From Pampinifervens diazotrophicum (GTDB lineage Bacteria; Aquificota; Aquificia; Aquificales; Aquificaceae), in the NCBI RefSeq assembly GCF_033971325.1, contig NZ_CP117180.1:1390472-1422471 (forward strand): a DNA stretch of 32,000 nt. The letters run 5' to 3'. The position numbers and the translations under genes are program-made. Below are positions 1 through 32,000 of this stretch, piece by piece (positions within the stretch are counted from its first letter, which is position 1; every line of letters begins with the position of its first letter). Under the pieces are notes generated by a model that saw only the letters and a program-made list of their open reading frames with translations, was not told the origin of the DNA and made no database searches.

Positions 1-588
1 ATTCACGAAGTGGACAGAAACCTCGAACTTTTAAAGCCTCTGGGAATAAGAGAATTTGAAAGAATGCCATACCTTTTCGTATCAGAAGAAGAGGAAAAAA
101 GGGCAAAGGATAAGTTTAGACTTCCTGAGAGCTTTGCAGTGCTCTCTCCTTTTTCCAACTTTAGGCTAAAGGAGTGGAATATTGACAGATGGTTGGAGCT
201 TTCCAAAAGGCTAAGTATAACGCCTGTCATAGTAGGAGCGGACACTCAAAGAGCAAATATTTTTGATAAGGTAGAGGGGATAAACCTCATAGGTAAGACC
301 TCTCTGAGAGAGCTTATGGCAGTTATAAGCCTGTCAAAAGTGGTAATTTCCTGCGATTCTGCACCAGTGCACATAGCCAACGCCCTCGGAGTTCCCGCCC
401 TTAGTGTATACACAGCCACATCGCCAGACTATGGCTTTTATCCTTTAATAGGTGATTATGTTAAACCTGAGCTTTATTGTTCTCCTTGTTCACCGAACCC
501 TAAGGTATGTAGGACAGGGACTCAAGCATGCTTAAGTATGGTGGGCGTGGGTGATGTCCTCAAAGGACTTGAGAGACTTCTTTCTTGA
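1..588 (+). CDS. Glycosyltransferase family 9 (LPS heptosyltransferase-like), C-terminal fragment; the gene starts upstream of the window
   Basis: The reading frame is open from nt 1; the GTG at 10 is only the ORF-caller start. The segment KTSLRELMAVISLSKVVISCDSAPVHIANALGVPALSVY resembles the nucleotide-sugar-binding half of RfaF/RfaC-type GT9 enzymes. Confidence 0.7.
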   Translation: MHEVDRNLELLKPLGIREFERMPYLFVSEEEEKRAKDKFRLPESFAVLSPFSNFRLKEWNIDRWLELSKRLSITPVIVGADTQRANIFDKVEGINLIGKTSLRELMAVISLSKVVISCDSAPVHIANALGVPALSVYTATSPDYGFYPLIGDYVKPELYCSPCSPNPKVCRTGTQACLSMVGVGDVLKGLERLLS

Positions 589-1667
589 TGGTTTATGACA
601 GACTGGGCTATGCCAAGAAGTATTAAGGATGCAAAAAGGTTAGATGAACCATAACTTACAAGAGGTAAAGCTATTCCCTTTGGTGGTATGAGGTTTGAAA
701 CCATGGCAAGATTCCAAAGAAAAGATATAGCGAAGTTCATAGCTGTCCCAAAAAGCAAAAGTTTTTCCATATGTCCCTTAGACATTAAAGCATACCATAG
801 CAGTCTTCCTACTAATATAGCGTATAGAATTATTATGACAAAAACGCCAACAAAGCCCATTTCTTCCCCCACAACCGCTATCACATAGTCCGTGTCAGAA
901 GCTGGCAAAGGTCCAAGTTTTTGAAGCCCCTGACCTATACCCACACCCATAATCCCTCCTCTGGCAAGGGCATACAGAGACTGTATTATCTGATATCCAC
1001 TATCCTCTGGGTCAACAAAAGGGTCTCTCCACGCAGAAAGCCTTTCCGCCACATAGCCCTTTGAGGTAAGTATGTAGTAAATAAAGAAAAAAAATACAGC
1101 AAGTATAAGAAGATAAGCCTTTTTGGGAACACCACCCACATAGACCATAAGGGCTGTCATAAGAAGTATAAAGACCGCTCCGCCCTTGTCAGGCTGTGTA
1201 AGAAGTAAAAGAGCAGTAATAATGGGAAAAAGCAAAGCCCAGAAAAGATGTTTCCACTGTCTTAGGTTTCCTTTACGAACTATGTAATAAGACAGGAATA
1301 TAAGGAGGGCAATTTTAGCAAACTCAAGAGGCTGTATACTGCCACCGAAAAGCCACCTATCAACAGCTTTACCAGTTATTAGCTTCTTTATAAAAACCGC
1401 CAAAAGACTAAGGATGGCTATTAGAGCAAACAAATAGGGAATAGCTCCACCCATGTATTTTCTGTAGTCGTACTTGGCGATAATACTCGCCAGCAGAAAT
1501 CCGATGAGGAAAACCAACATCTGAATGAGTGGCTTCTTGTATATACTCAACTTCTGATAGGAATCTATCAAATACGGAACCACATTCACGCTTATTATTA
1601 CAGCTTCGCCCATTAAAAAGAGGGAAATGACGCTAATTAATATCCACCCATCCCAGTTTCTTAGCAC
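522..1667 (-). CDS. SEDS-family peptidoglycan glycosyltransferase (FtsW/RodA/SpoVE family)
   Basis: 381 aa and polytopic, with about 10 hydrophobic helices. Family-typical motifs are present: QPLEFAKIALLIFLSYY, TQPDKGGAV, SGYQIIQSLYALARGGIMGVGIGQG, LPASDTDYVIAVVGEEMGF, PPKGIALPLVSYGSSN. Confidence 0.88.
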   Translation of the reverse strand: MLRNWDGWILISVISLFLMGEAVIISVNVVPYLIDSYQKLSIYKKPLIQMLVFLIGFLLASIIAKYDYRKYMGGAIPYLFALIAILSLLAVFIKKLITGKAVDRWLFGGSIQPLEFAKIALLIFLSYYIVRKGNLRQWKHLFWALLFPIITALLLLTQPDKGGAVFILLMTALMVYVGGVPKKAYLLILAVFFFFIYYILTSKGYVAERLSAWRDPFVDPEDSGYQIIQSLYALARGGIMGVGIGQGLQKLGPLPASDTDYVIAVVGEEMGFVGVFVIIILYAILVGRLLWYALMSKGHMEKLLLFGTAMNFAISFLWNLAMVSNLIPPKGIALPLVSYGSSNLFASLILLGIAQSVINHQERSLSSPLRTSPTPTILKHA

Positions 1668-1716
1668 GATAAAAAGTATACCAAAGGGTGAAAAAGATGT
1701 ATAATATATACTGATA

Positions 1717-1792
1717 TCCGGGGTAGCTCAACCGGCAGAGCAGGCGGCTGTTAACCGTCAGGTTGGGGGTTCGAGTCCCTCCCCCGGAGCCA
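1717..1792 (+). tRNA. tRNA-Asn (anticodon GTT), CCA encoded
   Basis: Hand-folded cloverleaf: acceptor TCCGGGG/CCCCGGA, anticodon stem GGCGG/CCGTC with loop CTGTTAA, T-arm GGGGG-TTCGAGT-CCCTC, discriminator G then CCA. Confidence 0.93.
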
Positions 1793-1800
1793 ATAAAAAC

Positions 1801-2376
1801 ATGGTAGAGATAAAAGGAGTGACCCTTCCTGTTGTGCTGGTAGAAATAAAAGAAGGTGGAAATATAAGTTCCCTCATAGAAGAGATAGAGCAGAAACTTT
1901 CTTCAAAACTTTTTGAAGGTAGCTATGTGCTAATAGATGGAAAGGGTCTGCTTAAGAAGGGAGAAATTGAAAAAATAGAAAAAGCCCTCACAGAGAGAAA
2001 TATAAAAAGCGTAAAGAAGCTCAGTTTTTCAGGTCTGGGAGACACAAAAAGAGAAAGGCTAATGGTAGTTCAGAGGCATCTTAGGTCTGGTCAGAGGGTA
2101 GAACACAACGGAGATATTTTGGTGCTTGGAGATGTGAATAAGGACGCACAGGTAGTGGCAACGGGGAACATAATAGTTATGGGTAAGCTAAGAGGTATTG
2201 CGGTAGCAGGAGCTTTGGGTGATGAAAGTGCAGTGGTGGTTGCTCTGGAAATGGAGCCACAGCAGATAAGAATAGGCAAAAGGGTAGCCATACTGAACGA
2301 AGAGGAGAGAAAATCCCCAGGCTATCCCGAGATTGCAAAAGTTGAAGATGGTAATATAATACTTGAGAGGGTATAG
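1801..2376 (+). CDS. minC: Septum site-determining protein MinC
   Basis: The C-terminal beta-helix signature (SGQRVEHNGDILVLGDVNKDAQVVATGNIIVMGKLRGIAVAG) is typical of MinC. It lies directly upstream of minD and minE. Confidence 0.88.
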   Translation: MVEIKGVTLPVVLVEIKEGGNISSLIEEIEQKLSSKLFEGSYVLIDGKGLLKKGEIEKIEKALTERNIKSVKKLSFSGLGDTKRERLMVVQRHLRSGQRVEHNGDILVLGDVNKDAQVVATGNIIVMGKLRGIAVAGALGDESAVVVALEMEPQQIRIGKRVAILNEEERKSPGYPEIAKVEDGNIILERV

Positions 2377-3165
2377 ATGAGCATAGTCTTTGTTGTTACA
2401 TCTGGAAAGGGAGGCGTAGGTAAAACCACCATAACAGCCAACCTTAGCGTTGCTCTGGCAAGTTTTGGAAAAAAAGTTCTTGCGGTGGATGCGGATATAG
2501 GACTAAGAAACCTTGATATGATACTGGGGCTTGAGAACAGAATAGTCTACGATGTGCTTGATGTGCTTGAAGGCAGGGTGGATTTTCATAAGGCTCTCGT
2601 AAAGGATAAAAGGGGGCTAAGCCTGTGGCTACTTCCCGCAAATCAAACAAGAAATAAGGATGCTATAGACAGAGATAGATGGGTTGACCTCATAAACAGA
2701 GTGAAAGAGTCTGGGGAATACGATTACATTTTCATAGACTCTCCTGCAGGCATAGAACAAGGTTTTCAGATAGCTTCCTTGCCAGCAGATAAAGCACTTG
2801 TAGTGGTAAATCCTGAAGTTTCTTCTATAAGGGATGCGGACAGGATAATTGGACTGTTAGAAAACATGGGCAAGAAAGACTACTACCTCGTAATAAACAG
2901 GATAAAGTGGGAAAGTGTGAAAAAGGGCGAGATGCTTTCAGTGGAAGACATAGTGGATATACTAAAAGCCCAACCCATAGGCATAGTGCCAGAAGAACCA
3001 AAGCTCGTAGACTTTACTAACAGAGGTGAACCTATAGTTCTTTCACAGCAATACAACGCATCAAAAGCTATCATAGATATGGCAAAAAGGATTGAAGGTG
3101 AGGATGTTCCTATGGTCCGCTATGGAGAGAAAAAGGGGCTCCTTGAAAAGCTCTTAGGGAGATAG
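2377..3165 (+). CDS. minD: Septum site-determining ATPase MinD
   Basis: Deviant Walker A (TSGKGGVGKTT), DADIGLRNLD and IDSPAGIE motifs; 262 aa; C-terminal amphipathic tail KKGLLEKLLGR. The start abuts the minC stop. Confidence 0.95.
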   Translation: MSIVFVVTSGKGGVGKTTITANLSVALASFGKKVLAVDADIGLRNLDMILGLENRIVYDVLDVLEGRVDFHKALVKDKRGLSLWLLPANQTRNKDAIDRDRWVDLINRVKESGEYDYIFIDSPAGIEQGFQIASLPADKALVVVNPEVSSIRDADRIIGLLENMGKKDYYLVINRIKWESVKKGEMLSVEDIVDILKAQPIGIVPEEPKLVDFTNRGEPIVLSQQYNASKAIIDMAKRIEGEDVPMVRYGEKKGLLEKLLGR

Positions 3166-3167
3166 GT

Positions 3168-3410
3168 ATGATATGGGACCTTCTTTTCAACAGAGGTAAG
3201 AGCAAAGATGAGGCAAAGAAAAGACTTACCCTTGTTTTATCCTATGAAAGAAAAGGTCTTCCACCTAACTTCGTTGATAGACTTAGGGATGACCTTATAT
3301 CAGTGTTTTCCAAATATCCGCAATTTGAGGTCAAAAAGATAGAAGTAGATATAAGAAAAGACAAAGACGATTTTGATGAGCTTTGGATTAGCATACCCTT
3401 TAAGCAATGA
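3168..3410 (+). CDS. minE: Cell division topological specificity factor MinE
   Basis: 80 aa; N-terminal MIWDLLFNRGKSKDEAKKRLTLVL is the typical MinE membrane-targeting/anti-MinCD region. It begins 2 nt after minD. Confidence 0.88.
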   Translation: MIWDLLFNRGKSKDEAKKRLTLVLSYERKGLPPNFVDRLRDDLISVFSKYPQFEVKKIEVDIRKDKDDFDELWISIPFKQ

Positions 3411-4204
3411 GGTTGCCAGTTTTACTCCTCGACCTTGACGGAGTTTTGGTAAAGGATAAGGCTTTGAACCCCTTTGAAGACACTGTAGGTTTTTTGCAAA
3501 GTATAAGAACCTTAGGTATACCCTTTAGGGTGGTTTCCAACAACTCTACAAGACCGCCAGATAAACTATTAGAGGAATTAGGAAAGAAAGGTGTAGAGCT
3601 TAAAAAGGAGGAATTTATTTCACCCTTGTCAATACTTGGAGACTACCTTAGAGCTCAAGGTATAAAGAGGGTCTTCTTTATAGGCATGCCTGTGGTAGAG
3701 GAATACATAAGAACTCTCGGCTTTGAGGTAGCTCAGGACTATATGGTGGATACGGTGGTGATAGGTCAAGATAGAAACCTTGACTTCAACAAGCTAAAAA
3801 TTGCCACCTCTGCGGTTTTTCTAAAAGGTGCCAAGCTAATTCCTATAAATTTAAGTAGAATCGTAAAGGACGATGATGGGCTTTACTTTCCGGGGGCTGG
3901 GTCTATAGCTATGGCTATAGCTCATGCTTGTAAATATGACAAAGCCCTGCCTAATCTTGGCAAACCCTCTGAAGAGTTTATAAGATACGCTCTTGAAGGT
4001 TTGAGAGGTAGTGAGGTTTATTTAGTAAGCGACGATATATATACAGACCTTGTGGGTGCAAAGGAGCTTGGTATAAAAACAGTTTTTATGACCACAGGTA
4101 AATACAAAAAAGAAGAACTATCGAAGGCTAACTTTACCCCAGACTTGGTTTTTGATAGCCTCTCAGAACTACTGGATTATCTTTATAAAGCTGTTTCTTC
4201 TTAA
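3407..4204 (+). CDS. HAD-superfamily hydrolase, subfamily IIA (NagD-like phosphatase)
   Basis: HAD motifs are present: I LLLDLDGVL, II VSNNSTR, III GKPS, IV VSDDIYTDLVGAKELGIKTVFMTTG. ATGA overlap with the minE stop. Confidence 0.75.
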   Translation: MRLPVLLLDLDGVLVKDKALNPFEDTVGFLQSIRTLGIPFRVVSNNSTRPPDKLLEELGKKGVELKKEEFISPLSILGDYLRAQGIKRVFFIGMPVVEEYIRTLGFEVAQDYMVDTVVIGQDRNLDFNKLKIATSAVFLKGAKLIPINLSRIVKDDDGLYFPGAGSIAMAIAHACKYDKALPNLGKPSEEFIRYALEGLRGSEVYLVSDDIYTDLVGAKELGIKTVFMTTGKYKKEELSKANFTPDLVFDSLSELLDYLYKAVSS

Positions 4205-5011
4205 CCTTTCGAGAAGTTCCTGTCTTCTTGTCTCCATTTTCCTTAGCAGAATCTCTTCTCTAAGTTCCTCTATGCTTTTGCCTTCGGTTATTTCCTCCTG
4301 GGATAGGACCTTGGCTATATACACATAGTCTTTATCTTCCGCAAAAACTATTTCTCCTGGGCTTGCCTTCCAAACTTCTTTGTCCAAAAATTCCACCAAA
4401 TCTCCTCTCGCAACCCTTAGTTTTTCTAAACTTGCTCCCATTTCCTTAGCTATGGCATCAAGTCCTTTTTCTGGGCTAAATATTATTTTTAATTTCCCTT
4501 CATCCCTTCTATCTATTACAAGAAGTTCTATGTTTCTAACCACTCTTATATTACCACTTTTGAGCTTTTCCAACTCAAGCTCCACGTCGGAAACTCTAAC
4601 TTCTCTTTCAAGAAAGGCAATAAGGCCCTGTGTAGCCAAAATTTCTCTCTCTAAGAATCTTCTAAGGTCCTGAAGGGTAAGACCCTCTTTTGCAAGCTCT
4701 TGAGCTATCCCATCAAGGGTCATCCTGTTTACCCTTGCGATGTTTACTAAGGCTTGCTCTATTAGTTCAGGTGGCACCTGCATGCCTCTTCCTATGAGGA
4801 ACTGGTATAGTAGCATATCCTCTATGAGTTTATCGATAACGTCTTTCCTGTTGGTTGTAGCATAGTAGAGCATACCCATCTTAATGTCGCTCTCAAGTAT
4901 AGGTTCTGAGTTTACAGAAGCCACCACCTTGTCTACAAGAACCGCAGAAAAGCTCAAAGTTGTCCAAAGTAGAACTCCACCGAGTATCTTTTTGAAACCT
5001 CCTGAAACCAT
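4169..5011 (-). CDS. SurA N-terminal-domain periplasmic chaperone-like protein
   Basis: Signal peptide (KKILGGVLLWTTLSFSAVL) followed by VDKVVASVNSEPILESDIKMG, the characteristic SurA_N start. The rest is a helical chaperone-like body. The start codon is uncertain because it gives a 58-nt overlap with the upstream gene. Confidence 0.6.
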   Translation of the reverse strand: MVSGGFKKILGGVLLWTTLSFSAVLVDKVVASVNSEPILESDIKMGMLYYATTNRKDVIDKLIEDMLLYQFLIGRGMQVPPELIEQALVNIARVNRMTLDGIAQELAKEGLTLQDLRRFLEREILATQGLIAFLEREVRVSDVELELEKLKSGNIRVVRNIELLVIDRRDEGKLKIIFSPEKGLDAIAKEMGASLEKLRVARGDLVEFLDKEVWKASPGEIVFAEDKDYVYIAKVLSQEEITEGKSIEELREEILLRKMETRRQELLERLRRNSFIKIIQ

Positions 5012-5775
5012 CTTTGGAAAACCTCCTGTCTTTTTTCCCTAAGGAGCTTTTCTCTTACTATGGGCTTTGCCTCCTCAAGGGGCATTATACCACTTCCTCT
5101 TCTGTTCGCTATTCTAAAAATGACATAACTTCCACCCACCTCTATAGGTCTTGTGGTCTTACCTACTTCGTAGGGATACAGCTGGCGTCTTACTATCTCT
5201 GGTAATGTCTGGATAGAATACCACATGGGCTGACCTACTCTTACTTCTACACTTCTAACAGGTTGTCCTCTTGAAAGACTATAATATACCTCGTTAGCGG
5301 TATCAAGACTGCTTGTTGTATACCTTTCCAAAAGAACCTGTGCGGGAAGTTTAAAATCTCTTAGGTTAAGGTAATAGTAGGCGGTTATCTGTCCATCCTT
5401 AACATCAAGGTCTCTTGCTATCCTGTTTATTATTTTCTGGCTTAGTATCTCCGTGGTTATAAGCTCTTTCGCCACATCACTTAGACGCTTACTACCTATA
5501 TGCCTTTCCACATACTCCTCAAATTCCTGCGGGCTAACGGATATACCCATCCTTTTGGCTTCCATCTGTATTATTTTGCTTCTAACATACTCCACAAGAA
5601 ACTCTTGAAGGTCTCTTTGTGTAGATCTTGCTATGGGTAAATGTAGTATTTCTCTCCAGTATGCATTGAAGGCTTGTTGGACCTCTGCGGAGGTTATTTG
5701 CTCCCTATCTATGCGTGCTACCACTTTGGCAGAGGCGATGTTAAGTATAAGGAGGATGAGAATCAATAGCTTCAT
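4954..5775 (-). CDS. SurA/PpiD-like peptidyl-prolyl isomerase family protein (parvulin-like C-terminus)
   Basis: Signal peptide MKLLILILLILNIASA; SurA_N-like KVVARIDREQITSAEVQQA; C-terminal segment PYEVGKTTRPIEVGGSYVIFRIANRR resembles the end of a PpiC-type rotamase domain. Confidence 0.55.
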   Translation of the reverse strand: MKLLILILLILNIASAKVVARIDREQITSAEVQQAFNAYWREILHLPIARSTQRDLQEFLVEYVRSKIIQMEAKRMGISVSPQEFEEYVERHIGSKRLSDVAKELITTEILSQKIINRIARDLDVKDGQITAYYYLNLRDFKLPAQVLLERYTTSSLDTANEVYYSLSRGQPVRSVEVRVGQPMWYSIQTLPEIVRRQLYPYEVGKTTRPIEVGGSYVIFRIANRRGSGIMPLEEAKPIVREKLLREKRQEVFQRWFQEVSKRYSVEFYFGQL

Positions 5776-5792
5776 GGGTATATTATAGCAGT

Positions 5793-6683
5793 ATGCAGGC
5801 GGTTATAACTTTGGTTGTGCTAATTTCCTTTAGCCTATTAGGGCTTTATGCAAAGGAGCTCTTCTTACAACTAAAGCCAGCTATTCCCTATCTTCTCGCA
5901 CTTATCATGCTAAGCATGGGTTTAACACTAAGAGGTGAGGAGTTCTACGAGGTGTTTAGAAAGCCGCTTGGAATAATATACGCTGGACTTTTACAGTTTA
6001 CCATAATGCCTTTGCTGGGTTATGGTATAGCTCTTATGTTGAAAGTCAACGAATATATAATGTATGGTTCTGTTTTGGTCGGTTCTGCTCCCGGTGGCAC
6101 CGCTTCTAATGTAATAACCTACCTCTCGGGTGGAAACCTTGCCTATTCTGTGAGCATGACAACCTTTTCTACTCTCATCTCTCCCATAATGACACCCCTT
6201 CTCACCTATACGCTTATAGGTAAGAGGGTTGACCTGCCATTAGCTTCTATGGTCTTAGACCTTCTCTTAATAGTCCTATTACCAGTTTTGGTAGGCATCC
6301 TTATAAGAAGGGTTTTTCCAAGGATTAGGCATCTTGAGACCCTACTACCATACCTTGCGGTCTTTTTTATAGGGGTTATAATCGCCACTGTTCTTGCCCT
6401 AAACTCAGAGAGGCTCAAGGAACTTTCCATGCAGGTTTTTATACTTGTTCTCCTTCACAACCTTTTGGGTTTTCTTCTTGGATACATTTTTGCAAAAATT
6501 GTAGGCTTTGACAGAACCTATGCCAAAACCCTTTCCATAGAGGTGGGAATGCAAAACTCTGGTTTGGCTACAGTCCTTGCCCTTAGATATTTTCCTCCAG
6601 AGTCTGCCCTTCCTGGTGCCCTCTTTAGCCTCATGCAAAACCTCAACGGACTAATTTTGTCTATCATATTCAGAAGGCTATGA
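5793..6683 (+). CDS. Bile acid:sodium symporter (BASS/SBF) family transporter
   Basis: 296 aa polytopic membrane protein with the family core motif VLVGSAPGGTASNVITYLSGGNLAYSVSMT and the second-repeat EVGMQNSGLA motif. Confidence 0.82.
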   Translation: MQAVITLVVLISFSLLGLYAKELFLQLKPAIPYLLALIMLSMGLTLRGEEFYEVFRKPLGIIYAGLLQFTIMPLLGYGIALMLKVNEYIMYGSVLVGSAPGGTASNVITYLSGGNLAYSVSMTTFSTLISPIMTPLLTYTLIGKRVDLPLASMVLDLLLIVLLPVLVGILIRRVFPRIRHLETLLPYLAVFFIGVIIATVLALNSERLKELSMQVFILVLLHNLLGFLLGYIFAKIVGFDRTYAKTLSIEVGMQNSGLATVLALRYFPPESALPGALFSLMQNLNGLILSIIFRRL

Positions 6684-7330
6684 AAAGGTTTTTGCCTCTC
6701 TTGCTTTTTATTTCTTCCTGTTCTGTGGTGGTGCAGGATAGGTCTACAGGAGCGGATGGTGAGTTAAGGGTTAACTGCCCTGAGGTATTGCGGACTGAAG
6801 GCTTTTACTGCACAGGAGATAGAGCATACAGCAATTTGGTTCAAAGTGGAAGCAGAGTAAGGGTAGTTAACACAGCCACTGGCAAAAGCATAACTATAGC
6901 GGTTTTCAGAAGAGAAGACATAAGAGGTATATGTGTTCCTGAGAGGTTCAGAAATATTCTTGGAAATGAACCCTTTCCAGCAAGGCTTGAAATTCAAAGA
7001 TGTGGAGTGGATGACAGAAGAACATGCCCTGCAAGGATAAGAGGTCTTGCCAGTTATTACGCAGAACCTTACCATGGTAGAGAAACTCCCTATGGAATTA
7101 GGTATGACATGCATGGCTACTACTCCGCAAGCCCAGACTTGCCCTTGGGAAGCCTCCTTAAGGTAAAAAACCTCAAGAACGGTAGAGAGGTGGTCGTAAA
7201 GGTCATAGACAGAGGTCCACTAAAGCCCGGAAGAGTCCTTGACCTTTCTTATTCCGCCGCAAGGGATTTAGATATGCTCAGAGACGGAGTTGTAGAAGTT
7301 CAAGCCCTTGTGCTAAGATGTGGAGATTGA
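6680..7330 (+). CDS. rlpA: RlpA-like lipoprotein (septal ring lytic transglycosylase, DPBB domain)
   Basis: Lipobox MKRFLPLLLFISSC. DPBB core GLASYYAEPYHGRETPYGIRYDMHGYYSASPDLPLGSLLKVKNLKNGREVVVKVIDRGPLKPGRVLDLSYSAARDL. ATGA overlap with the upstream gene. Confidence 0.85.
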   Translation: MKRFLPLLLFISSCSVVVQDRSTGADGELRVNCPEVLRTEGFYCTGDRAYSNLVQSGSRVRVVNTATGKSITIAVFRREDIRGICVPERFRNILGNEPFPARLEIQRCGVDDRRTCPARIRGLASYYAEPYHGRETPYGIRYDMHGYYSASPDLPLGSLLKVKNLKNGREVVVKVIDRGPLKPGRVLDLSYSAARDLDMLRDGVVEVQALVLRCGD

Positions 7331-7468
7331 AGAGAAACGTCCTTTCCTTTTAGCCTCTTTCACTTCTTGCCCCTTCAGGCAGTGATAATAAACCTCAAGG
7401 CTTGCTAAGAATTTTGCTCGTGCTAATCTTACTCATATCCGCCTATAAGGTCTGGAGGCACTAACTTC

Positions 7469-7497
7469 TTGACAATTTTTTGTCATTAATATACAAT
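7469..7497 (+). promoter_or_regulatory. Near-consensus sigma70-type promoter (TTGACA-17 nt-TACAAT) for the regulator-modABC operon
   Basis: TTGACA at 7469-7474, a 17-nt spacer, TACAAT at 7492-7497. An inverted repeat TGACA-N6-TGTCA (7470-7485) overlaps the -35 and spacer, and a further TGTCA lies at 7502-7506. Confidence 0.6.
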
Positions 7498-7506
7498 ATA
7501 CTGTCA

Positions 7507-8493
7507 ATGAACAGGGTCAAAGAACTGCGTCAAAGTCTTGGCTTGTCTCAGGAGGAGCTATCCAAGATAACAAACATTCCAAGGACTACCATAAGTGCCA
7601 TAGAGTCTGGTAAGGCTACACCTTCTGTAGACTATGCTCTAAGGCTTGCCAAGGCTTTAAGATGCACTGTAGAGGAGCTTTTTGGAGAGGAAGAGTTTGT
7701 TCCCTTTTTGGGCTTTAAGGAAGGGCTTTTTGTTAGCTATCAAGTAGGTGAGAGGAGAGTTCTCTTTCCAATAAACCTGTCAGAGGCGGAAGACTGCCCA
7801 GAGGGCTATTTCAAAGAGGGCAAAGTGGAGTGGTTCAACAGACAAACTCTACCCACATACACCTTTGCGGGTTGCGACCCTTCCTTTAAACTCCTCTCAA
7901 AAGCCCTCAGAGAAGAGGGAATAAGGCTTTTAGTTATAAACCTTCCAAGTATGAAGGCTCTTGAGCTTCTCAAAGATGGTTTTGTTCATATGGCGGGGGT
8001 CCACATGGGAAGTTTTGAAGAGAACATAAGGCTGGCAAGAAGTTTTCTTGGCAAGAGATATAAGTCTGTAAAGCTCTTCTCTTGGGAAGAAGGTATAGCG
8101 GTTAGAGAAAAGTATTCTCTTCAGGAGCTAAAGGGCAAACTTTGGCTTGCAAGAGAGGAAGGAAGCGGTGCAAGGAAGGTCTTTGAAGAGTTAAGAAAGG
8201 ACATGGCAATAGAGAACTTCAGAGTTGTCTCTGGAGGTCATGAAAAGATAGCCTTTAGCCTAATGGAAGGCTTTGGTGATGCGGGAATTACCACAAAAGC
8301 CTATGCCCTTGAGTATGGACTTAGTTTCTTGGGTGTAAAGTGGGAAGACTATTGCCTTTGCTATAGAGAGGATTTAGAAGAGGACAGAAACTTTCTTAGA
8401 GTTGTTGACTTTCTCAAAAGCAAAAGGCATACACGCTTACTTTCTTACCTACCGGGTTATGAAAAAAAATCCCTTGAGGAGGTTTTACTATGA
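7507..8493 (+). CDS. XRE-family HTH transcriptional regulator fused to a periplasmic-binding-protein-like (PBP_like) sensor domain; probable molybdate/tungstate-responsive regulator
   Basis: N-terminal HTH: MNRVKELRQSLGLSQEELSKITNIPRTTISAIESGKATPSVDYALRLAKAL. The C-terminal ~230 aa resembles the PBP-like domain commonly fused to HTH next to mod genes (SMKALELLKDGFVHMAGVHM). ATGA overlap with modA. I prefer the ATG at 7507 over the TTG at 7480, which lies inside the predicted promoter. Confidence 0.7.
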   Translation: MNRVKELRQSLGLSQEELSKITNIPRTTISAIESGKATPSVDYALRLAKALRCTVEELFGEEEFVPFLGFKEGLFVSYQVGERRVLFPINLSEAEDCPEGYFKEGKVEWFNRQTLPTYTFAGCDPSFKLLSKALREEGIRLLVINLPSMKALELLKDGFVHMAGVHMGSFEENIRLARSFLGKRYKSVKLFSWEEGIAVREKYSLQELKGKLWLAREEGSGARKVFEELRKDMAIENFRVVSGGHEKIAFSLMEGFGDAGITTKAYALEYGLSFLGVKWEDYCLCYREDLEEDRNFLRVVDFLKSKRHTRLLSYLPGYEKKSLEEVLL

Positions 8494-9248
8494 GGACACT
8501 GCTTTTCTTACTTCTTGGGCTTTTTAGCCTTGCCCATGCGGAGCTCATAAGGGTCTTTGCAGCCTCAGACCTGCAGTTTGCCCTAAGGGAAATTGCAAGC
8601 CTTTACATGAAAAAGTATCCAGAGGACAAGGTGGAGCTTGTACTTGGCTCCTCTGGAAAGGGTTACGCACAGGTCAGAGCTGGTGCACCCTTTCACATCT
8701 ACTTTTCTGCCAATATGAAGTATGTGGAAGAGCTCTACAAAGAAGGACATATAATAACGAAGCCAAAACCCTACGCCATTGGTAGGATAGTGGTTTGGAC
8801 CAGAAAGGACTCTCCTCTTGACCCCTCTAAGTTTCCAGAAGTGCTACTTGACCCAAAAGTCAGAAGGATAGCCATAGCCAACTGGGAGCACGCACCCTAC
8901 GGACAGGCAGCAAAGGAAGCTCTTGAGGCTTACGGTGTATTTGATAGGGTAAGGAACAAGTTTGTGCTTGGAGAAAACATATCTCAAACCGCCAGCTTTG
9001 TATACTCAGGCGCGGCGGACATTGGTATAATAGCACTTTCTTTGGCACTGGCTCCCGAACTGCAGGCAAAAGGTAAATACTGGCTAATTCCAGAAGATAA
9101 GCACGAAAGGCTTGAACAGGGCTACGGCATTACAAAAGAGGGAGGCAAGGTTAAAAACGCAAGGAGATTCTACGACTTTATAGGCTCTCCAGAGGCAAGA
9201 AGAATATTCGTCAAATACGGCTTTGTCCTACCAGGTGAAGAGAGATGA
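8490..9248 (+). CDS. modA: Molybdate ABC transporter substrate-binding protein ModA
   Basis: Signal peptide MRTLLFLLLGLFSLAHA. ModA-like core: IRVFAASDLQFAL, LVLGSSGKGYAQVRAGAPFHIYFSAN, IANWEHAPYGQAAKEAL. Followed by modB and modC. Confidence 0.85.
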   Translation: MRTLLFLLLGLFSLAHAELIRVFAASDLQFALREIASLYMKKYPEDKVELVLGSSGKGYAQVRAGAPFHIYFSANMKYVEELYKEGHIITKPKPYAIGRIVVWTRKDSPLDPSKFPEVLLDPKVRRIAIANWEHAPYGQAAKEALEAYGVFDRVRNKFVLGENISQTASFVYSGAADIGIIALSLALAPELQAKGKYWLIPEDKHERLEQGYGITKEGGKVKNARRFYDFIGSPEARRIFVKYGFVLPGEER

Positions 9249-9916
9249 TGGCGGATATAAACCCAGTTCCCATATGGCTTACGGTAAAACTTTCCATATG
9301 GACCACCATATTACTACTTATAATAGGCGTTCCACTCTCCTACTACCTTGCTTACACAAAAAGCAAGCTGGGGCTTGTTATAGAAGCTCTGGCTACCCTT
9401 CCTCTTGTCCTGCCACCAACAGTTTTGGGCTTTTACCTTCTTCTGCTTTTGAGTAAAAACGGCATTATAGGCTCTGTATGGTATAGGCTGTTTGACTACC
9501 AGCTTGTATTCCACTTTGAGGGTATAGTTATAGCCTCGGTCATATATAGCCTGCCTATGATGGTGCATCCACTTACCTCTGGTTTTAGAAGCGTGCCAAG
9601 AAATATCATAGAAGCCAGCTGGACTCTTGGAAAGTCAAAGATTGAAACCCTCTTTAGAGTGATACTTCCCAACATGAAGGCTTCTGTGCTTACTGGCATA
9701 GTGTTATCCTTTGCCCACACCATAGGAGAGTTTGGCGTGGTTTTGATGGTAGGTGGAAACATAGAGGGACAAACCCGTGTGGTATCCATAGCCATATACG
9801 ATGCGGTGGAAGCCATAGACTACAAGACCGCACACGTTTATGCAGGTCTTCTTTTCGTAGCTTCCTTTATAAGCCTTGCCATGCTCTATGCCATTAACAG
9901 GAGGTGGAGCCTGTGA
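9245..9916 (+). CDS. modB: Molybdate ABC transporter permease ModB
   Basis: 223 aa with 5-6 TM helices. EAA-type loop IIEASWTLGKSKIETLFRVILPN; ModB-typical HTIGEFGVVLMVGGNI. ATGA overlap with modA. Confidence 0.88.
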   Translation: MMADINPVPIWLTVKLSIWTTILLLIIGVPLSYYLAYTKSKLGLVIEALATLPLVLPPTVLGFYLLLLLSKNGIIGSVWYRLFDYQLVFHFEGIVIASVIYSLPMMVHPLTSGFRSVPRNIIEASWTLGKSKIETLFRVILPNMKASVLTGIVLSFAHTIGEFGVVLMVGGNIEGQTRVVSIAIYDAVEAIDYKTAHVYAGLLFVASFISLAMLYAINRRWSL

Positions 9917-10689
9917 TAAGAGCAAGGGTAAAAAAGCTCCTGCATGGCTTTGATGGAGATTTTTGGCTTGACGTAGAGCTTGAAGTAAAAGGCACGGAAT
10001 TTCTCGTTATTCTTGGACAGTCTGGTAGTGGAAAGACAACCCTTTTGAGATGTATAGCAGGGCTTGAAACACCAGAAGAGGGTTATATAGAAGTAGATGG
10101 AGAGGTTTGGTTTGACTCAAAGAGAAGGATAAACCTGCCACCTCAAAGGAGGAACGTGGGTTTTGTCTTTCAGGACTATGCCCTTTTTCCCAACATGACG
10201 GTGCTTGAAAATGTTATGTATGGAATGAGAAAAAAGGACAAAGACAGAGCCATAGAACTTCTCAGGATGGCTGGCTTGGAGGGTCTAAAGGACAAAAAAC
10301 CTGACAAACTCTCGGGAGGGCAAAAACAAAGGGTAGCCCTTTTGAGAGCCCTTGCAAAAGAGCCAAAGGTTTTACTGCTTGATGAACCTCTTTCTGCCCT
10401 TGACCCAGACCTAAGGCTTGAACTTCAAAAAGAGCTAAGGAACTTCCAAAAAAATGCCTCAATACCCGCTTTAATGGTTAGCCATGACAAGGAAGAAGCC
10501 CTAAGACTTGCGGACAGGGTAATAAGAATACACAAAGGAAAGATAGTGGAAGAGGGTGAGCCTCAAAGGATATTGGCGGATGCTCAGGCAACTCTTGTAA
10601 GCAAAAGGGAAAACCACAGAGAGGTCATACTTACCCTTAAACTTGAGGGTAAACTTGTGGAGATGAGAATAGACAAGGAAAGCCTTTAA
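9904..10689 (+). CDS. modC: Molybdate ABC transporter ATP-binding protein ModC (short C-terminal domain)
   Basis: Walker A GQSGSGKTT, Q-loop, signature LSGGQKQRVAL, Walker B LLLDEPLSALD, H-loop. An alternative GTG start at 9913 would give a GTGA overlap with modB. Confidence 0.85.
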   Translation: MEPVIRARVKKLLHGFDGDFWLDVELEVKGTEFLVILGQSGSGKTTLLRCIAGLETPEEGYIEVDGEVWFDSKRRINLPPQRRNVGFVFQDYALFPNMTVLENVMYGMRKKDKDRAIELLRMAGLEGLKDKKPDKLSGGQKQRVALLRALAKEPKVLLLDEPLSALDPDLRLELQKELRNFQKNASIPALMVSHDKEEALRLADRVIRIHKGKIVEEGEPQRILADAQATLVSKRENHREVILTLKLEGKLVEMRIDKESL

Positions 10690-10696
10690 CAAAATC

Positions 10697-10725
10697 TTAA
10701 CAAAAGGTCACTAAAATACTATAAT
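10697..10725 (+). promoter_or_regulatory. Near-consensus sigma70-type promoter (TTAACA-17 nt-TATAAT) upstream of phoU
   Basis: TTAACA at 10697-10702, an exact 17-nt spacer, TATAAT at 10720-10725. The predicted TSS is about 10731-10733, only about 6 nt before the phoU ATG at 10738. Confidence 0.55.
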
Positions 10726-10737
10726 TAATGGAGGGTC

Positions 10738-11409
10738 ATGATGAAACTTTTTCAGGAGCTTGAGGAGACGAAGAACCTTGTTTTAAAGATGGCAGGTCTT
10801 GTCAAGGAGGCTGTGGACAAGGCAATAGAGTCTTTAAACAAGCAAAGCGTGGAGCTTGCGGAAGAGGTCATAAAGGGAGATGACCAGATTGACCAGATGG
10901 AGGTGGAGATAGAGAGAAGGTGTATAAGGATGATAGCCCTATATCAGCCAGAGGCGGTAGACCTGAGGCTTATAATGGGTATTTATAAGGTAGTCTCTGA
11001 CCTTGAAAGGATTGGGGACGAGGCGGAAAACATAGCGGAAAGGTCTATACTTTTGGCACAAGAGCCACCATTAAAACCCTATGTAAATCTAACCCTTATG
11101 GCTGCAAATGTGAAAAGCATGATAGAGGATGCGGTGCTTTCCTTTTTCCAAAGGGATATAAGCCTTGCCAAAAAGGTCATAGAAAGGGACGATATGGTAG
11201 ATGAGCTATACCATCAAGTGCAAAGAGAACTTATCACCTACATGCTTGAAGACCCAAGAAACATAAAGAGGTCTATGCACCTTTCCTTTATAGCAAGGCA
11301 CTTTGAAAGGATGGCGGACCACGCAGAAAACATAGCGGAGATGACCATATACTGGTCTGAGGGAGAAATGGTAAAACACCAGCACATTAAGGAGAAGGAA
11401 ATGCATTGA
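10738..11409 (+). CDS. phoU: PhoU-family phosphate-signalling regulatory protein
   Basis: Two PhoU repeats with the conserved metal-binding motifs: SDLERIGDEAENIAE and RHFERMADHAENIAE. 223 aa. Confidence 0.9.
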   Translation: MMKLFQELEETKNLVLKMAGLVKEAVDKAIESLNKQSVELAEEVIKGDDQIDQMEVEIERRCIRMIALYQPEAVDLRLIMGIYKVVSDLERIGDEAENIAERSILLAQEPPLKPYVNLTLMAANVKSMIEDAVLSFFQRDISLAKKVIERDDMVDELYHQVQRELITYMLEDPRNIKRSMHLSFIARHFERMADHAENIAEMTIYWSEGEMVKHQHIKEKEMH

Positions 11410-13130
11410 AGCTTTACCTTGCCTTTTTCCTTTTTCTCTCTGTCTTTGTCCTCATAAACATAGCCTTTTTAGACAACCTTAGGCAAATATGGGGTATAAG
11501 CTATCCACTTGTCCTCTTGGTTATAAATCTTGACCTGCTTATCCTCTTTGTGGTCTTTGTTATATTTTTTAGAAAGTTTATAAAAACCTACCTTACTGGC
11601 AGGAGTGGTCCATTAAGGCGTAAGCTCTCCACAAGCCTTTTGCTCTACATTATAGCGCCTCTTATATTCCTTAACATAGCAACCGCCATAATACTTTTGC
11701 AATCCACCAAGTCCTTTGTGAGCGGACAGTTAAAGGAGGTGGCAAGAAGGTCAGAAGATTTAAAACTTCTTATAGAGGAAGGGGAGAAGAAAAAAATAGA
11801 GGACTATAGGAAAATTGCAGAACTTTTAAAGGAAAAGGGTGTGGAGCTTCAGGTGTTTGAAGCTTTGGAGGGTGTTAGGGTTATCAAAAATCCAAACTGC
11901 AAGGAAAGCCTTGAGGAAGAAATGGCTGTGTTGTGTATTGATGGCTACAGTGTAGTTATAAGAAGAGGCTCAGAAGTTAACTCCTTAGTCAATTACATAT
12001 ACCAGACCGCAGGTGAGTTAAGGAATATGGTAAAGGCAAGGGACATAATAGGTGGCATATACATATACTTTATAGTGCTTGCGGGTTTCGTTTCCTTTCT
12101 TTCTGCGGTATGGTTTGGCAATCTCGTTGCAAGATACATTAGCCTACCTCTTGAAAGGCTTTCACAAAAGGCTGGAGAGTTAGCAAAGGGGAACTTTGAA
12201 GTTCATGTGGAAGTGCCTCAAACGGGAGACGAGGTGCAAGAGCTTGCAAGCAGTTTTCTGAGGATGAAAGAGGAGTTAAAGGCGTTATACCAAAGGCTAA
12301 ACAGGGAAAAGGAAATTCTTTTGACCCTCTTTGATGCTCTACCGGTGGGTATAGTGTTTATATCAAAGGATGGGGAAAGGTTTTATAACAAAACCTACGA
12401 GGAGCTTGCAAAGAAAAGCAACGTAAGACAAAGCTTTATTGAGCTTGAGCTTGGAAAGGTCGTGGTTTACGAAGACCTTGAGGCGGTTATTCTTGCGGAA
12501 CGCTTTAAGACTTGGCAGATGGCGGTAAAGAGGATAGCCCATGAGATAAAAAACCCTCTCACTCCCATAAGTCTAAACCTTGAAAGACTTATAAGGTCTC
12601 TGCAAAGGGGTCAGTGTGATATGGAGCGTGTGGCACAGATGGCTGAGCTTATGCTCCAAGAGATTCAAAGGGTCAAAAAGACCATTGACCAGTTTAGAAG
12701 CCTTTCTGTGGATACAGAGCCTCAATTTAAGGATGTGGACTTGGGAGATTTGCTCAGGCAGGTCTCAAGGCTCTATGAGGGTCTTTCCATAGAGGTATAT
12801 GGCTCTTTGAAGGTGGCAGGTGACGAGAGGCTATTAAGGGACATGTTCTTCAATCTTTTTAATAACAGCCTTGAGTGGGGTGCAAAGAGGGTGTGGGTTG
12901 AGTTAAAAGAGAACATGATAATCTACAAAGACGATGGGGTGGGTATAGAGGAAGGAAAAGAAGAGCTTATTTTTATGCCATACCATTCTGAAAACCCACA
13001 GGGTATGGGTCTTGGTCTTGCTATAGTAAGGCACATAGCAGAGCTTCACGGTTGGAGTGTCAAGGCTCTTCCCAGCAAGGATGGCTTTTATATGCTTGTG
13101 GAACTGAGTCCAAGAAAGGGTAGTATCTGA
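11406..13130 (+). CDS. Sensor histidine kinase (2 TM - periplasmic/linker - HAMP - PAS - HisKA - HATPase_c; NtrY-like architecture)
   Basis: TTG start overlapping the phoU TGA. HAMP region (ISLPLERLSQKAGELAKGNFEVHVEV..GDEVQELASSF), short PAS (LFDALPVGIVFISKDGERFYN), H-box AHEIKNPLTPI, N-box FNLFNNSLEW, G-boxes DDGVGI and GMGLGLAIV. No response regulator is adjacent. Confidence 0.85.
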   Translation: MKLYLAFFLFLSVFVLINIAFLDNLRQIWGISYPLVLLVINLDLLILFVVFVIFFRKFIKTYLTGRSGPLRRKLSTSLLLYIIAPLIFLNIATAIILLQSTKSFVSGQLKEVARRSEDLKLLIEEGEKKKIEDYRKIAELLKEKGVELQVFEALEGVRVIKNPNCKESLEEEMAVLCIDGYSVVIRRGSEVNSLVNYIYQTAGELRNMVKARDIIGGIYIYFIVLAGFVSFLSAVWFGNLVARYISLPLERLSQKAGELAKGNFEVHVEVPQTGDEVQELASSFLRMKEELKALYQRLNREKEILLTLFDALPVGIVFISKDGERFYNKTYEELAKKSNVRQSFIELELGKVVVYEDLEAVILAERFKTWQMAVKRIAHEIKNPLTPISLNLERLIRSLQRGQCDMERVAQMAELMLQEIQRVKKTIDQFRSLSVDTEPQFKDVDLGDLLRQVSRLYEGLSIEVYGSLKVAGDERLLRDMFFNLFNNSLEWGAKRVWVELKENMIIYKDDGVGIEEGKEELIFMPYHSENPQGMGLGLAIVRHIAELHGWSVKALPSKDGFYMLVELSPRKGSI

Positions 13131-13576
13131 AGAACTCTTATAAGGTGGTTTTCCCATATGACCTCTAACTCCTCTTTTACCGCCTTCTCTTGGTCTTCTG
13201 GGCTTAGGCTTTTAAAGCTTTCAGACTTTACACCTCTTTCGTGTAAAAGGAGAGGGACAAAGACCTTACCCATGGCATAGAAGACAAAGGCAAGCTCTAT
13301 ATCTGAAAGTTGTGGAAAGCCATTGAAGGTCTTGTAGGTCTTTATTCCCGCCCAGTTGGTCCAATAACGCACCTCTGGGTCTTCCACCCTCTTTTCGTAG
13401 CCTCCCACATACATGGAGATGAGAGCCTTTAGAAGTCTTTCTTCCCTTTGAGGATACAGGCTGGAAATTTCTTGTGCCAATTTGTCCACATCCCTTGAGC
13501 TTATAAGCTCGTAGTCTTTTAGAAACCGCTCCTTCCAGTTTTCATACCTTATAAACTCCTGATGGGGGACTCTCAA
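13088..13576 (-). CDS. Hypothetical protein (162 aa), translationally coupled to the upstream zinc-ribbon gene
   Basis: Long ORF whose start overlaps the upstream stop by 4 nt, with thermophile-typical composition. I recognise no family. Its 3' end overlaps the convergent kinase gene by 43 nt. Confidence 0.5.
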   Translation of the reverse strand: MRVPHQEFIRYENWKERFLKDYELISSRDVDKLAQEISSLYPQREERLLKALISMYVGGYEKRVEDPEVRYWTNWAGIKTYKTFNGFPQLSDIELAFVFYAMGKVFVPLLLHERGVKSESFKSLSPEDQEKAVKEELEVIWENHLIRVLQILPFLGLSSTSI

Positions 13577-14142
13577 CCTGTTTCCTCCGACCTTTCATAC
13601 TCAGGACACTCAAGGCTTGAGGGGTCTACTTGAGGTAGGACCTCCCTTGTATCTGTATGATAGCCACAGACAAAGCACTCAATGGAGACCGCATATCCCA
13701 CATGCATATGACCTATGTCCCATCCGCAGAGAGGGCATTCACCTTCTCCAGCCTTAAGAAGCTCCATAAGCCTGTTTCCGTTTTTTAAGCTACTTTGCAC
13801 CTTTTTTACCCTATCTATAGCTTTTTGCACCTCATCGCTGTTCCACTCCGAGCCACACTCAAGGCAACGGTATTCCGCATAACTACCTTCCTTTATAAGC
13901 CTTATCACCTTGGTAGAACCGCATCGGTCATCTATGCAAACCTCTCCTATGAGCTTTCTTCCCAGCTTGTCCAATATGCTTCTAAAGTCTTCCTGTGTCA
14001 GCTTCATAGGCACATCGTAAGCCTTGTAGCCACAGCATTGGCATTCCGCCTCCACTCTTGGATAGGGCTCCTCATATTCACAGACCCTAAGTGCTATCCT
14101 TTTGCAATAGGGACATAGCTCAAGATGGGTTATACAGACCAT
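13573..14142 (-). CDS. Hypothetical triple zinc-ribbon protein (189 aa)
   Basis: Three Cys4-type knuckle pairs: CPYC..x20..CQCC; CIDDRC..x18..CLEC; CPLC..x17..CFVC. I recognise no family. Confidence 0.55.
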   Translation of the reverse strand: MVCITHLELCPYCKRIALRVCEYEEPYPRVEAECQCCGYKAYDVPMKLTQEDFRSILDKLGRKLIGEVCIDDRCGSTKVIRLIKEGSYAEYRCLECGSEWNSDEVQKAIDRVKKVQSSLKNGNRLMELLKAGEGECPLCGWDIGHMHVGYAVSIECFVCGYHTDTREVLPQVDPSSLECPEYERSEETG

Positions 14143-14156
14143 GTATCTCCTCCTTT

Positions 14157-14519
14157 TTATAACATGTTATACTTCTTCATAAGCTCCGCAAGTTCTTTGT
14201 CCTTATCTTCAAAGGGTCTTATCATAGTCCTTCTATCCCATATGGCAAAGCCTATAGTTACCGCAGTTATAGTGGCAAAAGTGCCCGCAAGTATAGCCAT
14301 AAAGGTTATAACCATATCAATTCTCTTATCTACCTGCTCTATCCTCTTGTCTATCTGCTCAAACCTTTTTTCAATTTGTTGAAAACCCACTTCCACTTTA
14401 GTCTCAAGTTTTTCCATCCTTATGTAGGTGCTTCTTAGCATTTCACGGTCTTCTTGTGTGAAGGCATCAGCGTGAGTAATAGAAGCTACCAGCAAAAGCA
14501 AAAGGAAAAGCAAACTCAT
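14157..14519 (-). CDS. Hypothetical secreted/membrane-anchored coiled-coil protein with heptad repeats (DUF1640-like appearance)
   Basis: N-terminal signal-like segment MSLLFLLLLLVASITHA. Three tandem heptads IEKRFEQ/IDKRIEQ/VDKRIDM, followed by a hydrophobic helix VITFMAILAGTFATITAVTIGFAIW. Confidence 0.55.
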   Translation of the reverse strand: MSLLFLLLLLVASITHADAFTQEDREMLRSTYIRMEKLETKVEVGFQQIEKRFEQIDKRIEQVDKRIDMVITFMAILAGTFATITAVTIGFAIWDRRTMIRPFEDKDKELAELMKKYNML

Positions 14520-14520
14520 A

Positions 14521-14934
14521 TTAATCCTCCAATATATAATCTATAACCTTTTGCAAGTCCTTTAGACCTTCCACCCTCAAACCTTCAACATCAAGCTCTC
14601 CAAGCACAACCTTTTTTACACCCTTTAAAGACTTCCATCCTTCCAAAAGAACCACATCAAAGTTTGAGAAGTATTCTTCTACCACCTTTAAAGGGTTATC
14701 TTCTCTCCTTTCCCATAGAGTTAGTCTATCTGGAGACAAAAGCCCTACTTTGTCCGCCACTTTGAAAACCCTGTTTGTGTCGCTTCCTTCCTTATCGGTT
14801 ATGCCATGAGCTTTTGGGTCATGCTTGAGGTATCCAACCTTTAAACCCTTTGCCTTAAGCTGGGGTATGAGTGCTTCTATAAGCGTGGTTTTTCCCGAGT
14901 TATGGTATCCTACTATGCTCACTATCTTTGGCAC
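14521..14934 (-). CDS. mobB: Molybdopterin-guanine dinucleotide biosynthesis adapter protein MobB
   Basis: 137 aa. P-loop VSIVGYHNSGKTTLIEALIPQLKAKGLKVGYLKH and the downstream DxxGKDS-like DKEGSDTNR are typical of MobB. Confidence 0.85.
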   Translation of the reverse strand: MPKIVSIVGYHNSGKTTLIEALIPQLKAKGLKVGYLKHDPKAHGITDKEGSDTNRVFKVADKVGLLSPDRLTLWERREDNPLKVVEEYFSNFDVVLLEGWKSLKGVKKVVLGELDVEGLRVEGLKDLQKVIDYILED

Positions 14935-15559
14935 GGGCGAGCTCCTTTATGCTTTCCATTATATCTTCCGCTACCCTTCTGTAGCCTTTAAGATTGTCCT
15001 CATCATAATAGACCTTGCTCTTGCCAATAAAAACCCTTATGGGATGTCCTGGCTTTGGAAACTTGGCACCTCTTGGAAAAACCTTGTCTGTCCCTTCTAT
15101 GTATACAGGGAGCACTGGTCTTTGGCTTTTTATTGCCAGTAAGCCTACGCCGAGCTTGGGTCTTAGAAACTCCCCTGGGTCTGCCCTTGTTCCCTCAGGA
15201 AATATGCCAACTTTACATCCAAAGTGCATAAGCTCTAAGGCAAGCTCAAGCACCTCCAAGTCTCCAGAGCCTCTCTTGACTGGTAATGCACCCATATGGG
15301 GGAGCAGTTTTCCAAGGATAGGCACTTTAAAAAGCTCTTCCTTAGCAAGAAATCTCAAAGGCTCTGGAAAAACGCTGTTTAGCACTGGAGGGTCAAGGTG
15401 GCTTCTGTGATTGCTTACCACTATGCAAGGCTCCTTTGGAATATTCTCAAGCCCGTAGGCTTCTATGCGAAAGAGACTTCTAAAAGCCCTCTTAACAGAG
15501 GGACAAAAAGGAGCAAGGAAAATTTTTGAAAACCTGCTTACAGGACAAGCACTGGACAT
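14900..15559 (-). CDS. plsC: 1-acyl-sn-glycerol-3-phosphate acyltransferase (PlsC family)
   Basis: Acyltransferase motif I NHRSHLDPP (HX4D), motif III FPEGTR, and the FLAKEELF block. The exact start is uncertain. Confidence 0.82.
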   Translation of the reverse strand: MSSACPVSRFSKIFLAPFCPSVKRAFRSLFRIEAYGLENIPKEPCIVVSNHRSHLDPPVLNSVFPEPLRFLAKEELFKVPILGKLLPHMGALPVKRGSGDLEVLELALELMHFGCKVGIFPEGTRADPGEFLRPKLGVGLLAIKSQRPVLPVYIEGTDKVFPRGAKFPKPGHPIRVFIGKSKVYYDEDNLKGYRRVAEDIMESIKELARAKDSEHSRIP

Positions 15560-16326
15560 TTCAAACTCCTTATAAGATGAAGGGAAACACTGCCTATTCT
15601 TTCTCTCATACCCTTGCCTCTTCTTCCCACAACTACCAAGTCATACCGAGATGAGTTTATAAACTTAACCATCTCCCTGTATGGGTCTCCCTCCAGAAAT
15701 ATCAGGTTCATGTCCCTTTCGCCAAACATGTCTGTAAACATATGCCTTGCCTCTTCTTTCTTATCCTCAAGACGCTTTTCGTAATCGCTAATAACCAGCT
15801 TATCCTTTAACCTGCTTATGTTGATAGAATAGACCAAGTCAAAATCAAAGGGTATAAACTCCCTTAACTTAAGGGCAAATTCTACTTGCCTTATAGACCT
15901 ATCGGAAAAGTCTATTGGAAGGCACACTTTCCTTACGCTTGTATTAGCTCCATCTTTATAAACCCACAACCCCAAACCATCAGTTCCAGATATTATCCAT
16001 TCTGGCACAGACTTGCGAAATAGCTGTTTCTTGTATTTTACGAATATCAGGTCATAGTTTTCCTGAAGGTGCTCAAGGGTGGCATTATTAGAGCTTGGTA
16101 GAGTGTAAAACTCGTAGTCTTCAAATAGCTCCTCTATGTGTTTTCTTATGGCTTTTTCCCTTTCTTCGGAAGGCTTTGAAAAGAAGTTCACAAGGTCTCC
16201 AAGAAGGTTTTCCTCCTCTACAAAAAGGAAGTTAGGCTTTATGTTAAGCCTGGAAAGCAAACTCTTTACATATCTAAGATACTCGTAGTCCTCTTCCCAT
16301 ATATGGACTGCAACTCTTCCAAACAT
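15538..16326 (-). CDS. Universal stress protein (Usp)-like protein, tandem-domain appearance
   Basis: The C-terminal YDLVVVGRRGKGMRERIGSVSLHLIRSLKCPVLVL matches the Usp C-terminal nucleotide-binding region. The N-terminal half is divergent. TAATG overlap with the thrS stop. Confidence 0.55.
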   Translation of the reverse strand: MFGRVAVHIWEEDYEYLRYVKSLLSRLNIKPNFLFVEEENLLGDLVNFFSKPSEEREKAIRKHIEELFEDYEFYTLPSSNNATLEHLQENYDLIFVKYKKQLFRKSVPEWIISGTDGLGLWVYKDGANTSVRKVCLPIDFSDRSIRQVEFALKLREFIPFDFDLVYSINISRLKDKLVISDYEKRLEDKKEEARHMFTDMFGERDMNLIFLEGDPYREMVKFINSSRYDLVVVGRRGKGMRERIGSVSLHLIRSLKCPVLVL

Positions 16327-18245
16327 TATTCCTTGTTCCTTATTTTTTCAGTCAACATGTTCAGAAATTGCTCCAGCGTCATAGAGCCGAGATTGCCTTC
16401 CTTCTTACTTCGCACAGAAAGACTTCTGCTCTCTACCTCCTTATCTCCTACCACCACCACGTAGGGAATTTTCTGAAGCTCCGCATCCCTTATGCGTGCG
16501 TTTAGCCTTTCATCTCTTAGGTCAAGCTCTACCCTTATGCCCTTATTCTTCAAATATGCTTCCACTTCTCTTGCATAGTCTCCATGCTTTTCTGGAGATA
16601 TGGGTATGACCTTTACCTGCACAGGAGAAAGCCAAAGTGGCAAAAGTCCCGCGTAATGCTCAAGTAAAACGCCCACAAACCTCTCTATTGAACCAAATAT
16701 TGCCCTGTGGACCATATATGGTCTGTGCCTTTTGTTATCTGGACCCACATACTCCATGTCAAAACGCTCTGGAAGGTTGAAGTCAAACTGTATGGTGGAG
16801 CATTGCCAAAGCCTGCCTATGGCATCCTTTATTTTCACGTCTATCTTTGGTCCATAAAAAGCACCGCCACCTTCGTCTATCTCGTAGGGTAGTCCTATCT
16901 TCTCCACAGCCTTTTTGAGAGCTCCCTCCGCAAGCTCCCATTGCTCCTGAGAGCCTATGGCATCTGAAGGTTTTGTGGATATATAGACTTTAAAGTCTTC
17001 AAAACCAAAAGACCTTAGCATCTCAACCGCAAACTCAAGGGTTTCCTGTATTACTTCCTCCACCTGCTCTGGAGTGCATATTATGTGAGCATCATCCTGC
17101 GTAAAACCTCTAACCCTCATAAGCCCATGAAGGACGCCTGACATTTCGTATCTGTAGACTGTGCCAAGCTCTGCCAGTTTAAGAGGCAGTTCTTTGTAGC
17201 TGCGCACTTTGCTTTTGTAGACCGCTATATGAAAAGGGCAGTTCATAGGCTTTACAAAATACTCTTCCTGCTCTATCTCCATAGGAGAGAACATGTTAGG
17301 TCTGTAGTAGTCCAAATGCCCGCTTGTCTGCCAGAGCTTTGCATTTCCCACATGTGGAGTGTATACGAGTTGATATCCTCTCTTTATATGCTCTTCCTTC
17401 CAGTAGTCCTCAAGAGTCTTTCTCAAGATTGCACCCTTGGGAAGCCATATAACAAGTCCTGCACCCACCTCGTCCTCTATAAGGAATAGCTCAAGCTCTC
17501 TACCGAGTTTTCTGTGGTCTCTCCTTTTTGCCTCTTCGTAAAACCTTAGCCTTTCTTCAAGCTCCTTTCTATCCCAGAAGGCTATACCGTATATCCTTTG
17601 GAGCATAGGCTTTGAAGAGTCTCCCATCCAGTAAGCACCCGCCACATGGGTTAGCTTAAACTCTCCCACCATACCTGTGGAAGGCACATGTGGACCTCTA
17701 CAGAGGTCTGTAAAACCATCCTGACCGTAGATGGATATGGTATCTTGTGGGTCTATCCTTGCTATTATGTCCAGCTTGTAGTTTTCTTTCATATCGGAAA
17801 AGAGCTTTATGGCTTCTTCCCTTGAAAGCTCCTTCCTAAAGAGGGGGTAGTTTCTTGAGATTATCTCTCTCATCTTCTCTTCTATCTTTGGAAGGTCTTC
17901 TGAGCTTATGGTATGTCCTTCCACCTCCACATCGTAGTAAAAGCCCTCCTCCGTGGTAGGACCCACACCAAGATGAACCTTCTCATAGCCATATAGCTCT
18001 TTTAGAGCCTGTGCCATTATATGAGAAAGGGTATGCCTCATTATCTCAAGGCTCTCTGGGTCTTGTCTATGGATAGGAACTATTTCCATATTCTCTCTTA
18101 TGGGAGTAAGAAGGTCTATTAACTTTGAGCCAGACTTTCCACCTATGGCATCCTCTATGCCAAGGGCTTTAAAGATCTCTCCAAGGGTAGTGCCTTTTTC
18201 CACCTGTATCTCTTTGCCATTGACTTTTAACTTTACCATTTCCAT
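16326..18245 (-). CDS. thrS: Threonine--tRNA ligase
   Basis: 639 aa. N-terminal TGS domain ([18 protein letters not shown]), editing-domain [11 protein letters not shown], class II core ([37 protein letters not shown]-like, GAFYGPKID) and a C-terminal anticodon-binding domain. Confidence 0.96.
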   Translation of the reverse strand: [639 protein letters not shown]

Positions 18246-18265
18246 AGGGTTAAATTATATTCCCC

Positions 18266-18598
18266 TCAAAGCCCCAGTGCGGTCTTTACCATGTTGAGCC
18301 TATCTTTGAGCTTGTCCTTTTCCTTCTCTTCTGAAAAGTAAGATAGCACCTCATAATCATCTACATCCACCTTGCCCTTTTCCCTTATCCTCTGTGCGAC
18401 GAAGTCCGCCACTGCAAGGAGCTTTTTACACCTGTTGGTTGCTTTGAACTTTATGTCCTCTACCCTTTCTGGGCTACCCTTTATGAAAAACCTAACAGAA
18501 TGACAGCCTAGGCTACACTTTCCAATCTCTCTATATCCTTCTGGCACTTCCTCCACAAAGTTTTTTAGCCCTTCCTTTATATAGTCCACCACCCTCAT
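18266..18598 (-). CDS. Small Cys-containing hypothetical protein with weak IscU/NifU-N-like resemblance
   Basis: 110 aa. GKCSLGCHSVRFFIKGSPERVEDIKFKATNRCKKLLAVADF loosely parallels the IscU CGD...I.D.KF...GC...A layout, but the canonical third Cys region is absent. Confidence 0.4.
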   Translation of the reverse strand: MRVVDYIKEGLKNFVEEVPEGYREIGKCSLGCHSVRFFIKGSPERVEDIKFKATNRCKKLLAVADFVAQRIREKGKVDVDDYEVLSYFSEEKEKDKLKDRLNMVKTALGL

Positions 18599-18613
18599 AT
18601 CAGTATTATAAAC

Positions 18614-18709
18614 CGGGAGAGTGAGGGAATCGAACCCTCCAGGGACCCCTAACAGGACCCCTCACGGGATTTGAAGTCCCGGGACCGCACCAGCATGCCA
18701 AACTCTCCC
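18614..18709 (-). tRNA. selC: tRNA-Sec (selC), anticodon UCA, about 96 nt, CCA not encoded
   Basis: Reverse complement: GGGAGAGT-TT-...-CCGGGA-CUUCAAA-UCCCG...-long variable arm (GGGGUCC-UGUUA-GGGGUCCC)-GAGGG-UUCGAUU-CCCUC-ACUCUCCC-G. It has an 8-bp acceptor stem with a 5-bp T stem (bacterial 8/5 Sec architecture), a UCA anticodon and an extra-long variable arm. It lies at the end of a Sec-dependent fdh operon. Confidence 0.9.
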
Positions 18710-19230
18710 TACTTCTTTGGCAGACATTCTATCTTTTCCCTAACAATTACACCTCTTACTATATCCACTATCTCTTCCGCTCTTTTTAATCTCTTCAGCT
18801 CCTCTGGACGGTCAGACTTTATTTTAACAACCCAGCTCTCGTAAGGTCTACTTACTATGAGGGAAGGCTCCCTCTCTAACATCTTGTTAGACTCTACTAT
18901 CCTTCCACTTAGGGGGCTTGGAAAGGTGGAGACCCTTTTTCCAAACTCAACTACCGCAAGGTTTGAATCAAACTCCACCACCGTATTAACAGGCTTTATC
19001 CTTATGGCATAAAGTGGATAAATGAGAGAGGAAAGCACCTGCATGAAACCCACAGAGTAAACCCCTGAGCCTTCATCCTTTACCCATTGGAAAAGCATTC
19101 TATCTTCATCTACCCTGTATAGCCTGTCCGCCTTTATGATGCAACCTTGAACCTCAATATCCATAACCCTTACCTTGCCTAAGATAGGTATAGAAAGCAG
19201 AAAACTAAGGAGAATTCTCCTGCTTATCAT
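18709..19230 (-). CDS. Glycine-cleavage-H-like (lipoyl/biotinyl-barrel) family protein with hydrophobic N-terminus
   Basis: The core parallels GcvH: DRMLFQWVKDEGSGVYSVGFMQ (compare HEW-v...g..tVGIT) and VVEFGKRVSTFPSPLSGRIVESNKMLEREPSLIVSRPYESWVVKIK (compare ESVKa..di.sPvSGeV.evN..L...P.l.N..PY..GW). The N-terminal MISRRILLSFLLSIPILG is signal/TM-like; an alternative start at Met23 exists. ATGA overlap with fdhE. Confidence 0.6.
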   Translation of the reverse strand: MISRRILLSFLLSIPILGKVRVMDIEVQGCIIKADRLYRVDEDRMLFQWVKDEGSGVYSVGFMQVLSSLIYPLYAIRIKPVNTVVEFDSNLAVVEFGKRVSTFPSPLSGRIVESNKMLEREPSLIVSRPYESWVVKIKSDRPEELKRLKRAEEIVDIVRGVIVREKIECLPKK

Positions 19231-19994
19231 AAACCAAAGATATTCCTCTCAAACCTTATAAAACCTCTTTCCTTCGCCCATAGGTCAAGGACAAGTGTGG
19301 CTATATCATCCACCACTGGCACCGCAAGACCATCAAGTCGCATATCCACAATTTTAATGTAATGACCGCACTTATGACAATACTGTATCTGAACAGCTCT
19401 GTTTTCCTCGTTGTAGTAGTAATCGATAGAATTATCTTCTTCGTTTCCACAGTTTACACACCTGTTTCTGTTGTATAGCCAATCAGTTCCACATAAAACG
19501 CAAAGGAGAAACCTACCACCTTCCACATCTTCCTTGTCCGCTATGTAGGATATGTGAGGTCTAAAGCCACAGACGGGACATTTTGTCTTAAACCAGTTCT
19601 CCTTATCAATATCCATACTCTCCGCCATACGCTCGTAAAAGGGACCAAGGAAGGTAAGAAATAAAAACCTGTCTACGTCCTCTGCCTTCTTCTCCTTTAG
19701 AAACCTATCTATCATACCACCCACTCTATCCCTCTCCATCTGCCTTAATTCCCTTGCCCTTTCAGAGATTTGAATTGTTCCCTTTTCTCTGCATAATTCA
19801 AGTAGTTTGTAAAACCATTTCATACCCTTTCGCCAGTTGGGTTCTTTGCCTTCAAGAGCTTCGTATACCTCTCTCTGGTATTCAAGAATATGTGAGTAAA
19901 AATCAAGAAGTTCAGAAGCCTCTGGATATTTTGATTTTAAAACCCTTAACCTCTCAAGGGCGTATTCTTTCTCTCTCAGTTTAAATATGTTCAT
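19227..19994 (-). CDS. fdhE: Formate dehydrogenase accessory protein FdhE
   Basis: 255 aa with the four FdhE-typical CxxC pairs: CPVCG, CVLCGTDW, CVNCG, CHKCGHYIK. Located downstream of fdnGHI. Confidence 0.85.
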   Translation of the reverse strand: MNIFKLREKEYALERLRVLKSKYPEASELLDFYSHILEYQREVYEALEGKEPNWRKGMKWFYKLLELCREKGTIQISERARELRQMERDRVGGMIDRFLKEKKAEDVDRFLFLTFLGPFYERMAESMDIDKENWFKTKCPVCGFRPHISYIADKEDVEGGRFLLCVLCGTDWLYNRNRCVNCGNEEDNSIDYYYNEENRAVQIQYCHKCGHYIKIVDMRLDGLAVPVVDDIATLVLDLWAKERGFIRFERNIFGL

Positions 19995-20011
19995 TTTATA
20001 ACCTCACAAGC

Positions 20012-20043
20012 TATTTTTAAAAAGACAGGAGGCATAAGCCTCC
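20012..20043 (-). terminator. Putative intrinsic terminator/attenuator between fdnI and fdhE
   Basis: On the minus strand: GGAGGC-UUAU-GCCUCC (6-bp GC-rich stem, 20028-20043) followed by UGUCUUUUUAAAAAU. Confidence 0.45.
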
Positions 20044-20071
20044 CAGTCCTGCCAGCAAAAGCCCTTTCATA

Positions 20072-20713
20072 TTATTGCCTCCTCATAATTTGTCTGAACC
20101 ACTTTGGATGATGGTGCATAGCCCAGAGTGCGGAAACCTTGCCTGTTATGATGCCAGAAAGTGAACCGGGAACACCCACAGTGCCCATGTAAACATGCAC
20201 TATAAAGCCTGCACCCACCAGTATAAAGGCAAGACTATGAAGGAGTATGGAAAGCCTTACTATTTTTGCAGAAAAGCTCTCGGGAAACCACATAACTATG
20301 CCCGTTATAAGAAACAGAGCACCACCTAAGAAGACCATCCAGCCGAAGATCTTCTGACCTGCGTTATACTTGCCTACCTCAGGAAGTTTTTCTTCTTCTC
20401 CCTTTATGTAATGCTTTACATTGGAAAGCCACCTAATGTCATCGCTGTCAAGAACAAAGTCCTTTGCCCATCTTAGAAACATAAGGAAAACACCAACAGC
20501 AAACACTACACCCGCCCACTTGTGAAGCCATGCGGAGAACTCTTTTCCTCCAAGAAGAGGAAGTAGCCAGGCAAACTTTGGAGAATACATGCCAAGCCCT
20601 GAGAGGAAAAGATATACAAAAGGTATGGCTGTAAGCCAGTGCACAAACCTGTCAAAGGCTGAAAACCTTTCCACCTCAATCTCTTCAAGGTTCTTAACTT
20701 CTTCCATGATCAT
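20072..20713 (-). CDS. fdnI: Formate dehydrogenase gamma subunit (cytochrome b556, FdnI/FdoI family)
   Basis: 213 aa with 4 TM helices. FDRFVHWLTA (heme-ligand His), LHKWAG, and HSLAFILVGAGFIVHVYMG histidines are typical of FdnI. ATGA overlap with fdnH. Confidence 0.88.
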   Translation of the reverse strand: MIMEEVKNLEEIEVERFSAFDRFVHWLTAIPFVYLFLSGLGMYSPKFAWLLPLLGGKEFSAWLHKWAGVVFAVGVFLMFLRWAKDFVLDSDDIRWLSNVKHYIKGEEEKLPEVGKYNAGQKIFGWMVFLGGALFLITGIVMWFPESFSAKIVRLSILLHSLAFILVGAGFIVHVYMGTVGVPGSLSGIITGKVSALWAMHHHPKWFRQIMRRQ

Positions 20714-21600
20714 TCCTCCTTCTTATGCTTCTTGCCTACCCTTATGGGTCCAAAGAGTATAAGCTGTAAGAAAGCACCAAGGAGCGTTCCCCAAAGCACT
20801 ACTGAGCCTATAAGTTTTAATGGACCCTTCCAAAGGCTTATCAAAGGTGATATGCTTGCCTCTTTTGGAAGCCCATACATTTCGGGTTTATCCCCGTGAG
20901 GCAGAAGGTAGATGTATCCAGTTCCACCTACACCTGGTGGGTCGTATATGGATGCCTTTTCAAAACCTCTCTTCTTAAGACCTTCAAGGAGCTTGTTAGC
21001 CCTTATAAGCATCTCTTCCTTTGTTCCAAAGTGCAAGGCGTTTGTGGGACAGGTTTTTACACACATGGGCTCAAGACCAGCGGAAACCCTATCTATGCAG
21101 AAGTTACACTTCCATGGTTTGTTGTTTGCGTCGTACCTTGGCACATCAAAGGGACAGCCAGATAGACAGAACTTACAACCTATACACTTAGAGTGGTCAA
21201 AGTCCACAACGCCGTTTGCATACTGAACTATAGCACCGGGAGATGGGCACGCCTTAAGACAGCCGGGGTCCGCACAGTGCATGCACTGATACTTGGTTAT
21301 CGCCCAAACAAGCCCATTTGGAGTTTCCTCCTCTTGAAAACGCATATACATAAAGAGGTTAGGAGCAAGACCAGGACCAGACTGATAACCAAAGAATGCC
21401 TGCTGTCCCACGTTGAGAGGTGGCTTTAGGTCATGCCACTGAGAGCACCCTGCTTCACAGGCTTTGCAACCTATACAGCTGGATATATCTACAAGTATTG
21501 CAAGCTGGTCTGCTTGCTTTATACTTTGGTCAGGGGATTTGGAGGCGGAGACCCGCCTCAACCCCAATCCTACCGTTCCTTCTGTGGTTACTGTAGCCAT
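20710..21600 (-). CDS. fdnH: Formate dehydrogenase beta subunit (4x[4Fe-4S] ferredoxin-type, FdnH/FdoH) with C-terminal membrane anchor
   Basis: Cys clusters CIGCKACEAGC, CMHCADPGCLKACP, CIGCKFCLSGCP, CNFCIDR...CVKTCP. A C-terminal hydrophobic helix is present: LIGSVVLWGTLLGAFLQLILFG. Confidence 0.92.
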   Translation of the reverse strand: MATVTTEGTVGLGLRRVSASKSPDQSIKQADQLAILVDISSCIGCKACEAGCSQWHDLKPPLNVGQQAFFGYQSGPGLAPNLFMYMRFQEEETPNGLVWAITKYQCMHCADPGCLKACPSPGAIVQYANGVVDFDHSKCIGCKFCLSGCPFDVPRYDANNKPWKCNFCIDRVSAGLEPMCVKTCPTNALHFGTKEEMLIRANKLLEGLKKRGFEKASIYDPPGVGGTGYIYLLPHGDKPEMYGLPKEASISPLISLWKGPLKLIGSVVLWGTLLGAFLQLILFGPIRVGKKHKKEE

Positions 21601-21612
21601 CTTTTCACCTCC

Positions 21613-24600
21613 TTATGCTTTTACCTTTTCAACCCTGCAAAGGAAACCCTTGAACTCTGGAGTTTGAGAGTTAGGGTCCCACACAAAGGGTGTTATCATG
21701 TTGGCGAGGGCACCTTTAACTACACCCTCATTACCCCAGTGTATAGGGATACCTACCGTATATACCTTTTTACCATTTATCGTGAGAGGCTTTATCCTCT
21801 TAGTGGGAAGGACATAACCCTCCGCAGAACCTCTTGCGGTAACAACCCTTACCTTGTCACCCTCTTTTACACCCAACTCCTTTGCAAGCTCCTCTGGTAT
21901 CTCAATAAACATGTTGGGCACAAGCACAGATGTGCCATAGATATGTTTTGTCCAATAGTGGAAATGTTCAACTACCCTATAGGTGGTCGCCACATATGGA
22001 AATTCATCTGGTTTTCCAAGCAGGTCAAGGTCTGACTTGTATATCTTAACCACTGGGTTGTGAGGTGTCTTTGGATGTAGGATGTTCTCTACGGGAGACT
22101 CAAAGGGTTCGTAGTGTTCTGGGAAGGGTCCATCCACAAGAGGTGCACAGAATAGCCTACCTCTTCCTTCTGGAAGCATTATGAAGGGTCCATAATCAGG
22201 TGTTAAGTCTGGCCTTATATCTGGCACGTCGTAGCCAACCCATCTGCCTTCTGCCTCGTTCCACCATAGATATTTCTTCTTTTCGCTCCAAGGCTTACCG
22301 CTTGGGTCTGCGGACGCCCTGTTGTAGAGTATCCTTCTGTTGGCTGGCCAGCTATAGCCGTAGCCCGGATAGACTCCCAAACCTGATGGGTCGGAGAGGT
22401 CTGTAGACTTCGCCCTGTTGCCCGATTGAGGGAAAACACCAGAGTATAGCCACATGCCACAGGCTGTTGTCCCATCATCCCTTAGCACACCAAAACCGGG
22501 TAGCCTTTCACCCTTTTTAACCACCACATTACCCTTGTCATCTGTAAGGTCCGCAAGGGCGTAGCCGTTCATTTCTCTCAGGACCTCTTCAGCAGTTGGA
22601 TAGTAGGGGTTTTGGAAGTTCCATGTAAGGTTGAGTATGGGGTCTGGGAACTTACCACCCTCCTTCTTGTAAAGGTTTTTGAGCCTCATCCACAACTGAC
22701 CCGCTATCCACAGCTCATCCTTTGCCTCGCCTGGTGGGTCTACCGCTTTATACTTCCACTTTATAACCCTTCCACTGTTTGTGAATGAACCTTCCTTCTC
22801 CGCAAAGAGTGTAGAAGGCAGCAGAAATACTTCAGTTTGTATCTTTGATGGGTCATCCACATACTTCCAAAAGCCCGCCATCTCCGTTTCAAAGACATCA
22901 ATAACCACCATCCACTTTAGCTTTCCAAGTCCTTCCGCTATCTTCTTGACGTTTGGATTGCTTGCAAGTATGTTCATACCCACGGAAACAAAGCCTTCCA
23001 TCTTACCCCTATACATCCTGTCCAGTATCTCGTCCATAGATATAACCTTTTCCAACTTAGGAAGATAGTGGTAGGCAAATTCGTTCTCTGGAGTTGCAGC
23101 ATTCCCGAACCATGCTTTAAGAAGGCTTACATAAAATTTGCCGTAGTTAGACCAAAAGTTCATAGAAGTGTCTATAGCCTTAGGAGTGTTTGCCTGTATA
23201 TGGTCTTTGAGAGATTGCTGGTCTGCCCTCGGGGGTCTAAGGTAGCCCGGCAAAAACCTTCCTTCTCCTGCAAGGTCAGTCATGCCTTGAACGTTTGCAT
23301 GACCTCTAAGTGCATTTATTGCACCACCCGGCACTCCTATATTTCCGAGTAGCAGTTGAAGTATAGCCATAGAGCCTATGAGCTGTGTTCCTGTGGAATG
23401 ATGTGTCCATCCAAGAGCATAGAGGTGTGTCATAGCCTTATCTGGAGCGGATGTTTCCGATATGAGTTTTGCCACCTCAAGGAACTTATCTTTTGGAATG
23501 CCTGTCAGCTTTTCCACTACTTCTGGCGTATACCTTGAGTAGAACTCCTTCATAAGCTGGAATACACATCTTGGATGTTGAAGTGTCATGTCCTTCTTTG
23601 CCATACCCTTCTCGTCAAGTTCGTATCCCCAGAGGGACTGGTCGTATTTTCTCTTTTCTGGGTCGTAGCCAGAGAATAGACCTGTTTGTGGGTCAAAGCT
23701 GTAAGTATCCTTTACGATATATGCAGCGTTTGTAAAGTGCTTTATATACTCCTCGTTGTATTTCCCGTTCTGAAGCACATAGTTTATAAGACCACCCATA
23801 AAGGCTATATCTGAGCCAGCTCTTATCTGCAGGAAGATATCAGAGACAGCAGCGGTTCTGTTGAACCTTGGGTCTACACAGATTATCTTAGCTCCCCTTT
23901 CTTGACGGGCTTTTATCGCCCACTTAAAACCGCAGGGATGGTTCTCCGCAGGGTTTCCTCCCATAACGAGTATTAGGTCTGCGTTCTTTATGTCATTCCA
24001 TCCATTGGTCATCGCACCTCTTCCATATCTTGGGGCCAAACTGGCCACCGTTGGTGCGTGTCATATTCGCGCCTGGGTCTCTCGTGCAACAAGTCCGAGG
24101 GCAACCCCCATCTTTACCCACAGATAGCCCTCTTCGTTGGCTATGGTGCTACCCTCAACCCAAGCTATGCTTTCACATCTGTTAACAGTTCTACCTTGCT
24201 CATCCTGTTCTATAAAAGTCCTATCCCTCGTATCCTTTATCAACCTTGCAATCTTATCAAGAGCCTCTTCCCAGCTTATTTCCTGCCATTCCTTTGCACC
24301 AGCGGGTCTATACATAGGTTTTTTGAGCCTTTTAGGTGCGTTTATAAAGTCTTTAAGGGTTGCACCCTTTGGACAAAGGGTTCCTCTATTGACAGGGTCA
24401 TCTGGATTGCCCTCCACATGTATGACCCTTGGCTTTACGTTCATAGAACCATCGGTAAGGCTGTAGATTATTACACCACAAGAAACAGAGCAATAGGGAC
24501 ATATGCTTTTCACAGCCTTTGCGTTGGAAATTTTAAGGTCTCTAACCCTCGCCATGGCAGGCTTTAGGTCAAAACCAAGCCCACCAGTGAGGGTAGCACC

Positions 24601-24648
24601 TGCAGAAACGCCCGCAACTTTTAGAAAACTTCGCCTTGTTAGCTCCAT
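21613..24648 (-). CDS. fdnG: Formate dehydrogenase alpha subunit (Mo/W-bis-MGD, selenocysteine-containing, Tat-exported); 1011 aa with Sec196 encoded by in-frame TGA at 24063-24061
   Basis: The two track ORFs (24648-24061 and 24048-21613) are in the same frame, separated only by TGA plus 4 codons. The junction reads ...ARETQARI-U-HAPTVASLAPRYGRGAMTNGW, matching the conserved FdnG/FdhF active-site context (...V-U-HGPTVASLAPTFGRGAMTNHW in E. coli, from memory). Tat signal MELTRRSFLKVAG; N-terminal FeS Cys motif CPYCSVSCG...C. A SECIS hairpin lies downstream and selC is in the same operon region. Confidence 0.93.
24032..24049 (-). promoter_or_regulatory. Bacterial SECIS hairpin directing Sec insertion at the fdnG UGA
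   Basis: mRNA: UGA CAC GCA CCA ACG GUG GCC AGU UUG GCC CC. It folds as GG-U(bulge)-GGCCA-[GUU]-UGGCC-CC. Counting the U of UGA as 1, the bulged U is nt 17 and the loop G,U are nt 23,24. This is the same geometry as the E. coli fdhF minimal SECIS (GG-U-UGCA-[GGUC]-UGCA-CC). Confidence 0.8.
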
Positions 24649-24811
24649 TTTTACACCTCCTTTGATAACCTCACGATAAAATGTAGGGCTAAAAGGAATA
24701 AATATCCATTCAAATTTTCAAAGAATATCTTCTAACATTTCAAAATAAGAATTTTCTTATGCTGGTAATTTTCTGTGGCTCGCTTATAATTAAAGTAAAA
24801 AGGAGGAAGAA

Positions 24812-25909
24812 ATGAACTTTGATTTCTCACAGCTTAGTATTCCCTTGCGTAAGGCACTCAAGGACTTGGGTTTTGAAAAACCCACTCCAATTCAGAAGGA
24901 AGCCATACCCTTAGCCCTTAAGGGCTACGACATAATGGGTCAGGCTGCAACAGGAACAGGAAAAACCGCCGCCTTTGGTATACCTATCATTGAAGGAAGC
25001 GAAAAGGAAGAAGGGACAACCGCCCTTATAATGACACCTACAAGAGAGCTTGCTATTCAGGTAAAAGAGCAGTTATACCAGCTTTCAAAGTATAAAGGGC
25101 TAAAGGTCTTTAGCTTCTACGGTGGGACACCAGTCCAGAAGGACCTTGAGCTTCTATGGAAGATAACACCAAACATCATAGTAGGGACGCCAGGGAGGAT
25201 AAAGGACCTTAGCATGAGGGGTCTTTTTAACTTTGAGAGCCTAAAATACTTCGTCTTAGATGAGGCGGATAGAATGCTTGATATGGGCTTTATAGAAGAC
25301 ATTGAGTGGATAATAACTCAGCTTCCAAAGGAAAGACAGACCTTTCTCTTTTCTGCTACCATACCAAGAGAGGTAGAAGAGCTTGCCAAGAAACACCTAA
25401 AAAAGGACTACAAGTTTGTTAAGGTTATAACAGAAGAACTAAAGCCAAAGATAGAGGAAAGGCTCATAAAGCTGAGTTCCTCTGGACAAAAGATGTCTGA
25501 GCTTGAGAAGATACTGAGGGAACATGTCCTTGAAAAGGTTATAGTCTTTGTAAAGACAAAAAAGGATGCAAAGGATATAACGCAAGAGCTGAAAAGAAAG
25601 GGCTTTAATGTGGTCTCCCTTCATGGAGATATGACACAAAGGCAGAGAGAAAACGCTCTAAGGCTTTTCAGAGATGGCAAGGTTAAGATAGTAGTGGCTA
25701 CAGATGTAGCCTCAAGAGGGCTTGACATAAAGGGTGTGAGCCTTGTGATAAACTACCATATCCCAGAAGACCCAGAGGTATACATACACCGCATAGGTAG
25801 GACTGGAAGGATAGGCACTTATGGAAAAGCCTACAGCCTTATCACACCTGAAGATAGCAAAGCCCTTTGGAGGATAAAGAAGTTGAAAGAGAGCTACGTT
25901 CAAGCATAG
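24812..25909 (+). CDS. DEAD-box ATP-dependent RNA helicase (minimal two-RecA-domain type)
   Basis: Q motif FEKPTPIQ; motif I AATGTGKT; Ia PTRELA; Ib TPGR; II DEAD (VLDEADRML); III SAT; V/VI VATDVASRGLD and HRIGRTGR. Strong SD AAGGAGG at 24800-24806; TATAAT at 24785-24790. Confidence 0.95.
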   Translation: MNFDFSQLSIPLRKALKDLGFEKPTPIQKEAIPLALKGYDIMGQAATGTGKTAAFGIPIIEGSEKEEGTTALIMTPTRELAIQVKEQLYQLSKYKGLKVFSFYGGTPVQKDLELLWKITPNIIVGTPGRIKDLSMRGLFNFESLKYFVLDEADRMLDMGFIEDIEWIITQLPKERQTFLFSATIPREVEELAKKHLKKDYKFVKVITEELKPKIEERLIKLSSSGQKMSELEKILREHVLEKVIVFVKTKKDAKDITQELKRKGFNVVSLHGDMTQRQRENALRLFRDGKVKIVVATDVASRGLDIKGVSLVINYHIPEDPEVYIHRIGRTGRIGTYGKAYSLITPEDSKALWRIKKLKESYVQA

Positions 25910-25910
25910 G

Positions 25911-26432
25911 ATGGAATTAAGGGATAGAGCTTTAAAGATAAAACTGCTTTTACTTGACGTGGACGGTGTTCTCACAGACGGAAGGCTCTACTACACCTCA
26001 AGGGGTGAGGAGATAAAGGTCTTCAATGTTAGGGACGGACTTGGCATAAAGCTGGCTCAAAGGGCTGGCATAAGGATAGGTGTAATATCTGGAAGAAACA
26101 GCGAGGCACTTATAAACAGGCTAAAGGAACTAAAAGTGGATGAGGTGCATTTAGGCTATAACCAGAAACTCCCAGTGCTTGAGGATATAATAAATAGGCT
26201 TTCTCTTAGCTTGGAAGAGATTGCCTTTCTTGGTGATGACTATGTGGACCTTCCAATTCTGAGAAGGGTGGGCTTTCCTATGGCGGTTTTGGATGCACCA
26301 GAAGAGATAAAAAAACATGCTCTGTATATAACGAAATCAAGGGGTGGGCATGGAGCAGTAAGGGATGCCATAGAGTTTATCTTAAAGCTAAGAGGACAGT
26401 GGGAAGAGGTAATAAGCCAATACTATGCTTAG
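25911..26432 (+). CDS. kdsC: 3-deoxy-D-manno-octulosonate 8-phosphate phosphatase KdsC
   Basis: 173 aa HAD-IIIA. IKLLLLDVDGVLTDGRLYY, FNVRDGLGIKL, GVISGR, FLGDDYVDLP, GGHGAVRD. Followed by lptC and lptA as in the canonical kdsC-lptC-lptA cluster. Confidence 0.9.
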   Translation: MELRDRALKIKLLLLDVDGVLTDGRLYYTSRGEEIKVFNVRDGLGIKLAQRAGIRIGVISGRNSEALINRLKELKVDEVHLGYNQKLPVLEDIINRLSLSLEEIAFLGDDYVDLPILRRVGFPMAVLDAPEEIKKHALYITKSRGGHGAVRDAIEFILKLRGQWEEVISQYYA

Positions 26433-26916
26433 GAGTTTAGTCTTTAGTTTACTGATAATATTTCTTGCTTTCACTGTTAGGATGTATATAGACAGCTTTG
26501 CAACAGATAGTGGACAAGAAGAGATGGTAAACCTCCTTGAGGGCGTAACAATAAAAGCCTATAGTAGGACTGGTATTGAGTGGACTATAAGGGGTAAGAG
26601 CCTTGAGGTGGTTGGCAAGGACGTTAAGCTCTACGAGGCGGAGCTCTTTTCAACGGAGGCTAACATAAAGGCTGTTCAGGCTTATATAGACAGGTCTACA
26701 GGAGAAGGAATGCTCACAGAAGGGGTGGAGGTTAAGTCTGAAGACATTACCGCAAAGACACAAAGCGCATACATAAACCTAAATGAGGGTAAAATATGGG
26801 GAGAAGGGAACGTCCAAATATTGCAGGGAGAAAATCTCATAAGGGGTAAGGGCTTTGAGATAACCCTAAAGCCTCTAAAAGTTATAATTAATAGAGCGAG
26901 GACGGACATAAGATGA
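26425..26916 (+). CDS. lptC: LPS export system protein LptC-like
   Basis: 163 aa with a single N-terminal TM anchor and a beta-jellyroll-like body. Its position between kdsC and lptA supports the call; the sequence itself is weakly diagnostic. Confidence 0.65.
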   Translation: MLRSLVFSLLIIFLAFTVRMYIDSFATDSGQEEMVNLLEGVTIKAYSRTGIEWTIRGKSLEVVGKDVKLYEAELFSTEANIKAVQAYIDRSTGEGMLTEGVEVKSEDITAKTQSAYINLNEGKIWGEGNVQILQGENLIRGKGFEITLKPLKVIINRARTDIR

Positions 26917-27371
26917 GAAAGGTTGTAATTCTTTTGTTCTTAATACCTACGCTTATGTTTGCACAGCCCATAGTAGGCGAAGCGGACAATCTCACCTATG
27001 AGAAGGATAAGGTGGTGTATTCAGGAAATGTGAGAATCACAAGAGGGGACATGCTGCTTACTGCAAACAGAGTAGTTATAAACTTGGACGAAAACAGAAG
27101 GGCAAGGCTCATAGAAGCGGAGGGAAATGCAAGATATACGGAGGGAAACAGAAGAGCCTCTGCTAACAAAATGGTCTACGACATGCAGAACGAGGTTATA
27201 ACCCTTATAGGAAAAGCAAGAGTGGAGGAAGGACAGAATTTCCTTGAAGCGGACGAGATAGTTTACTACAGAAAAGAAGATAGGGCGGTTGCGGTCAGTA
27301 AAAATTCACGGGTAAGAACCTTCTATGTGGAGGAAAAGGATGAAAAAAACAGACCTAATAGAAAGCCTTAG
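26913..27371 (+). CDS. lptA: LPS transport periplasmic protein LptA (OstA N-terminal-like)
   Basis: Signal peptide MRKVVILLFLIPTLMFA. OstA-like repeats: GEADNLTYEKDKVVYSGNVRITRGDMLLTANRVVINLDE..., AEGNARYTEGNRRASANKMVYD...ITLIGKARVEEGQNFLEADEIVYY. ATGA overlap with lptC. Confidence 0.78.
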   Translation: MRKVVILLFLIPTLMFAQPIVGEADNLTYEKDKVVYSGNVRITRGDMLLTANRVVINLDENRRARLIEAEGNARYTEGNRRASANKMVYDMQNEVITLIGKARVEEGQNFLEADEIVYYRKEDRAVAVSKNSRVRTFYVEEKDEKNRPNRKP

Positions 27372-27621
27372 GAAGGAGTTTAATATAAAAAACAGGGCGG
27401 ACGCTAAGCTCTTTGTGGACAGTTTTTTTGAAGAGATAGTTAACCTTGTTCTTGAAAAGGGTAGGCTTGAGCTCAGAGGCTTTGGCGTTTTTAAGATAAG
27501 GAGGCTGAGCGGAAGGTTTATAAAGAACCCCAAGACTGGCATAGAGATGTATGTGGAAGAAAGGTATAGCATAGGCTTTAAACCCTCAAGTCTTTTCAAT
27601 AAAGAGCATGATAAGGTTTGA
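27340..27621 (+). CDS. HU/IHF-family nucleoid-associated DNA-binding protein
   Basis: MKKTDLIESLRKEF...AKLFVDSFFEEIVNLVLEKGRLELRGFGVFKIRRLSGRFIKNPKTGIEMYVEERYSIGFKPS matches the HU/IHF fold signature (RGFG.F....R..R.GRNP.TGE...I......FKP). I prefer the start at the second Met of the track ORF. Confidence 0.85.
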   Translation: MKKTDLIESLRKEFNIKNRADAKLFVDSFFEEIVNLVLEKGRLELRGFGVFKIRRLSGRFIKNPKTGIEMYVEERYSIGFKPSSLFNKEHDKV

Positions 27622-28648
27622 TGTTTTAATAGTTGGAGGAGGTCCAGCAGGCTCTTCTTGTGCCTATAGGCTTGCAAAGGCTGGTAAAAGGGTTTTGGTG
27701 GTTGACATAAAAAGAAGTATAGGAAAGCCTGTGCAATGTGCGGAGTTTGTCCCTATTCAGCTATACCATCAGTTTAAGGAGTTCTTTCCAGAAGAAGCTA
27801 TAGCTCAGAGGGTAAAGAATATGGTTCATTTTACACCTTGGGGAGAGGTGGTAAGTATGTGGTCGGAGGGCTTTGTATTAAACAGAGAGGTCTTTGACGC
27901 TCAGATAGCCAAGCTGGCACAGGAGCAGGGTGCGGTATATATGCTTAGAACACAATTTTTGGGCTTTGAAGATGGTTTTGCATGGCTTGAAGAGATTGAC
28001 ACGAGAGAAAAGTTTCCAGTAAAGGCGGACTTTGTAGTGGGTGCGGACGGACCAAGGTCAAAGGTGGCAAGGCTCACTGGTGAAAAAACCCAGACATTTC
28101 TCACCACTGCACAAAGCACATTGGAGCTGACAAAGGAGCTTGAAGACCTTCTTATATACTTTAGAGACTACATACCTGGAGGATACGGCTGGGTCTTTCC
28201 AAAGGGAAGGCTCGCCAACGTGGGAGTGGGGGTTGACCCAGATTATGGAGTTAATGTGATGGAAAGTCTCAAAAGGTTCGTAGAAGAGGTTGTTGCAGAG
28301 GGTGTAGTAGAGAAGCAAGTAATAAAAAGAACGGGCGGATGGATACCTGCGGATGGGCTACTGCCTTTGGTAAGAAAGAGGGTTCTGCTTGTGGGGGATG
28401 CGGGTGGCTTTTGTCATCCCATAACTGGCGGTGGAATAGCCAACGCGGTCATATCGGGGGATATGGCAGGTAAAGCATTATGTGAGGATTCTCCAGAAGA
28501 GTTTGAAGAGGAAGCTCAAGAGGTCTTTGGGAGCACCCTCTGGAGGGCATCAGAAAAGAGGAAAAAACACATGAAAAGATGGGACAACCTAAAGGAAATA
28601 ATCCCAAAAACATGGATAGCCTTTGAAGAATATTGGCGTATAATTTAA
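27608..28648 (+). CDS. FAD-dependent oxidoreductase, geranylgeranyl reductase family
   Basis: N-terminal Rossmann FDVLIVGGGPAGSSCAYRLAKAGKRVLVVD. GGR-family blocks KPVQCAEFVP, VGADGPRS, YGWVFPKG, LVGDAGGFCHPITGGGI. Confidence 0.8.
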   Translation: MIRFDVLIVGGGPAGSSCAYRLAKAGKRVLVVDIKRSIGKPVQCAEFVPIQLYHQFKEFFPEEAIAQRVKNMVHFTPWGEVVSMWSEGFVLNREVFDAQIAKLAQEQGAVYMLRTQFLGFEDGFAWLEEIDTREKFPVKADFVVGADGPRSKVARLTGEKTQTFLTTAQSTLELTKELEDLLIYFRDYIPGGYGWVFPKGRLANVGVGVDPDYGVNVMESLKRFVEEVVAEGVVEKQVIKRTGGWIPADGLLPLVRKRVLLVGDAGGFCHPITGGGIANAVISGDMAGKALCEDSPEEFEEEAQEVFGSTLWRASEKRKKHMKRWDNLKEIIPKTWIAFEEYWRII

Positions 28649-28664
28649 GTTAGGAGGTGGTTAA

Positions 28665-29513
28665 ATGGACTTTTTAGGAAGAGACCAATCACCACTTACT
28701 TTTGAAGAATGGGAGCAATTAGAAAGTGCGGTTATTGATGTGGCTAAAAAGACCCTTGTATGCAGAAGGTTTATGCCAATTATAGGACCTATAGGTGTCG
28801 GGCATCAGGTAATAGCCTACGATGTTTACCTTGGGGTAGAACCGGGAGTATGTGAGGTGAAACCAGGAGAAGAGAGCGAAGCCTGCGAGCCTGTGAGAAC
28901 AGGAAGAAGAAAATACATAACCCTTCCCACCATATTCAAGCCTTTCTCCATAACTTGGAGAGACATTGAATACTTCAGACAATTTAACTTGCCAATTGAT
29001 ACCTCTCAGGCATCTGCTGCAGCCTTTGCCACTGCAGTGGCGGAAGATACCCTCATAATTCACGGCAATCCAAAAATGGAAATAGAGGGTTTTCTTACCG
29101 TGGAAGGAAGGCAGAGCATGTCCATGAGCGATTGGGATGTGCTTGGCAACGCCTTTAACGATGCAGCTCTGGGTATATCAAAGCTCTCGGAGAAGGGATT
29201 TTATGGACCATACTATCTTCTACTGAACCCAAGGGACTACTTTAAGCTCAATAGGGTCTATCACAACACGGGACTTCTTGAGATTGAGCAGATTAAAAAG
29301 CTGGTTTCTGATGTATACCACACACCTATAGTCCCAGAAGGAAAGGCTATTCTCCTGTCCACAGGACCACAAAATATGGACCTTGTCCTTGGGCTTGACT
29401 TTAGCCTTGCCTATGTGGAATCTACCAACATGGTGCACCACTTTAGAGTTATGGAAATAGTCGCACCACGCATAAAGAGACCTGGTGCCATAATGGTAAT
29501 AGGCGAAAAGTGA
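28665..29513 (+). CDS. Encapsulin nanocompartment shell protein (Family 1, HK97-fold, linocin M18-like)
   Basis: Full-length colinear similarity, from memory, to T. maritima encapsulin. [42 protein letters not shown] aligns with [57 protein letters not shown] aligns with [50 protein letters not shown] aligns with [31 protein letters not shown]. Strong SD TAGGAGGTGG 7 nt upstream. Confidence 0.9.
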   Translation: [282 protein letters not shown]

Positions 29514-31354
29514 AAGAGCGTTGGAAGGTAATAGAGAAGCTCCTTTCTGATGAGTATGACATAGAGGTTCAGGCAAGCTACGAGGGTTGGGGAGCTGGCT
29601 ATGACCCTAAGTTTCTACCTCTCACCGAAATGTGGGCAAAGGGGGAAATAGAGGATGTGCCAGAACCAGTAAAGCGACCCTCTGGCATTGCCTTCTATCT
29701 TCAGGAAGTCTCTAACAAACCAGAAGAGGAAGCCATAAATATCATAAGGCATGAGATAGAGTATCTTTTTAGCACTGACCTCTACCTTTGGAGGATTGGT
29801 CAAAGGGAATTCTATAAATTTGGCTTTACGCCTACGTCCTTTTTAGTGCTTTATGCGGTTTTGGAGTCTATAAAAACAGACGAAAGGCTTATAAAAAGCC
29901 ATCCAGATAGCTTGCAAACTGTAAAAAAGCATTACAAAAACATATTTAATAACTTAGAAACCTACTATCCACACCACCTTTTTGCTATTTCTCTTCTGGA
30001 AAACTGGCTTGGTGAAGGGAACTATCAAAAAGATACACAGAAATTCCTCCAAGAGTATCTAAATGCAAAAAGCAGGGATGCCTATGACATAATTATGGAG
30101 GACCTCTTTGGAAGATACATGAGTCATATAGAAAAGGCACAAGACATAAACTATGTTGACCTGCTTTTGGAAGAGGCAAGAGGAAAGACCAGAGTTGATG
30201 CCCACAGAGGCAGGATAATGACAGACCTTCTAAAGAAACTACCAGAACATCTTCAAGAGATAATAGTGCAAAACAAGGACAAAAGGGCGGTTGATATATC
30301 AGAAGCGGACAGAAAAGAAATACTCAAAAGTCTAAAGGCAGTCCCAGACTGGATGCGAGACTACCTAAAGCAGATGTCTTACATAAACTTGATAGAGAGG
30401 GATGTGGAGTTTATAAGACACTTTTTGCCAAAAACCCTTGAGGTTGATATAGAACACAGAGGCTTTTTGAGCTTTATTATAAAGGGATGGGAAGAGCAGT
30501 CTTCTTCCTCTTCTCAGTCTGGCTTTGGAAGAAGCAAAAGGGAAAAAACAGAAGAGGACAGACTGTATGAGAAGGCTTACGGTCTTGGAAAGGAAGACTT
30601 TATGGTTTACAAAAGAATGCTCTCTGATATTTTGCCACACATAGACGCTTTAAAGAGAAAACTGGTCAAACTCATGCCACAAGAAGAAGAAGGTTGGACC
30701 GGAAAGCACTTCTATGGTAGAAGGATTGATACTAAAAGCCTAAGCGTGGAAGCTCCTCTTGGAAGAGGAAAAATATACATGAGAAGGCATATACCAGTAA
30801 GAAAAGAGTTAGCCTTCAAGCTCCTCATAGATATTTCCACTTCTATGAAAAGAGAGGACAAAATACAAAACGCCATAAAGGCTCTTTTGCTTTTTTCAGA
30901 GGTTATAGAAAGCCTTAAAATGTCCTTTTCCATAGATGTGTTTTCAGACAGGGTTTTTAGACTAAAGGCGTTTTCAGAGGACTACAAAAGTGTAAAGTGG
31001 AAGATAGTAGAGCTTTTTAACCTGCTGGGCGGTGGGACAAACCTTGAAAAAGCCCTTATATATTCTTATGAAGACCTTCAGACCTTCTGCTTGAAAAATC
31101 ACATTAGGGGATGTATTGTAGTTTTTTCTGATGGAGAGCCCACAAGAGGTCTAAAAGGTCAAGAGCTAAAAAGCCTTATAGCACAGATAAAGGCAAGAAT
31201 ACCAATCATAGGCATAGGAGTTGGCACAGAAAGAAATTACACAGACTATTACTTTGAGAAAAGTGCTATAAGGATAAGGAGCATAAGCGAGCTTCCTACT
31301 GCCTTTACAAGGATAATAGAAAATCAGGCAAGGAGGCTTCTATCCTTTCAATAG
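29510..31354 (+). CDS. Large VWA (von Willebrand factor A) domain protein with intact MIDAS motif and an uncharacterised ~330-aa N-terminal region; translationally coupled to the encapsulin gene
   Basis: GTG start overlapping the encapsulin TGA (GTGA). The C-terminal ~170 aa is VWA: DISTS (DxSxS, nt 30830-30844), GGGTNLEKAL, VVFSDGEPT, IIGIGVG. A Ser-rich linker EEQSSSSSQSGFGRSKREKTEED separates it from a helical N-terminal region with no family I recognise. Confidence 0.8.
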   Translation: MKERWKVIEKLLSDEYDIEVQASYEGWGAGYDPKFLPLTEMWAKGEIEDVPEPVKRPSGIAFYLQEVSNKPEEEAINIIRHEIEYLFSTDLYLWRIGQREFYKFGFTPTSFLVLYAVLESIKTDERLIKSHPDSLQTVKKHYKNIFNNLETYYPHHLFAISLLENWLGEGNYQKDTQKFLQEYLNAKSRDAYDIIMEDLFGRYMSHIEKAQDINYVDLLLEEARGKTRVDAHRGRIMTDLLKKLPEHLQEIIVQNKDKRAVDISEADRKEILKSLKAVPDWMRDYLKQMSYINLIERDVEFIRHFLPKTLEVDIEHRGFLSFIIKGWEEQSSSSSQSGFGRSKREKTEEDRLYEKAYGLGKEDFMVYKRMLSDILPHIDALKRKLVKLMPQEEEGWTGKHFYGRRIDTKSLSVEAPLGRGKIYMRRHIPVRKELAFKLLIDISTSMKREDKIQNAIKALLLFSEVIESLKMSFSIDVFSDRVFRLKAFSEDYKSVKWKIVELFNLLGGGTNLEKALIYSYEDLQTFCLKNHIRGCIVVFSDGEPTRGLKGQELKSLIAQIKARIPIIGIGVGTERNYTDYYFEKSAIRIRSISELPTAFTRIIENQARRLLSFQ

Positions 31355-31667
31355 CCACCTTTATACCCTCTTCTGGCTTTTCTATCACAAAAAGGTAATC
31401 AGTAGCCCTTTCATGCTTTAATGCCTCTTGCAAAAACTCACGAGCCTGTGTGTCTTGACCAAGAGCAAAGTTAAGCAATGCCAAAAGCAGATATTTCTCT
31501 TGGCAGTCCTTTGCAAGCATTAGCCACTTGGTTGCCTCAAGATATTTAAACTCTACCACATACCTTATGCCTATATAGAGAGGTTCACGAAAGGCTATAA
31601 AGTCCTCTTTGCTAAGTTTTTTACCTTCCTTGCTGTAGACCACTACTCTAAACCTGACTCTCATCAC
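31305..31667 (-). CDS. Hypothetical protein (120 aa), possibly a single TPR-like helical hairpin
   Basis: ORF with coding-like composition. EATKWLMLAKDCQEKYLLLALLNFALGQDTQAREFLQEALK looks TPR-like. Its 3' end overlaps the convergent VWA gene by 50 nt. Confidence 0.4.
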   Translation of the reverse strand: MMRVRFRVVVYSKEGKKLSKEDFIAFREPLYIGIRYVVEFKYLEATKWLMLAKDCQEKYLLLALLNFALGQDTQAREFLQEALKHERATDYLFVIEKPEEGIKVAIERIEASLPDFLLSL

Positions 31668-31714
31668 ACGAACCCATCATACAAAATGCGAAGGTAAAGT
31701 TTAGATTAACTACT

Positions 31715-31927
31715 ATGAAAGTTTACAACAAGGAAGATTTATCATACAAGAATATAGTGGTGCTTGAAGATGGCAAGCCTCCCGAAAAGATTGAAGTTAC
31801 AGAGGATATTATAAAAATCTACTCCTCAAGAAAGGTCTTTGAAATACCCGCAAAATCCCTGAGAGGAAAAGCTATTCTTGATAGGCTAAACTATCAGGGC
31901 GAGCTTACACAAGAGATATATATTTAG
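31715..31927 (+). CDS. Hypothetical small protein (70 aa)
   Basis: ORF only; I recognise no family. The composition resembles neighbouring genes. Confidence 0.35.
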   Translation: MKVYNKEDLSYKNIVVLEDGKPPEKIEVTEDIIKIYSSRKVFEIPAKSLRGKAILDRLNYQGELTQEIYI

Positions 31928-31956
31928 TAGACTAATACCTTAGCAAGGAGGCTTGC

Positions 31957-32000
31957 ATGGACAGAGTGGAGAGCTTTCTTTTTGAAGTTTCAGAAAAGGC
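31957..32000 (+). CDS. 5' end of an unidentified CDS running off the window
   Basis: ATG at 31957 is preceded by SD AAGGAGG (31945-31951). The frame is open to the window end (MDRVESFLFEVSEK...). Confidence 0.4.
   Translation, partial: MDRVESFLFEVSEK

Follow-up and report, generated by a model that had tools for sequence, protein, structure and literature searches.

The encapsulin gene analysed here very probably encodes a Family 1, EncA-like iron-storage shell whose cargo is a double ferritin-like protein (DFLP) from a distant chromosomal site, its two neighbours, a geranylgeranyl reductase (GGR)-family flavoprotein and a von Willebrand (VWA) protein, being neither cargo nor required partner. 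The DFLP would have LTVG(D/S)L as its C-terminal targeting peptide and be encoded outside the window, by which we mean the whole 32-kb stretch of DNA that was analysed. [quoted passage not shown] The GGR-family flavoprotein, shell and VWA genes would be co-directional members of a housekeeping array inherited by one lineage, and the GGR-family and VWA genes are probably co-transcribed with the shell. The locus comprises the following features.

27608 to 28648, plus strand: GGR-family FAD-dependent oxidoreductase, 346 aa (TIGR02032, PF22578), read as a neighbour and not as cargo
28652 to 28659, plus strand: strong Shine-Dalgarno sequence AGGAGGTG, read from the sequence, 5 nt ahead of the shell ATG
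28665 to 29513, plus strand: Family 1 encapsulin shell, 282 aa, large-shell EncA-like subclass (NF041155, PF04454, solved relatives)
28851 to 28886, plus strand: Cys63...Cys74 pair in the segment aligning to the EncA E-loop (alignment A1), specific to Aquificaceae shells
29510 to 31354, plus strand: VWA protein, 614 aa, its GTG start overlapping the shell TGA stop
29510 to 30499, plus strand: all-alpha N-terminal domain of the VWA protein (aa 1-330), an uncharacterised fold in the AF2 model
30809 to 31354, plus strand: C-terminal VWA domain (PF13519, PF00092) with intact MIDAS (D441, S443, S445, T510, D541)
31305 to 31667, minus strand: orf120, a conserved hypothetical protein of 120 aa with one weak TPR-like motif, convergent with the VWA gene and overlapping its 3' end by 50 nt

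The assignment of 28665-29513 to Family 1, made in the initial annotation, agrees with our profile searches, in which the shell scored 264.8 bits against the NCBIfam model NF041155 'family 1 encapsulin shell' (cut-off 100) and 229.8 bits against Pfam PF04454. At E<1e-3 it matches 37 Family 1 shells of solved structure, EncA being the best (231 bits), and the other top solved relatives are large-shell encapsulins with 3-4 chains per entry, including 6NJ8. Shells throughout the Aquificaceae are 57-97% identical to the window shell. The 16-nt spacer that separates the shell gene from the GGR-family gene contains the Shine-Dalgarno sequence listed above. At the targeting-peptide site, EncA Asp214 corresponds to D216 in the window shell and is conserved, whereas EncA Asp39 corresponds to Pro38 and is not. 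In EncA, Asp39 is one of two salt-bridge partners of the arginine of the targeting peptide (PMC11126975). The Cys63...Cys74 motif occurs in 68 of 75 Aquificaceae-type shells and in none of 45 more distant shells. Judging from its sequence, the window shell is the Aquificaceae orthologue of the Family 1, EncA-like iron-storage encapsulin, and its source is a hot-spring Aquificaceae bacterium.

No canonical cargo lies beside this shell, as the initial annotation had pointed out; the GGR-family flavoprotein is upstream of it and the VWA protein downstream. We found no ferritin-like, DyP, hemerythrin or IMEF gene within the 32-kb window, and a tblastn search from a DFLP cargo sequence gave no match there. 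Scanned in all six frames for [LFIM][TS][VI]G[DSNGE][LI], the whole window gave zero matches, in keeping with the earlier observation that the neighbours and the small flanking ORFs have no GSL-type tail. The locus therefore departs from Family 1 systems in which the cargo gene adjoins the shell gene. Such adjacency, usually with the cargo upstream, is typical but not obligatory, distal cargos having been documented (bioRxiv 10.1101/2025.09.13.676036).

The candidate cargo of the Aquificaceae is the DFLP, a protein of 290-300 aa whose gene is remote from the shell gene and whose homologues are present in Aquifex, Thermocrinis, Hydrogenobacter, Hydrogenivirga and clade-A MAGs (clade A being the lineage in which the window's gene order is found). 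The motif [LF][TS][VI]G[DSNG][LI] falls within the last 25 residues of 109 of 117 full-length DFLP homologues, compared with 0 of 221 control proteins, and this C-terminal (L/F)(T/S)(V/I)G(D/S/N/G)(L/I) is, as a sequence-based assignment, a canonical Family 1 targeting peptide. Shell and DFLP can be followed together in relatives. The 1,623,316-bp contig JAEDZT010003162.1 carries GGR-shell-VWA-orf120 at ~683 kb and the DFLP P0260 (...RLTVGDLRKKDA) at ~1,381 kb, ~0.7 Mb away, and in the MAG RFFP01 the GGR-shell-VWA operon and a DFLP are both present on separate contigs (L026, L093). The nearest genome in which both were observed is that of a relative whose shell is 81% identical, the window's own genome being covered over 32 kb. 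In outgroup loci (L077, L078; shells 41-48% identical), a ferritin-like cargo with the tail ...STVGSLLEK or ...LTIGSLLGKEQGE adjoins the shell. Over its full length, the DFLP of T. minervae is homologous to this adjacent cargo (35% identity, E 1e-55).

These observations fit published work. The T. minervae protein, TmDFLP, has been shown to be a ferroxidase that binds heme and is described as targeted to the encapsulin; its tail, FTIGGL, docks to the T. minervae shell in AlphaFold models, the shell gene lying elsewhere in the genome (bioRxiv 10.1101/2025.09.13.676036). In addition, 'Bfr' cargos with two four-helix bundles and targeting peptides have been listed for the Aquificae (Andreas & Giessen 2021, PMC8346489). 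Loading of a DFLP into an Aquificaceae shell is thus predicted from modelling. The apparent lack of a canonical cargo is best explained by the Aquificaceae DFLP being encoded away from the shell gene. Among the options raised by the initial annotation, the one placing the cargo elsewhere is supported by the LTVG(D/S)L-tailed DFLP found across the Aquificaceae; one genome that encodes it has the same operon as the window.

None of the neighbours is conserved across all of the ~61 Aquificota shell loci, and GGR-shell-VWA is found only together with the entire housekeeping block, a long, compact array with the order DEAD helicase-KdsC-LptC-LptA-IHF-GGR-shell-VWA. Since this whole block is equally syntenic, conservation of shell-VWA is not specific to the pair. 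Our survey found the shell-VWA adjacency in one clade (clade A, ~22 loci) and two divergent loci (L064, L071); most related lineages lack it, and it is disrupted in the lineages of Aquifex, Thermocrinis and Hydrogenobacter and in the marine one. Neither a GGR nor a VWA gene adjoins the shell in Aquifex, in Thermocrinis or in the marine lineage, the Thermocrinis shells being flanked by TsaE and TetR. The VWA orthologues of H. thermophilus, Hydrogenivirga, T. minervae and a distant MAG stand alone in four different, unrelated contexts. The GTGA overlap between shell stop and VWA start (AAGTGAAAG) and the coordinates given for all the ORFs were confirmed on the sequence, but the argument built on this tight coupling loses its force, 4-nt overlaps being the commonest junction in the window (~10 of 30 co-directional junctions, unrelated gene pairs included). 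Most likely, the GGR-family and VWA genes lie beside the shell through inherited gene order and not as new cargo. Both outcomes that the initial annotation had named as counting against a shell-VWA partnership, adjacency missing in relatives and a standard cargo elsewhere, are largely what we observe.

The upstream gene had been correctly recognised as encoding a GGR-family FAD enzyme, 16 nt from the shell and ending in ...WIAFEEYWRII. It scores 216.7 bits against the geranylgeranyl reductase family model TIGR02032 (cut-off 158.8) and 40.1 bits against PF22578 GGR_cat (cut-off 27), and combines an FAD-binding GxGxxG Rossmann motif (N-terminus VGGGPAGS) with a GGR catalytic domain. All equivalog models score far below their cut-offs, and the nearest solved structures are the archaeal digeranylgeranylglycerophospholipid reductases 3OZ2 and 3ATQ. 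Its likeliest reaction would be the saturation of a prenyl chain, such as that of the partly saturated methionaquinone, which is known from Hydrogenobacter.

The VWA protein occurs across the Aquificaceae as a protein in its own right and is organised like NorD and CbbO, in that a family-specific N-domain precedes a C-terminal MIDAS-VWA domain. The latter is confined to ~aa 434-612 (PF13519, 38.2 bits; PF00092, 35.4 bits) and its MIDAS is complete, with D441-x-S443-x-S445, T510 and D541 invariant in 27 VWA homologues. Its best profile and structure matches are the MIDAS domain of Rea1/midasin and the VWA domain of NorD in NorQD complexes, both with a Foldseek probability of 1.00. The 330-aa N-terminal domain is modelled by AF2 with a pLDDT of 93.1 and a pTM of 0.90; it has no PDB match by Foldseek (best E 0.19), no Pfam or NCBIfam match, and only 30 representatives among 1.84 billion proteins. 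Going by structural resemblance, the protein would most likely serve as adaptor to an AAA+ ATPase of the MoxR class whose gene lies elsewhere. No AAA_5/MoxR-type gene was found within the window or beside the VWA orthologues in L007, L009, L010 and L099; the sole AAA+ gene nearby, in relatives, is of ComM/YifB type and lies on the other strand, downstream of the VWA gene. The locus accordingly does not show the partner MoxR/NorQ/CbbQ ATPase and client enzyme that accompany NorD and CbbO. The gene for orf120, whose profile matches are sub-threshold TPR only, adjoins the VWA gene in clade A, L064 and L071 (48-99% identity). Our literature search for encapsulin with von Willebrand or VWA found no paper connecting them, in agreement with the earlier remark that such a pairing is undescribed.

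Might the VWA protein, the flavoprotein or both nevertheless be a new kind of cargo, loaded by a non-canonical targeting signal? Both are immediate co-directional neighbours of a shell whose canonical cargo is not adjacent, the tail ...WIAFEEYWRII is conserved in clade A, a GGR-family gene lies directly 5' of the shell in two clades, and EncD, a flavin-binding ferric reductase, is a precedent for such a cargo (PMC11126975). However, relatives encode a canonical cargo with a canonical tail in the same genomes, and a targeting-type motif is absent anywhere in 101 VWA and 24 GGR homologues. The VWA termini are alike in shell-adjacent and non-adjacent orthologues, the GGR-family proteins of the two clades are only ~30% identical to each other, the Hydrogenobacter one having a different tail, and in L055 the GGR orthologue remains with IHF-LptA-LptC-KdsC, 4 kb from the shell. 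Co-location is confined to one syntenic lineage, and the shells without either neighbour count against this idea as well. We therefore regard the option of a new cargo class or targeting mode, raised by the initial annotation, as unsupported and very unlikely. Hardly more plausible is an empty, vestigial shell, a cargo-less orphan in the window lineage with no working partner. The lack of a cargo gene in the 32-kb window would fit, but conservation of the shell is high (81-97% identical inside the clade, with residues invariant across the Aquificaceae) and a strong ribosome-binding site precedes it. Its clade has also kept the DFLP targeting peptide (P0260), implying that loading is still under selection.

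A further reading treats shell-VWA(-orf120) as an ancestral functional module, in which the NorD-like MIDAS adaptor and a MoxR-type ATPase encoded elsewhere would act on the iron store, for instance in building the shell, in gating its pores or in inserting and releasing iron, the adjacency later being lost and the function kept. In a fuller version, the adaptor, with its previously unseen N-terminal fold and possibly with the flavoprotein as reductant, would service the DFLP-loaded encapsulin by iron loading or release or by shell remodelling. The NorQD, CoxDE, CobST and BchID systems are metal-insertion chaperones, and kinship of the VWA domain with NorD and Rea1 would thus make a role at an iron compartment fitting. 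Shell-VWA-orf120 keeps its 4-nt overlap in the ~22 clade-A loci and in L064 and L071, where the VWA proteins have 45-46% identity, and stays intact despite upstream rearrangement or gene replacement in L023 and L028; L064 takes a basal position among the Aquificaceae shells in a neighbour-joining tree without support values. The shell and VWA families are each found in many genera of the Aquificaceae. The unit is thus old within the Aquificaceae, and its retention across deep divergence could reflect selection rather than inertia. Against this stand the broken adjacency with four unrelated VWA contexts, the equal synteny of the whole housekeeping block, the default nature of the 4-nt junction and the lack of a MoxR gene in the window or beside any VWA locus examined. 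Moreover, the presumed A. aeolicus VF5, T. albus and H. thermophilus TK-6 chromosomes appear in shell clusters and in none of the VWA clusters, which suggests that shells without the VWA protein may exist. We consider both versions improbable, and the proposal of a MIDAS-mediated docking or assembly factor finds no support in an adjacency missing from most related lineages. If it did have a role at the shell, the VWA protein would become the first accessory factor, as distinct from cargo, known for encapsulins; the evidence speaks against this.

On the favoured reading of a DFLP-loaded iron store, the window shell is one more orthologue and in itself matters little, as the two-domain ferritin-like ferroxidase cargo and the split gene arrangement are already published. 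For compact thermophile genomes the lesson is that neighbourhood alone cannot assign a cargo and that a whole-genome scan for targeting peptides is needed. Two structural leads emerge, namely the high-confidence model of a VWA N-domain with no structural relative and the clade-specific E-loop cysteine pair of Aquificaceae shells.

Among known systems, the VWA protein resembles NorD, CbbO and the Rea1 MIDAS adaptors of MoxR-class AAA+ ATPases in its length of ~600 aa, its family-specific N-terminal region and its C-terminal MIDAS-VWA domain, and NorD and Rea1 are the best profile and Foldseek matches for its last ~250-300 residues (6QT8, E 5e-10; NorQD, 9QHE). Unlike NorD and CbbO, it has a 330-aa N-domain without structural or family match, is matched by no NCBIfam model, and has no NorQ, CbbQ or MoxR gene adjacent at any locus examined. 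The shell is closest to EncA of Myxococcus xanthus, which works with EncB, EncC and EncD and is the nearest solved shell (231 bits, residues 2-278 aligned). The M. xanthus encC and encD genes also lie away from the shell gene. However, the Aquificaceae cargo is a fused two-domain ferritin-like protein whereas EncB and EncC are single-domain, and EncA has Asp39 in place of Pro38 and lacks the E-loop cysteine pair.

The 'Bfr'-type operons (PMC8346489) and CaDFLP of Caldanaerovirga share with the Aquificaceae cargo two four-helix bundles and a C-terminal targeting peptide, a plan also found at the outgroup loci L077 and L078, where the cargo gene adjoins the shell gene. In the 'Bfr'-type operons the cargo lies directly upstream of the shell, unlike in the Aquificaceae. 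The Thermocrinis minervae encapsulin with TmDFLP differs from our locus in the other genes that flank its shell and in having its VWA orthologue elsewhere. Conversely, its shell is orthologous (P0138, 76% identical to the window shell), its cargo belongs to the same family, with the (L/F)T(V/I)Gx(L) tail conserved across the Aquificaceae, and its cargo and shell are encoded at separate sites, as on the clade-A contig JAEDZT010003162.1.

The shell, GGR and VWA reading frames lie at exactly the coordinates proposed in the initial annotation, and with the convergent gene orf120 they form the following array:

27608-28648, + strand: geranylgeranyl-reductase (GGR)-family flavoprotein; TIGR02032, 216.7 bits (cut-off 158.8), and PF22578 (GGR_cat)
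28665-29513, + strand: Family 1 encapsulin shell, 282 aa; NF041155, 264.8 bits (cut-off 100), and PF04454, 229.8 bits
29510-31354, + strand: VWA protein, 614 aa; VWA domain recognisable only in the last ~180 residues
29510-30499, + strand: all-alpha N-terminal domain of the VWA protein, aa 1-330; AF2 model with pLDDT 93 and pTM 0.90
31305-31667, - strand: orf120, convergent, 120 aa; overlaps the VWA 3' end by 50 nt and has only sub-threshold TPR matches

The HMM matches agree with the Family 1 identity first proposed for the shell, NF041155 being the NCBIfam model "family 1 encapsulin nanocompartment shell protein". For the GGR protein, the closest solved structures are 3OZ2 and 3ATQ. Between its stop codon and the shell gene lie 16 nt that include a strong ribosome-binding site (AGGAGGTG), and the TGA stop of the shell gene is in turn overlapped by the GTG start of the VWA gene. 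The nearest relatives are found among hot-spring Aquificaceae MAGs (96-97% identity in the shell, 98% in the VWA protein); "Candidatus Pampinifervens" and Hydrogenobacter sp. Uz 6-8 are among the further ones, and no record of an identical shell protein was found.

The shell had been described as lacking a canonical cargo nearby, and this is borne out across the 32-kb window, in which a six-frame scan found no targeting-peptide motif and tblastn with a ferritin-like cargo query found no copy. The rest of the window encodes housekeeping functions (RodA, MinCDE, SurA, molybdate uptake, PhoU, a histidine kinase and ThrRS) or belongs to a formate dehydrogenase operon. The alpha subunit of this dehydrogenase (21613-24648, - strand) carries an N-terminal TAT signal (MELTRRSFLK), and an in-frame TGA at 24061-24063 (QARI-U-HAPT), likely a selenocysteine codon, divides its gene into two ORFs. 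It is followed by an FdhB-like Fe-S subunit (20710-21600), a cytochrome b (20072-20713) and FdhE (19227-19994). A ModE-like regulator, modABC for molybdate uptake and MobB are encoded at 7480-10689 and 14521-14934, and together with the formate dehydrogenase operon these genes make a coherent Mo/W-cofactor neighbourhood.

The probable cargo of related shells was located by comparative analysis. A shell-alignment scan using one genome per GTDB species yielded 80 loci, of which Aquificota contributed about 61; the neighbouring genes were tabulated and clustered. Outgroup shells from Firmicutes and unclassified bacterial MAGs (41-48% identity) have textbook cargo directly upstream, either a 123-aa ferritin-like protein with the C-terminus KSTVGSLLEK or a 336-aa two-domain ferritin-like protein ending in GKLTIGSLLGKEQGE. 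Among the Aquificaceae shell loci, neither the neighbour table nor the clustering revealed a neighbour kept across clades. Thermocrinis minervae carries a gene for a 296-aa two-domain ferritin-like protein with the tail LNRFTIGGLREDD, about 6 kb from its VWA locus and unrelated to VWA, and this protein is a full-length homologue of the adjacent cargo of the outgroups (35% identity, E 1e-55). This protein has been characterised as the double ferritin-like protein (DFLP) TmDFLP, a ferroxidase that forms homodimers, binds heme and carries the tail FTIGGL (bioRxiv 10.1101/2025.09.13.676036).

A homology search with DFLP returned more than 120 clusters, spanning Aquifex aeolicus, A. pyrophilus, Thermocrinis albus, T. 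jamiesonii, Hydrogenobacter, Hydrogenivirga and many Aquificaceae MAGs. The motif [LF][TS][VI]G[DSNG][LI] is present in the last 25 residues of 109 of the 117 full-length DFLP sequences and in none of 221 control proteins; its commonest form is LTVGDL, and near-variants occur in most of the other eight. This tail corresponds to the canonical targeting peptide of Family 1. Shell and cargo genes can also be placed in the same genome. The 1,623,316-bp contig JAEDZT010003162.1 has the gene order of the window (DEAD-KdsC-LptC-LptA-IHF-GGR-shell-VWA-orf120, with the shell at ~683.5 kb) and also carries the double ferritin-like gene P0260, ending in RLTVGDLRKKDA, at ~1,381 kb, some 0.7 Mb away. In the MAG RFFP01, the shell locus (L026) and the DFLP locus (L093) are on separate contigs. 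The closest relative tied to a cargo gene has 81% shell identity; the DFLP P0232 (GCA_046295955.1) and the 98%-identical VWA protein P0001 (seven other MAGs) were not found to share an assembly. An orphan shell with its cargo encoded elsewhere, one of three options raised initially, is thus supported by distal DFLP genes with a canonical tail.

At all four DFLP loci examined (L010:1-1206, L091:6001-7447, L093:286-1732 and L097:3001-4447), the gene after DFLP encodes a SIS-domain protein and overlaps DFLP by 8 nt. Three of the four have a glycogen-phosphorylase-type gene upstream, and in L097 a hemerythrin gene is found two genes downstream. Several genes closer to shells were considered as cargo and rejected. 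Upstream of the shell, A. aeolicus encodes a 678-aa protein whose zinc-finger arrangement resembles PriA, and Thermocrinis a small protein, considered as a ferritin-like candidate, that reads as TsaE-like from its P-loop (GDLGSGKT); neither has a targeting tail. The genes standing in the place of GGR upstream of the shell at L023 and L028 read as triose-phosphate-isomerase-like and flagellar hook-associated-like.

The other two options, a new cargo class or targeting mode and a MIDAS-mediated docking or assembly factor, would give the association of the shell with its VWA and GGR neighbours a functional meaning beyond inherited order. The pairing was initially supposed to be undescribed, and a literature search for an encapsulin-VWA link gave nothing relevant. 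In favor of a functional link, shell-VWA-orf120 is kept where the upstream genes are replaced (L023, L028), in two clades a GGR-family gene immediately precedes the shell, and locus L064 is basal among Aquificaceae shells in a neighbor-joining tree without support values, so that the shell-VWA arrangement may be ancestral. However, GGR-shell-VWA is confined to the clade of the window (at least 81% shell identity, ~22 loci) and the divergent loci L064 and L071, and is seen only with the entire housekeeping block. Surveying the adjacency in related genomes, we found it absent from the other lineages: in Thermocrinis the shell is preceded by a radical-SAM gene, a CDF transporter and TsaE and followed by TetR; in Hydrogenobacter it stands next to a SorA-like enzyme, cytochrome c and a GGR-like protein (29-33% identity to the window GGR), with TetR downstream; in the marine clade its neighbours are an MBL-fold gene and CysK; and in Aquifex they are PNPOx, PriA and RluD. 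VWA orthologues in H. thermophilus, Hydrogenivirga and T. minervae (50-53% identity) each stand alone in a different context, as does a 38%-identical orthologue in another MAG, and the true GGR orthologue at L055 (63% identity) lies with IHF-LptA-LptC-KdsC, 4 kb away from the shell.

The tight coupling of shell and VWA genes, initially taken as a sign that the two proteins are made together, carries little weight: about 10 of the 30 co-directional junctions in the window are 4-nt overlaps, unrelated gene pairs included, so the GTGA overlap is uninformative on this pair. Operons mixing functionally unrelated genes are reportedly a feature of the A. aeolicus genome. No targeting motif was found in the VWA or GGR families, and VWA termini are alike in shell-adjacent and non-adjacent orthologues. 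We therefore consider a functional link improbable, and neither option is supported. The basal L064, the persistent shell-VWA-orf120 and the recurrent upstream GGR we read as inherited gene order.

Other traces of gene order were observed at these loci. L064 and L071 have the order shell-VWA-RluD, and in Aquifex (L001) the pseudouridine synthase RluD directly follows the shell, consistent with VWA having been lost or relocated from an ancestral order shell-VWA-RluD. The 70-aa ORF at 31715-31927 of the window has a homologue in A. aeolicus, ~6 kb downstream of the shell, and orf120 accompanies VWA in the lineage of the window, L064 and L071 but not where VWA is away from the shell. The second GGR-family gene of Hydrogenobacter (L003:6881-7996; also L029, L036, L038 and L061) encodes a protein of 364-383 aa that has a CxxC close to its N-terminus. 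The shell gene follows it after 4 nt, the SorA-like molybdoenzyme and a small cytochrome c precede it, and it may reflect either paralogue replacement or rapid divergence. PNPOx-like (FMN-binding split-barrel) orthologues with 62% identity (L001:5487-5921, L007:9599-10036) stand two genes away from the shell in the Aquifex clade; at one Hydrogenobacter locus (L007) the distance to VWA is likewise two genes. PNPOx was rejected as a shell-VWA link and treated as a synteny remnant because it is absent from the window and all loci of its lineage.

The MIDAS residues of the VWA protein (D441-x-S443-x-S445, T510 and D541) are invariant in 27 homologues. The best matches to the last ~250-300 residues of the protein, both in profile comparison with solved structures and in Foldseek with the AF2 model (pLDDT 82), are the Rea1/midasin MIDAS domain and the NorD VWA domain of NorQ-NorD complexes. 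The N-terminal domain has no match in Pfam, NCBIfam or the PDB (Foldseek best E 0.19, TM about 0.15), and an exhaustive search found only 30 relatives among 1.84 billion representatives. The distant relatives are VWA proteins without family names, and any of those checked that has a Pfam match also has a C-terminal VWA or CobT_C-like domain. The domain is highly conserved, with H232, E315 and H316 invariant and H81, E82 and H156 nearly so. Such an architecture points to an adaptor of a MoxR-class AAA+ ATPase; none of the loci examined has a gene for one next to VWA, and membership in the NorD/CbbO group is therefore not established.

Among solved shells, Myxococcus xanthus EncA is the closest to the window shell (231 bits). 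Of the two EncA aspartates forming salt bridges with the targeting-peptide arginine, D214 is kept as D216, whereas D39 is replaced by Pro38, so conservation of the binding pocket is only partly shown. The segment aligning to the EncA E-loop contains Cys63 and Cys74 (28851-28853 and 28884-28886; GVCEV...ACEP), a pair found in 68 of 75 Aquificaceae-type shells and in none of the 45 Family 1 shells that are more distant; it could serve as a metal site or form a stabilising disulfide. This clade-specific pair, the uncharacterised VWA N-terminal domain and the persistence of shell-VWA-orf120 are the points of remaining interest. Taken together, our results support a known system, the Aquificaceae Family 1 encapsulin with a distally encoded DFLP cargo.
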